This document shows, one piece after another, positions 1 through 49,440 of a DNA stretch of 49,440 nucleotides; the stretch's first letter is position 1; each line of letters begins with the position of its first letter. The translations under genes and the position numbers were made by a program. The DNA comes from a virus. Its lineage: Duplodnaviria > Caudoviricetes. The notes below the pieces were generated by a model, which saw nothing but the letters and a program-made list of their open reading frames with translations, did not search any database and was not told the DNA's origin. The stretch spans positions 1-49,440 of the IMG/VR virus record IMGVR_UViG_3300033076_000596, one strand, 5' to 3'.

Positions 1-550
1 CCGGAATGCCAGCTACAATTATTGGCAACGCAATGTCAGAAACATTTACGCCAGCAATACTGGCTCCGGCGGCAATCGCCGCGCCAATAGGGCCACCCGC
101 AAGCAAGCCCAGCGCAGCGTCCCCAAGCACGTCAGCAATCTGCCCAAGCACGCTCTTGTTAAATTTTTCGTTGGCAATTGTTGAGTATCTATTTGAATTT
201 GGCGGGACAATCTGAATGTCCCAGCTTGCCTTATTGCCACCCTTACTGGTCAGTGCTTTCGCTGCATCAATCGCAGCAAGAGCGCCTTCATACCCGGTAC
301 CTTCGTAGGCGACCTTTCCAGTTGAGTAATCAACCAAACGGATTGGCGTTGTCGGCGTGACAACAAATTGGTTGTTACCAAACTGAGAAGTTGGATTGCC
401 CTTGTTAGACAATGGCGCTGTAAAGTAGCGATATTCAGGCGTGCCTGCGATGATCGACCCATAAGGTCCAGAGTTCGGCACGATGATGCCACCGCTCGGG
501 CTGTAGTTTCCGATGCCGGAGATTACGCCGATGTCTTCTAGGTCAGCCAT
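1..550 (-). CDS. Partial CDS running off the window; putative internal virion/ejection protein
   Basis: Not in the ORF track. Manual translation from ATG 550 (MADLEDIGVISGIGNYSPSGG...LGLLAGGPIGAAIAAGASIAG...) stays open to base 1. It has a Gly/Ala hydrophobic stretch and lies after the nozzle-like gene, where podoviruses place ejected proteins. Confidence 0.6.
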   Translation of the reverse strand, partial: MADLEDIGVISGIGNYSPSGGIIVPNSGPYGSIIAGTPEYRYFTAPLSNKGNPTSQFGNNQFVVTPTTPIRLVDYSTGKVAYEGTGYEGALAAIDAAKALTSKGGNKASWDIQIVPPNSNRYSTIANEKFNKSVLGQIADVLGDAALGLLAGGPIGAAIAAGASIAGVNVSDIALPIIVAGIP

Positions 551-552
551 CC

Positions 553-792
553 CTACGTCCCCTGATTAATAATCTGGTTGAACCGCATCGCCCACTCTCT
601 CCAATCAGAGAACTGATAGGGATCAGGCGCGCCTACTGCCGCAATCCCGTTCAGTGACAATAACCCAGCCGCCCAGTTTTGCCAATCGCTATCATCAATG
701 ATGGTGGCAATGGCGCCATACCGCTCCAAGTCCGGGTAGGAATAGTCCGCCCAGTCCCTGAATGTATCGATAAAGCGCGGGTCCACCGTCAT
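553..792 (-). CDS. Small Trp-rich hypothetical protein, probably virion-associated
   Basis: 79 aa; 4-nt overlap with the upstream gene; lies in the tail operon. Confidence 0.65.
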   Translation of the reverse strand: MTVDPRFIDTFRDWADYSYPDLERYGAIATIIDDSDWQNWAAGLLSLNGIAAVGAPDPYQFSDWREWAMRFNQIINQGT

Positions 793-2411
793 GACTGGTA
801 CCTGCCATCTGCCACTTCGACGTGGACCACGACCTGACCCATTTGATAGTCCCCGCCAACCGTGTTGCTCTCAAAGCGGAAGCGCAGTTCGCGGCGCTGT
901 TCCTTGAAGAACACCTGCTGTTCGTAGGGTTCTGTCGCCACTGCCGGGAATATCTTAACAGGGCCACGCACCTCAGGCGCGCGTGCGTTGATACGGCCCG
1001 TGATCTGGACGGACATGTCACCAGACTGCACGAAGTCAGGCTCGATCATCTCGATACGGATGGCACGGTTCTTGGGTTCTTCTGCCGTGAGGAGAGAGAT
1101 GTCGCCCGTCTCAAAGTAAGACTGCACCGCGTTGATGCTGCTGCCGTCGATCTGGTCCACGCCATATTCGTGCTGCCAAATCTTATACGTTGTCAGGCCA
1201 TCATTGGTAATACGGAAGTCGCCTTCCTGCGTGATGCGGGAATCGCCAGCTTCTGTGATGCGCAGGTTGCTGGCAGGCGGTTGGATCGGCTCGATGCCGG
1301 CGAGCAGCGGAGACTGATACACCTGTGCGTAAATTCCGGCAGAGCGACCGCCATTCGGCAGCTCGCAGTCGTACCATGTATTCTCGCGGAAGTTATAGAT
1401 GATGGCGTGCGTGCATTCTGTTGCCTGACCACGCGGATAGCACCACCAAATCTCACCGAAGCGAGGCACCTTGTATGCGAAGATCTTGTTCGCGGCTTGG
1501 AAGTTCAGACCATCAAAGAAGTAGTTGATGTTCATGTTGTTTTCGACTTCGCGAACGACGCCGTTGTACATCAGGAAACGGTCAAGCCCGATCCAGAAGT
1601 AGATACCATCATACTCGATGATGCTGTTGGTCGCGAGAACCGACGTAGAAGCCGTCACAGTGTCGAAGCGGAACACATCGATGCCGCCCGTGTATGTACA
1701 GCGGATGAGGCTGTCGAGCGTCCAGAACAGGCCAGCAGGGGACTGACCGCCGCCACGCAGGGGCAGGCCCTTGATGAGCTTTGAGCTGCTGATGTACGCA
1801 TCGCCTGCGTCACCAGTGCTGAAGTTCGACGGATCGTTTACGTCAGACCAGCGCACGTATCCGTTCTTGCAGAGCAGGAATAGGTACGGGTGCAGCACCA
1901 CGATGTTGCCGCACGTCTCAATCTGCTCACCAGTTGTCGGGTCCACGAGCTGCTGCAGCGGCGCTGTGCCGTAGATGTCGCCGTAATAGACAGGCTTTTC
2001 CGTACCGTCCGAGATGTCGTCCAGCGTGAGCGTGCCGTTCGCCAGCAGAATCGTCGAGCCGCCAGCCGAGTCGAACATGGAGTCGAAGTTCCACTGGTAC
2101 TGACTGTTGGCCGTGAAGCCCAGAGGCGTGCGGTCTGTCGGCGCGCTGGTGTTGCCGAACTGATCAATCGTAAAAGCCTGCACACCCTCAGAATGACCGA
2201 CGCTGGTATAGACCAGATTGTTCAGGGCCTGCGTGTAGAACTGACGGACGACGCCCGAGATGTAATTGTTGATCGAGCGATAGCCGCCGATCTTACGCGG
2301 CAGCCCGCGCTGAAACCGCACCCACTGACCATCGACGTAATAGTCACCCTCGAAACGAGTACCATCGCGCTTGATGCCGGGCTTCGATTTCAAGTTCACG
2401 GGAATCAGCAT
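789..2411 (-). CDS. Putative tail nozzle / DNA stabilization protein (P22 gp10-like position)
   Basis: 540 aa, beta-rich, with propeller-like segments (VRWSD..., GIYFWIG..FLMYNG, EIWWCYP); position in the tail module. Confidence 0.6.
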   Translation of the reverse strand: MLIPVNLKSKPGIKRDGTRFEGDYYVDGQWVRFQRGLPRKIGGYRSINNYISGVVRQFYTQALNNLVYTSVGHSEGVQAFTIDQFGNTSAPTDRTPLGFTANSQYQWNFDSMFDSAGGSTILLANGTLTLDDISDGTEKPVYYGDIYGTAPLQQLVDPTTGEQIETCGNIVVLHPYLFLLCKNGYVRWSDVNDPSNFSTGDAGDAYISSSKLIKGLPLRGGGQSPAGLFWTLDSLIRCTYTGGIDVFRFDTVTASTSVLATNSIIEYDGIYFWIGLDRFLMYNGVVREVENNMNINYFFDGLNFQAANKIFAYKVPRFGEIWWCYPRGQATECTHAIIYNFRENTWYDCELPNGGRSAGIYAQVYQSPLLAGIEPIQPPASNLRITEAGDSRITQEGDFRITNDGLTTYKIWQHEYGVDQIDGSSINAVQSYFETGDISLLTAEEPKNRAIRIEMIEPDFVQSGDMSVQITGRINARAPEVRGPVKIFPAVATEPYEQQVFFKEQRRELRFRFESNTVGGDYQMGQVVVHVEVADGRYQS

Positions 2412-2416
2412 CGCGA

Positions 2417-3103
2417 TTACACCTGTAAATAATAGACGATGGTGATGTTCCCATCGCCAGTTGCGCTGATGGGGTACGTTCCCCCCGGTGTCACTGGAAC
2501 ATTGTTATATGTTGTTGGTGTTGCAGGGACACCCACACCGCCAGCAAATGTGTAACCAAATCCAGTTGTTGCCGCGCCGTCAACCTGAGGAATAAACTTG
2601 TCAATACGCCCAACACTGTAAGCAACCGCCGCTTGATTCATGGGCGGCCAGAAGTTTGTCCAGCCATCGCCTACTTTTGTTTTTGGGCCATTCGGGCCGA
2701 TTGTTGTAACACGACAAAGGTAGCTGAAGTCTTCCTGATAATAGTATGGAGGGTCAAGCAAGTCATACGTGCGGGTACTCCAGCTTACATTAGCTTGAGA
2801 TCCATTTGTGCCAGTTGGGAACGCATCCCATTGGGTCTGAGCAAAATCTACTACTTCATTACGATCCAGATTATACTGATTGTATTGCGGCACATAAGCT
2901 AGACGCTCCTCATTCCCAGCCAGAGGTGTCCAATAAGCGGCAGCGCCATCTTGACCTTTTCCAGTAACAGTTAATAAATTTGTAACTCCAGCGGGCGCAA
3001 TCCATGTTGTTTGCAAAGTCTGCTGAACGCGATAAATCGTCGGGTTACCAGTGAGTCCGTATCCTCTTGCGCTGCCGGCAGATCGCGTCAGAATAGTGGG
3101 CAT
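2417..3103 (-). CDS. Putative tail-fibre tip / receptor-binding accessory protein
   Basis: N-terminus MPTILTRSAGSARGYG, then TWIAPAGVT and a VPVTPGGTYPI C-terminus; directly follows a fibre gene. Confidence 0.55.
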   Translation of the reverse strand: MPTILTRSAGSARGYGLTGNPTIYRVQQTLQTTWIAPAGVTNLLTVTGKGQDGAAAYWTPLAGNEERLAYVPQYNQYNLDRNEVVDFAQTQWDAFPTGTNGSQANVSWSTRTYDLLDPPYYYQEDFSYLCRVTTIGPNGPKTKVGDGWTNFWPPMNQAAVAYSVGRIDKFIPQVDGAATTGFGYTFAGGVGVPATPTTYNNVPVTPGGTYPISATGDGNITIVYYLQV

Positions 3104-3113
3104 TGCCTATTCC

Positions 3114-4904
3114 TTATGCAAAGCGAACTTGAGATGCGAGTACCGTAAAGGCTGCGCTTCCCGTTTTGATCACCGTGTATGTGTAAATGTCGATGCTGTT
3201 TGGGTTGCCGGCGCTAGGGACAACGCCGTTTTGCCACACCGTCGTCACGCCAGACGTAGTACCATCGACTTGGATTACGTTATTATAATATGCCGTTGAA
3301 CCCTGCTTAGCCATAAACACAAGAGTCACAGCCTCGCCGGTTGACATAGCCGTATTCATGGTTGTGCCAGACGCCCATGTAAGGTTTACCGTCCAGTTAG
3401 CCGAGGCGTTCGTGGTGTAATAAAGGACCGACTGGGTGGACGGGTAGATCGGGATCGTACCAGTCGCAGCCGTTGCGGACACCGTGACAGGCTCAGTAAT
3501 GTTCCGAGCGATCATCGCCTTGGCGGATGTTGACCCAGTAAAAGTCTGCGTGGCTGTAAACGTGGTTGCGGTAGCGGGAGCTACATAATCTGTTCCAACG
3601 GTCGCTGCGCTGAAAGCCGATGTACCGCTACCTTTAACAAGCCCAGTAATAGTTCCAACACCCGTACCACCCTGAGGCACAGACAAAGGAGTTGTGAGGC
3701 CCGACAGGGATGTGATGTCAGAGTTCGCGCCAGAAGCGGCCGCGCCGATAGCAACACGACCCGCAAGGGCGTCTGCTGCCGTAAAAACAGCAATACCAAC
3801 AGAACTGCCACCCAGATTGACGCGAGCGGTTGATGCGCTTGTCGCACCCGTACCACCCTGTGCAATCGCAAGCGGAAGGCCGACGCCACCCGTCTGAGCT
3901 GGATATACTTCAGTGCCATCGCAATACAGGATGGCGCGTGCGTTCTGAGTTACGTCAACCGGTGTGCCACCCGATGTGCCAATGCCGAGCGTGTAAGCGC
4001 CGGTCGTCTGGTTAGAAACCCAGTATTGCTGCACCGTATTGGGAACTTGAACAACCATGTTGGCGACGAGAGTGCCGGTGAAGTTGTAGGCGATACGGTT
4101 AAGGTTCGCGCCGTTCAGAATGTACGGGCTGGCCTGCCCTGTGAGGTCAATCGAAACATAGTCAAACAGATACTCTGGAGCCTGACCAAACCCAACGGTA
4201 TAGAAGTCAGCGCCATCGCAGATCACAAAGGCGCTATCGCCCGGATTGAAATAGATCGAGCTGTCGCCGTTGATGGTTTCACCACCCGGCGTATCCATAG
4301 TTACAGCGCCTGTGCCGCTGTTACGAACGAGGAAAAACCAGTTATTCCCAGCAGTAACTGCGGAAGGAAGCGTTAGCGTACCTGCGCCACCAGTCCAGTT
4401 AATCACACTGGCACGGTCAGGCAGGCCAACCGCATAGTTAATCGCCAGATTCGTGACCGGGGCCGATTGGTTCAGCGTGCTGGTAATTGCCACGATGCCG
4501 TAGCCAGCCAGAGCGCCTGCAGTCGCAGAAGAAGCGCCTGCACCGAACTGCACAGAGCGCCACGTTCCGGCAACCGTGCCGTTGTCTGTCAAGTAAATCT
4601 GCCAAGCTAGACCCGGAGAAACCGAAACGATGGCGTTGCCCGCGTTGTCGTTTACGGTGAAGGCATGAGCGCCGACGTTAAAGAACAGTGCCGTCTGACC
4701 CACGCTAACCTGATTGGCAGGCGGCATGGTGATGACGCGGCCAGATGCGTTGGGTGTAACGTCCATGATCTTGGCAACGACGTTCGCGTCAGTCGCCATT
4801 TCAATCGGCCACGAAAGCGTGACGTTGGCCGTAAGAGCAATGGACCTATAGGAAGGCTCAGCCGAATAAATGTTCGTGCCGCCAAATGTCTGGACGAAGG
4901 TCAC
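3114..4904 (-). CDS. Tail fibre protein
   Basis: 596 aa, Gly/Thr/Ala-rich, with GGTG repeats (LAIAQGGTGAT, LSVPQGGTG); follows an adaptor-like gene. Confidence 0.75.
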   Translation of the reverse strand: MTFVQTFGGTNIYSAEPSYRSIALTANVTLSWPIEMATDANVVAKIMDVTPNASGRVITMPPANQVSVGQTALFFNVGAHAFTVNDNAGNAIVSVSPGLAWQIYLTDNGTVAGTWRSVQFGAGASSATAGALAGYGIVAITSTLNQSAPVTNLAINYAVGLPDRASVINWTGGAGTLTLPSAVTAGNNWFFLVRNSGTGAVTMDTPGGETINGDSSIYFNPGDSAFVICDGADFYTVGFGQAPEYLFDYVSIDLTGQASPYILNGANLNRIAYNFTGTLVANMVVQVPNTVQQYWVSNQTTGAYTLGIGTSGGTPVDVTQNARAILYCDGTEVYPAQTGGVGLPLAIAQGGTGATSASTARVNLGGSSVGIAVFTAADALAGRVAIGAAASGANSDITSLSGLTTPLSVPQGGTGVGTITGLVKGSGTSAFSAATVGTDYVAPATATTFTATQTFTGSTSAKAMIARNITEPVTVSATAATGTIPIYPSTQSVLYYTTNASANWTVNLTWASGTTMNTAMSTGEAVTLVFMAKQGSTAYYNNVIQVDGTTSGVTTVWQNGVVPSAGNPNSIDIYTYTVIKTGSAAFTVLASQVRFA

Positions 4905-4907
4905 GGA

Positions 4908-5561
4908 TTAGTCCTCCCTGCGAATGATGCCGCGATCCACGACCTGACGTAGATCTTCGCCGTTAATTGCGCTGATGGCGATAGTGTAAAAATCTTTCCA
5001 GACGCCAATCATTTCCTCGTTCTTGAGGAATGGCTGCGCTTCCATGAGCGAACCATAGAGCAGTGCGTCAGGCGCATACTCAGTGAACCAGTTGGTCTGG
5101 GTGTTGTCGTCGAGATACGGAGGCTGCTCGTTGTAGAGGATCTCATACGGATACGCCTCGTCAGGCGTTGGTACGATCAGCCAGTGCTGGTAGTCATAGT
5201 CAGCGTAGAAGCGTGGCTCACCAGTCGTGGTCTGATTGGGCCAGAACGAACGGCAGTATTCATACGAGCGCGGATAAATCTCCTTGCGCGTATTGTTGCC
5301 AGTACCAACACCTGCAAACATACTGACGGTTTCGCGCCAACGGTCAGGCTTGGCATAGACAGCCGTGCCATCAATCATTGTGGAGCTGACAACGCTGATC
5401 GTCCCGACGACCTTGATGTCCCGCTGCAACCGGCGCTCGGCTAGATTGACGAGGTTCGGAAGCTGCTCATAGACAGTCGGGTCAGTCGCGAATGTTGCCC
5501 CGCGCTCGAGGTAAGCGCGAAGGTCATTGAGTAGACTGTTGTATGTCATCGCGACTGGCAT
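4908..5561 (-). CDS. Putative head-tail adaptor / tail tubular protein A-like
   Basis: 217 aa; N-terminal helices, a TGEPRFYA..WLIVPTPD segment and ALLYGSLMEA; typical size and position for a podovirus adaptor. Confidence 0.6.
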   Translation of the reverse strand: MPVAMTYNSLLNDLRAYLERGATFATDPTVYEQLPNLVNLAERRLQRDIKVVGTISVVSSTMIDGTAVYAKPDRWRETVSMFAGVGTGNNTRKEIYPRSYEYCRSFWPNQTTTGEPRFYADYDYQHWLIVPTPDEAYPYEILYNEQPPYLDDNTQTNWFTEYAPDALLYGSLMEAQPFLKNEEMIGVWKDFYTIAISAINGEDLRQVVDRGIIRRED

Positions 5562-5571
5562 GGCGGGAACC

Positions 5572-5760
5572 TTACATCAATTCAGAAATTGCTGCAATCA
5601 AAGCCACAACAGCAGCAACAGCCGCTGCCAGCTTGCCTTTGACGTTCATGAGCTTGACCATCATGGTCGGCTGGACAGGAAGGTTTTCACCGACCACGCC
5701 CTTAGCAGCCTTACCGGCTTCTTTTTTTACAGCCTTAGCTGCCATCTTCTTCAGGTCCAT
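5572..5760 (-). CDS. Small basic protein with hydrophobic C-terminus (lysis region)
   Basis: 62 aa; AGGAGG SD upstream; follows the endolysin. Confidence 0.65.
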   Translation of the reverse strand: MDLKKMAAKAVKKEAGKAAKGVVGENLPVQPTMMVKLMNVKGKLAAAVAAVVALIAAISELM

Positions 5761-5770
5761 AACGGCCTCC

Positions 5771-6382
5771 TTACAACCAAGTAGCGTACTTCTTGGTCTT
5801 CATTTTACGGTCATCCAAACCGTGCGTGCCGCCATTGATGCGCTTTGTCAGAGCAAGAATAGCAGCGTCGTTGATACCCTGATCGCAGATGCCCCACAGC
5901 TTGTTCTTGTCAAAGAACCACAGGGCGCTTTCAAAGCAAAGCTCAGTCGCCACCAAATCAGGATTTGTCATAACCTCTGGGCGGCCAATGTAATCAGCAA
6001 ATGCCTGATACGAAAATTTTCCAGTTAATTGGAGCGCCCCTCGGCCTCGGTACTTCCATCCGTCTCCGCTTCCCTCGTCCCCATTGCCCATGCGATTTGC
6101 ATAGACACGATTGGCAATCTTCTGCGGTTGACGTTCGTAGGCTTTAGCCAGCGCATCAGTCGGGAAATACTTGCCGAAAATGCCACGCAGACCTTTCGCG
6201 CCATAGTTCAGGTTCTCCGAGAACGCTTTGAAGTTACCGCTCTCATGCGCCGTTTGAGCAAAAAAATGAGCAGCGCGATTAGGCGATAGCTTATAGAAAG
6301 CCGCAGCCGCCTTAAGCGTGCCCGGACCGAACGCGCCATCTGCTGTTACTCCAATCTTTTTCTGAAGGTTTACGAGGCTCAT
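5771..6382 (-). CDS. Endolysin, glycoside hydrolase family 19, with short N-terminal peptidoglycan-binding segment
   Basis: GH19 motifs HFFAQTAHES..F...ENLNY, YRGRGALQLTG and TKRINGG; N-terminal LQKKIGVTADGAFGPGT resembles a PG-binding motif. Confidence 0.9.
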   Translation of the reverse strand: MSLVNLQKKIGVTADGAFGPGTLKAAAAFYKLSPNRAAHFFAQTAHESGNFKAFSENLNYGAKGLRGIFGKYFPTDALAKAYERQPQKIANRVYANRMGNGDEGSGDGWKYRGRGALQLTGKFSYQAFADYIGRPEVMTNPDLVATELCFESALWFFDKNKLWGICDQGINDAAILALTKRINGGTHGLDDRKMKTKKYATWL

Positions 6383-6891
6383 TGTGGACCTTTCAGATTA
6401 TCGCGCCATGCCGGGAAATCGTTTTCGTCAACTACGCCATCGCCGTTCAGATCATAGCGCATGTCATTCCGGTACTTTTCCCACGGGGCCATATCGTCGT
6501 CGTCATCGTCATCGACAGCTTCTGTCAGTTCGACAGGATCTGCTACGGGCGCAGCCATAGGGGCGGCGGGGGCCATAGGCTCTGGCTCTGGCTCAGGATC
6601 TGGTTCTACGGCAGGCGGCTCTTCAGGCTTTGCGTCACGAGCGTTGGCATTCAAGCTTAGGCCACCAAGGAGGCCGACGAATGCGCCGACGATGGTGTTG
6701 AATGCGGGGCCGATGATCTCGAAGACCTTATCGCTGTCCACAATGTCGTTCGATACGAACATGCCAGCCACCATAGCGGCAACCACAACAAGGATGACCA
6801 TTGCCAAAGTGGTAACAGCCAAGCGGATCGTGAACTCAATCGTGTCCTCGATGCCGTCCTGCTTGCTTTCAAATCTATCCCAGAAGCTCAT
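6379..6891 (-). CDS. Two-TM membrane protein (holin candidate) with acidic tail and EF-hand/dockerin-like loop
   Basis: Two hydrophobic segments; DLNGDGVVDEND near the C-terminus; overlaps the endolysin start. Confidence 0.6.
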   Translation of the reverse strand: MSFWDRFESKQDGIEDTIEFTIRLAVTTLAMVILVVVAAMVAGMFVSNDIVDSDKVFEIIGPAFNTIVGAFVGLLGGLSLNANARDAKPEEPPAVEPDPEPEPEPMAPAAPMAAPVADPVELTEAVDDDDDDDMAPWEKYRNDMRYDLNGDGVVDENDFPAWRDNLKGPQ

Positions 6892-7409
6892 CAGTTATCC
6901 CTTTCAGCCAGCGGATTAGCTAGGGTTTTCGTAATACGCTCATCAACCTGCTTCTCAAGATCCTTGATACGACGTTGCTGCTCAAGGTCTTGGGCGCGTA
7001 GCTCTTGTATAATAGCACGCTGAGATTGCAATGTCTCCCTCTCTGATACTTGCGTGCGCGCGGTCACTGCGTCAACCGTCTGGCGCGTACTCATGACACT
7101 GCTGCCGACGCTAGAAGACAGCGCCGCGAGGTTATCCGAGAGGTACTTGGTGGTTTCCAAGTTCATCTTAATCATGCGCTCGTTGCTATCTTGCCGCTCC
7201 TTCATCTTGTTGAACTCGTCACCCATAGACGCATAAGTCTCGGTAACTTCCTTCATGGTAAGGAATTGCTGGTAAACCTCGAAGCCAGCCCAAAGGGAAC
7301 CAGCAGCAGTAGACAGAGCAGTGAGAACGACAAATAGCTTGCCGCCAGTAAACTTAATGCCGCCAACTTCAATGGAAGTGCCTTCAGGCTTTTCATCTTC
7401 ATCACTCAT
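6891..7409 (-). CDS. Single-TM coiled-coil protein
   Basis: Probable start MSDEDEK at 7409; TM segment LFVVLTALSTAAGSLWAGF followed by a long heptad-like helix. Confidence 0.65.
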   Translation of the reverse strand: MSDEDEKPEGTSIEVGGIKFTGGKLFVVLTALSTAAGSLWAGFEVYQQFLTMKEVTETYASMGDEFNKMKERQDSNERMIKMNLETTKYLSDNLAALSSSVGSSVMSTRQTVDAVTARTQVSERETLQSQRAIIQELRAQDLEQQRRIKDLEKQVDERITKTLANPLAERDN

Positions 7410-8937
7410 ACTGATCGTCCACCATCTCTTGCCAGCGGGCGTCTTGTCCACTCATCATGCGATATAATGCCATATTCTGGTCAGGAATGCGACGACCTTT
7501 GTAGATGTCGCGCGGCTGATAGAATGGTGCGTCTGGGATACGGGCTTGCGTGTACGCGGAATAGCCAGCCGGTATGGCCGCAAGCTGGGACATTGCTTCA
7601 CTGTCGCCATTGTTTACGTCTCCCACGTCAATGACCTGACCAGCGGCCATCTCACCCTGCATACCCAACAGCTCCATCTGCTGCGCCTGACCAGATGGTG
7701 TTGTCGTATCGCTGCCAATAACTGTTGTGATCACAGGCGCGAATGTCGGCCCTTCTGTCGGGACTATAGCGTATGTCTCTGCAACCGTTTCTGTGGTCGT
7801 CTGCTCGCCATACTGCGCAGCGTACTGAGCATCGGCCTGAGCCACGAATGCTACGCTCTGGAGGCTGGCTTGCAGGACTGTTTCACGTGAAAACAAGTCC
7901 GCCTCCTCTACCGCCTCGCGCTGGAAGAACTCTACGTTGCGATCACGTCGCGCCTCACCCGCGATAGCAATCGTCTGATCCGGCCCTGACTGCTGCTGTT
8001 GCTGCTCGACACGTGCCGCTTCTGCCGCCTCAGCTTCTGCTGCAACGGCTTCAGTTGCTTGCGCTACGTCTTCTTCCGTCGGCGCACTTGACGCTTCAAT
8101 AGCAGACATAGCTTCAAGCTGATCTGGGCTTAACGGCTCGTCGTTTGCATCCTCAGCCTGCTCTTCATCCTCCTGCTCAACGATGTCGTCAGAAACTATG
8201 TCCTCTTCTGGCACAGTCTCTTCAACCATTTCAGAAACCACTTCCGCCTCTGCGGCAGGTTCCTCGACAACAACCTCCTCCTGAACAGGCTCAGGTTCGT
8301 TTTGCAAAACTGTTTCTGTTGGATCGGGTGCAACATCGGGTGCTGGATCAACTGCGTCAGGGACAGGAACAACAGGCTCTGGCTCTGGAGCTGGCGCAGG
8401 ATTGTCAAACGAAAGGCTAACACGATCAATCTGTGGGCCATACGGACCAGCCCAGAAGCCCACGTCTTGCCCGGTGAAGGTTATTGTGGCTGCGTCAAAA
8501 GCAGAGGCAGTGCCAGTGAAAGAGAAGACAGAGTAGTTTGGCTGGTATCCCTGCACGCTTAACAGAGGAACCGACTGCACAGGTTCACCGCCCAGATACA
8601 GATTAAGGTTGGCTGTTAGCCAATCAACCGGGCCGTTAGGGTTTGTGCAATAGCCGCCAATGCTGTTGTTGCAGGGCAGTCGATACTCAAAGCCAACGAT
8701 GAAGCCCGTGTAATTAGCTTGCGTAGTCACTGTCTGCTGCACAACACCAGTCGCATAAGAGAAAACGTAGCAGTACCCACCAGCCGGTCCGCAGCCGTCA
8801 TAGACACCACCGGGGCCACTCTCAGACCAACCAGCTAGGCCCTGCTGGAAGCCGCCATTAACTAGCAAGTTATCTTGCGCCGCGAGGGGCGTAGAGATTA
8901 GCGCCGCGAGGAGCGCTTGGGCTTGTTTTCTTCCCAT
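7402..8937 (-). CDS. Secreted protein with carbohydrate-binding-like N-domain and acidic Pro/Glu linker
   Basis: Probable start MGRKQAQALLAALISTPLAA (signal-peptide-like), then NLLVNGGF...GPQIDRVSL and a long Glu-rich region. Confidence 0.65.
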   Translation of the reverse strand: MGRKQAQALLAALISTPLAAQDNLLVNGGFQQGLAGWSESGPGGVYDGCGPAGGYCYVFSYATGVVQQTVTTQANYTGFIVGFEYRLPCNNSIGGYCTNPNGPVDWLTANLNLYLGGEPVQSVPLLSVQGYQPNYSVFSFTGTASAFDAATITFTGQDVGFWAGPYGPQIDRVSLSFDNPAPAPEPEPVVPVPDAVDPAPDVAPDPTETVLQNEPEPVQEEVVVEEPAAEAEVVSEMVEETVPEEDIVSDDIVEQEDEEQAEDANDEPLSPDQLEAMSAIEASSAPTEEDVAQATEAVAAEAEAAEAARVEQQQQQSGPDQTIAIAGEARRDRNVEFFQREAVEEADLFSRETVLQASLQSVAFVAQADAQYAAQYGEQTTTETVAETYAIVPTEGPTFAPVITTVIGSDTTTPSGQAQQMELLGMQGEMAAGQVIDVGDVNNGDSEAMSQLAAIPAGYSAYTQARIPDAPFYQPRDIYKGRRIPDQNMALYRMMSGQDARWQEMVDDQYE

Positions 8938-9917
8938 GCTGCAGCAGCCTCTTTGCCGATCTTGCCTTGATACGGGCAAGGTGTGCCAGCCATGTTCATG
9001 GCGTTAAACACGCGCTCATCCTGACACAGCAACGATACAGCGGCAACGCGCATCCCCATATCGTAGAGCGTCTTGGATAGCTTCAGGGCTTCGCAGTTCT
9101 TGTCGCGGATGGTCTTGCCGCCCGAGATGCCGAGGATTTGCGTCTGCACAGCGCCTGACACGCCTGTCGTGCAGAGATCCTGCGAATAGCTCATCATGCT
9201 GGGGGCAATCGCCGAGGGCGGCGGAGATGTAATCTTCTGCGTCACGCTCTGGTTGGATTGGCTTTCGCTGTAACTTTTGCTGTCCGACACGTTGACGTTG
9301 TTGTTCTGGTTGACGCTACGGCTATCAGACGTACTGCTCGACACGCTCTGGTTCACGTTCGTGTTTACCGAGCGGCTGTCATTGATGTTGGTGTTAAGGT
9401 TTGTCGACGTACTCTCGCTGGTAGATACGTTGGTATTGAGATTGGTCGACGTGCTGGTCGCCACGCTGTCGTTGAAGTTACGGTTCGTATTCAGGTTGGT
9501 TGACGTAGACGTACTCTCATTCACGTTGCGATTAGTGTTCAGGTTGGTGCTGTTCACCGTGCTTGCGTTCACGCTGTTTATCGACTGGTTTATGGTGCTG
9601 GTCGAAACGTCGGTGTTGAAGTTGTTGTTGGTCGCGGTGATGGTGGACGTATTCTGGTTGATGTTCGTCGCGGTCCCAGACTGCACGTTATAGTTCGTGT
9701 TGGTCGACGTTGCTGTGCTGGTCGACGTGTTCACGTTATTGTTGTTGTTAGTCGCCGTCGACGTGCTGGTGGACGTGCTGGTGTTTACGTTGGTGTTGGT
9801 ATTGGTGCTGGTGGCGGTGCTGTTCGTCGTCGTGTCATAGACGTAGTTGGTCGACTGAGCGACCGCCAAGCTAGACCACCCTACTGCTACGAGAACAAGA
9901 AACCGCCTATTTACCAC
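8898..9917 (-). CDS. Secreted Asn/Thr/Ser-repeat protein with C-terminal four-Cys domain
   Basis: Signal peptide ending AVA-Q; TSTSTNLNTN repeats; C-terminal domain with 4 Cys. Confidence 0.75.
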   Translation of the reverse strand: MVNRRFLVLVAVGWSSLAVAQSTNYVYDTTTNSTATSTNTNTNVNTSTSTSTSTATNNNNNVNTSTSTATSTNTNYNVQSGTATNINQNTSTITATNNNFNTDVSTSTINQSINSVNASTVNSTNLNTNRNVNESTSTSTNLNTNRNFNDSVATSTSTNLNTNVSTSESTSTNLNTNINDSRSVNTNVNQSVSSSTSDSRSVNQNNNVNVSDSKSYSESQSNQSVTQKITSPPPSAIAPSMMSYSQDLCTTGVSGAVQTQILGISGGKTIRDKNCEALKLSKTLYDMGMRVAAVSLLCQDERVFNAMNMAGTPCPYQGKIGKEAAAAWEENKPKRSSRR

Positions 9918-10125
9918 GATCCGCGACCTGTTGAAGACGGTCTTCGATGCGCAGAAGGTGTGTCATCATCACGTCGAAACGACGGTCAATCAAGTCAAAC
10001 TTTTCATCGCCGAATTGCAAACGCGACTCCAGCTTCGTCAGCCGGGTATTCAGATTCGTCCACACGCCAATGAGAGCGCCGACGAATGAGAGGACAGTAA
10101 CAATCGTGTTGATGTCGATCTGCAT
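9907..10125 (-). CDS. Single-TM coiled-coil protein (holin-like)
   Basis: 72 aa; N-terminal TM followed by a heptad helix. Confidence 0.6.
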   Translation of the reverse strand: MQIDINTIVTVLSFVGALIGVWTNLNTRLTKLESRLQFGDEKFDLIDRRFDVMMTHLLRIEDRLQQVADRGK

Positions 10126-10487
10126 TATTTCAGGTTCCGCAGCTTATAGATGGCCGACAGATATACACCTGTCAGGGTATCAATCAGGTTAGCGACAGCC
10201 CGATTGCCCTGACAGATGTCCTCATGATGCTCTTCAATCCATTTGGCGTCAGCCTCAAGGCACTTCAGGACATCCTTCTGCATGTCCGTTGGCGCAGGGA
10301 TATTGCCGATGAGGTCGAACGCGCCCTGATAGGCTTCCACCAGCGGGTCGATTGCGTCGATAACGCCGTCATAAAACTCGCCCAGAGCCATGTGACGGGC
10401 AAAGCTGCCATCCCCCTTAGCGCGCCAGTGTGCGAAGTGAGCAAGGTTGCGGGCGTAGAATACGCGGGAGATGAGCTGCTCAATCAT
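10125..10487 (-). CDS. Ferritin/Dps-like four-helix protein (DUF5856-like)
   Basis: H..HW......F..H.ALGEFY......D.LVEAYQG resembles the Dps ferroxidase-site signature. Confidence 0.7.
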   Translation of the reverse strand: MIEQLISRVFYARNLAHFAHWRAKGDGSFARHMALGEFYDGVIDAIDPLVEAYQGAFDLIGNIPAPTDMQKDVLKCLEADAKWIEEHHEDICQGNRAVANLIDTLTGVYLSAIYKLRNLK

Positions 10488-11104
10488 CAGGCGATCCGTT
10501 CAGCTACTGTGATAACAGACGGAATGGCCGGGGCAATTGCACCAGCAGCCGTATAATCGATTGTGACACCAGCGTTCTCAGGAAGCCACATGATTTCAAT
10601 GTACTGCCCGGCTGTCACCTGCTCATAGAACACAATCTGAAAGAATCCAGCGCCACCATCCGCCAGCTTAGGAACACTTGTGATTGTTGCCGAGTTTGCG
10701 ATGTCAGTTCCGTTCTTGCGGAACCATACGGTTGCGTCATGATCGCTGCTGTCTGAGTTCTTAAACTGAATGCTTGGTGCAATCATGTACGTTCCAGCAG
10801 CCGCGAAGGTAATCCGTGTCGGAACACCAGATCCGTTATTAGCCACCGAGATGCCGGCACTAAATGCTGTGGTGTTCATCTTTACCGCCGTCGCCGCCGA
10901 GATACTCCCCGTCTGGTCAGACGTGTCATATGCCGAGATATAGGCGCGCCCTGCAAGCGAAGCGTAAGGAACCGCTGTTGCCGAGTTGGCAATGTCAGAC
11001 GCCGCAGCTTTCACACTCGAACCAGCCTGCACGATCTCAAGCAGTTCGGTCCCAGCAAGCGGCGTGGAGGCCGCTGTCATGTCCGTGATTTTGACGTTTG
11101 CCAT
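10487..11104 (-). CDS. Short fibre/spike protein with C1q/BclA-like C-terminal domain
   Basis: N-terminus MANVKITDMTAASTPLAGTELLEIVQ; beta-sandwich pattern RITFAAAGTYMI...VWFRKNG...GQYIEIMW. Confidence 0.6.
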   Translation of the reverse strand: MANVKITDMTAASTPLAGTELLEIVQAGSSVKAAASDIANSATAVPYASLAGRAYISAYDTSDQTGSISAATAVKMNTTAFSAGISVANNGSGVPTRITFAAAGTYMIAPSIQFKNSDSSDHDATVWFRKNGTDIANSATITSVPKLADGGAGFFQIVFYEQVTAGQYIEIMWLPENAGVTIDYTAAGAIAPAIPSVITVAERIA

Positions 11105-11135
11105 TAGGGCCTCCTTAGTGGCGCTATATCATGAG

Positions 11136-14100
11136 TTAGAATGTCGGGAAAGCCTGTGTTGGCGGCGTAAAGTTGGACGTGTAGCGGGCGTAGCCTTTGG
11201 TCACACGAAGATCGTCCATATAGCCGCTGAGAGCGTAAGTAGCGCCTGTAGTGTCCTTCGGCTGTCCAATACGCAGCAATCCAGCAGTGCAGTTCGTTGT
11301 CCATGTCGTACTGCCAACATTGACGCCATCTTGGAATAGCCGCAATGTTCCGCTGCTTCTGGTCACGGCAACGTGATACCAGACGCCCGTAGTAACGGTT
11401 GTGCTTGCCCTGATTGGGGTGCTGCCGTCAGCGCGAACCCCAATAGCTGAACTTTCGACGTTGAGGAAAAAGCCGTCGCCAGACCCAAAGTTGTTAAAGG
11501 TGATAATCGTGGGTGAGCCTGAGACAGAATTGAAATACAGCCACATCTCGACTGTGAAGTCACCCGTCCCAAACGCGCTGTCTTTTGAAGATGCGGCAGG
11601 GATGTCAAGGAACCCACCTGTGCCATTGAAAAACGCTGACGATCCGCCAAACTTAGATATGTTAGTTACTACCTGCGCGCCGCTGACAGTCTCCATGTCG
11701 TTGATCGCCGTCGCATCGTAGATGCCAGCGTTCATGCCGTTGACGAGGAGGGTTGTGTTGGCAGTTGGCGTAAGTGGGGCAGTTGGAACAGTGTATGTGC
11801 TGGAGGTTGGATTGTAAACTGCCGACCCTTTAACAATACGGACATCAGACATGTACGCATTAAAATTGTAGCTTCCTCCAGCTTCTGCAAAAATAGTTGC
11901 ACTCCCAGTAGCAAAATTCGTTCCGCCAGATGCGGTGGTAGCTACTCGAACTCCATTCAGAAATAGCGATAGGTTTGATCCACTGCGGCTAACAGCGACG
12001 TGGTTCCACATGCGAAGTGTCGGAATTGTGGAGCTGCGCACAATCCATGCTGTGTTTGCGGCGGCAATACCCCACTGACCCGTATCGTCCATGCCAATCT
12101 GAGCGCCGTTTGTGACGTTATTTCGCCAAAATGTGTTAAGAGTTCCAAGCGCCAATGGGTATAGCCAACATTCCCAAGTAAAATCACTAGTGCCCATCGC
12201 AAGAAGTGGGCTTGATGGCAGTGTTAAATAATCTCCGCTACCATCGCTGTACATCGACCCGCCGTTGCTGGCGATGGTGGCCGTGTAGAAGGGATCGAAG
12301 GACTGAGCCGAAACATCACCGTTACGGGTGATGGTGAAGTTGTTAGTGCTGTTGTCGATGAACCGACCATTCTGACAGGTGAGAAGCGACGTGTTGGTGA
12401 TTGCAGTGAGAGGTGTTGTAGGTGGCGTAAACGCAGATGTGTAGACCGCAGTTCCTTTGACAAGGCGCGCGTTTGAAACATATCCTGTAATCGCGCCCTC
12501 ACCCGTGGCAGAAGTTACAGGTCCGCCTATCCCAAGCGTTGCAGATGACCCAACAATGTCGGACGCTGAGATTGTTTGCGTGGCACGCAAAACGCCGTCA
12601 ACATAGACCCTTAGCGTCGTAGAGTTTTCACGGACAAATGCTAAATGGTGCCAAGCACCATCATTTATGCTAACGCCAGTCGTAATATCGTACCAGCCGC
12701 TTGCGTATCGCAGAGTGACCGCCGCCTGATTGCTGTTACTAAACCGCGAGCGAAGCGCCCAATCGCCGGTAGTATTAAAATTTGCCCCCCATTTGCCAAT
12801 AATGGTGCTGTGCGTTGTGCCGGTGGTGACGTTTGAATTAAACCAGCATTCAACCGTAAAGTTGCCCGTGCCAAACTGAAGCGCGGCATTATCTGCGACT
12901 GACAGGTAATCCCCAGACCCATCAAAATAGTTCGACCAATACCCCACCGTGTTGAACGGCGAGTTGCCGGTAACGGTTACTTCACCTGTCGGTGTGATGA
13001 CGAAGTTGTTTGTGCTGTTGTCCGTAAAGGCAGCACTTTGGCAAGTCAGCAGGGACGTTCCACTAACAGCCGTAAGGTTGGTTGTCGGTGGCGTAAAATT
13101 GCTAGTGTAAAGAGCGGTGCCTTTAACCACACGGAGATTAGAGACGTTCCCTAATCCCCATTCATTAGCCGTTGAAGAACCAATTCTCACGGCGTGGCTG
13201 GATATGTCAGTGGTGTACGACCCAGAAAAACCTTGCACGCCGTTGATGAATATCCGCAATGTCCCACTGCTACGAGTAACAGCCACGTGAAACCACGTGT
13301 TGTAGCCGGGATTAATCCCGCTGTCGTAAAACCCATTTGAATACACTTGGATCGTTGAAGACGCGCCCGAATAGGAGAAGAGCGTGAACGACACGCCAGA
13401 TGCAGAATATCCGCACCAGAAGTTAGCCGACGATCCGCGATAGCCCCAGCATTCTATGGTAAAATCACCAGTGCCATAGTTAAAAGCGGAACTGCTAGGG
13501 ACGGTTAAATAGTCTCCATTCCCATCAAAGTAGTTTGACCAATTTGCGATGTCGCTCTGATTGTAGGTGATGCCGGGGTTGCCGGGAGAGAATGGCGCGA
13601 AGTCGGTGACTGTGACACTGCCCGTACTGGCAACAGTATAGTTATTAGTGCTGGCATCGCGGAAGCGGTTGCTCTGACACGTGAGAAGCGAAGTGCCGCT
13701 GATTGCGGTAAGTGCAGATGTGGGCGGCGTAAAGTTAGACGTATACACCGCTGTACCAACAACCATGCGAACATTGGATTGATAGCATGGGTTTCCGTTT
13801 GTAGCTCCACCATATCCACGATTTAACTGAAACGGACCGCCAGTGAATGTTTTTCCAGCATAGGAGCCTGTCGCAACGGAAGTACCGTTCACATACGTGG
13901 TGGAATTGGATGAGTTAGAAACAAGCGCAATATGCACCCACGTGTTTGCGGCCACCACCCCAGACGATGATGCTGAAATGTTGCCGTTAGAGTAGAAATT
14001 TAGGCCGCCACTCGAGGTGAGATATAGGAACCAACAGGACGCTGTGTCTGCTGTACCTTGCGCAAAAATAGTTCCGCCGGGAAGAGATGTGAAATAGAAC

Positions 14101-14489
14101 CAGCCCTCTACAGTCCACGTTCCTGTTCCAGTTGCAGGGCCACTTATCTGAAGGTAGTCAGATGATCCAAAATAGTTTGACCAGTTCGCGCTGTATGGCG
14201 TTGCACTACCCTGCCTCGTGTTGCCGCTACGGCTGATCGGATTAAACGCGCCACTGCTGTCCACAAACAGGTTATTGTTTGCGTTGCCCAGAGATGTAGT
14301 TGAGAGCAGCAGGGTGACATACGGGAAGTATGGATCAGCCCCCGTAACACCCTGCGTCGGCCAAACACCTTGCTTTAGCCAATAAGACACCTCGTCCATC
14401 CGCCACATACCGGGAGCAGAGCCAGTTTGGACGGGGCCGGTCGGGGTTGCCGGGTTTTTGGTTATGATGTTGGCCTGATAATTACTCAT
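11136..14489 (-). CDS. Large virion protein with five tandem LamG/concanavalin A-like domains
   Basis: Five repeats of FGTGDFTVECW...WxHVAVxR..G....F.NG...SN.R.VKG.A.YT..FTPPT. Confidence 0.85.
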   Translation of the reverse strand: MSNYQANIITKNPATPTGPVQTGSAPGMWRMDEVSYWLKQGVWPTQGVTGADPYFPYVTLLLSTTSLGNANNNLFVDSSGAFNPISRSGNTRQGSATPYSANWSNYFGSSDYLQISGPATGTGTWTVEGWFYFTSLPGGTIFAQGTADTASCWFLYLTSSGGLNFYSNGNISASSSGVVAANTWVHIALVSNSSNSTTYVNGTSVATGSYAGKTFTGGPFQLNRGYGGATNGNPCYQSNVRMVVGTAVYTSNFTPPTSALTAISGTSLLTCQSNRFRDASTNNYTVASTGSVTVTDFAPFSPGNPGITYNQSDIANWSNYFDGNGDYLTVPSSSAFNYGTGDFTIECWGYRGSSANFWCGYSASGVSFTLFSYSGASSTIQVYSNGFYDSGINPGYNTWFHVAVTRSSGTLRIFINGVQGFSGSYTTDISSHAVRIGSSTANEWGLGNVSNLRVVKGTALYTSNFTPPTTNLTAVSGTSLLTCQSAAFTDNSTNNFVITPTGEVTVTGNSPFNTVGYWSNYFDGSGDYLSVADNAALQFGTGNFTVECWFNSNVTTGTTHSTIIGKWGANFNTTGDWALRSRFSNSNQAAVTLRYASGWYDITTGVSINDGAWHHLAFVRENSTTLRVYVDGVLRATQTISASDIVGSSATLGIGGPVTSATGEGAITGYVSNARLVKGTAVYTSAFTPPTTPLTAITNTSLLTCQNGRFIDNSTNNFTITRNGDVSAQSFDPFYTATIASNGGSMYSDGSGDYLTLPSSPLLAMGTSDFTWECWLYPLALGTLNTFWRNNVTNGAQIGMDDTGQWGIAAANTAWIVRSSTIPTLRMWNHVAVSRSGSNLSLFLNGVRVATTASGGTNFATGSATIFAEAGGSYNFNAYMSDVRIVKGSAVYNPTSSTYTVPTAPLTPTANTTLLVNGMNAGIYDATAINDMETVSGAQVVTNISKFGGSSAFFNGTGGFLDIPAASSKDSAFGTGDFTVEMWLYFNSVSGSPTIITFNNFGSGDGFFLNVESSAIGVRADGSTPIRASTTVTTGVWYHVAVTRSSGTLRLFQDGVNVGSTTWTTNCTAGLLRIGQPKDTTGATYALSGYMDDLRVTKGYARYTSNFTPPTQAFPTF

Positions 14490-14824
14490 GTTCGCTCAAC
14501 CCAAGAAAGTGTTTCTTCGTCCCAGAGATATAATGCACCATCTTCGGGGTAAGGTACAGGCGCGATCCATAAGCAGCTATCTTCGTTCAGTGACCAACTT
14601 GGATAAGGCTGCGGAGGTATGAAAGCATCGCGCTCTGCGTCATAAGCATACCCAATACCAGCAAAGTTTTTGCGTAACGGACGCCCGTCAGGATGCTGGC
14701 CGCCTTGAGTATTATATGAGGTTTGAACCCAACCATCACCAAAAAGGCCGCTATCAATCACGTCCTGTTCAGCCACAATGACCTGAGTGACAATCCCGTC
14801 TTCAACCTTTGCAAAGTGAGCCAT
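14486..14824 (-). CDS. Putative tail-fibre assembly/partner protein
   Basis: Probable start MAHFAKV; WVQTSYN...RKNFAGIGY.YD...DAFIPPQPYPSW...W.APVPYP; follows the Gly-rich fibre gene. Confidence 0.6.
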   Translation of the reverse strand: MAHFAKVEDGIVTQVIVAEQDVIDSGLFGDGWVQTSYNTQGGQHPDGRPLRKNFAGIGYAYDAERDAFIPPQPYPSWSLNEDSCLWIAPVPYPEDGALYLWDEETLSWVERT

Positions 14825-14832
14825 TGCAAACC

Positions 14833-16032
14833 TCAATATGTGATTGAGCCAGAAGTGGTGAACGTGTAAATCGTGTACCCTCCGCTCGTTGTTACAGTTG
14901 GTGAGCCAGTTGTAGAGGCCGCCGCCTGCGTGGCGCGAATGACAACCACACCAGAGCCACCATTACCGCCGTAGATACCGTAAGTATCGCCGCGATTGCC
15001 GCCACCGCCGCCGCCAGTATTGGCTGTGCCGCTTGTTGCGTTTGTGCTTGAGAATGTGGCGTTGCCTGCGCCACCGCCCCCACTGCCGCCTGCGCCACCC
15101 GTACTACCCCCAGAGCCACCGCCCCCGCCAGCGTATGTAACTGAAGAGCCGGTTATTGACGACGCAAGACCAGCACCGCCAGCGCCACCTCTGTTGCCTC
15201 CAGAGTAAAACCCGTTTTGGCCTGCCGCACTAGCGCCACCACCGCCACCGGCACATTCTTGTATACCAGTGCCGCCTGCGTTCCCTTGCCCGCTAACACC
15301 CGCGCCGCCAGTTGATGCGCCAGAACCTTCACCTGCACCGCCGCCGCCGGAGCCGCCAGAAGCGCCAGTTTGGGCAGTGCTGTATGAGCCACCCCCGCCA
15401 CCGCCTGTTGTGCTGACCCCCAAAGCAGACGATGAGGTACCATTCCCGCCACGAACAAAAGCTTCAAATACAGACCCTGCGCCGCCGCCGCCAACCGTCA
15501 CGGCGTATGTAGTCCCCGGCGTCAGTGTGGTTGATCCAGTCAACATACCGCCTGCGCCACCGCCGCCGCCGACAGTACCGCTACCACCTCCGCCACCAGC
15601 AACGACGAGATATTCTGCCGTGACAGTGCCAACAGGCGTAACGCTGTTGCTTGCGGCGCTAGATGATCCGCTAAGACCAGCCGAATTAGTAGCGCGAACC
15701 GTGAACGTGTAGGCCGTTCCGTTTGTCAGACCAGAAACCGTAACTGGAGACGAAGATCCTGTACCAGTGATGTTACCGGGGCTAGATGTCACTGTGTAGC
15801 TTGTAATTGACGCAGGATAGCCTGCGTCAGCCGGTGCCGTAAAAGCAACGGTTGCCAGAGCGTTTCCTGCGGTTGCGGTGCCAATAGTAGGAGCGCCCGG
15901 ACCGCGCGGCCACAAAGACTGGCCGATTGCCTGAAACTGCTGCTCAATGGTGGACACGCCGTATGTGTTCGGCGGAATGCCGAGTGCGGGAGGATTAGCC
16001 GTTAAGAAGCCGCCACGATAACGCCGGGACAT
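14833..16032 (-). CDS. FN3-domain plus glycine-rich putative receptor-binding protein
   Basis: FN3 pattern (PGAPTIG...VAFTAP...SYTVT...VSGLTNGTAYTFTVRATN) followed by a YLVVAGGGGG...GGSGVVVIR Gly-rich domain. Confidence 0.8.
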   Translation of the reverse strand: MSRRYRGGFLTANPPALGIPPNTYGVSTIEQQFQAIGQSLWPRGPGAPTIGTATAGNALATVAFTAPADAGYPASITSYTVTSSPGNITGTGSSSPVTVSGLTNGTAYTFTVRATNSAGLSGSSSAASNSVTPVGTVTAEYLVVAGGGGGSGTVGGGGGAGGMLTGSTTLTPGTTYAVTVGGGGAGSVFEAFVRGGNGTSSSALGVSTTGGGGGGSYSTAQTGASGGSGGGGAGEGSGASTGGAGVSGQGNAGGTGIQECAGGGGGASAAGQNGFYSGGNRGGAGGAGLASSITGSSVTYAGGGGGSGGSTGGAGGSGGGGAGNATFSSTNATSGTANTGGGGGGNRGDTYGIYGGNGGSGVVVIRATQAAASTTGSPTVTTSGGYTIYTFTTSGSITY

Positions 16033-16043
16033 TAGCTATCCCC

Positions 16044-16439
16044 TTAGCTGAGTTCTTCGTAACTTACGGTATATGCAATCCCACTGGCGGTGCCAGATGT
16101 CACGACAATGCTCGTGCCTTCCTCAAGGTAAATCTGCGTGGTCTTATCTACCACGATCAGAGAAGCATCTGCAGGAACCGATACGGTTGAAGCAATCGGG
16201 TATGCCGTCCCGCCAGAAGGCGCTGAGCCTTGGGCGACGGCACCGTTCGTGTAAATTGAAACGGTGCAGTCGACAGCGTTGGTACCGTTCACGTTGGCTG
16301 CCACAATCTGATTGATCTTAAAGACCTTACCAGATGAAGCGGCGTTCGGCAGCAGAACGACAGCAGATGTCCCAGACGGGTTGTAATACGTCGTCTTGCC
16401 TGTTGCAGTCGTAAGACCAAGGATGTTTGGAGCCGCCAT
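16044..16439 (-). CDS. Small beta-rich virion protein (fibre-associated)
   Basis: 131 aa; sits between the long fibre and the receptor-binding genes. Confidence 0.6.
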   Translation of the reverse strand: MAAPNILGLTTATGKTTYYNPSGTSAVVLLPNAASSGKVFKINQIVAANVNGTNAVDCTVSIYTNGAVAQGSAPSGGTAYPIASTVSVPADASLIVVDKTTQIYLEEGTSIVVTSGTASGIAYTVSYEELS

Positions 16440-16449
16440 AATTCAGTCC

Positions 16450-19191
16450 TTATAGCCCGAAGAGGAAGTTAATGCCAGTGACCTTGGCTTGAGAGATGCC
16501 AGTTGCAGCAGGAGCCTGAGATACCCACGTTGTGCCATCGCTGACAAGCACGTTACCGTTAGCGCCCGGAGCCACCGTCTGAAGCGCGCTGGTGCCGTTA
16601 CCAAGTAGAACAGCGTTGGCCGACAAGGTGTTCGTGCCGATACCACCATTAGCGACGCCCAGTGTGCCAGTGACGCCCGTAGACAGCGGCAAGCCGGTTG
16701 CGTTGGTGAGCGTACCAGAAGACGGCGTGCCAAGGTCGCCACCATTGACGACAACAGAGCCGGCAGTGCCGACGTTGGTGCCAAGCGCTGATGCTACGTT
16801 GGTGCCAAGACCACTCACGCCCGTTGAGATCGGCAGGCCAGTCGCATTCGTCAGTGTCGCGGCAGAAGGCGTGCCAAGGTTCGGCGTGGTGAAGACTGGA
16901 GAGTTGGTCAGAGCCACATCGCCAGTGCCGCTTACCGCATAGCTCGTACCCCACGCAGAGCCAGTCGATACGGCGATGCCAGCAGCCGGATAGACCATGC
17001 TGCTTGGAGCTGGCCCCCACGTTGCAGTCGTGCCGTCAGATGTCAGGATGTAACCGTTAGCGCCGATTGCAAGGCGACCAGCAGTATTAGTGCCAGTGCC
17101 GATGATAAGGTCGCCAGTGGTGGTAATCGGGGACAGATTGTTAAAGGCGTCCGATGCGGTGGTTGCATTCGTACCACCTGATGCAATCGGCAGCGTACCA
17201 GTCGTCAGAGCCGATGTGGAGGTCGCATAGACCGCGCCACCAGATGTGAATGCTGTGAGGCCCGTACCGCCGTTTACGGTGGTTACAGGCGTAACAAGGC
17301 TGAACTCAGTGCCATTGGTGAGCTGCAGGCCGTTGCCAGCCGTGTAGAGCGTGGCGTCCGAAACCTGAACGAAGTTAATTGCTGTCGTACCAAAGGTAAT
17401 CGTACCTGTGGTATTCATCACATAAGTTTCACCAGCGCCCGTGTTACCTGACGTGATGAAGAACGCATCGCCTGCGCCAAGGCCGTTCGGGCTTTTCAGC
17501 GCATAGGTGTCAGCATCGCTGGTGCGGGTCAGAACCCAAGCCGTCGAACCGTTGCCGACAACCGTGACTTCATAGACGCCATTCTCAAACGCATTTGTCT
17601 GATTATAAATCAGAATGCGGTCGCCGACCTGAGCTGTTGGGCCATCAGGAGCAAATGCTGCAAGTGTGCCATTGTTGGTCAGCGTAGCGCCAACGCCAAC
17701 ACCGGGGCCACCCGGCTGGTTGTACAGCGCGTTAAGGTTGCCGGTGGTGTTCGGAACCTCGTACTTAACTGCCGTGTGATACGTGATGCCAGAGGACACC
17801 TGCGTATCTACGTAGGTCTTGTTAACGAGATCGTTCGCGCTTGTCGGCGTCGTGCTGACCGTACCAGAAGTCAGCGAAACCGACGTGAGTGTCGGCGTCA
17901 TGCTGTAGCTTGGATTGCCGCCGCTGTTGACCAGAACGCCTGTGCCAGCCGCCAAGAACGTCGTAGTGTCAGCCGCGCTTTGATACGGGATCGAACCAGC
18001 CAAACCACCATCAATGTTGGTAGCCGTGGTCGCGCTGGTCGCAGATGTCGCTGTGCCAACAGTAATCGATGCTGGGTTGATGTAATACGGAGCAGTGCCG
18101 TTTGATCCTAGCAGGTAGCCATTCGCGCCCACAGGCAGCTTATCGAGCTGTGTGGTGGTGTTGGCGAACAGGATGTCGCCGACAGAATAGCTGCCGATGC
18201 CGGTACCGCCGTTTACTGGAACGAGGATGCCGCCAAGGGTGATCGTGCCAGCGGCAATGATTGGGCCGCCGGATGTCGTAAGACCCGTTGTGCCGCCAGA
18301 CACGTCGACGCTGGTGACAGTACCGGCACCAGCCACAGCCTGCCAGATTACGTCGGTTTCGCCCGGGTTGATGAAGAGAGCCTTGCCAGCATTGCCTGTG
18401 TAAGACGGAAGTAAGTTCACGCGAGCGGCGGCTGCTGACGTTGCACCTGTGCCGCCCTTGTTCACCGGCAGCGTGCCAGTGAGATCCGACATGGGGATAG
18501 CGGCCACTGATGTGAACGGATTCAGGCCGTTGCCAAAGATGTAACCGCTGAGCGAGTCGTTAGCGCCCGTGCCGCCCTGTGTGATCGACAGCGGCGTGGT
18601 CAGGCCGGAGATGGACGTAATGTCTGAGTTCGCGCCAGACTTAGCTGCGCTGAGGTTGGCACGCGCTGCTGTGGCTGTAGTCGCCCCTGTGCCGCCGCTT
18701 GCGACGTTAAGGGTTCCACCCATGACAATCGTGCCATTGGTGGTGATCGGGCTGTTGGTGAAGTTCAGACCAGTCGCGCCGCCATCCACGCCGACAGACG
18801 TGACAGTGCCAAAGCCAGCGCCGCTGGCAGAGATGGTTATACCGCCAGAAGAGTTGCTGATGCTGATGCCAGAGCCAGCAGTGAGCGTGGCAAGCGTGTA
18901 ACCAGTGCCGTTACCAATCAGGAGCTGACCGTTCGTTGGCGTGGTGCCGAGGCCCGTACCGCCGTTTGCAATCGTAATAGCGCCGGAGAGTGCGCTGACA
19001 GCGACGTTGCCGCCTGTGATATTAACTGCGCTGGAGTTCTGCAGAGCCATGTCACCAAAGCCGAATGTCGATGGCGTGAGTTGGCTCAGGGCGATGCGGT
19101 AGTTTTCGTTCGCGAAGACAGCCGGGAACTCGACGTTGCCAGTAACGGCACCGACCCACGGCGTCATCTGGGAGATTTTAATGTCGGCCAC
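16450..19191 (-). CDS. Long tail fibre protein
   Basis: 913 aa, G/T/A-rich, with many L.V..GGTG repeats, a DRILI.NQT...ENG.Y.V...WVLTR..D domain and LGTPS..TLTNATGLP repeats; GTG start with AGGAG SD. Confidence 0.8.
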   Translation of the reverse strand: MADIKISQMTPWVGAVTGNVEFPAVFANENYRIALSQLTPSTFGFGDMALQNSSAVNITGGNVAVSALSGAITIANGGTGLGTTPTNGQLLIGNGTGYTLATLTAGSGISISNSSGGITISASGAGFGTVTSVGVDGGATGLNFTNSPITTNGTIVMGGTLNVASGGTGATTATAARANLSAAKSGANSDITSISGLTTPLSITQGGTGANDSLSGYIFGNGLNPFTSVAAIPMSDLTGTLPVNKGGTGATSAAAARVNLLPSYTGNAGKALFINPGETDVIWQAVAGAGTVTSVDVSGGTTGLTTSGGPIIAAGTITLGGILVPVNGGTGIGSYSVGDILFANTTTQLDKLPVGANGYLLGSNGTAPYYINPASITVGTATSATSATTATNIDGGLAGSIPYQSAADTTTFLAAGTGVLVNSGGNPSYSMTPTLTSVSLTSGTVSTTPTSANDLVNKTYVDTQVSSGITYHTAVKYEVPNTTGNLNALYNQPGGPGVGVGATLTNNGTLAAFAPDGPTAQVGDRILIYNQTNAFENGVYEVTVVGNGSTAWVLTRTSDADTYALKSPNGLGAGDAFFITSGNTGAGETYVMNTTGTITFGTTAINFVQVSDATLYTAGNGLQLTNGTEFSLVTPVTTVNGGTGLTAFTSGGAVYATSTSALTTGTLPIASGGTNATTASDAFNNLSPITTTGDLIIGTGTNTAGRLAIGANGYILTSDGTTATWGPAPSSMVYPAAGIAVSTGSAWGTSYAVSGTGDVALTNSPVFTTPNLGTPSAATLTNATGLPISTGVSGLGTNVASALGTNVGTAGSVVVNGGDLGTPSSGTLTNATGLPLSTGVTGTLGVANGGIGTNTLSANAVLLGNGTSALQTVAPGANGNVLVSDGTTWVSQAPAATGISQAKVTGINFLFGL

Positions 19192-19545
19192 TTAGCTCTC
19201 CTGAACGATAAATTCGTCGTCTTGCGTGAGAATGCGCTGTATACCATTCTCATCAAGAACGTAATAGGTCGGATTATAATCCGGGCGAGGATTGCGCACA
19301 GGCACAGGGTCGGGCTTCAGAAGCAGGCGGCGATAATACGGCTGAGGAACGTCATCGCAAGAAGCGCAAACATAAATGCCAAGCCCAACAGGGACCGAGC
19401 CACCACGATAGTCTTTCTTTTCGCGGAGGTGGGTGTGTTGCACGAGGAATCCGCAGCCGTCGCATATCGCGATTGCTCTTGGATCTTTTGCGTCGAATAC
19501 TGGTTGGGTTCTACGTTTACGTCCCCGTCCGAAACCGTACTGCAT
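19192..19545 (-). CDS. Putative Zn-binding virion protein (two CxxC) with acidic C-terminal motif
   Basis: CDGC and CASC; start at 19545 overlaps the upstream stop (TGATG). Confidence 0.65.
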   Translation of the reverse strand: MQYGFGRGRKRRTQPVFDAKDPRAIAICDGCGFLVQHTHLREKKDYRGGSVPVGLGIYVCASCDDVPQPYYRRLLLKPDPVPVRNPRPDYNPTYYVLDENGIQRILTQDDEFIVQES

Positions 19546-20228
19546 CAGTACCCCCATTGATCAATGGTGATACGCAGAGGTACGCGCTCGCGGTCCTCAG
19601 CAGCAGCACGATTATAGGCTCCGTCTGCAAGGCCCTGAAGAAACTCAAGGCGGTCAGGTGCGAATTTAACAGCCAGCTTGGCGGCGAGGCCAGCGGCGAT
19701 TGCTTCCATCCAACGGTTCGGCGCGTCCATGCTATCAGTGAATGCGCCGGCATCCTCTTGGATTTTCATGCGGTGATAGAACAGCGTAACGCCCGCTTCT
19801 TGCGGCGCTTGCCAAATGTAAATCCGTGGTGTGATTGTGCGCTGGAAGTAATACTGGAAAGGGCGCTGACCAAGCTGCGCTTTGTTCGGCAGGGCGTCGT
19901 ATTCAGCACGACTGATCGGCGACATCATCAGATCGGTGTTCTGATTGCCCGAAACTGTGCGCGTGTAGACCTGCAGTAGCGAAACCGTGCGCGGCTCGAG
20001 GTCGTAATACAGAGTACCCGGGGTCAGAGTGATCGACTGGAGATCGACTGCCCACAGGTTCGGGCCATTGTTGGCCCAGTCCGAGAACATGTAATTGATG
20101 GAGCGGCGCGCACTATCGATGTCATTCGAGGACAGCGTGCCGGGGTTACGCCCAACGCGCTCATAAGCCTCAGTAATGATATCGATCTGTTCGGTGTTGC
20201 CGAACGTGTACGTGCCGCTCGTGGTCAT
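19545..20228 (-). CDS. Putative head-tail adaptor / tail tubular protein A-like (second copy)
   Basis: 227 aa; similar architecture to 4908..5561 (helical N-terminus, RP.QYYF...IYIW.AP, helical C-terminus). Confidence 0.6.
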   Translation of the reverse strand: MTTSGTYTFGNTEQIDIITEAYERVGRNPGTLSSNDIDSARRSINYMFSDWANNGPNLWAVDLQSITLTPGTLYYDLEPRTVSLLQVYTRTVSGNQNTDLMMSPISRAEYDALPNKAQLGQRPFQYYFQRTITPRIYIWQAPQEAGVTLFYHRMKIQEDAGAFTDSMDAPNRWMEAIAAGLAAKLAVKFAPDRLEFLQGLADGAYNRAAAEDRERVPLRITIDQWGY

Positions 20229-20389
20229 TTTTTCCTCGCCGCCTGCATGTTAGCCACAAGCGAAGGATACTTGCTTCCTGACTTGCGAGCAATGGCTTTG
20301 GCTTTAGTCTTTTGAGCGGGAGTTAGAGGCTTGGGTTCGCCAAGCCCCTTTGGCCGAGGCTTGTCCCAAACCTCTTTCTTCCCACGCAT
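20225..20389 (-). CDS. Small basic protein (54 aa)
   Basis: Not in the track. MRGKKEVWDKPRPKGLGEPKPLTPAQKTKAKAIARKSGSKYPSLVANMQAARKK; fills the gap exactly with TAATG and ATGA overlaps. Confidence 0.75.
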   Translation of the reverse strand: MRGKKEVWDKPRPKGLGEPKPLTPAQKTKAKAIARKSGSKYPSLVANMQAARKK

Positions 20390-20643
20390 TACTTGCCCTT
20401 TTTGGCAGGCGCTTCTTCCACAGCCGGAGCTTCTTCAGCAACCGGAGCTTCTTCAGCGACAGGTTCAGGAGCGGCTTCAACCACCGGCTCAGGCTCAGGA
20501 GCGGGAGCAGGGGCAGCCTTGGCAGGCTTGCGGAAACCCAGCATCTCTTCGAGCGACTCTTCGGTCACCTTTTCCCAATCGCCTTGTGAGAGGACGATTT
20601 CCTGCTGTTCACCTTTAGCGTTCGTATAACGACGAAGAATCAT
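20389..20643 (-). CDS. Hypothetical protein with Pro/Ala/Glu tail
   Basis: AGGAG SD upstream; EEAPV repeats. Confidence 0.7.
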   Translation of the reverse strand: MILRRYTNAKGEQQEIVLSQGDWEKVTEESLEEMLGFRKPAKAAPAPAPEPEPVVEAAPEPVAEEAPVAEEAPAVEEAPAKKGK

Positions 20644-20655
20644 GATAAACTCCTA

Positions 20656-21057
20656 TCAGGCGTAGGTTTTGATCATCTCGAGGATGATGCTGTAAGTGTC
20701 ATTGGCAGCAGCGCCAACAGTCGTAAACGAGATGTCGCCCGTCTTGCCCGTGCCAGCATTGTTGCCGAGGATTGCGGTATCGTCAAAGTTCAGAGTGTAC
20801 ATGCCGGGTGCGAGGATAACCGCACTCACGTCAGTATCAGCGTCCCAGAGGATGTTAACTGACATGCCGCTGATCATAGCCGTGATCTTGCGGATTGATA
20901 CACCTGTGCAGGCTTTGCCAAGGTAGTTCGCCTTCAAAGCCGATACATCGACCTTAAGAACGGCGCTCTCACCCGTGCCATCCGACACGTTGTTGAACTT
21001 CATGACGGCTTGGCTGTCACCGTCAAACAGGGTCTGCGAGTTAACAGCGTCAGCCAT
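20656..21057 (-). CDS. Putative virion structural (head-associated) protein
   Basis: 133 aa, beta-rich; lies in the head operon. Confidence 0.6.
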   Translation of the reverse strand: MADAVNSQTLFDGDSQAVMKFNNVSDGTGESAVLKVDVSALKANYLGKACTGVSIRKITAMISGMSVNILWDADTDVSAVILAPGMYTLNFDDTAILGNNAGTGKTGDISFTTVGAAANDTYSIILEMIKTYA

Positions 21058-21236
21058 TATTTCATTCCTTTCAGAGTCATAGCAAAGCGAGCGCGTTGAC
21101 CCAGCTTACCGGGCTTCTTAGCGGCTGCTTCCAGCTTTCCAGCGGGGATCGGCTTGCCAGCTTTGGCACCGAGTTCTTTGCGAAGTGCGCCGGGCTTTTT
21201 GATGGCTTCGGCAATCCAGTTCTTTTTACCACGCAT
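21057..21236 (-). CDS. Small basic protein (59 aa)
   Basis: Probable start MRGKKNWIAEAIKKPGALR at 21236; Lys-rich. Confidence 0.75.
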   Translation of the reverse strand: MRGKKNWIAEAIKKPGALRKELGAKAGKPIPAGKLEAAAKKPGKLGQRARFAMTLKGMK

Positions 21237-21237
21237 G

Positions 21238-21489
21238 TCAGCAGTTCCACGCTCTGAGTGATTTATTGATCCGGCTATTCGGATCATTAGCGGTCTTAGC
21301 AGATGTTAGCTTCTTTTTCATCCCCTTCATTCGGGCGCAGAAGCTATCACGGCGAGATCCGCCTTCGGGCTGCGGGCGCTTGAGATTGCTGCCAGTGGCT
21401 GCATTATAAGCCTTACGGCCGGCTTCATTTAATCCGCCCTTGGGGTTCTTATGCTTAGCCTTGAACTGGAAATCTTTCTTAGCGCGCAT
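21238..21489 (-). CDS. Small basic protein (DUF6321-like)
   Basis: KNPKGGLNEAGR...RRDSFCARM...SRINKSLRAWNC; GGAG SD before ATG 21489. Confidence 0.7.
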   Translation of the reverse strand: MRAKKDFQFKAKHKNPKGGLNEAGRKAYNAATGSNLKRPQPEGGSRRDSFCARMKGMKKKLTSAKTANDPNSRINKSLRAWNC

Positions 21490-21506
21490 TCCGGTCTCCA
21501 TATAAC

Positions 21507-21530
21507 TGGGGCGACCCGAGAGCCGCCCCA
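21507..21530 (-). other. Intergenic GC-rich hairpin
   Basis: TGGGGCGGCT-CTCG-GGTCGCCCCA; no clear U-tract. Confidence 0.5.
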
Positions 21531-21535
21531 ATCAA

Positions 21536-22201
21536 TTAGGCTTGCGTCACGCCATAGAGGCCAGTGACCGTGTCTGGATTTTCGATGTACATCCAAACAG
21601 TCAACTGCTTCGAGCCATCAGCAGCGTCAGCAGGAGCAAAAGTCCCGCGAACGTCGCCAGTGGTTGTCGTGGCCGGGCTTGTCGTCACGGCTGCCACAAA
21701 CGTGCCAGTCGTTACAAACGCGCCATTCCAAGCGGTCAAGCAGTAGTTCCGGCTGTCAGCGCGGAAAGGCAGGCCAAACACGTCGCCAGTGCCGACGAAG
21801 AAGTCGGTAGCTGCAGCCGAAGCTGCAACGCTGGTGATCGTTTTGAAAGCCTTCTTACCAGCAACGGCAGTCGTGCCATTCAGGGTAATCGCTTCCGACA
21901 TCGGAACGCCATAAACGTCCGTGCCAGTGATCGTCAGAACAGCCGTGGCAGCGCCAGCAGCATCAACAATGACGTTACGAGGAACGTCGAGAGTGACAGT
22001 GCCACCAGAAGCCAAAGCCCCGTTCAGCAACGCATTGCCAGCAGCGGCAAGTGTTTGCTGAGCGCAGATGCCGTCTGCATCCAAAGCCACCGGAGTTACG
22101 TCATAGACGAACATCGGAGACACAGGAACACCCGGAATCGGAGCGGCCCCGTTGAGGCTGAAACTACGACCAACCCGGACGCCATCAGAGAAGTGAGTCA
22201 T
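21536..22201 (-). CDS. Putative capsid decoration protein
   Basis: 221 aa, Ala/Thr/Gly-rich; immediately downstream of the major capsid gene. Confidence 0.6.
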   Translation of the reverse strand: MTHFSDGVRVGRSFSLNGAAPIPGVPVSPMFVYDVTPVALDADGICAQQTLAAAGNALLNGALASGGTVTLDVPRNVIVDAAGAATAVLTITGTDVYGVPMSEAITLNGTTAVAGKKAFKTITSVAASAAATDFFVGTGDVFGLPFRADSRNYCLTAWNGAFVTTGTFVAAVTTSPATTTTGDVRGTFAPADAADGSKQLTVWMYIENPDTVTGLYGVTQA

Positions 22202-22218
22202 GATTTTTCTCCATAGCT

Positions 22219-22242
22219 AGGGGGTGACGTTAGCCACCCCCT
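22219..22242 (-). other. Hairpin downstream of the major capsid gene (mRNA stabiliser or attenuator)
   Basis: AGGGGGTGG-CTAACG-TCACCCCCT; no U-tract. Confidence 0.55.
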
Positions 22243-22250
22243 GAGTCCGA

Positions 22251-23156
22251 TTAAGAAGCGCCCTGAGAACCCCAGCCAGCGCGGAAGTTCGAGCAGCCGA
22301 ACGAATAACGCTCAATGGCTTTCGCCTTGAGGTTGTCGGTGTCGAAGTCCGTGTAGACATCGGTTTCAAGAGCTTCACGCTCGTAGTACTTGAAGCCGTT
22401 CGGAGCGTCCGTCAGCAAGAACCAGCTGTTCGTGTCGGTCAAGAACATGTTAACGCGATGACCCTGCGGAACCGCAGAGTTGTTGTAAATCGCATTAATA
22501 TCGTTGTTTGCCGTATCGACACGGAACTGCGATTGCAGAAGGCGCGTGGCCGTCCACTGCAGTTCGGCCGGAACAATCAGCTTGGTCGGCTTCGTCATGA
22601 TGCGGAGGCCCGCAGCATCACGGAAGCGTTGCACGCCGACGATAGCATCCTGAAGCGACGTTTCGTTGAGGTCGGCCTGCACCGTGAAGGTGTTGGCAAC
22701 CACGCCGTTGTCGATTGGGTGCTGCGTCGAGAACAGCGGCTGGCCGTCGCCAATCGGGAAGTTCGACGAGAAGCCGTTGTTCAGAACGGATGCGCCGAGA
22801 ACTTCCTTGGTCTGTTCCATCGACTGACGAAGAGCCTTCGCCTGCAGCGGGAACGACGACTGGTACAGGTTGTCCTTGATCGCCTGACGGGTGATGATGA
22901 AGCCGATGCTGGTGTAACGGTTCACGTAGTTCGTTACATAGCGCTGACCCATTTCGCCGTAAGCGGTCGAAGCACCTTCTGCCTTGATCTGAGCGAGGCC
23001 AAGCAGCTTGACTTCGACTTCGATTTCGACAGCCTTATCGGACGTGTGCTTCTCGAAGATTTCCGACCATTGACCCGGATACATCGGATAGTCGCCGAAA
23101 ACGGCAGCCAGACCGGGACGGAGCAGGTCGCGAATTGCGGTTGTATTAATAGCCAT
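22251..23156 (-). CDS. Major capsid protein (Mu gpT-like, HK97 fold)
   Basis: 301 aa; LLRPGL..., GDGQPLFSTQHP, PTKLIVPAEL, FLTDTNSWFL; strongly biased codon usage; follows the scaffold gene. Confidence 0.85.
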   Translation of the reverse strand: MAINTTAIRDLLRPGLAAVFGDYPMYPGQWSEIFEKHTSDKAVEIEVEVKLLGLAQIKAEGASTAYGEMGQRYVTNYVNRYTSIGFIITRQAIKDNLYQSSFPLQAKALRQSMEQTKEVLGASVLNNGFSSNFPIGDGQPLFSTQHPIDNGVVANTFTVQADLNETSLQDAIVGVQRFRDAAGLRIMTKPTKLIVPAELQWTATRLLQSQFRVDTANNDINAIYNNSAVPQGHRVNMFLTDTNSWFLLTDAPNGFKYYEREALETDVYTDFDTDNLKAKAIERYSFGCSNFRAGWGSQGAS

Positions 23157-23181
23157 TTCTTATGTCTCCCTGCTTGGCCGA

Positions 23182-23778
23182 TTAGACGCCAGTCACGCCA
23201 CCCCGATAGAGGTGGTTGTTGATGGTCACGAGCCAGTTAGCGAAGGCACCAACAGCGTTACCCGGGGTCGGGTCAAGCTGCAGGATCTTGCAGTTCAGCG
23301 TCGAAGTGTCAGCTTCCGTAGCGTTGTTGATCGACACAGCCGACTGACCAGTCGACGTGGAACCAGCGGTGTACAGGAAGTTGATGTTCAGGCCACGATC
23401 AGCGAGAGCCAACGGAGTGCCGGCAGCGCCAGAACCGTTGGTTTCTTGAACGGTGAACACGGTGTCGGGATCGTCAATCACGAGAGCCTCAACGGTCGAG
23501 CCGGTGAGAACGCCCGGGTTGCCCGGCCAGTAGTTCATGAACTTCACCACGCCGGTGCTGTCGGTGTACTTAACACCCCAGAAAACGCCAACGCAGGCAT
23601 TGCCAGCGGTGCCGACTTCGAGATAGCCCGAGGTGCCAATGGTGACGGGATCGCCACGGAAAATGGCAGTCGCATACGTGGTAACGATTTGATAAGGATT
23701 AGTTGCGCCAGTCCAAGCAGAGCCATCCAGCTTCTTGACGGGGACGAACCCCTGAGGCGCATTGGTGCCGTAAGCCAT
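23182..23778 (-). CDS. Putative capsid cement/decoration protein
   Basis: Probable start MAYGTNAPQGFVPV at 23778 with GGAG SD; IFRGDPV...VGVFWG; directly upstream of the capsid gene. Confidence 0.65.
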   Translation of the reverse strand: MAYGTNAPQGFVPVKKLDGSAWTGATNPYQIVTTYATAIFRGDPVTIGTSGYLEVGTAGNACVGVFWGVKYTDSTGVVKFMNYWPGNPGVLTGSTVEALVIDDPDTVFTVQETNGSGAAGTPLALADRGLNINFLYTAGSTSTGQSAVSINNATEADTSTLNCKILQLDPTPGNAVGAFANWLVTINNHLYRGGVTGV

Positions 23779-23812
23779 ACGGAATCTCCATGCTGAAGTT
23801 TGAAGGTTTGTC

Positions 23813-23893
23813 TGCCGGTACGTAACGGCAATCGATCTATGTAGTGGATACGTGACCACCATCGAAGGTTAGTGGATACGTGACCACCATCGA
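23813..23893 (-). ncRNA. Three tandem hairpins in the capsid-operon leader (putative cis-regulatory RNA)
   Basis: Two identical 24-nt units TCGATGGTGGTCACGTATCCACTA and a third unit TCGATTGCCGTTACGTACCGGCA with compensatory stem changes. Confidence 0.65.
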
Positions 23894-23901
23894 GAAATGA
23901 A

Positions 23902-23930
23902 GAAATATATTACGCAAGGCTGACGGTCAA
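23902..23930 (-). promoter_or_regulatory. Possible sigma70-type promoter for the capsid operon
   Basis: TTGACC followed by AT-rich TAATATATTTC; -10 spacing is ambiguous. Confidence 0.35.
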
Positions 23931-23932
23931 TA

Positions 23933-23969
23933 GACAAAAGACCCCCGCCAGCACTGGACCGGCGGGGGC
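23933..23969 (-). terminator. Rho-independent terminator
   Basis: CCCCCGCCGG-loop-CTGGCGGGGG followed by TCTTTTGTC. Confidence 0.75.
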
Positions 23970-24008
23970 TAGTGGGTTCACAGTAATCGCTCACTGTGAC
24001 CGGAGCTG

Positions 24009-24482
24009 TTAGTCCTTAAACGAAGTTACGCGCTCAAAGCCGACACTGCTGTCGTCGATGCGCGGCATATTCGGATCCGACTGACCAGTCCAAGCCACAT
24101 CCTGCAGAACTTCCATATTCTCAATGTCGCGTTCTTGACGTGAGATTTCCACGTCTGCGGTGATCCGTTCGCAAAGGATAAGACCGCCACGACGGATGAC
24201 CGTCGCTTCCATGCCTTCGTAACCGGGCAGCGGAGGCGGGACCATCTCAGGGTGACGAGCGGCCGGGACCGGCTGCCAGCCACGAACCATGCGATCCGTC
24301 ATGTTATCGGGATCAGGCTCGTTGAGCGTGGATTCGCGGACCCAAGCATAGGTCATCCCATCAGGGATCTTGTTGCTGGGAACGTGCAGCTTGGACTGAA
24401 AGTGCGTTTCAGACTGCGCCCGCATGTCTGAGCTGCGCGTTGTTGCTGTGCGGCTTTGGGCCACTCGTGATACTCGTGCCAT
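24009..24482 (-). CDS. Hypothetical head-module protein
   Basis: 157 aa between scaffold and capsid genes; IPDGMTYAWVR...RGWQPV...IRRGGLILCE. Confidence 0.7.
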   Translation of the reverse strand: MARVSRVAQSRTATTRSSDMRAQSETHFQSKLHVPSNKIPDGMTYAWVRESTLNEPDPDNMTDRMVRGWQPVPAARHPEMVPPPLPGYEGMEATVIRRGGLILCERITADVEISRQERDIENMEVLQDVAWTGQSDPNMPRIDDSSVGFERVTSFKD

Positions 24483-24488
24483 AATAAA

Positions 24489-25610
24489 TTACCCCCGCCG
24501 TTGCTTGAGCATGAAGGCAGCATGATATCGCTCTGCCTCTGCATCGGTCATCCGCTGACCATTTGGTTTCTTGTATGCGCCTGAAGCTGCCATGTTGCGG
24601 GCGAACTGACGTTCTGCCGGCGACAGGGAAACCTTGGCAGTGCGCTTCGAGGGAGTGTCAGACCCTGAGCTGCGCACAACTGGAGCGACGCTGTTGTCTC
24701 GCTTCATCTTCGGTGTTGCCTTTTTAGGGGCTGACCTGTCCGGGAAGACATCGGCAAACTCAGCCCGCATATGTTTGTCGATTTCCTTGAAGTACGCAGC
24801 ACTGCCGATTTCTTCTGCACGGCCATCCGCTTTGTAGCGGCGTTCAAGGCGACGCGCATAGATCGTGGCTTCTTCGTGCATCTCAGGATCGAAGTCAGGT
24901 GACTGCGGCTGGAACCAAGGGTTCTTCTCAATCCAGTCGCGAGTACGTGGCTCCAGAGTTACCTGTTGCTGCTGCTGAGGCTTCGGCTGCTCTGCAACCT
25001 GCTGCGCCTCAACCATCTTCGCTTCGGCATCTTTGCGCCATGCATCGATGCCAGACAGATCGCTTTGAATCTGGTTGAACTGCGCCTGCAGTTCAGCCTG
25101 CTTGCGAGCATCCCCCAGAGAGATAGCTTCTTCGATCTGGCCAAGAACCACGTTAGCATCGCCGCGCAGGCGTTGCTCATAGTGGGTCATCATAGCGAGA
25201 TCGGATTGCTGCCTTAGTGCTGCTTCCTGCTGAAGACGTGCCTCAATCTCTTGAGCGCGGCGCTCAGCTTCTTGCGCACGACGAGCCAGCTCAGCGATGC
25301 GTCGTTCTGCGTCGCGTTTGCGAGGGCGAGGTTCTTCTTCTTCCTCTTCCTCCTCGTCGATCTGATCATCGTCTTCAGCTTCGGCTTCCTCTCCATCATC
25401 ATCGGAGGCCTCCTCTTCGTCGTGATCTTCTTCCTCGGACTCGCCTTCGTCCTCAGCGACAACCTCGCTGGCTTCGTCTTCGTCGTCCAAGTAATCGGCT
25501 AGATTACCGCCAACATCATCGTCATCAAGCTCAAGCTCGACACTATCGGTAGGCCCCTCTTCAAAGAGAGGAAGATCCAATTCTTCTGGACCGTCATCAC
25601 CTTCAACCAT
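24489..25610 (-). CDS. Putative scaffolding protein
   Basis: Very acidic N-terminus, long coiled coil, basic C-terminus; upstream of the capsid gene. Confidence 0.7.
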   Translation of the reverse strand: MVEGDDGPEELDLPLFEEGPTDSVELELDDDDVGGNLADYLDDEDEASEVVAEDEGESEEEDHDEEEASDDDGEEAEAEDDDQIDEEEEEEEEPRPRKRDAERRIAELARRAQEAERRAQEIEARLQQEAALRQQSDLAMMTHYEQRLRGDANVVLGQIEEAISLGDARKQAELQAQFNQIQSDLSGIDAWRKDAEAKMVEAQQVAEQPKPQQQQQVTLEPRTRDWIEKNPWFQPQSPDFDPEMHEEATIYARRLERRYKADGRAEEIGSAAYFKEIDKHMRAEFADVFPDRSAPKKATPKMKRDNSVAPVVRSSGSDTPSKRTAKVSLSPAERQFARNMAASGAYKKPNGQRMTDAEAERYHAAFMLKQRRG

Positions 25611-25621
25611 CTAAACCTCCA

Positions 25622-26119
25622 TTAAAACTTCGTGGCGTCTTTGACTGACTTCACGTCTGTCGGATCGGTAATAACGGCCATGATGCGGTCATCAGGGATG
25701 ATTGCAACGGCAACACCGCGATACGAAACGGCAGTGGCTTCATAGCGCGGGATCATCACCCAATCGCCAACCTTGCACCAAGGGCCGCTATCCTTGAACT
25801 TCTCACCCTGATAGGCTTCAGGTCCAAGCGCGCAGACCAGCGCGGAGCAGGACTGATACTTCTCTTCAGCCTGCATACTGATTGGACGGTAGAGGGTGAC
25901 CTGCTTGCCATCTTCGGTTGTGATGACGCTCAGCTCATCCGGCTCGACGTAAATCTTCAGTGCGACAAGGTAACCAGCCGGGCGCATATCAAACGGCCTG
26001 CCAGTCATGGCGATGAATTGCTCGTCAATAAGCTGACGCGCCAACTCCTCCTCATGCGCCTCGACATGGCTTAGGCCCTGCTTAGGCGGGATGTTAATCC
26101 CTAATAGATTCTCGCTCAC
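25622..26119 (-). CDS. GroES-like co-chaperonin (phage-encoded)
   Basis: MRPAGYLVAL...VCALGPEAY...WCKVGDWVMIPRY...IIPDDRIMAVI matches the GroES fold pattern. Confidence 0.75.
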   Translation of the reverse strand: MSENLLGINIPPKQGLSHVEAHEEELARQLIDEQFIAMTGRPFDMRPAGYLVALKIYVEPDELSVITTEDGKQVTLYRPISMQAEEKYQSCSALVCALGPEAYQGEKFKDSGPWCKVGDWVMIPRYEATAVSYRGVAVAIIPDDRIMAVITDPTDVKSVKDATKF

Positions 26120-26403
26120 CAGAAATTCTCCTTCTTTGGTTGCTCCGGTTTTTTATCGTCATCAGGTTGATGCATCTTCCTGTAGACCTCGTTGATCACC
26201 CCAATCGCATCCGTGTACGCGCGCACGAGTGCGTTCCCCTCAATCACTTGAAGAGCGATTTCTTCTGCTGTTGTGGCTGGAATGCGGCCATCACTGCCAT
26301 AGGCGGCCGGTGTAAATCGTGCGTTGAGAGTGTATTGAGCGGCGCGGTCACGCTGCTCGCTAATCAGTTCGACGCTTCTGCGCCTTATCTCTTCCGCTGA
26401 CAT
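26116..26403 (-). CDS. Hypothetical protein
   Basis: 95 aa; overlaps both neighbours in the operon. Confidence 0.65.
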   Translation of the reverse strand: MSAEEIRRRSVELISEQRDRAAQYTLNARFTPAAYGSDGRIPATTAEEIALQVIEGNALVRAYTDAIGVINEVYRKMHQPDDDKKPEQPKKENFW

Positions 26404-26551
26404 TCTTTTGCTCCGGTAGTTTCTTATAATTTTTCGTCGCAGAGACGAACTCTTGTCCTACCTTCTGCGATATATTCAACTTCTTAGCAAACGCCGGAGA
26501 ATGTGCAACAGCCGACATCAATCTAAATTGCCTTTTCGACCGAGCTGGCAT
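26360..26551 (-). CDS. Small basic protein
   Basis: MPARSKRQFRLMSAVAHSPAFAKK; GGAGG SD upstream. Confidence 0.7.
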   Translation of the reverse strand: MPARSKRQFRLMSAVAHSPAFAKKLNISQKVGQEFVSATKNYKKLPEQKNVSGRDKAQKRRTD

Positions 26552-26570
26552 CCTCCGGCGGCCCCCGTTA

Positions 26571-26870
26571 TTACTTGCCGCGAATTTTGTTCATAACATC
26601 GATGATCTTGCCTTCCGGCGTCATCATGCCTTTGCGCACCTTACCAGCGCCACCCTTGGCGAGCTTCGTCGGCTTATCGCACATACCCTTGCGGGTCTTG
26701 CCAGCGCCGCCGACAGCCTTCTTCACGGGCTTCTTCGTCTCGCCAATCGCAATCATGACAGCCAGACCGTTCTTTGGCTTGCCGCCCTTCTTCATGCCGC
26801 CCATTTCAGTGGCCAGCTTACGGGCCGTGTCTGAGGAGGTTTGGACCTTGCCGCCTGATTTGTGATACAT
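26571..26870 (-). CDS. Basic protein with repeated xxxGG motifs (putative internal head protein)
   Basis: HKSGGKV, MKKGGKP, KAVGGAG, LAKGGAG. Confidence 0.65.
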   Translation of the reverse strand: MYHKSGGKVQTSSDTARKLATEMGGMKKGGKPKNGLAVMIAIGETKKPVKKAVGGAGKTRKGMCDKPTKLAKGGAGKVRKGMMTPEGKIIDVMNKIRGK

Positions 26871-26871
26871 C

Positions 26872-28257
26872 TTACTTGCCTTTCATCATGCCCTTGCGGA
26901 CTTTGGCTGCACCACCAGCGGCGAAGCGACGGTTAGTGGATGCGGCAGCTGCCAGACCAGCCTGAGAGCGGCCGATCTTGTTGTATTCTTCCATCTTCTG
27001 CTGACGTGCTTTACGCTCAGCCAACAGCTTATTGCGCTCACCAGCATAATCACGAACCCGCGAAGCCCCCTTGGCAATTTCCTTTTCGCGTGCGCTGGTA
27101 TCAAAGAAGTCCGCGATGATATCCCGGCCAGTGCGAACGGTATCCTTTGGACGCGTAGCAGCCGGCGTAGCGGGACGCGCAGCAGGACGTGCTGCAGCCG
27201 GCGTAGCGGGACGCGGCGTGGCAGCTGGAGCAGCATTCTGCGTGGCGGCTGGAGCAGCATTCTGCGTGGCAGTCTGTGTCTGCGTCGCACGGCGTGTGAC
27301 GGGCGCAGCACGACGTGTAACAGTCGCGGCCTTCGCCTTCGGTGTTTCAGCACTCGGCATGGCGCTGAGGCCCTTGAGCGTAGCGCCTACGTCGACGGTC
27401 TTAGGAGCAACAGACTGGCTGCCCTTTTTCGCCATCGACTCGTCAAACTCGCGCTTGGCCATGCTGGCGCCCTTAGTCTGGCGGGCTTCGCGCAGAGCTG
27501 CCTTGGCAGCCTGTTCTGCGGCTTTCGTCGCAGTACGGTCAGCGCCAGTCTTCTTGGCGTAATCGTCGGCGATGTCGGCCTTCTTGCGTTCGAACTTCGC
27601 CTTGGCGACGCCTTCGTTCTTACCCTTGGCAAGTGCGACCTTATAGGCCATCTCGACCTTGCGCATACGCGCTTCCATGCGATCCTTGGCTTCGCCGCCT
27701 TCAGCAAAGTTACCAGCCTTGATACGCGACATAACGCGCTTGGCGGTGTACTCGTCAGTCGGGCCGCCGTCTTTCATGACAGGCGTGCCCTTGGCCGCAG
27801 CGCGGGCGGCAGCGTTCTTCATCAGGCCAGTGAAGTCCTGCTCGGCTTTCATCGCGCGCTTGGCACCAGCCATAGCCTTACCGCCATCAGCGTAGCAGCC
27901 AGCTTTACCGCCACCCTTCTGAGCCGGAATGCCCAAAAGCTTATCAGCACGGGCGCGCTTGGCAGCGTCAGCCTTGGCCTTCTCAGCTTCACGACGCTTC
28001 TGCTCTTCCAACATGCGCTTACCGCGCGCTGTCGTGATCAAAACGTCGTCAGCTTCCGGCGTATTGCGGCCGCTTGCGGCGCCGCCATTATTTTTTTTTA
28101 CGACACCACCAACCTTATAGGTCGGGATCGGGCGTGCATTGGCGCGCTTCTGCAAGGCAGCCGCTGCATTCTTCGCAGGCGCAGGTTCCTTCGTATTCGC
28201 GAAGAACGTCTTACCAAAAATCGCCCGTGCTTTATCCCGTTGTGAGTCGTTAGCCAT
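26872..28257 (-). CDS. Large Lys/Ala-rich protein with [YFM]xxGG motifs (putative internal head protein)
   Basis: Start MANDSQR with GGAGG SD; YKVGG, YADGG, MKDGG, FAEGG, FAAGG; short internal tandem repeats near 27160-27270. Confidence 0.7.
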   Translation of the reverse strand: MANDSQRDKARAIFGKTFFANTKEPAPAKNAAAALQKRANARPIPTYKVGGVVKKNNGGAASGRNTPEADDVLITTARGKRMLEEQKRREAEKAKADAAKRARADKLLGIPAQKGGGKAGCYADGGKAMAGAKRAMKAEQDFTGLMKNAAARAAAKGTPVMKDGGPTDEYTAKRVMSRIKAGNFAEGGEAKDRMEARMRKVEMAYKVALAKGKNEGVAKAKFERKKADIADDYAKKTGADRTATKAAEQAAKAALREARQTKGASMAKREFDESMAKKGSQSVAPKTVDVGATLKGLSAMPSAETPKAKAATVTRRAAPVTRRATQTQTATQNAAPAATQNAAPAATPRPATPAAARPAARPATPAATRPKDTVRTGRDIIADFFDTSAREKEIAKGASRVRDYAGERNKLLAERKARQQKMEEYNKIGRSQAGLAAAASTNRRFAAGGAAKVRKGMMKGK

Positions 28258-28258
28258 T

Positions 28259-30616
28259 CTAGCCTCCAAAAGACCCTTGGTCCCGTTGTAAATCAGCTGC
28301 CAGCTTCATAGCAGCAATTGTTTCCTTTGTCTCGCGATCAGCAGCTTCGCTTTCCGCGATCATCTCAGCCTTACGCAGTTCGACGTTGGCCTTGACCTGA
28401 TCGCTGACTGCCTTCTGCTGAACCTTTTCTGCTTCAATCTGAACCAGAGGATCAGGCTGAGGCTGCTGCTTGTACTGCGGCGCAAGCTGTTGCATCGCCT
28501 GCGCAACCATAATCGCCAGCTGATTTTCCATTTCCGGCGGCATTGGCATACCCGGAGGCGGAAGCGGCTGACCAATCATCTGCTGGACCTGAACACGCAG
28601 CTTGAGCGCCATGTGTTCGTTGATGTGGGCCTGCAGATTCGGGTTTTGCTCAGCGAGTGGCATGTGCGCCGCGATGTGCGCGTCATGATCCTGATACTCG
28701 CCAGCCTTGAGCGGGCCACCCATCATCGCCGTCTGGTTCTCCGTGAGCGGATCCATCGGCATAGGCGGCATCGCCTGCTTGTTCGGCAGCAGAGCTTCGA
28801 CCCGCTGGGGGTCAATGCCCATCTCAATGTACATCTGCCGGAATGCTTCCTGCGTATTGTGCAGTTCAGGCGCCTGCGTCGCAAAGCGCAGCAGAGCCTC
28901 AGCGCGCATCATCCGCTGCGCAGAGCTGCTGATGTTCGGGTCGCTGACCGGAATGACATCGATGTTATTGTCGAAGTCCTCGCGCATAATGGCAGATGTG
29001 CCACCGCGCACAGGGAAGGGATAAGGGGCATCAGGCAGATACTTGCCGAACAGGTCGGCGATCAGCTTCAGTTCCTTGCCCAGAGATTTGTGCGCACGCT
29101 TCAGCGTTGCTGACTGCACGCGAGTCGCAGCTTCCATTAACGCTACCGTTGTTCCCACCGGCGCGTCCTGCCTCCCGTCGCCCACAGCAATCTCAGCCGT
29201 GTTGGCCAGATTGCGCGCACCTTCATATGTCTCCTGCAGCAACTGCAGAGACACCGCTGACGGCTCCTTATAGGGCATCGTCATGATCGCGTTCTGAATC
29301 GGAAGGCCTGCGGTGTCGATCTCGCGGAACTCAGTCGGGCCAATGCCGATATTGTTGTCCTCGATGCGCATGCCCTTCACGCGCAGGCCGCCCGGGAAAT
29401 TGTTCAGCGTACCAGCGTCGATTAGCTGACGGCGAATGCTTGTCGCAGTCTTCGCGCTGTTGCCCAAAATATGGGCATAGCCAAGGCCGTAGAAGCCAAG
29501 ACCCGGGATAAACTTGTAATGCACGAAATAATCGCGCTTCTGGTAGGTTTCGTCGCCCTCATCCCAGTTGCGACGGATCGACAGAACCTTTTTGCTCTGC
29601 TCGTCAACGGTCACAATGTAGGGGAGCGGAATGCCGTCTTCGTTCTCAAAGCCCTTGAGGTCGATATCGGCGTAGATTTCGTAGATATTGTACTCGTCGG
29701 TGCCTTCAGCACCCGGCTCAATGCCCTGAACCTTGTCAACTTCAGCCTGAATTGGCGATTCCGTGCTTAGGTTCTGCTGCGGATCGCCAAGATCTATCTT
29801 GCGATACGCACCGCTCAGCATGGCCAGCTTGAGCTGCTTCTTCGTCATCTGCGTGACGTGCGTAAAGCGCGGCGATGTGCTGAGATCCGTCGTGTTATAC
29901 GACGTAATGAAGTTCTTCGGCGTTACAAACCGCGCCACCGGGCGACCAAGAATGGGGTCTTGATAGCATTTCTTGAACGTCGATCCGACCAACGACAGCC
30001 ACATCAGCATCTGGTCGAACTCTTCGTAATATTCCGGCGCCAACTCCGTCAGGTACAGGTTCATCCAGTCCTGAACGCGTGACGCCTGCGCTTCCAGATC
30101 AGGGTTCGGCACCCCAATGATCTGCGTTTTCACCGGGCCAGCTGCCGGCATCAGCTCGCCGCGCGCAGTCGCCTGCCAACGGATCACAGCTTCCGCCATC
30201 AGTGGGTCGAACACACCACACGCACCATTAAAGGGTGTGGTGCGGTCCTCAAACGTCAGACCCAGCAGCTCGATGCCGCGCTTCATGGTGGTTTCCCACT
30301 CGCCGCGCGATTCCAAATCGTCTGCAACACCCGACATCAACTGTTCGGCAAGACCCGACAGCTCCATGTCCGACAGGTATTCGCACAGATTTTCGTCGTG
30401 TTCGGACTCTTCGACCTCAGCTTCTTCAGATGGCTCGAAGTCCACCTCAACAGAGCCGTCGTCGTTTTCACTGAGCAGCGCGCCGTCAACCATCTGGCCG
30501 CCTTCGTCAGGAAACTCGAACTCGATGCCCGTTTCAGGCATGGCTTCATTCGGCCCACCGATCCCTTCAAGGGCTGGGCGCAACAAGTCAGCTTCGGTCA
30601 TCGGTCTGGTGGCCAT
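28259..30616 (-). CDS. Portal protein
   Basis: 785 aa directly after TerL; FVHYKFIPGLGFYGLG, RQLIDAGTL; Q/P-rich C-terminal barrel-like region. Confidence 0.85.
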   Translation of the reverse strand: MATRPMTEADLLRPALEGIGGPNEAMPETGIEFEFPDEGGQMVDGALLSENDDGSVEVDFEPSEEAEVEESEHDENLCEYLSDMELSGLAEQLMSGVADDLESRGEWETTMKRGIELLGLTFEDRTTPFNGACGVFDPLMAEAVIRWQATARGELMPAAGPVKTQIIGVPNPDLEAQASRVQDWMNLYLTELAPEYYEEFDQMLMWLSLVGSTFKKCYQDPILGRPVARFVTPKNFITSYNTTDLSTSPRFTHVTQMTKKQLKLAMLSGAYRKIDLGDPQQNLSTESPIQAEVDKVQGIEPGAEGTDEYNIYEIYADIDLKGFENEDGIPLPYIVTVDEQSKKVLSIRRNWDEGDETYQKRDYFVHYKFIPGLGFYGLGYAHILGNSAKTATSIRRQLIDAGTLNNFPGGLRVKGMRIEDNNIGIGPTEFREIDTAGLPIQNAIMTMPYKEPSAVSLQLLQETYEGARNLANTAEIAVGDGRQDAPVGTTVALMEAATRVQSATLKRAHKSLGKELKLIADLFGKYLPDAPYPFPVRGGTSAIMREDFDNNIDVIPVSDPNISSSAQRMMRAEALLRFATQAPELHNTQEAFRQMYIEMGIDPQRVEALLPNKQAMPPMPMDPLTENQTAMMGGPLKAGEYQDHDAHIAAHMPLAEQNPNLQAHINEHMALKLRVQVQQMIGQPLPPPGMPMPPEMENQLAIMVAQAMQQLAPQYKQQPQPDPLVQIEAEKVQQKAVSDQVKANVELRKAEMIAESEAADRETKETIAAMKLAADLQRDQGSFGG

Positions 30617-30647
30617 CTTTAATCCTTATCAGCTTATTGGTGCAGCA

Positions 30648-32174
30648 TCAATAGAATGGTTCGCGCTCTCGGGGGCTGTCGTAATATTCTTCCTGCGGAT
30701 CTTCAGTATTAGCAACCCATCCCGACTGCTTAATTCGTAAAAACGCCATTGTCATAGTATCAACCCAGTCGCGCGAGTCCGCAGCAGGGAACTGAACGCA
30801 CTGTTCCAAGAAGTCCGCAGCCCAAGGACGCAGCGTGTCGTATGACGGCCCAGCCGCAGGCAGCCAAACGCGCCCGTTCTCAATCAAATCGGTGATCAAA
30901 CGCACGCGCGCGATCTTGTCGCCGAACTTATCTGGGTTAAACTTCGTCGCCACAATCCCCGCACGCGCCAGATCATTGATCAGCATCTGGCCGTTCGCCT
31001 TCGCCTCCACCAAGATCGTATCAGGCGACCGATTGCGGCTGGGCTTGATCGGCACATTGTAATTATCGTCGCGGTAATCCAGCGCCATCCGCTGCACCTG
31101 ACGCCGCAAAATGGGCCATTCCACCCGACCACGCCACACCGAGAGCAGGATCAGGTTCGGAATACCCTCGTCATTGTCGAATACGCCCCATGTCGTGGAC
31201 GCACTAAACGCCGACGACTTATTCGCCGTCAACGCCGTATCCCACGCCTGTATAACGTACTTCACCTTAGGTGGTTCCTTGGACTTCCACCATTTGAACC
31301 ACGTCTGGTCGATAATACCACCAGAATCCACCACAGGGTTCTGCTGATACAAGCTCGACCAGATACGGCTCGTAGTCGAAGGCTGCCGCTTAATTTTCTC
31401 CAGTTCTTCTGCTGGAAACTGCTCCGGCCACAGCGCCTCTCCGGGCTTACGCCCAAGGATATCGTTCTCAACGGCGAGTGCCGGCAGCGATACACGCTCC
31501 CACTTCTCGCCTTCTCCATCTCTCTCCGCTTGATCCAAGCGGCCCATGTGGTCACCCAAGTGCCAACGGGTACCAATCAACACAATCGGCGTGTTCTTGT
31601 TCTTACGGCGCGTGTAAAAGTCAGCGCCGTACCACGACCACAGCTTATTGCGCTCGCTGTCCGACTCCGCCGCCTGAATACCAGACAGCAAATCGTCCCC
31701 CAGCAGGATATCGCCACGACGACCCGTCACGTTCGCGCCCACAGCAGTCGCGTGATAGCCACCAGCCTTCGTTGTCATCCACTCGCCAGCAGCCGTCTTA
31801 TCCGACGAAATCCCGCTCTCAGGGAATAATCGTGCATGCTCATCGCTCTTTATGGTGTTGCGCACCTTCAAACCGAACGAATCCGACAGCTCCTGCTTGT
31901 GCGTCGCAAAAATGATGTTCCGCTCAGGGTACTTCGCCAAGAAATACGCCGGGAAATAGTGCGACGCCACAAACGACTTCCCATGCCCCGGCGGCATCGA
32001 AATCATCAGGCGCAGAATACGCCCCTCAATAACGTCGTCCAACTTGTCACAGATCAGCTTCATGTGAGGCGGCGGCTTCATCCCACTCACATACTCAATA
32101 TACGCCGCCAGCGACCTCATCGCCTCCTCGCGACGCAGCAGCTCCTTCAGCAACTCATCGCGCTGGAGGGTCAT
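30648..32174 (-). CDS. terL: Terminase large subunit
   Basis: Walker A MPPGHGKS, Walker B-like ILLGDD, GTRWH, nuclease-domain AWDTA and DWVD. Confidence 0.92.
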   Translation of the reverse strand: MTLQRDELLKELLRREEAMRSLAAYIEYVSGMKPPPHMKLICDKLDDVIEGRILRLMISMPPGHGKSFVASHYFPAYFLAKYPERNIIFATHKQELSDSFGLKVRNTIKSDEHARLFPESGISSDKTAAGEWMTTKAGGYHATAVGANVTGRRGDILLGDDLLSGIQAAESDSERNKLWSWYGADFYTRRKNKNTPIVLIGTRWHLGDHMGRLDQAERDGEGEKWERVSLPALAVENDILGRKPGEALWPEQFPAEELEKIKRQPSTTSRIWSSLYQQNPVVDSGGIIDQTWFKWWKSKEPPKVKYVIQAWDTALTANKSSAFSASTTWGVFDNDEGIPNLILLSVWRGRVEWPILRRQVQRMALDYRDDNYNVPIKPSRNRSPDTILVEAKANGQMLINDLARAGIVATKFNPDKFGDKIARVRLITDLIENGRVWLPAAGPSYDTLRPWAADFLEQCVQFPAADSRDWVDTMTMAFLRIKQSGWVANTEDPQEEYYDSPREREPFY

Positions 32175-32431
32175 CCGTCGAACTCAACCCCGTCCAACCA
32201 CGCATCCAACAGCTCATGAACCTTCTGTCGATTCTTCACCCACGCAGGAACCTCACCCACAGGGCCTTCAAACAAAAGAATCCGCGTCTCGTCCTTAAAC
32301 CACGCAGCAAACGCATCGCCCTTCACAAACGTCAGCGTGTCCGGGAGCGTCTCATGGTCCGTAAAACCATCCGCCCGCAACGCGTCGCCGCTCTCAGACG
32401 TATGCAAAAAACCAATACTATACCGCATCAC
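32171..32431 (-). CDS. Hypothetical protein
   Basis: 86 aa; overlaps the TerL start. Confidence 0.6.
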   Translation of the reverse strand: MMRYSIGFLHTSESGDALRADGFTDHETLPDTLTFVKGDAFAAWFKDETRILLFEGPVGEVPAWVKNRQKVHELLDAWLDGVEFDG

Positions 32432-32604
32432 ACATCCCCCTCCTCATGGAAAATCGCCTCCTTAACAGCGTCAGACAGCTTCCCCATCGCCCTCTCACGC
32501 CAGTAATTCGCCGCCTCCATCGAACCCTCAATAACCTTATTCTGTATCTGAACCGCCTCCTCCAGCAGCTCAACACGCTCTTGCAGATCCTTAATCCGAT
32601 CCAT
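32428..32604 (-). CDS. Small coiled-coil hypothetical protein
   Basis: Probable start MDRIKDLQ with GGAGG SD. Confidence 0.6.
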   Translation of the reverse strand: MDRIKDLQERVELLEEAVQIQNKVIEGSMEAANYWRERAMGKLSDAVKEAIFHEEGDV

Positions 32605-33079
32605 CACTGACCTCCGTAAACTCACCCTCAATCAACGCAGGCAACGGCTTCACAGACTCCAGCTCCTTGCTCACCAACGCACGCAAATCCTCCAAGCTCA
32701 GCTCAGCCGCGCGAACGTTATGATTCACCGTCACAACCTGATCCATGTAACCAAGCAACTGCGCCTGCGTCTTCACAGCGTTAATCGCACTCGGAAACGC
32801 CTCCTCCTGCATCGCACGCTCGTGAATCACATCCAACTTCTCCACCAAACCATCACGGCTCAGCGGGTTCACCGGGATGTCCTCACCCTTCTCAATCCCA
32901 AAATCCTTCAATAACGCCAACGTCAAACGGATCTCAGGACGCGCCAGCGTCCGATCCGCCATCACCTTCGCACTCACACCGTTCGTGGCATAGCCAGCAC
33001 GGTTGAACGCCAATAACGCGTCGTCCGATTTGAGATATTCCTTCAAGAATACGACATCAGGATTTTCAGCCATACGCAT
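32591..33079 (-). CDS. terS: Putative terminase small subunit
   Basis: A..RAGY.....A.R.L..P.I HTH-like N-terminus; AINAV..QA.LLG; first gene of the packaging operon. Confidence 0.7.
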   Translation of the reverse strand: MRMAENPDVVFLKEYLKSDDALLAFNRAGYATNGVSAKVMADRTLARPEIRLTLALLKDFGIEKGEDIPVNPLSRDGLVEKLDVIHERAMQEEAFPSAINAVKTQAQLLGYMDQVVTVNHNVRAAELSLEDLRALVSKELESVKPLPALIEGEFTEVSDGSD

Positions 33080-33129
33080 ACAGATACGTCTGCGGATTAT
33101 TCAACGCAATCCCAGAAATTGAAATTTAT

Positions 33130-33355
33130 GGGGGCAAAAAAAATATGGGGGTGGGGGTGGACCCTAAAAGGGGGGTGGGGGGTCAACGAGTTTCCGGAGC
33201 GAATTGTGCCTGAGAGAGGGTACACCCGCACCGCGAAGCGCGTGCGCGCGCGCGAAGTGCCTCCGTGGGGGGTGGTGGGGGGTGGGGGGTGGCGTCGCTG
33301 CCGAACGCTGGCAGGGGGGGGGAGGGGTTATGCATGAGGGGGGGGAGGGGTTGGC
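33130..33355 (+). repeat. G-tract cluster with alternating GC run
   Basis: Many runs of 4-8 G; GCGCGTGCGCGCGCGCG at 33238-33254. Confidence 0.7.
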
Positions 33356-33475
33356 GTCGCATCCCGGGCAATGATCCCACCACCAGGGCGAAGGAATATT
33401 CCTGCAAACACCAGGGCGAAGGCTGGCCGCGTCAACGGCTGCAGAATAATTGCCTGACAAATATCCCTAGGCCTG

Positions 33476-33503
33476 TTGACAAAAGGCGAGCTGGGCGTAT
33501 GCT
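33476..33503 (+). promoter_or_regulatory. Sigma70-type early promoter
   Basis: TTGACA-N16-TATGCT upstream of the first plus-strand gene. Confidence 0.7.
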
Positions 33504-33562
33504 GGCTCCGCCAGCGAGGTGCTGGCGCGGGCCTGACGCTGCCCAACTGAAAGGAACTGACA

Positions 33563-33910
33563 ATGGCATTTCGCATCGCACCCTATCCCGGCCAGACCAT
33601 CGCCCGGGGTTATGCATCGCACGAAGATATTCGCGCTTATCTGGGCTGGGGAAAGCTAGTCGAGGTTCCGCACTGGTCGACAGGCGGGACATACACGCGA
33701 GTCCAATCGCGCAAGCTGCCGATGGGCTTCACGGGCTGGACAATGGTTCCCCTGACTGACGGACGCGAAACCAAGCTGATCTGCCTGACGGGCAACCCAT
33801 CAACTGACGGATGGCGCGGGAAGTCCAGCACCCATCGCTGCTTTGCCATCTGTCCCGATTGCGGAAAGCAAGTCCCCGCTGGCCGCACCCATCAACACAA
33901 GTGCAAGTGA
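33563..33910 (+). CDS. Early protein with C-terminal Zn-finger-like motif
   Basis: CPDC...HQHKC; GAAAGGAACTG SD. Confidence 0.75.
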   Translation: MAFRIAPYPGQTIARGYASHEDIRAYLGWGKLVEVPHWSTGGTYTRVQSRKLPMGFTGWTMVPLTDGRETKLICLTGNPSTDGWRGKSSTHRCFAICPDCGKQVPAGRTHQHKCK

Positions 33911-33921
33911 AAGGAACTGCA

Positions 33922-34134
33922 ATGCAATCCACGCACACCACATACGAGGCCGCTAAGGCGGAACTGCTGGGCGAGGGCTTCACCCGTTACATCTCATGCG
34001 TGAACGGTGAGGAACTATTCAGCAAGGAAGACGGGGATGTCTATCCCAACCGCTGCATCGTCCGCATCCGGTTCAACTGGGTTGCGCCGCAGTGGGGCGA
34101 CAACCTGAACTACTACACCATCGATTTTCTTTGA
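33922..34134 (+). CDS. Early hypothetical protein
   Basis: Start MQSTHTT after AAAGGAACTG. Confidence 0.7.
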   Translation: MQSTHTTYEAAKAELLGEGFTRYISCVNGEELFSKEDGDVYPNRCIVRIRFNWVAPQWGDNLNYYTIDFL

Positions 34135-34145
34135 GAGGAACTGAC

Positions 34146-34313
34146 ATGACCGATAAAGAGAAAACCACGCTGGCTGCGCTGGAAAAAATTCAAGCGTTGG
34201 CCGCCAAATATGGCAACGATCTCGCACTGCCGAATAATGTGGCCGCTATGTTTTATGATATCGTAGAGGACGCAGGGGATGCAATCATAGCAATTAAGGG
34301 GGAAGCCCAATGA
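34146..34313 (+). CDS. Early hypothetical protein
   Basis: Start MTDKEK after GAGGAACTG. Confidence 0.7.
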   Translation: MTDKEKTTLAALEKIQALAAKYGNDLALPNNVAAMFYDIVEDAGDAIIAIKGEAQ

Positions 34314-34498
34314 GCATCAAGCAAACGCTGGCGCAACTGAAGGCAATGGGTCTGAAGGCCCGCTATGACATCGACTGGAAGGAATATCGCGTCACCCTGC
34401 CGGGCCTTGACCCGAAACGAGAAGAGGCCATCGCCTACTACACGAGCGACTCAGAGGACGCGCTGCACACTGGCGCGGCCATGAAAGGCCTGCAATGA
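34310..34498 (+). CDS. Early hypothetical protein
   Basis: 62 aa; ATGA overlap. Confidence 0.7.
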   Translation: MSIKQTLAQLKAMGLKARYDIDWKEYRVTLPGLDPKREEAIAYYTSDSEDALHTGAAMKGLQ

Positions 34499-34584
34499 CC
34501 AACAGAGAACTAATCAACGCCCTATGCGGCATCGCGCTGTTCCTGTGCCTGTTCTGGGCGCTGTGGACAATGACACCCGCATGA
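34495..34584 (+). CDS. 29-aa hydrophobic peptide
   Basis: Not in the track. MTNRELINALCGIALFLCLFWALWTMTPA; ATGA overlap; GAAAGG SD. Confidence 0.55.
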   Translation: MTNRELINALCGIALFLCLFWALWTMTPA

Positions 34585-34649
34585 GTCGAAACCGGGCATC
34601 GCGCCCGGTCTGGCGAGGGCTGGCCGCCCGCCACTGAAGAGACAGGCCA
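34585..34649 (+). ncRNA. Type II hammerhead ribozyme
   Basis: GUC-GAA-ACCGGGC(AUCGC)GCCCGGU-C^-UGGC..GGGC(UGGCC)GCCC-GCCA-CUGAAGA-GAC-A-GGCCA. The catalytic core is complete, all three stems form, and loop I pairs with the 3' tail. Confidence 0.92.
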
Positions 34650-34663
34650 TGAAAGGAACTAAT

Positions 34664-34840
34664 ATGGTTATCACTACACGCGCCCAACGCGAGGCCCTCA
34701 AGCGCATTTGGCTGCGCGGGGCAGACCAGCGCACCTATCGGCAGCTGCGCCGGGATGTGCTGCCGGGATATGATTGCGTCATGCTGCAATGGGCTGGGAT
34801 GTGGCTGGGCATTGAACGCGATGGTTATACGCATAGCTGA
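34664..34840 (+). CDS. Early hypothetical protein
   Basis: Start MVITTRAQREALKRIW after GAAAGGAACT. Confidence 0.7.
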   Translation: MVITTRAQREALKRIWLRGADQRTYRQLRRDVLPGYDCVMLQWAGMWLGIERDGYTHS

Positions 34841-34975
34841 GGCCTGATCGCGCACCCATCGCGCCGCGTGCCTGTTGACGCTGTGTTGACGCGTTGACAG
34901 GCATAGCGGCGCTTTTCGCGTAGGGTTGATCTGCATAGGGATGCCCTTTTCAACGCATTTATCAACGCAAACGCA

Positions 34976-35306
34976 TTTGTGACGCGGTTTTTCGCAGTTT
35001 TCCGCGGGTTTCCAGCGATTTGTGACGGCTGAAACAAGAGGTCGGCGGAAAACGTGACAGAAAAAACGGCAGTTTTCCGTGGGTTTCAAGCCCTCTTATT
35101 ATATATAAACCTATTTTAAGATAGATATATATAATAAGAGGTTTTTATTGATCCCTATGGCCATGGGTGGGGATGCATTCATTTCCCTATATCTATCCTA
35201 AAACGCGTCACAACGTCACAAAACGCGGAGACACTAGGTTTTCTGCTGGTTTCCGCGTCACAAAAAGTGTGACACGAGCGTCACAAAATTGGTCGAAACG
35301 TCACAA
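34976..35306. other. Putative origin of replication
   Basis: Non-coding; perfect 16-bp AT-rich inverted repeat (35092-35107 / 35126-35141) flanked by TTGTGACG x2 on the left and CGTCACAA x5 on the right. Confidence 0.65.
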
Positions 35307-35455
35307 AATAGCTTCAGCAGTCAACAAAACTGAAAAGGTGCTGAAAAGTGCGGAATTGTTCCTGATTAATCCCGATGCCGATTAATGCTAAACGTGACGG
35401 GGCGTGACAGTCTGGCGGCCGGGCTGCTGTTGAAATAGGCTGTTGAAATAATTTG

Positions 35456-35486
35456 TTGACAGCCGTTTGAATAATTTCGTAAGGCT
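35456..35486 (+). promoter_or_regulatory. Possible sigma70-type promoter
   Basis: TTGACA-N18-TAAGGC upstream of 35550. Confidence 0.4.
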
Positions 35487-35549
35487 GACGAATCGCTGTT
35501 GACGCAGTGATGACGCGCCCCGTCTGGGGGCTGATCGAAAGGAACTGTT

Positions 35550-36278
35550 ATGGCGAAACGTCCTGCTGGTTATGTAATCTATGATGGCCCGTCCATGATT
35601 GACGGGGAGCGCATTATTGTGATCGTCACGGGTATTCTGGGAAGCCGGAATGCCAAGACGGGAAAGATGGTGCAGACGTATATTATACGTCCTGATCTGC
35701 ATCCCTTGGAGGCTGTGCGCACTGGCGCTGATCGTTCGATCTGTGGCGACTGCGTGCATCGCGGCGATGGCACGGGCAAAGGCCGTTCGTGCTATGTGAC
35801 GCTGATCCACGGCCCTAAGAATGTCTGGGAAAGCTATCGGCGCGGGGTCTATCCTGCTGCAACGGCTGCTGAGGTTGCGGACATTGTGGCTGGAAAGATG
35901 GTGCGTCTTGGGACGTATGGCGATCCGGCGGCTGCCCCATTGGCGCTGTGGGAAGTGCTGACGGCGAAGGCTGCAGGCTGGACAGGCTATACACACCAAT
36001 GGCGCACGGCTGATCGCGGCTGGTCGCGGCTGGTGATGGCATCGGCTGACAGCCAGATGGACGCGAAAGAGGCATGGCTGCGGGGATATCGCACGTTTCG
36101 GGTTGGCGCTGCGCCTATGACGGGGCGCGAGGTCAATTGTCCTGCATCTGAAGAGGCTGGCAAGCGCACGCAGTGCATCGCTTGCAAGCTGTGCATGGGA
36201 AGCACGAGCAAGGCTCCCGTATCAATCCAGATTGCGCCGCACGGGGCTGGTGGTCGCAACTTCAAGGAGGCTGCATGA
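35550..36278 (+). CDS. Cys-rich putative metal/Fe-S protein (gp88-like / radical-SAM-like)
   Basis: SRNAKTG, CGDC..HR...CYV, VRLGTYGDP, GYTHQW, CPAS...C..C.LC. Confidence 0.6.
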   Translation: MAKRPAGYVIYDGPSMIDGERIIVIVTGILGSRNAKTGKMVQTYIIRPDLHPLEAVRTGADRSICGDCVHRGDGTGKGRSCYVTLIHGPKNVWESYRRGVYPAATAAEVADIVAGKMVRLGTYGDPAAAPLALWEVLTAKAAGWTGYTHQWRTADRGWSRLVMASADSQMDAKEAWLRGYRTFRVGAAPMTGREVNCPASEEAGKRTQCIACKLCMGSTSKAPVSIQIAPHGAGGRNFKEAA

Positions 36279-36433
36279 TGAAAACCTATATGGCTTGGAT
36301 CCGTTTTCAGGATGGCACGCGGAAAGAATGGACGGGGCTGCGTGAGACGCAAGCGAAGTGGCGCTATCACTGGGCGGGCCGGAACTGGCACGAGCATCGC
36401 GCCAAGGCATGGGGCTGGAGGGCTGAGGCATGA
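36275..36433 (+). CDS. Hypothetical protein
   Basis: MMKTYMAWIRF; AGGAGG SD; ATGA overlap. Confidence 0.65.
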   Translation: MMKTYMAWIRFQDGTRKEWTGLRETQAKWRYHWAGRNWHEHRAKAWGWRAEA

Positions 36434-36621
36434 CATATCGGGAGATGATCGACGGGGAGCGCGCTGCGTATGAGCGCGCCCCAACGCGGGAATTGCAGGC
36501 TGTGCGCGTTGCGCTGGCACTGCATAGCTGGGGCAATAGCTTGCAAGAGAAAGCGCGGGCTGAGGCTGTGGAGCAGATTATGAGCGCGCGGCTGGCGCGC
36601 CGGATGAAGGAGCGGGCATGA
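36430..36621 (+). CDS. Hypothetical protein
   Basis: 63 aa; overlapping operon arrangement. Confidence 0.65.
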   Translation: MTYREMIDGERAAYERAPTRELQAVRVALALHSWGNSLQEKARAEAVEQIMSARLARRMKERA

Positions 36622-36782
36622 TGAGAGAGGAATACAAGGAATATGCTGCCGAATGCCGCGCGTGCGGCTTTGAGCCGCTGACGTTTTCGCAGTGGATCGT
36701 GCGTGAATACGGCGATCCTGATCGTGACGAGCCGCGCGCTGGGAATATCTGGGACGCGCAAGACGAAGTGGAGCCATACTGA
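36618..36782 (+). CDS. Hypothetical protein (54 aa)
   Basis: Not in the track. MMREEYKEYAAECRACGFEPL...; AGGAG SD; fills the gap exactly. Confidence 0.65.
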   Translation: MMREEYKEYAAECRACGFEPLTFSQWIVREYGDPDRDEPRAGNIWDAQDEVEPY

Positions 36783-37066
36783 TGCAGACGCGTAAGATTG
36801 TCCCGACATGGGAGGCGGCCGCGCAGATATATGTGTCCGCGCTGGAGCATGGCACTGGCGCAGGCCAGCACACCGCGCGCGATGAACTGCTTAGGCTAGG
36901 TCGTCAATATGATGAGGCTTGCGAGCATATCACCAAGCTTGAGGCTGTGATGACTGAAGTCTTGGCGGCGTGGGATATGGAACAAGACACGCCGGAGCAT
37001 AACCAACAAAACAGGCTGGAGGCAGCGATAGAGGCGCTGCGTCAAATGCTAGGGGAGGTGGAATGA
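36782..37066 (+). CDS. Hypothetical protein
   Basis: 94 aa; TGATG overlap. Confidence 0.65.
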   Translation: MQTRKIVPTWEAAAQIYVSALEHGTGAGQHTARDELLRLGRQYDEACEHITKLEAVMTEVLAAWDMEQDTPEHNQQNRLEAAIEALRQMLGEVE

Positions 37067-37278
37067 TGCAGATGCGGGTTATGATCGAGGCGGTTATTGA
37101 TCTGCCATACGGCACGATTGTGCCTGAGCAAGGCCGCGCATTCACGCTGCCAAGCGGCGACTGGGTGAAGCCTTGGGTTGTTCTCGAAATGAACGATGGC
37201 CGCGATCTTTGCCAGAGCGAGATGGCAGACTGGGGCATCGCCATTGAAGAAATCGGCATCGAATGGTTCTGGGAGTAG
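37063..37278 (+). CDS. Hypothetical protein
   Basis: 71 aa; GGAGG SD. Confidence 0.65.
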   Translation: MMQMRVMIEAVIDLPYGTIVPEQGRAFTLPSGDWVKPWVVLEMNDGRDLCQSEMADWGIAIEEIGIEWFWE

Positions 37279-37283
37279 GATGC

Positions 37284-37439
37284 ATGAAACAATATGATTT
37301 CACGCTGGGCTTTGCCGTCATGGCAGACAACCCATTGGACGCGCGCGTCAAGCTGCGTGAACTGCTGATGGCGATCAGCAAGGAAGAGATTTTGAAGGCA
37401 ATGCGTTTGGAGAAGGAGCAAACCGATGGCGAAGTATGA
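37284..37439 (+). CDS. Hypothetical protein (51 aa)
   Basis: Not in the track. MKQYDFTLGFAVMADNPLDARVKL... Confidence 0.6.
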   Translation: MKQYDFTLGFAVMADNPLDARVKLRELLMAISKEEILKAMRLEKEQTDGEV

Positions 37440-37653
37440 GGTAGGGTTAGCGCGGCGCGAGTCGATAATCGTCCGCTATTACATGACAGTCGAGGCGGAT
37501 AGCGCGGAGGCTGCGATGGAGAAGGTGCGTAATTTCGACACGACTGTGGAGGAAGAGGCGACACTGGAAGAAGGCAAGTGCCTTGGGATGGATGACAGTG
37601 AGTTGGATAGCGTGGATTTCGCAGAACTATTGAGGGAGAAGGAAGATGCGTAA
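37426..37653 (+). CDS. Acidic hypothetical protein
   Basis: 75 aa; AAGGAG SD. Confidence 0.65.
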   Translation: MAKYEVGLARRESIIVRYYMTVEADSAEAAMEKVRNFDTTVEEEATLEEGKCLGMDDSELDSVDFAELLREKEDA

Positions 37654-37903
37654 GTGGATTGCAGATAAGCTTTTTGTTTGGGCCGTTAAGATTGACGGGG
37701 ATGTGGCGACTGACCTGTCACGCCGACTGGTGGCAGCGGATGACTTCGCGCACGCCATGCTGGAGATGATTCAACGCGAGCCGAAAAAGCGTGGCCGTCC
37801 GAAGGGCCGCAAAGATGGTGTTGGCCCGAAGCCTGCGCCGACACCGAAAAAGATTGGCCGTCCGCTGGGCAGCAAGAACAAGCCGAAGGTGGTGCAATCA
37901 TGA
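37646..37903 (+). CDS. AT-hook-like DNA-binding protein
   Basis: KKRGRPKG and KKIGRPLGSKNKP. Confidence 0.65.
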   Translation: MRKWIADKLFVWAVKIDGDVATDLSRRLVAADDFAHAMLEMIQREPKKRGRPKGRKDGVGPKPAPTPKKIGRPLGSKNKPKVVQS

Positions 37904-38091
37904 TGACGCGAGAGATCAGCGCGATGGCGCGCGACAGCCACGTTGACGTATACGTCAAGGAGTTACGCGAGAACATCCTGAAGGATGGCAATGGCTTTGA
38001 TGACCGCATCGCGGAGGCGCTGGCTGATATGTATCGGCACGGCTGGGACGATGCCGACTATATGTTCCGCGCGTGGGGGAAGCCGCAATGA
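37900..38091 (+). CDS. Hypothetical protein
   Basis: 63 aa; ATGA overlap. Confidence 0.6.
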   Translation: MMTREISAMARDSHVDVYVKELRENILKDGNGFDDRIAEALADMYRHGWDDADYMFRAWGKPQ

Positions 38092-38276
38092 CCATGCCGC
38101 TAGACGAACTAGCAGCAGAAGAGCTGCTAAATGCATTAGACAATCTGGTGCAGGCCATTGACGATCAGATCGATGCCGATGGAAATGGCCGTGTTTTCAA
38201 TGGCTTCTGGGACGATTATGCCACCGCCTATGATGTGCTGCGTGACTATGGTCGTCGCACACCGAAGGCATTCTGA
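38088..38276 (+). CDS. Hypothetical protein
   Basis: Probable start MTMPLDEL; ATGA overlap. Confidence 0.6.
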   Translation: MTMPLDELAAEELLNALDNLVQAIDDQIDADGNGRVFNGFWDDYATAYDVLRDYGRRTPKAF

Positions 38277-38338
38277 TGGCTGTGGCGCTGGGCATGGTGG
38301 CTTTGCTCGCTGCAATCGTGGTGATGGGAGGTAGATGA
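38276..38338 (+). CDS. 20-aa hydrophobic micro-peptide
   Basis: MAVALGMVALLAAIVVMGGR; coupled to both neighbours by TGATG and ATGA overlaps. Confidence 0.4.
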   Translation: MAVALGMVALLAAIVVMGGR

Positions 38339-38661
38339 TGGACGTTAAAGACATGGAGGAGCGGATCGTGCGCAACGCTGTGCATGAACTGCTGGATCAG
38401 GGCTTCACGCTATCGGTGGACAATGGTGGCGATGACTACGAGATCGACCGATGCACCAATGCGGAAGAGGTGATCGCTGAGTTGATGAACACGGATGAGG
38501 ATCGCCTGCTGGCGCGCGCTGGCGAGGAGATCAAGGGCTGGGTGCATTTCGTTTACGGGAATGACGGATATGACGTTATCTGTGACTTGACAGTTTCGCT
38601 CGAGCCTTTTCTGCCGGACACTCTGGCGCTGGCTGAGGCCTACTCAGAGATTTACGGATGA
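38335..38661 (+). CDS. Hypothetical protein
   Basis: 108 aa, acidic; GGAGG SD. Confidence 0.7.
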   Translation: MMDVKDMEERIVRNAVHELLDQGFTLSVDNGGDDYEIDRCTNAEEVIAELMNTDEDRLLARAGEEIKGWVHFVYGNDGYDVICDLTVSLEPFLPDTLALAEAYSEIYG

Positions 38662-38963
38662 AACCCTACGCCAACAGGATCATGGATAGGGATGTGATCC
38701 CTTTCGAGGTGGTGCAGATGGTGTCCAGCATTACGCTGGTGGTGCGTGACATGATCTGTGATCTCGATTCGTCGTTCAAGCCGCACATATTCATGAGTCA
38801 GTGCATCAACAACGACGACCAGTCATGGACGATCCGTCCTGACCCTGAGGGATTATGCTTTAAAATCAGATACTTAAAGAATCGGAGATGGAAAGATGCG
38901 ACAGGAAACTATTACGAGCTTGCCGACGAGCCAAAGCGGTGGCATCAATTCGGTTTGCTCTGA
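38658..38963 (+). CDS. Hypothetical protein
   Basis: 101 aa; ATGA overlap. Confidence 0.65.
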   Translation: MKPYANRIMDRDVIPFEVVQMVSSITLVVRDMICDLDSSFKPHIFMSQCINNDDQSWTIRPDPEGLCFKIRYLKNRRWKDATGNYYELADEPKRWHQFGLL

Positions 38964-39147
38964 CCAAGAGTTTTTCAGCAAAGCGGCTGATCTTTTCGTT
39001 GAGCGTGACCGCCTTGAGGGTTGGTTACGCGAGATCGACAAGGACATCAGCGAAGCTGGGCTGGAGTTTGGCAAGCGGGCTAAGATGTGGGGCGTGAACC
39101 CTGCAATTCTGCGGCGTGAGTTACGGCTACGCGGCTTCGGTGTTTGA
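38896..39147 (+). CDS. Hypothetical helical protein
   Basis: 83 aa; start uncertain. Confidence 0.55.
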   Translation: MRQETITSLPTSQSGGINSVCSDQEFFSKAADLFVERDRLEGWLREIDKDISEAGLEFGKRAKMWGVNPAILRRELRLRGFGV

Positions 39148-39175
39148 CGACACCATTAGAGAGGGGTAAAAGATC

Positions 39176-39568
39176 ATGACCGGTAATTATGGTAATGTCC
39201 AAGGCGATAAGCCCAAACGCCATGAAGCTGGGCGGCAGCGTAATTCCTTTCCGCGCCGTTCCGGAACGTCACAATCCCGGTCACCTATTTCGGCGATTAA
39301 AGAACGCCTGACCCCATCGCACATCGAAACCCTGTGCCGTTCGTGGCTGCCGTCAGGCAAGCGTCAGGGCGGCTGGTGGGTGTGCTGTAGTCCGTGGCGA
39401 GAGGACAAGAACCCATCGCTGGGTGTGTCCCTGCAGACAGGACATTGGAAGGACTTCGCGACAGGCGAGCGGGGCGACATGATCGACCTATCGATGCGCC
39501 TGTTTGGCGATAGCTTGGCCGAAACGATTGACGGCTTTGCTGAGATGCTGGGAATTAAGAATGCGTAA
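39176..39568 (+). CDS. Stand-alone primase N-terminal (CHC2 zinc-finger-like) domain protein
   Basis: CSPWREDKNPSL.V....G.WKDFATGERGDMIDL. Confidence 0.7.
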   Translation: MTGNYGNVQGDKPKRHEAGRQRNSFPRRSGTSQSRSPISAIKERLTPSHIETLCRSWLPSGKRQGGWWVCCSPWREDKNPSLGVSLQTGHWKDFATGERGDMIDLSMRLFGDSLAETIDGFAEMLGIKNA

Positions 39569-41963
39569 GGTGGACTTAACCGCTGTTGCGCCTGCCGATA
39601 TCACAGAAGCACCCAAGCTGGTGGCTCCGATGCCGGAGCCGGTTGAGGTTCCGACTTCGCTAATCAAAAGCTTAGGCCAGCCCGAACAGATGTGGGTCTA
39701 TCGCACGGACGATGGCTCTGCATATGGTGCGGTGGCGCGCTGGAACCCTGACGGCAAGCGCAAAGAGGTGCGCCCCATCGTGTGGGATGGGAAGAAGTTT
39801 GTAACGTCTGGCTTCGGCACAGACCGGCCGCTGTTCAACAGCGATCTGCTGGCTGCGCGTCCGATGGCGCCGGTTCTTGTGGTCGAGGGCGAGAAGGCTG
39901 TCGATGGCGCGGCGCAGTATGTGCCTGATGGCTGGGTCATTACGACATGGCAGGGCGGCAGCAATGCGTGGCAGCACACCAACTGGTCGCTGCTGGCTGG
40001 ACACAGGGTAGTGATCTGGCCTGACAATGACGGGCCGGGCGTGAACGCCGGCGCTGAGATCCAGAACGTGCTGACTGCGCTGGCTGTGCCGACCAGTCTG
40101 GTTCAGATCAGCTCTGCGTTTCCCGATGGCTGGGACTTGGCTGACCCGCTGCCTGAGAAATACACAGCGAACCAGATCACGGCGCTGCTGAAGAAGGAAC
40201 TGAAGGCTGCGCAGTTGGTGGTGGTGGAGGACACAGGTGAGCCTGTGGCTGAGGTTACCGACGCGGACAATGACGACCCTGACCAAGACCCTGCGCGGCG
40301 TTACCGCCCACTGGGATACGACAAGGGCGAGTACTTCATCATGACTGATGAGGAGTTTCAGATCAGATCGTACAACAGCAACACGCTCATGTCTGAGAAG
40401 GGGTTGCTCGCGATTCACGGCGACCGAGAGTTTTGGGCAGCGCAGCAGTACAGCACAGGGAAGCGGGTGGATTGGATCGGGGCTGGCCTCAAGGTGATGA
40501 ACGAGTGCCGTGCCATGAACATCTACGACACGCGCCGCCTGCGTGGGCGTGGCATCTGGATCGACAAGGACAAGGATGGTGCCGAGCGTGCGATGCTGCA
40601 CACCGGATCAGACCTGTTCATCAGCAGGCCAGACCAAGAGCTGAAGCAGACATCGTTCGTGCGCGTGAAGTCCCCTTGGATTTACGAGAAGCGCAAGGAC
40701 ATCATCCACGATGCAAGCTACAACGTGTGCGCGACAGATGATGAAGGCCGGCTGATCCGCGAGATGTGCCAGCAGGTGCGGTGGGGCAGCGAGTTATACG
40801 GCGACTTATTGGCGGGCTGGATTGCGACAGCGATCGTGTGCGGTGGCATGGACTGGCGCACCCACCTGTGGGTCACGGGCAATCACGGATCAGGCAAGTC
40901 AACAGTGGTGCGCAAGATCGTCGGCACCTGCATGGGTCAGCTCGCGCTGTATCCAGAAGGCTCAACGACTGAGGCAGGCCTGCGCGCTGCACTGCAGAGC
41001 GATGCGATCCCTGTGGTGTTCGATGAGAGCGAGAAGGAAAAGTACGCAGAGGAACGGATGCTGCAGATTCTGGCGCTGATGCGTCAGGCCAGTTCGGAAG
41101 GGCGTGGCACGATCATCAAGGGCAGCGCGACCCATGTGGCGCACGAGTTCAACATCCGGTCTGCGTTCATGCTGGTGTCGATTGGTGTCAGCCTCAAGCA
41201 AGGCGCGGATCTCAGCCGTACTGCGGTGCTGTCGATCCGGCCGCCGAGCAGCTATGCGCCATCAGAGAAGGCGGCATTGGATGAGAAGTGGAATCGCCTG
41301 CAGGATATCGCATCGACTCTGCCGATTGATCTGCCGCAGAAGCTGATCGCACGGCAGACCAAGAACCTGTTTCATCTGAAGCACAACATCGAGGTGTTCA
41401 AGGAAACGATCAGCAATATGCTGGGCAGCCCGCGTCTGGGCGATCAGCTCGGCACGCTGTTGGCTGGATCGCATAGCTTGTACTCGACGCGCCGGCTCAA
41501 CGTGAAGCAATGCGAGAAGTATCTGTCGCGCCACAACCTGAACGACTTCACTGAGGTGAAGGAAGAGCAGGAAGATATCGTTCTGCTGCGGCATCTCTGC
41601 ATTCAGATGATCCGCACCGAGACAACACACGGGGTGCAGGATCGTGCAGTGGGCGAGCTGATCCGCATCGTGCTGAACGGGCTGGAGTTTGAGGACGTGA
41701 CGTACCGCAGCGCAGTCAACACGCTGGGTCGGTATGGCATCCGCATTGAGAGCGACAAGGGCAGGCGCACAGGCATCTGGCTGGCCAATAAGTGGGAGCC
41801 ACTGGATCGCCTGATGCAGACGGCTGAGTTCTCGCAGGGCTGGGTGAACATCATCAAGCGTCACCCCCATGCACGGCAGAGCGAGTCTGCGCTGCGGTTC
41901 GCAGGCGCGACCAGCCGAGCGACATTCATTCCGCGTGAGTATTTGCCAGTGGAGGAAGCATGA
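39561..41963 (+). CDS. TOPRIM primase fused to P-loop helicase
   Basis: TOPRIM motifs VVEGEK, IWPDND and GWDLAD; Walker A GNHGSGKS; Walker B VVFDE. Confidence 0.85.
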   Translation: MRKVDLTAVAPADITEAPKLVAPMPEPVEVPTSLIKSLGQPEQMWVYRTDDGSAYGAVARWNPDGKRKEVRPIVWDGKKFVTSGFGTDRPLFNSDLLAARPMAPVLVVEGEKAVDGAAQYVPDGWVITTWQGGSNAWQHTNWSLLAGHRVVIWPDNDGPGVNAGAEIQNVLTALAVPTSLVQISSAFPDGWDLADPLPEKYTANQITALLKKELKAAQLVVVEDTGEPVAEVTDADNDDPDQDPARRYRPLGYDKGEYFIMTDEEFQIRSYNSNTLMSEKGLLAIHGDREFWAAQQYSTGKRVDWIGAGLKVMNECRAMNIYDTRRLRGRGIWIDKDKDGAERAMLHTGSDLFISRPDQELKQTSFVRVKSPWIYEKRKDIIHDASYNVCATDDEGRLIREMCQQVRWGSELYGDLLAGWIATAIVCGGMDWRTHLWVTGNHGSGKSTVVRKIVGTCMGQLALYPEGSTTEAGLRAALQSDAIPVVFDESEKEKYAEERMLQILALMRQASSEGRGTIIKGSATHVAHEFNIRSAFMLVSIGVSLKQGADLSRTAVLSIRPPSSYAPSEKAALDEKWNRLQDIASTLPIDLPQKLIARQTKNLFHLKHNIEVFKETISNMLGSPRLGDQLGTLLAGSHSLYSTRRLNVKQCEKYLSRHNLNDFTEVKEEQEDIVLLRHLCIQMIRTETTHGVQDRAVGELIRIVLNGLEFEDVTYRSAVNTLGRYGIRIESDKGRRTGIWLANKWEPLDRLMQTAEFSQGWVNIIKRHPHARQSESALRFAGATSRATFIPREYLPVEEA

Positions 41964-42145
41964 AGAGCAAGAAGTTATTGTTGAGCGCGTCGAAACTATT
42001 GGCTGCGCAGATGGCTGCGAAGTGGAGCGACGATGTTGTTCTGGAGAAGACACCGCAGGATCTGATGAGGGCCTACGGATGTAGCTTTGATGCGGCAGAA
42101 CGCGTGTTAAATAATGAATTGACACGACGGAAATTGCGTCGATAA
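41960..42145 (+). CDS. Hypothetical protein
   Basis: 61 aa; GGAGG SD. Confidence 0.6.
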   Translation: MKSKKLLLSASKLLAAQMAAKWSDDVVLEKTPQDLMRAYGCSFDAAERVLNNELTRRKLRR

Positions 42146-42168
42146 AGGTGGAGCAAGGAGTTTGAATA

Positions 42169-42396
42169 ATGTCATTTAAAATTGAAAAGAATCATGTTGT
42201 TCCAGCATCTGTTGATGGTCTTGGACGCAGGGAGAAATACCCTTGGTCGCAGATGGAAGTGGGCGATAGCTTCTTTGTCGCGAATGGTAATGTGCGCAGG
42301 GTGGCAGGGGCTGCGTGCCATGCGGGCCGTCGTGCCAATAAGAAGTTCGTAGTCCGCGGCGTCGAAGGCGGCGTCCGTGCTTGGCGTTATGCATGA
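42169..42396 (+). CDS. Small putative DNA-binding protein
   Basis: KYPWSQMEVGDSFFV...GVRAWR pattern common in phage small proteins; AAGGAG SD. Confidence 0.65.
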   Translation: MSFKIEKNHVVPASVDGLGRREKYPWSQMEVGDSFFVANGNVRRVAGAACHAGRRANKKFVVRGVEGGVRAWRYA

Positions 42397-42471
42397 AACA
42401 CGGGGCGAACTGCGCGATCACCAGATGGGGCGACATCCGCTCATGGTGTGACTGCGGTTTAGGAGATCAAT

Positions 42472-42714
42472 ATGGGCTGGGGAACACGAGAGAATTTCGA
42501 CAGGCAATCCAAGCTGCTGAGGCAGCCTGCGCCATACGCGAAACAGATTCCGACAACGGACATGGATCGGTTGATAGAGGGGTCAAAGAAGCTGGCGGCT
42601 GCAATCTACATGACGAAGAAAGTCTATCGGAAGATGACGGCCGATGAGTTGGCTGAGTTCGAGCGTTACGCTGCGGGTGCAGTGAAAGTGGACATCAAGA
42701 AGAAGGGGAAGTGA
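42472..42714 (+). CDS. Hypothetical protein
   Basis: 80 aa; AGGAG SD. Confidence 0.6.
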   Translation: MGWGTRENFDRQSKLLRQPAPYAKQIPTTDMDRLIEGSKKLAAAIYMTKKVYRKMTADELAEFERYAAGAVKVDIKKKGK

Positions 42715-42715
42715 A

Positions 42716-42892
42716 ATGAAGAAGTTGATTATCGCAGCCGTGTTGGCTGCCATTGCAACGCCGGCATCGGCACAGATGACGCACTATCTGGTGCGCCAGT
42801 GGTTCAGCAACGGCTCGCAGTTCTGCCAGTACAGCAACGGCACAGTCCTGAACATGGGCGCACGCATATGTCCCCTAAGCATTCGGGGCTGA
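42716..42892 (+). CDS. Small secreted protein (58 aa, signal peptide, 2 Cys)
   Basis: Not in the track. MKKLIIAAVLAAIATPASA-QMTHYLVRQWFSNGSQFCQYSNGTVLNMGARICPLSIRG. Confidence 0.75.
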   Translation: MKKLIIAAVLAAIATPASAQMTHYLVRQWFSNGSQFCQYSNGTVLNMGARICPLSIRG

Positions 42893-42990
42893 CGCTATTC
42901 GGGATCGCCATCGGGGTGCTGTCATTGGCGGCATACCTGATGGCACGCCGGGTCGATCACTGGGAATTTGATGAGGACTGGTGGATATGA
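42868..42990 (+). CDS. Small membrane protein
   Basis: MSPKHSGLTLFGIAIGVLSLAAYLMARR...; one TM segment. Confidence 0.5.
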   Translation: MSPKHSGLTLFGIAIGVLSLAAYLMARRVDHWEFDEDWWI

Positions 42991-43322
42991 CTGACGATGA
43001 CAAGGCGCTGGTTGAGCGGCTGACTGCTGCGATCAAGGAAAGTATCGGCAAGCAGTTTAATGCAACACCTATCCATCCCGATCCAAATGTCGGAGATTGG
43101 GCTGCATCTGGGGGTGTGATTGATCTCAAGCAAGTAGCACAATCATTACTGCCGATAATCTCAGACCGCATCGAAGCCCTAAGCGCAGAGAACGAGCGGC
43201 TGCGTGAGGCGCTTGGCTGGTTTCTAAACGACAGCCGGTTCGTCGTTCAGGTCGGCGGCAATCCCAATGTGGTTCCGCAGATGATCGAAGCCGCCCGCGC
43301 AGCCTTGGGAGAAACGAAATGA
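42981..43322 (+). CDS. Hypothetical protein
   Basis: 113 aa (start may be 42987); DRIEALSAENERLREAL helix. Confidence 0.65.
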   Translation: MDMTDDDKALVERLTAAIKESIGKQFNATPIHPDPNVGDWAASGGVIDLKQVAQSLLPIISDRIEALSAENERLREALGWFLNDSRFVVQVGGNPNVVPQMIEAARAALGETK

Positions 43323-43540
43323 ATGAGATCACACAGGCTGACCGGGATGCGGCGGAAGCATATCGGGAAAAGGTTCTCGATGCCATCTGGGCTGGTGGTT
43401 CTGAGGATCAGGTGCTGCTTGAGGCCTTCGCCCGTCACCGCATGGAAGAACGCGATGCGATTGTTGCATGGTGTCGGAATGTTAACATGGACTGGTGCGG
43501 CTGCGCAGAAGCCATCGAAGCAGGGGAGCATTTGAAATGA
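43319..43540 (+). CDS. Hypothetical protein
   Basis: 73 aa; ATGA overlap. Confidence 0.65.
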   Translation: MNEITQADRDAAEAYREKVLDAIWAGGSEDQVLLEAFARHRMEERDAIVAWCRNVNMDWCGCAEAIEAGEHLK

Positions 43541-43932
43541 CGGAGATCGAACGCAAGGCGCTGGAACTGGTAAATGAGGTGGCGCAAGATGTGCGCTATG
43601 AGCCTGACGACTTTGAGGAAGAGCGCCGGGACGTATTCAAAGCCCTCTGCCGCGCCATCGAACAGCACGAAGCATTCCGCCAAGAGGTGAGCGATGCGGT
43701 AATAGAAGCAGTTGCTCGGCTAATTAAAGATGGAAACCCTGACTGCGGCGTTAAAGCAAACGCAATCTTATCCCGCTTCATCATCGCCAAGCCCGATCCG
43801 CTGGTGGAGACGTTAAAGGATATGAGGAGCGACCCAACGCCATATATAAACAGCGAGATATACGCAAAACGCCTTCGCGCCGCACTCGCCAAGCGTGGGC
43901 TTGAGATCAGGGAGAAGAGCGATGGCGAATGA
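43537..43932 (+). CDS. Hypothetical protein
   Basis: Probable start MTEIERK; ATGA overlap. Confidence 0.65.
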   Translation: MTEIERKALELVNEVAQDVRYEPDDFEEERRDVFKALCRAIEQHEAFRQEVSDAVIEAVARLIKDGNPDCGVKANAILSRFIIAKPDPLVETLKDMRSDPTPYINSEIYAKRLRAALAKRGLEIREKSDGE

Positions 43933-44155
43933 TGAGCAATGGTTCCAGCGCGAACCGGATGATGAATTTGTTATTAGCGCATTGTGCGACTACCAGCCCA
44001 AGACCGCAGAACAACTGACGGAATGGCTAATGATGTGCGCAAATGGTGTGCTGGATAAGGATGGCCTGCGCCTGCCTTATAAACTGCCGCCTTATGTCGC
44101 ATGGCAAATGGCTCGGATGATGCAGATTGCAAGACTGGATGTGCCTCGTGACTGA
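43922..44155 (+). CDS. Hypothetical protein
   Basis: Probable start MANDEQW. Confidence 0.6.
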   Translation: MANDEQWFQREPDDEFVISALCDYQPKTAEQLTEWLMMCANGVLDKDGLRLPYKLPPYVAWQMARMMQIARLDVPRD

Positions 44156-44378
44156 CGATGGCATCGCGCTGCGGGCAGCCGCGCACCCAATCGCGCCGTG
44201 GTATAAGCGGCTGTGGTTTCGATATCAGCTTATGCTGTGCCGGGTGTTTGGCCATGACTACAGCATCTCGGTGGTCGATGATGCCGATAACCGCTGGCAA
44301 GTCATCTACACTCGCTGCTCGCGCTGCTCAAAGCACAAGCCTTTATCGCATATCACAATAAAGGTGCGGCATGGTTAA
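44148..44378 (+). CDS. Hypothetical protein with possible Zn motif
   Basis: LCRVFGHDY...CSRC; start uncertain. Confidence 0.55.
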   Translation: MTDDGIALRAAAHPIAPWYKRLWFRYQLMLCRVFGHDYSISVVDDADNRWQVIYTRCSRCSKHKPLSHITIKVRHG

Positions 44379-44510
44379 GCCCCCTTGGTATGGCGGGAAC
44401 AAGATCCCCGACAGCTATCTCAAGAAATTCCTACCTTCGCAGGGTGATGAGGCGGACCCTGAGATGTCGTATGAACTACGCCTCTTCCTTCATGGTATGG
44501 GAGATGAGAG

Positions 44511-44696
44511 ATGCAAGAACACATTACAATCGCACTGATCGTGATCCTGACGCTGGGCGGTATCGTCCTGCTGTATGTGAATGCCGGCCTGCGCAAGCAG
44601 CTCGAGGCATTGAACGACGAGTACCACACGCTGGTTGATCGTGATCCGAAGACCGGCCGGTTTGTTAAAAGCATGCGTACTTTAAAGCGGGACTAA
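44511..44696 (+). CDS. Small membrane-anchored protein
   Basis: N-terminal TM, short coiled coil, RDPKTGRFVK tail. Confidence 0.65.
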   Translation: MQEHITIALIVILTLGGIVLLYVNAGLRKQLEALNDEYHTLVDRDPKTGRFVKSMRTLKRD

Positions 44697-46175
44697 ATGA
44701 TTCTCAGAGATTATCAGGAGATGTCCGTCGAAGCTGTGCGCGATAGCTATCGTGCGGGTAAGAGGCGGACTCTCCTTGTACTACCGACAGGCGGCGGCAA
44801 GACGGTATGCTTTAGTTACATCGCCGCCGGAGTTGCCAAGAACAACAAGCGCGTCCTGATCATCGCTCACCGGCGTGAGCTGCTGAAGCAGATCAGTAAC
44901 GCACTGACTGCTGTGGGTGTGCCGCACGCCATGATGATGGGCGGCAGCACGGGCATCCCGCAGTCGAACGTGGTCGTGGCTTCAGTGTTCACGCTGGCCA
45001 ATCGGCTCAAGCATTTCCCCCCACCTGACATGATCATTGGGGACGAGGCGCATCATTTCACGCCTGACTCTTCATGGGGCAAGGTGGTCAACGCATTCCC
45101 CAACGCCCGTGTGCTGGGCGTGACGGCCACGCCTGAGCGGCTGGACGGCAAGGGGCTGGGCGCTCTGTTCGATGACATGGTTGTCGGCCCTACTGTGGCG
45201 GAGCTGACGGAGCAGGAGTACCTTTCTCCCGCTGACGTGTACGCACCGAGCAGGCCTGACATGCGCGGCGTGCATAGCCGCATGGGTGACTTCGTAAAGG
45301 CGGAGCTGGAGCAGGTGATGGACAGGCCGTCGATCACAGGCAGCGCCGTCGCGCACTACACCAAGCTGGCTGCGGGCAAGCGGGCCATCGCCTTCTGCGT
45401 CAGCGTCAAGCACGCCCAGATGGTGGCTGAAGACTTCCGCGCGGCTGGCTATTCATCCTATCACATCGATGGCGGCATGAAGGAAAGCGTGCGCGACACG
45501 GTGCTGAAGGACTTCGAGGCTGGCAAGATACAGGTTCTGACGAGCTGCGATCTGGTGAGCGAGGGCTTCGATCTGCCGGCAGTGGAGGTGGCTATCCTGC
45601 TGCGGCCCACGCAGTCGCTGTCGCTGTACCTTCAGCAGTGCGGGCGCGCCATCCGGCCGGCGCCGGGCAAGACCAAGACGATCATCCTTGATCATGCTGG
45701 CAACACCGCACGGCATGGCTTCATTGACGAGCCAAGGGACTGGACGCTGGATCAAGATATCATCAAGCAGCGCCGCGCCGCAGCCAAGGAGAAGCCGCCG
45801 GAGGTACGCACCTGCCCCGAGTGCTTCGCCATGCACGTCACGCTGCCTGTCTGTCCCAAGTGCGGCCACGTTTATGAGATCAAGGGTCGCAAGATTCTTC
45901 AGGTTGACGGCACGCTGGTGCAGGTTTCTAGTGCGACTGAAGCTCAGTCAGCAGCGCAGGAGACGGATTGGAAGCGCCGCTTCGACGTACTGTCGATGGT
46001 CGGACGCAAGCGGGGATACAAGTCACCACAGAAGTGGGCGTACAATGTGATCTGTGGACAGGAGGCAACGCGTCTAGCCAAGCTGCGCAACGCGAAAGAA
46101 ACTACCAACGGGCTGACGATGGAAGAGAGGCAACGGATATGGCGAATGACAATTGGGAGGACGGGGAGGGGGTAG
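44697..46175 (+). CDS. Superfamily 2 (DEAH) helicase with C-terminal Zn ribbon, RadD/YejH-like
   Basis: LRDYQ, PTGGGKT, DEAHH, TATP, EGFD, Q..GR..R, CPEC...CPKC. Confidence 0.92.
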   Translation: MILRDYQEMSVEAVRDSYRAGKRRTLLVLPTGGGKTVCFSYIAAGVAKNNKRVLIIAHRRELLKQISNALTAVGVPHAMMMGGSTGIPQSNVVVASVFTLANRLKHFPPPDMIIGDEAHHFTPDSSWGKVVNAFPNARVLGVTATPERLDGKGLGALFDDMVVGPTVAELTEQEYLSPADVYAPSRPDMRGVHSRMGDFVKAELEQVMDRPSITGSAVAHYTKLAAGKRAIAFCVSVKHAQMVAEDFRAAGYSSYHIDGGMKESVRDTVLKDFEAGKIQVLTSCDLVSEGFDLPAVEVAILLRPTQSLSLYLQQCGRAIRPAPGKTKTIILDHAGNTARHGFIDEPRDWTLDQDIIKQRRAAAKEKPPEVRTCPECFAMHVTLPVCPKCGHVYEIKGRKILQVDGTLVQVSSATEAQSAAQETDWKRRFDVLSMVGRKRGYKSPQKWAYNVICGQEATRLAKLRNAKETTNGLTMEERQRIWRMTIGRTGRG

Positions 46176-46357
46176 TCGTTCCTCTATCTCTGATAAAAGA
46201 TCTGACCGAGAACATGATCGACACGATTGATAAGTGGCATGAGAAGCGTGGCATCGAGTGTCTAAACATGGGTCAGTGCGTTGTCGCCATGATCGCCGCT
46301 GTCGATGCGGTGGCCGAGACGATGAACGGATATCCTGATGGGGCCACGCTGCAATGA
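46139..46357 (+). CDS. Hypothetical protein
   Basis: Probable start MANDNWED. Confidence 0.55.
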   Translation: MANDNWEDGEGVVVPLSLIKDLTENMIDTIDKWHEKRGIECLNMGQCVVAMIAAVDAVAETMNGYPDGATLQ

Positions 46358-46707
46358 GCAGTGAAGCAGTCATCCAGCAGAACATCAGGCTGGCTCTGGG
46401 TATGCGGGATGACATCTTCATGTTCCGCATCAACGTCGGTGTCTTCCGTCCCCTGCATGGGGATCAGCGCCGTGCGATCCGTTCCGCACCCGATGGAACG
46501 CCCGACTTGATCGGTGTCATGCAGCCCGGCCGTGCCTTTGCCATCGAGGTAAAAGCTGCTAAAGGTCAGCAACGTGAGGCGCAGAAGAACTGGCAGAAAG
46601 CGTGGGAAAAGCGCGGCGGAATCTACATTCTGGCCCGCTCTGTTGACGATGTTTACAAAGGGCTTGACATATCTGTTGACGGTGACGCATATAGTCCGCA
46701 GCAATAA
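46354..46707 (+). CDS. VRR-NUC-like PD-(D/E)xK nuclease
   Basis: E..IQ..I, GTPDLIG, AIEVK, Q..W. Confidence 0.8.
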   Translation: MSSEAVIQQNIRLALGMRDDIFMFRINVGVFRPLHGDQRRAIRSAPDGTPDLIGVMQPGRAFAIEVKAAKGQQREAQKNWQKAWEKRGGIYILARSVDDVYKGLDISVDGDAYSPQQ

Positions 46708-46731
46708 TGCTGCTAATGGTAAACCGGAGCA

Positions 46732-47205
46732 ATGGATATGAAAAAGGAACTGACGTTTTCCCTAGAGTATTGGAAAGACAGGGCTGAGTTTTTCGAGAAG
46801 CACATCGAAGAGCTGCGTGAAGTTAGGGCTGAGATGAAAGAGTACGTCAACGAGCGGTTGCAGAATGAGAACGACGAACTCAAGGCCATTCTTATCAAGC
46901 TGACTGAAGCTATCACAGCGCAGTTGAAGAACCGGACTGACGAGATCATCCCGAACGATGGTGAAGCGTCGTCATATATCAAAGCATATCGGGCGCGCCG
47001 TATTCTCATCGACGATCTGGAAATGACGGTGCGCTCTGCCAACTGCCTCAGGAACGAAGGCATAAAGACGCTGGGCCAGCTATGCCGATGGTCAGAAGCT
47101 GACCTGCTGCGCATCCCCAACTTAGGACGCCGCTCGCTGAACGAGATCAAAGAGATCCTGTGCAGCCGTGGCCTTACACTGAAACCAGATAACCGGAGCA
47201 ACTAA
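46732..47205 (+). CDS. Coiled-coil protein with RNA polymerase alpha C-terminal domain homolog
   Basis: [19 protein letters not shown]...[19 protein letters not shown] closely matches the alpha-CTD pattern. Confidence 0.85.
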
Positions 47206-47206
47206 C

Positions 47207-48157
47207 ATGGCTATTATTCCTGTGCGTGACGAAGCGCATTGGCACGAACTGCGTGCCGCAAGTATCGGCGGCTCTGATGTCGCCGCCCTCCTTGGCATCT
47301 CGCCATACAAATCCAAGTGGCAGTTGTGGATGGAGAAGTCAGGCAAGCTGCAGGCAGAAGACCTGTCGTCCAACACCGCAGTGCAGGCCGGCACGTTCCT
47401 CGAGAGTGGCATCGCCAACTGGGCATCGCACCGCTGGAACATGGATCTCAGCAAGGTCACCGACTATTACACGGCTGACGATATCAAGGGCATGGGCGCA
47501 TCGCTCGACTACATCACACAGACTGGCAAGCCCGCTGAGATCAAGTGGTCTGCACGCGGTCACGGCTGGCGCTATGATGATGACAAGATCACTGAAGCCC
47601 CTGAGTATTATCTCATTCAGGTGCAGCACCAGATCGCCTGCCTCAATGCGAATGGCATCGACGCTGACTCTGGTTGGCTGATCGCTCTGATCGACAACGA
47701 GCCGCGCCGTATGCTGGTGCCGCGCCATGACGGTGTCATCGCCGCTATCAAGGAAGGCATCGCAGAGTTCTGGGCCAGCATCGATGCAGGCAAGGAACCA
47801 AACCCAGACTTCTCGCTTGACGGCGACGCGATTACCAAGATGTTTGGTACGCTGCCGACTGCTGAGGTAGAGCTGGACAGTGACGCTGCGCCGTTGTTCG
47901 CCAAGTATCTGGACGCTGCTGCGACTGAGAAGCTGGCGAAGGAAACCAAGGAAGCACTCAAGGCAGAGCTGCTGTACCTTGGCGCCGAGAAGCTGAAGGG
48001 CAGCAACCAAAGCACCGACAAGGCCATCATCCGCTGCGGCGATCACAAGATCAGCATCAGCCAAGTCGCCCCCAATGAAGGGACCGAGGTGACGCAGGAG
48101 ATGGTTGGCACACGCATCAACGCCCGCAAGGGGTATCAGACTGTGAGGATCAGCTAA
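47207..48157 (+). CDS. YqaJ-like (lambda exonuclease family) recombination exonuclease
   Basis: W...R..SIGGSDVAALLG.SPY, G..LE, ASLD, EIK, Y.IQVQHQ. Confidence 0.88.
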   Translation: MAIIPVRDEAHWHELRAASIGGSDVAALLGISPYKSKWQLWMEKSGKLQAEDLSSNTAVQAGTFLESGIANWASHRWNMDLSKVTDYYTADDIKGMGASLDYITQTGKPAEIKWSARGHGWRYDDDKITEAPEYYLIQVQHQIACLNANGIDADSGWLIALIDNEPRRMLVPRHDGVIAAIKEGIAEFWASIDAGKEPNPDFSLDGDAITKMFGTLPTAEVELDSDAAPLFAKYLDAAATEKLAKETKEALKAELLYLGAEKLKGSNQSTDKAIIRCGDHKISISQVAPNEGTEVTQEMVGTRINARKGYQTVRIS

Positions 48158-48318
48158 TGAGTGACATCATGGTCCGGGTCGATAGGGAGACATATGAGCG
48201 GCTCAAGGAAGTGTGCAGCCGCCATCCCCTCAAGCCCAAGATGAAGGCCGCCCTCGAGCGCGCCATCGAGCTGATGATCGAAGACTTTGAAGTGGAGATC
48301 GAGAATGCAAAGCAATAA
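48157..48318 (+). CDS. Putative ribbon-helix-helix protein (53 aa)
   Basis: Not in the track. MSDIMVRVDRETYERLKEVC...MKAALERAIELMI; TAATG overlap. Confidence 0.6.
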   Translation: MSDIMVRVDRETYERLKEVCSRHPLKPKMKAALERAIELMIEDFEVEIENAKQ

Positions 48319-49405
48319 TGCCGTCGCGAATGTCAGGCCGATTGATCGGTTCAAGCAGGAGCTGACGCTGCGCAAGGACATGATGGTGTCCCTGCTGCCG
48401 AAGAACATCAACTTCGATAAGTTCCAAGCCATCGTCATCGCTGCAGTTGGCAGCAACCCTGAGCTGCTCGAGTGTGATCGTGGCTCGCTGCTCAAGTCCT
48501 GCATCCAAGCAGCCGAGCTTGGCCTGTCTCTGAACCCCACGCTGGGCGAAGGCGACATCCTCAAGGTTTGGAACAACCGCACCAAGCGTAACGACGCCCA
48601 GTTCCGGCCGCGCTACATGGGCCTGATGAAGCTGGCCCGTCAGTCGGGTGAGGTCGTGAAGATCGAAGCTGAGATCGTGCGTGAGAACGACGAGTTCCTC
48701 ATCCAAAAGGGTGACGAGCCGCGCCTCGAGCATCGCATCAAGCTGGGCAACCGTGGCGATATGGTTGGCGCATACTGCATCTGGACTCTGAAGGATGGCA
48801 CCAAGCAGTTCGAGGTGATGGACCGGGATCAGATCCTTGCCATCCGCGACCGCTCGTCAGCCAAGACTAAGGATGGGCGCATCGTCGGGCCTTGGGCTAC
48901 GGATCAGGAAGAGATGTGGCGTAAGACTGTGGTGCGTCGCGCATCCAAGTACATGCCGCGCGCGACTGAGGCCTTCGCCAATGCCGTCGCTCTGGATAAC
49001 CTGCTCGAGGTTGGCCACGAGGTGGACATCAAGGACGGTGAGGTGATCGATGTAACGGCTGATGTCGTGGAACATGACGCCGAAACAGGTGAGGTCTATG
49101 AAGAAGTGATCGCGCCTCCGGCCACCAACCAGATGGATCGCATCGCGCAGAAGGTAGCAAAGGCCGAGCCTGCACCCGAGCCTGAGCCAGAGCCAGCCAT
49201 CGAGATCTCCGTACTCGAGGTAGGGCATGACGCCGATGGCGACGAAGACTGGGATGGATGGGTGGCCAAGGCCATCAACCAGATCAAGGACATGTCGCCT
49301 AACAACAAATCTACATGGAGAAAGCTACATCTCTCCATGCTTGATGAAGCCGAACTGATGAACGCCCGCGATCTGGGCAAGCTCATCGCAATCCTGAAAG
49401 GTTAA
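48305..49405 (+). CDS. recT: RecT-family single-strand annealing protein
   Basis: NPELLECD..SL..S.IQAAELGL.., Y.GL.KLARQSG, GPW.TD.EEMWRKTVVRR..KY.P; paired with YqaJ. Confidence 0.88.
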   Translation: MQSNNAVANVRPIDRFKQELTLRKDMMVSLLPKNINFDKFQAIVIAAVGSNPELLECDRGSLLKSCIQAAELGLSLNPTLGEGDILKVWNNRTKRNDAQFRPRYMGLMKLARQSGEVVKIEAEIVRENDEFLIQKGDEPRLEHRIKLGNRGDMVGAYCIWTLKDGTKQFEVMDRDQILAIRDRSSAKTKDGRIVGPWATDQEEMWRKTVVRRASKYMPRATEAFANAVALDNLLEVGHEVDIKDGEVIDVTADVVEHDAETGEVYEEVIAPPATNQMDRIAQKVAKAEPAPEPEPEPAIEISVLEVGHDADGDEDWDGWVAKAINQIKDMSPNNKSTWRKLHLSMLDEAELMNARDLGKLIAILKG

Positions 49406-49410
49406 AGCAT

Positions 49411-49440
49411 ATGGCTAAGAAGTATGATCTCGTCGTCAAG
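49411..49440 (+). CDS. Partial CDS (MAKKYDLVVK...) running off the window
   Basis: ATG 5 nt after the RecT stop; GAAAGG SD. Confidence 0.5.
   Translation, partial: MAKKYDLVVK

Follow-up and report, generated by a model that had tools for sequence, protein, structure and literature searches.

A type II hammerhead ribozyme fitted between a stop codon and a Shine-Dalgarno sequence in the predicted early operon of a Caudoviricetes genome

Organization of the locus

The stretch of DNA analyzed here (the window) is the whole 49,440-nt virus record IMGVR_UViG_3300033076_000596, whose completeness is estimated at 90%. The head and terminase genes lie on its minus strand, and the plus strand carries small early genes, a primase, a helicase and RecE/RecT-like genes. 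Relatives of the capsid protein (40-48% identity) belong to phages whose hosts are for the most part aquatic and include several Alphaproteobacteria; Pelagibacter, Roseobacter and Caulobacter are among these hosts. The primase appears as two overlapping ORFs (39176-41963): the first (39176-39568) is a CHC2 zinc-finger part, and the second, reaching 41963, is the primase/helicase part. A tract very rich in G and with recurring G runs occupies 33140-33360, between the start of the small terminase gene and the early promoter, and a similar tract is present in L147, the closest relative of the window. The features surrounding the ribozyme are the following:

33476..33503, plus strand: predicted sigma-70 promoter TTGACA-16-TATGCT (10 of 12 matches), upstream of the first early operon
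34495..34584, plus strand: hydrophobic ORF of 29 aa, its start overlapping the preceding stop (ATGA) and its own stop abutting stem II of the ribozyme
34585..34649, plus strand: type II hammerhead ribozyme (Rfam RF02276, checked coordinates, compensatory pair 34593/34607)
34652..34657, plus strand: Shine-Dalgarno (SD) sequence AAAGGA, within the GAAAGGAACT motif of several early genes (repeat family D1, 5 copies)
34664..34840, plus strand: ORF of 58 aa that closes the first early block, with relatives at 10 viral loci (46-79%)
34861..34912 (34861-34916 with the U run), plus strand: 23-bp hairpin followed by UUUU, a fold prediction, after the 58-aa gene
34977..35308, no strand assigned: origin-like tract, recognized from its sequence, in which TGTGAC/GTCACA repeats converge toward an AT-rich inverted repeat of 16 bp (35092-35141)

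The promoter at 33476-33503 is to be taken as a prediction, because the yield of the promoter scan (4 sites vs. 2.7 expected by chance) was close to chance; L147 also has a TTGACA at the corresponding position. Five small ORFs of 115, 70, 55, 62 and 29 aa follow, and the terminator scan made no plus-strand call in the interval from promoter to ribozyme. The last of these ORFs had been described as a membrane peptide: its hydrophobicity is borne out by the best 19-residue Kyte-Doolittle mean (2.22), while its membrane nature is a prediction.

The GAAAGGAACT leader motif is common to five early genes (positions 33549, 33909, 34133, 34651, and 35537). The gene behind the ribozyme most likely starts at the ATG at 34664, with the SD 6 nt ahead. 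The ATG at 34649 was discarded as a start, having no SD and overlapping the pseudoknot tail of the ribozyme, and the relatives start at the position of 34664. The 58-aa product had no match in PHROG or Pfam. The 23-bp hairpin is a predicted terminator or RNase III site that would end the downstream message; the terminator scan made no call at 34861-34912. Further downstream, the cysteine-rich product of a 242-aa gene (35550-36278) belongs to phrog_2554; its 575 relatives in IMG/VR are often located close to where the early region begins.

Identity and structure of the ribozyme

A preliminary description of this DNA, based on its letters, had proposed a type II hammerhead with a pseudoknot that is cut after C34610 and leaves a 5'-OH downstream, and had suggested a comparison with the Rfam hammerhead models. 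In that comparison RF02276 (Hammerhead_II) matched positions 34584-34651 over its whole length (model 1-66 of 66) with 45 bits vs. a gathering threshold of 37 (E 4.3e-6), and among 4227 Rfam families it was the only one to reach its cut-off in the window; none of 14 control genomes matched. Our own descriptor for type I, II and III hammerheads, used beside the Rfam covariance models, returned one site in the window, while 100 dinucleotide shuffles gave no match with at least 15 pairs and a mean of 0.02 matches with at least 12. All the structural elements were located where they had first been placed:

34585-34587 (GUC) and 34641-34643 (GAC), plus strand: stem II, 3 bp, open stem (coordinate check)
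34588-34590 (GAA; GAAA at 34588-34591), plus strand: core strand (coordinate check)
34591..34609, plus strand: stem III hairpin, ACCGGGC (34591-34597) with GCCCGGU (34603-34609), 7 bp, pair probabilities 0.85-1.0
34610..34611, plus strand: predicted cleavage site after C17 = C34610 of the GUC triplet 34608-34610 (hammerhead consensus)
34611..34633, plus strand: stem I, UGGC (34611-34614) and GGGC (34617-34620) with GCCC (34626-34629) and GCCA (34630-34633), 4+4 bp with a GA bulge
34621-34625, plus strand: loop I, UGGCC (coordinate check)
34634..34640, plus strand: CUGAAGA catalytic core strand (coordinate check)
34645..34649, plus strand: GGCCA tail, forming a 5-bp pseudoknot with loop I (duplex estimate -7.5 kcal/mol)

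The site thus combines the covariance-model score of a Hammerhead_II with a CUGANGA/GAAA/NUH core, a three-way junction with stem II open and a pseudoknot of at least four pairs. Since the Rfam match, the covariation (see below) and the published consensus agree, its sequence supports an intact type II hammerhead with a loop I/3'-tail pseudoknot, together with the predicted cut and 5'-OH end. The close fit to its neighbors also holds, with stem II beginning at 34585, directly after the TGA of the 29-aa ORF (34582-34584), and the tail ending at 34649, 2 nt before the AAAGGA that starts at 34652. Stems I and III have high predicted pair probabilities, and stem II needs the pseudoknot, which lies beyond the model of the folding program.

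No second hammerhead was found in the window with Rfam (E up to 2) or with the type I/II/III descriptor, so that in this record, about 90% complete, the ribozyme is a single copy and not part of a cluster of the kind described by Perreault et al., with at least two copies bracketing one gene. Rfam at its cut-off misses some of the descriptor matches (L198, the type I copies of L184, some copies of L082); the absences reported in this work therefore rest on both tools, and variant cores may escape both. A match to the snoRNA sR53 in the window was dismissed as chance (E 0.47, 22.6 bits vs. a cut-off of 49).

Selection on the fold

Related sequences were sought in contigs from five of the eight listed sequencing runs. 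Contigs of runs X2 and X7 (RNA runs of one study), about 95% alike to the window, carry C34593G together with G34607C, the two being partners in stem III; they also show three changes in loop III and a UGA to UAA change at the abutting stop, and among the substitutions listed (seven of eight) the core is unchanged. For the 29-aa ORF with its stop codon, eight differences are listed in related contigs: five synonymous, one stop-to-stop and two conservative changes.

A pattern built on the core and stem II of the window found 130 stretches in four of the 64 parts of IMG/VR, from which about 2,200 are estimated overall. The loci found with it, five more and the window gave a descriptor set of 171 distinct type II sequences from 119 sources, which is biased to the subtype of the window and includes related phages. 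Most of these sequences have a CUGAUGA core (129/171), and 14 share CUGAAGA with the window. Required by neither the pattern nor the descriptor, a pseudoknot of at least four pairs was present in 87 of the 97 copies with a long stem I, when swapping tails gave a mean of 22.7 and a maximum of 33 in 500 rounds, and in 11 of the 74 copies with a short stem I. The compensatory pair in stem III, the constant core and the non-random pseudoknot together indicate that the fold is under selection.

One may ask whether the motif has decayed or misfolds, so as to cut no longer. Competing folds are indeed predicted, and in the passages of Perreault et al. (2011; PMC3088659) on cleavage in vitro 14 of 18 consensus hammerheads cut and four were inactive; against the full consensus, the 5-bp pseudoknot and the compensatory change in close relatives, we regard an inactive relic as highly improbable. 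The X2 and X7 contigs span the cut site, hence uncut RNA or DNA was present across 34610/34611, an observation silent on cleavage. Contig ends at 34613/34584, 34637/34608, and 34648/34619 were considered as RNA ends and rejected, the 30-letter overlaps marking them as assembly branch points with no pile-up of ends listed. The X2 contigs do not cover 35010-35411, which carries no weight, and no habitat is claimed because runs X1-X7 share only 6-10% of their words.

Layout of phage hammerheads

Among the type II hammerheads of the descriptor set, 128 of 169 (two were dropped for short flanks) had an SD and a start codon within 60 nt downstream, vs. 475 of 3380 random same-strand positions (14%) and three of 168 opposite-strand positions (2%); the median size of the downstream ORF was 86 aa (n = 109). 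On the other side, a stop triplet ended within 11 nt of the GAAA strand in 154 of 168 hammerheads (three dropped for too little upstream DNA), and the stops adjacent to stem II closed an SD-led ORF of at least 25 aa in 101 of 187 cases vs. 142 of 2480 random stops. Given this prevalence, the tight stop-ribozyme-SD fit of the window is the norm; such a layout is common in phages and has been described since 2011. Up to nine copies occurred in one locus: the type II arrays of L086 (2454-5330, nine copies) and L082 (3000-5924, at least seven) have each copy ahead of a repeated GGAGA-type SD. Another phage locus with a hammerhead, L198, also carries a Betaproteobacteria-1 RNA (RF02932, 89 bits) at 6402-6517.

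The closeness of stop and ribozyme raises the question of a gating by translation, in which a ribosome at the UGA 34582-34584 would cover stem II and the GAAA strand, or a pairing between the stop region and the tail would switch the cut off. Stops end 2-9 nt from GAAA in 101 cases, and the fold of lowest energy for a 101-nt piece consists in an alternative 7-bp pairing. This helix, however, falls to a probability of about 0.1 with longer context and loses one pair in the UGA to UAA variant, on which ground the switch was rejected; moreover, termination would be brief relative to a fast cut, and compact phage genomes also predict tight packing, so that gating in either form seems very unlikely.

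Distribution among relatives and the predicted origin

The closest relative, L147 (the same as L002), shares with the window the large (92%) and small (76%) terminase subunits, the 58-aa gene (79%) and the 242-aa gene (83%), and has no ribozyme; nor did 70-nt windows folded around the 58-aa gene reveal a hairpin below -28 kcal/mol in its corresponding slot. None of the 12 loci spanning the region with a terminase at least 70% identical, some of them near-duplicates, carries a hammerhead, which indicates that the ribozyme is dispensable, and two of the 26 loci spanning terminase to 242-aa gene do. A tie to the family of the 58-aa gene was rejected, since none of the 10 loci with relatives of this gene had a hammerhead (Rfam, E up to 0.5); one contig end of run X6, with 30 letters resembling a hammerhead tail ahead of a 58-aa gene relative, is a hint only. 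Around relatives of the 242-aa gene Rfam found no hammerhead in the 14 of 80 loci that it covered, and the descriptor found type II copies in five of 80, two after the gene (L163 and L169) and three before it. Three type I hammerhead-like motifs, below the Rfam cut-off, surround the 242-aa gene relative of L184 (near 5897, 6769 and 7859).

The ribozyme had been noted to lie about 330 nt upstream of a putative origin, and from this the cut RNA had been linked to origin activation or priming. The distance is correct when measured to the first TGTGAC repeat (34977), the origin itself being predicted. RNA priming of the ColE1 type exists as a precedent, and a 2',3'-cyclic phosphate end is not extendable by DNA polymerase. 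Proximity is what speaks for such a link; against it, L147 has the 58-aa gene, the iteron and AT-palindrome tract and the 242-aa gene without a ribozyme, and the hammerheads of L163 and L169 are found beyond the 242-aa gene. Such a tract occurs within 1.2 kb downstream of one of 107 hammerheads, that of the window itself, in a narrow test that sought only the hexamer and AT run of the window. Gene and tract are separated by the 23-bp hairpin, and in L002 by a clear intrinsic terminator that follows the 58-aa gene; the phage encodes its own primase, and the upstream product would end 370 nt away. A ColE1-like primer does not fit a tract that stands without a ribozyme in L147, nor a product ending in a cyclic phosphate instead of a 3'-OH (PMC6765202). 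A role of the ribozyme at a replication origin is thus unlikely, and we give hardly any credence to activation or priming by the cut RNA. The tract itself is kept in L147 with 10 hexamers, vs. 0-2 in other close loci, and the 16-bp inverted repeat is perfect.

Possible gene exchange behind the ribozyme

Contigs carrying the 3' half of the ribozyme continue into three different sequences, which may belong to other phages rather than to strains. An X8 contig (1 difference in 51) diverges from the window at 34658 and rejoins it at 34847, whereas contigs of X6 and X7 (7 differences in 52) diverge at 34670. The ribozyme and the 23-bp hairpin may therefore bracket an exchangeable slot, as the X8 contig with another gene rejoins just ahead of the hairpin.

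Such joints would also be expected if the cut mattered little and the ribozyme with its SD were kept mainly as shared homology for the swapping of small accessory genes, hitch-hiking with them, and the patchy occurrence before or after the 242-aa gene points the same way. Homology alone, on the other hand, would not need the selection on the fold evident from the compensatory pair, the constant core and the non-random pseudoknot; the ribozyme is a single copy in the window, and joints in metagenome contigs can derive from other organisms. We consider this passenger role decidedly unlikely.

Probable processing of the early transcript and proposed insulation of the last gene

Judging from its sequence context, the hammerhead likely splits the early polycistronic transcript, and with moderate confidence we favor the view that the downstream gene thereby receives a leader similar to that of RiboJ, being expressed independently of the upstream genes. 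This view draws on the sequence, the Rfam membership, the covariation, the layout and the interchangeable downstream genes of the contigs. From these we infer that transcription starting at 33476 would pass across the ribozyme, which would cut itself once and constitutively after C34610, no signal being needed. Stem III and then C34610 with a cyclic phosphate would close the upstream RNA. In the downstream RNA the first base of stem I would carry the 5'-OH, the pseudoknot would lock this end and the SD would lie 2 nt beyond; the last early gene would thus be released as its own mRNA of about 300 nt, whose leader is fixed and structured. In the type II permutation stem II is the open stem, hence each new end would bear a hairpin, and product hairpins are predicted for 158 of 168 hammerheads upstream and for 127 of 168 downstream (60 nt). 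A standard leader resistant to decay may then let any gene in the slot be expressed independently of those upstream. RNase E prefers 5'-monophosphate ends, as known in part from a passage on RppH (PMC3328962). Tentatively, and with clearly less confidence, the hammerhead and SD might act not only as a natural expression insulator but also as a swap point, the fixed 5' end of a slot for exchangeable accessory genes; if so, incoming genes would obtain their own protected message in a cassette system of RNA parts that needs no integrase.

Several observations stand against insulation. When the pseudoknot is left out, ViennaRNA gives stem II a probability of 0.01-0.02 and favors, by -30.7 vs. -26.7 kcal/mol, an inactive pairing between 34580-34587 and the tail. 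In untranslated downstream products of 90-310 nt, coding sequence displaces stem I, whose probability is 0.05-0.41; the fold with stem I enforced is 1.6 kcal/mol worse, and stem I holds (0.51-0.86) only if the coding part is prevented from pairing. The X2 and X7 contigs are uncut across the site, and the element is dispensable in relatives with a close terminase. In hammerhead cleavage the cyclic phosphate remains on the upstream piece and the 5'-OH on the downstream one (PMC6765202). A 5'-OH end is not always protective, as RNase J1 degrades glmS mRNA that has been cut and bears such an end (PMC11780869; PMC3328962).

By analogy with glmS, whose structured 5'-OH product is degraded by RNase J1, the ribozyme could instead be a decay trigger or timer, passing its product to an RNase J-type exonuclease and so lowering or shortening the expression of the last early gene. 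Alphaproteobacteria encode RNase J, and Pelagibacter, Roseobacter and Caulobacter are among the hosts of the capsid relatives, and without translation the product may lose stem I. A strong SD directly behind the ribozyme in 128 of 169 hammerheads, up to nine copies punctuating one locus and a base-paired start of the product all suit expression better than removal. RiboJ, furthermore, raises output in E. coli, with about twofold more mRNA and 2-10-fold more protein (PMC6206723). We therefore hold a decay trigger to be unlikely, and retain processing with insulation as the preferred reading.

Comparison with known systems

Type II hammerheads were reported as very common in bacteria by Perreault et al. 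(2011; PMC3088659), whose passages on this type state that fast cleavage requires the pseudoknot between loop I and the tail, describe arrays on the flanks of prophage genes and put forward an mRNA-processing hypothesis. Three tandem arrays (C. scindens, A. caulinodans and A. tumefaciens) were cut in transcripts of about 2 kb, and a halovirus ribozyme lies 13 nt before an early gene, with an mRNA 5' end within 3 nt of the site. The ribozyme of the window resembles those of that report in the open stem II and closed stems I and III, the CUGANGA/GAAA core, the GUC triplet, the pseudoknot, the position between small phage genes and the proposed processing of a polycistronic RNA; it differs from the clusters described there in its single copy, 3-bp stem II and bulged stem I, and is known here from its letters. 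The supplements of that paper (Dataset S1 alignments, Figs S1-S8) may already contain the layout of the window.

As in RiboJ (Clifton et al., 2018; PMC6206723), self-cleavage just before the ribosome binding site would give a fixed hairpin 5' leader whatever lies upstream. RiboJ, however, is a synthetic construct, an sTRSV-derived ribozyme with an added hairpin placed after the promoter, while the copy of the window is natural, lies inside an operon and would use its own stem I and pseudoknot as leader. The glmS ribozyme (PMC3328962; PMC11780869) likewise cleaves itself upstream of a coding region to give a 5'-OH mRNA, but it requires GlcN6P, triggers decay by RNase J1 and has a different fold, the hammerhead having no known ligand site.

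RNase III cuts the polycistronic early mRNA of phage T7 between genes, leaving structured ends. That cut is catalyzed by a protein and gives 5'-phosphate and 3'-OH ends, whereas the hammerhead cut is catalyzed by RNA and gives 5'-OH and cyclic-phosphate ends.

The roles of bacterial hammerheads were called largely elusive in passages of a 2019 review (PMC6765202), and the copy of the window is one of the roughly 2,200 similar stretches estimated for IMG/VR. Searches with most subscription papers outside their reach returned nothing from 2015 onward on hammerheads in connection with phage genomes and early genes, nothing on hammerheads with the end chemistry of RNase E or RNase J, and no in vivo measurement of the role of a stop-ribozyme-SD cassette. 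The value of the window is practical: covariation at the level of strains reveals selection on the fold, and the contigs hint at gene swapping behind the ribozyme.

The cultured marine Roseobacter phage CRP-212 carries, between gp56 and gp55, a type II hammerhead missing from its annotation (L222 1505-1570, Rfam 38.4 bits). It is a single copy, with a TAG stop fused into stem II and the same GGCC pseudoknot, and because of this twin cassette in a cultured phage the question of whether such a leader stabilizes or destabilizes its message is directly testable.

Follow-up and report, generated by a model that had tools for sequence, protein, structure and literature searches.

The window analysed here, the whole 49,440-nt stretch of IMG/VR virus record IMGVR_UViG_3300033076_000596 (90% complete), encodes terminase, portal, capsid/head and endolysin (lysis) genes and holds one match to PF03118, the family for the C-terminal domain (alpha-CTD) in the alpha subunit of RNA polymerase. 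The match lies in an open reading frame at 46732-47205 (+) of 157 aa, in which both motifs singled out by the initial annotation, TVRSANCL and PNLGRRSL, were found; its start at 46732 was revised. Since a GGAG at 46726-46729 lies 2 nt upstream of the ATG at 46732 and 8 nt upstream of the ATG at 46738, and homologues start at the position of the second Met, the protein probably begins at 46738 and comprises 155 aa (Table 1).

The RNA_pol_A_CTD profile matched residues 90-143 with 77.6 bits (E 6.1e-22; Pfam gathering cut-off, 23.8 bits), and all 50 PDB sequence matches of the protein were alpha subunits or alpha-CTDs. A generic HhH protein, which the initial annotation had named as the outcome that would speak against it, was rejected, as HHH_5 reached just 16.5 bits, below its cut-off of 27 bits. 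The alpha N-terminal assembly domain, described earlier as replaced, is indeed missing: the alpha-NTD families PF01000 and PF01193 gave no match in the Pfam search, and the rpoA model TIGR02027 scored 71.7 bits against a cut-off of 227.8. These results confirmed that the open reading frame ends in a true alpha-CTD without the alpha assembly domain. An rpoA fragment or host contamination was also rejected, as TIGR02027 stayed far below its cut-off and the same phage slot holds the gene in seven loci. A PHROGs v4 search with the protein returned 0 families at E up to 0.01.

At least half of the sampled words of positions 44000-49440 were contained in 14 runs, labelled freshwater (10), groundwater (1) and metagenome (1), with two carrying no label. 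Contigs of four RNA-labelled runs left the gene body nearly uncovered, which neither shows nor excludes expression. PADLOC gave only weak, partial matches. A GroES-like gene lies among the head genes at 25622-26119 (-) (phrog_3188, E 3e-9).

Table 1. Features of the slot, its neighbours and the encoded protein (window coordinates)
Feature	Position	Strand	Remarks or basis
VRR-NUC nuclease gene, fixed left neighbour	46354..46707	+	profile matches, locus comparison
Promoter-like element: TTGACA within VRR-NUC gene end, 18 nt, CATATA	46664..46693	+	locus comparison
Left 11-nt direct repeat with ribosome-binding site	46722..46732	+	locus comparison
Gene for the alpha-CTD protein with putative zipper	46738..47205	+	155 aa, probable start; a start at 46732 adds two residues
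N-terminal aromatic helix, residues 5-33	46750..46836	+	alignment and model
Predicted leucine zipper, residues 38-63	46849..46926	+	heptad analysis, alignment
Low-confidence linker (65-73) and helix 74-87	46930..47001	+	AlphaFold2 model
Core of the alpha-CTD, corresponding to E. coli RpoA 255-314, without host tail G315-W321	47002..47181	+	profile, PDB matches, Foldseek, alignment
Right 11-nt direct repeat	47191..47201	+	locus comparison, run contigs
YqaJ/RecE-like exonuclease gene, fixed right neighbour	47207..48157	+	profile matches, locus comparison
Small Arc-like protein gene, weak match	48157..48318	+	phrog_3180, E 1.3e-4
RecT-like annealing protein gene	48287..49405	+	profile matches

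An optional cassette ahead of yqaJ

The gene is an optional, dispensable and mobile cassette. The same VRR-NUC and yqaJ genes flank the slot in 84 distinct loci (the window, 82 viral contigs and one MAG contig; five duplicates and three loci with a distant yqaJ are not counted). The slot was empty in 74 of them, held the gene in 7 and had other content in 3; in all seven carriers the gene stands directly ahead of yqaJ. On the YqaJ tree, the carriers require seven changes, five of them forced by starred branches, against a shuffled mean of 6.8. The carriers are thus unclustered and need no fewer changes than shuffles, indicating repeated gain or loss. Direct repeats containing the ribosome-binding site (RBS) flank the gene in five of the seven carriers (11, 24, 14, 14 and 11 nt), and the flanks of the remaining two share just 5 and 7 nt. 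Contigs of runs X1, X12 and X15 join 46721 to 47191 over the window's 11-nt repeat, with intervening letters that are not known, and the repeat is present twice in locus L089 but once in L088, its sister with an empty slot.

The slot takes various cassettes, because L115 (2793-2972) and L118 (2764-2973) carry in it, before yqaJ, an unrelated ORF of 59-69 aa with a GxxGxGKT P-loop-like motif. In a remoter relative, L090, VRR-NUC and yqaJ are separated by an ORF of 143 aa whose N-terminus is HTH-like (1844-2275), and the TTGACA element is missing. The helicase of L084 (464-3445) has 993 aa, and the window helicase matches it in three separated pieces; its first insert looks like an intein, judged by its motifs. 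At the other end of the block, a conserved gene that in relatives encodes about 100 aa starts behind recT (49411-49440 of the window) and is probably an SSB gene.

CTTGAC codons occurred ahead of the slot in 83 of the 84 loci, whereas 12% of the Leu-Asp pairs of adjacent genes use them, and the A and T located 20-21 nt downstream were conserved at 98% and 94% (51 unique sequences, with many loci close kin). This conservation suggests that the TTGACA element is a candidate promoter; a strict sigma-70 scan of the window did not report it. AAA at the proximal-UP position was found in 4 of 7 carriers, the window copy included, versus 17 of 76 non-carriers (p 0.065). An inverted repeat (46698-46713) separates the promoter-like element from the RBS and is possibly an operator for the Arc-like protein; relatives have inverted repeats of other sequences in this position. 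Leader hairpins of four sequences were no stabler than shuffles (z -0.8 to -1.6).

Stalk, family and descent

The AlphaFold2 model of the protein, built from the alignment of 44 sequences (mean pLDDT, 86.8; pTM, 0.50), contains a single 56-residue helix (9-64), a helix at 74-87 and then the alpha-CTD helices; owing to the pTM of 0.50, the placement of the stalk relative to the CTD is uncertain. The best PDB match of the model in Foldseek was 9zum_E, the Caulobacter alpha-CTD on A/T DNA (E 3e-7; TM, 0.83 by target), and the top PDB matches were all alpha-CTD or alpha. The coiled-coil stalk claimed in the initial annotation is borne out by this predicted helix together with a heptad signature at residues 38-63. 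The a positions (38, 45, 52 and 59) are occupied by Ile/Val, Asn, Leu and Ile, and the d positions (41, 48, 55 and 62) by Leu, Leu, Leu and Gln. Among aligned members, Asn45 (a) and Glu44 (g) are present in 44 of 44 and Lys/Arg49 (e) in 43 of 44. In the best register, 75% of a/d positions hold large hydrophobics, compared with 19% of other positions, and the helical periodicity of the stalk alone exceeded that of shuffles only modestly (p about 0.035 per segment). Leucine at d, asparagine at a and g-e salt bridges are typical of parallel dimeric zippers such as GCN4. Residues 38-63 carry this GCN4-like signature, and on its strength the zipper is predicted to form a parallel dimer; the likeness to GCN4 lies in that pattern, and the phage protein has no basic region. 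An atlas search with residues 1-88 returned generic helices only, with no usable match and no detectable homology to GCN4-type zippers. Further upstream, all 44 members share F7, Y11, W12, R15, A16 and E20 of the N-terminal aromatic helix, and the first 20 residues account for 7 of the alignment's 15 invariant columns.

The family as found comprises 48 clusters, 47 of them with an alpha-CTD. A full-length search gave 10 further clusters at 54-68% identity. The profile of the N-terminal 90 residues matched 45 clusters of 48-163 aa, 44 of them with PF03118 (the exception, of 88 aa, may be cut), and among 7999 longer candidates scored there were three more clusters of 164 aa, all with PF03118. 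Because this profile almost always matches alpha-CTD proteins, the stalk is almost never seen without an alpha-CTD. A single-protein scan of viral contigs detected no relatives, the N-terminal DNA pattern gave 0 matches in GTDB genomes, and the lone N-terminal match of the viral profile scan (L002), which has a methylase neighbour and no alpha-CTD, was dropped as chance. No close cultured phage was found, with matches of no more than 46% for the helicase and 35% for the terminase.

The phylogeny against bacterial rpoA proposed in the initial annotation placed the family on its own, faster evolving branch, split from the sampled host CTDs (SH-aLRT 99). The 116-row tree was a quick one with 60 columns and long branches, in which the placement of Bacillus phage Goe8 beside the window copy is not trusted. 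A 38-row tree joined the family with alphaproteobacteria (support, 91); a grouping with gammaproteobacteria was rejected by a narrow margin (p-AU 0.047), and one with the metagenomic set was not rejected (p-AU 0.24). F295 occurs in 86% of members, 100% of alphaproteobacterial and 0% of gammaproteobacterial sequences, S263 is likewise an alphaproteobacterial feature, and 35 of the 44 members were on average nearer to the alphaproteobacterial set. The window copy was nearer to the metagenomic set (63%) than to the alphaproteobacterial one (53%). An Alphaproteobacteria MAG contains a closely related phage contig whose slot is empty and which may be misbinned. The host is likely proteobacterial and perhaps alphaproteobacterial, as judged from these comparisons.

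The gene is under purifying selection in both halves, with pN lower than pS in all 21 gene pairs and a dN/dS of 0.12-0.55 in the 15 unsaturated pairs (L089 was read from the ATG four codons in for pN/pS). Synonymous divergence of L089 from L120, L127 and L164 was 0.33-0.40 in the CTD and 0.66-0.77 in the stalk, a difference suggesting that alleles swap halves by recombination.

Retained and eroded alpha-CTD surfaces

We aligned the CTDs of 44 family members with 115 host sequences in E. coli RpoA numbering: 31 alphaproteobacterial and 31 gammaproteobacterial ones, mostly top-scoring loci of about 150 genomes each, and 53 metagenomic ones picked for likeness to the query, most in rpoA-length frames. 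The latter served as host controls, as the metagenome scan (2 of 64 parts) gave, among the matches listed, only host rpoA-like sequences. R265 and G296 were present in all 44 members, N294 and S299 in 95% and K/R298 in 81%. Thus most of the UP-element residues listed in the initial annotation proved to be family features, the exception being N268, which is retained in the window copy (with R265, N294, G296, S299 and K298R) and in only 61% of members. R265, N294, G296, K/R298 and S299 occurred together in 35 of 44 members and all six, including N268, in 21. By comparison, S266 and C269, neighbours of the invariant R265, were kept in just 18%. On average, 86% of members kept the host residue at the 6 DNA-face positions; for 30 further non-core positions conserved in hosts, the average was 49% (Mann-Whitney p 0.005). 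We picked the position sets ourselves with the help of the literature, and several kept HhH-hairpin positions may be structural. The alignment thereby indicates that the DNA-contact face is kept in the family. E286 (95%), R297, E302 and K304 were likewise kept (93-98%), and the CTD net charge was -0.3 in the family versus -0.2 to 0.0 in hosts, that is, no more basic.

Other surfaces fared worse. In the 287 determinant, taken here to include G315, R317 and L318, the equivalents of G315 and R317 were found in 0 of 44 members and that of L318 in 1 of 44. The proposal that the protein sequesters CRP-type activators through this determinant therefore fits poorly. The whole G315-W321 tail, part of the 287 determinant in the available text of PMC1874639, is gone. 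D259 and E261, which form the 261 determinant and contact sigma region 4 (PMC5511352, available text), were acidic at both positions in 115 of 115 hosts and in 18 of 44 members, so these sigma-contact acids appear eroded across the family. Activation of phage promoters through sigma region 4, another of the earlier proposals, is weakened by their loss in 26 of 44 members, although the window copy itself keeps both. Two further proposals, blocking of DNA sites and sequestration of partners that bind the DNA face (NusA AR2, DriD-type regulators), match the conservation pattern.

Possible roles of the free alpha-CTD

The reading that we favour, at a rough probability of 40%, is that the protein serves as a dimeric competitor, free of RNA polymerase, at the A/T-rich upstream DNA sites of the host alpha-CTD. 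The zipper would stand in for the alpha-NTD and pair two CTDs in a parallel dimer, thereby providing avidity. Expressed first from the TTGACA element, ahead of yqaJ-recT, the protein would bind narrow A/T minor grooves via the equivalents of R265, N294, G296, K298 and S299 and would dampen UP-element-dependent host promoters. Any benefit to the phage would be modest or conditional, because most sister phages lack the gene. This reading is favoured because of the preferential retention of the DNA face, the joint retention of five contacts, the invariance of R265 amid eroded neighbours, the zipper pattern and the purifying selection. It is also favoured because the Caulobacter alpha-CTD contacts A/T DNA through R266, N269, N295 and K299 (PMC13004042, available text) and because phages are known to disable the alpha-CTD. 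T4 Alt/ModA, LUZ19 Rac and G1 gp67 modify R265, cleave the linker or block the domain from sigma (PMC2988021, PMC7552054, PMC3694059, in the text available); the proposed outcome, loss of alpha-CTD-dependent host transcription, is the same, and none of these proteins is an alpha-CTD copy. Against the competitor stand the equally conserved E286, R297, E302 and K304, the incomplete retention of N268 and the CTD charge. The competitor also leaves the invariant aromatic N-terminal motif unaccounted for, and the AAA tract that some carriers have at the proximal-UP position in the promoter ahead of the gene is not easily squared with phage promoters escaping the competitor.

Conservation cannot tell DNA from protein ligands, because DNA mimics such as DriD bind the same face. 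The main rival, tentative and less probable than the competitor, is accordingly a protein decoy, in which the dimer titrates factors that grip this face (DriD, the acidic repeats of NusA, R265-directed enzymes). With DriD as the target, the decoy would dampen a damage response that is set off by ssDNA and that YqaJ-RecT, co-transcribed with it, would provoke; the position of the gene directly before yqaJ in every carrier agrees with this. The available text of PMC13004042 describes DriD as an ssDNA-sensing WYL activator that mimics DNA on the Caulobacter alpha-CTD at K272, N295, R298, K299, E303 and E306. The family keeps the equivalents in 82% (K/R), 95%, 93%, 81% (K/R), 98% and 50%, respectively; E303 is solvent-facing in the DNA complex (PMC13004042, available text), but 43 of the 44 members still have its equivalent. 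NusA AR2 also binds the alpha-CTD; NusA repeats are limited to gamma-proteobacteria according to the accessible part of PMC7171158, and C-terminal repeats of NusA were above the TIGR01954 cut-off in all three alphaproteobacterial genomes tested. However, the invariant R265 is absent from the listed DriD contacts, and the DriD-alpha-CTD affinity of 30 uM (PMC13004042, available text) is weak, so titration would need high levels. The slot may also be merely a strongly expressed insertion site, with an unrelated small ORF there in two loci. An extended form, a mobile anti-response cassette whose dimeric decoy captures DriD-type WYL regulators and silences the damage/defence response to phage recombination, seems improbable; if true, it would represent RNA polymerase domain mimicry as counter-defence.

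It is unlikely that the protein is an adaptor or activator of phage promoters, with its CTDs on upstream DNA and the aromatic helix touching RNA polymerase or a phage protein. The clustering of invariant columns in the N-terminal 20 residues goes beyond the needs of a bare dimerisation stalk, and the window copy has D259, E261 and AAA at the proximal-UP position. Nevertheless, the sigma-contact acids are gone from most members, and the 74 loci without the gene keep the same promoter element, so no phage promoter in those loci depends on it. We consider equally doubtful a non-transcriptional role, in which the protein is a dimeric HhH-type recombination accessory or the gene is an almost neutral passenger that RecE/RecT spreads between short repeats. 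The location within a helicase-VRR-NUC-YqaJ-RecT block, the RBS repeats of 11-24 nt and the unclustered presence on the YqaJ tree speak for it; purifying selection in both halves speaks against neutrality, and further points against such a role are a domain that is an alpha-CTD rather than a repair-type HhH and other phage lineages that have an alpha-CTD on unrelated N-terminal domains.

The family is real, selected, mobile and undescribed; the free phage alpha-CTD itself is a recurring kind already present in annotations. In searches of openly accessible full texts, PMC7824862 and the Htm preprint among them, no study on the function of a protein of this kind came up. The domain resembles bacterial alpha-CTDs (PF03118; PDB 9ZUM from Caulobacter, 1LB2 and 3N97 from E. 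coli) in fold, in about 50% of residues and in DNA-contact residues, whereas the phage protein is untethered from RNA polymerase, lacks the alpha-NTD and the G315-W321 tail, and has an eroded 261 determinant. Since phages are known to modify, cleave or block the alpha-CTD, a captured, self-dimerising copy would be a further route, and if working as proposed it would be a ready tool for turning off UP-element-dependent transcription. The family is well suited as a test case: it is small, sister genomes with and without the gene occur naturally, the residue pattern is clear and a close structural model exists. Unrelated phages repeatedly carry free alpha-CTD copies, all of them known from automatic annotation. 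They are present in no fewer than ten named BFVD entries (98-240 aa; 22-40% identity), and small phage genes with a free alpha-CTD include, in UniProt, A0A2P1JY10 (Rhodococcus phage Finch), A0A5Q2WLP1 (Mycobacterium phage Mithril) and several A0A6J5 entries (uncultured Caudovirales). Goe8 QDP42789 likewise has a free alpha-CTD but an unrelated N-terminal domain. This 210-aa fusion (L001, 1959-2591) occurs twice in the Goe8 record, and its SP-10 and SBSphiC relatives match residues 1-143 only, leaving out the CTD part.
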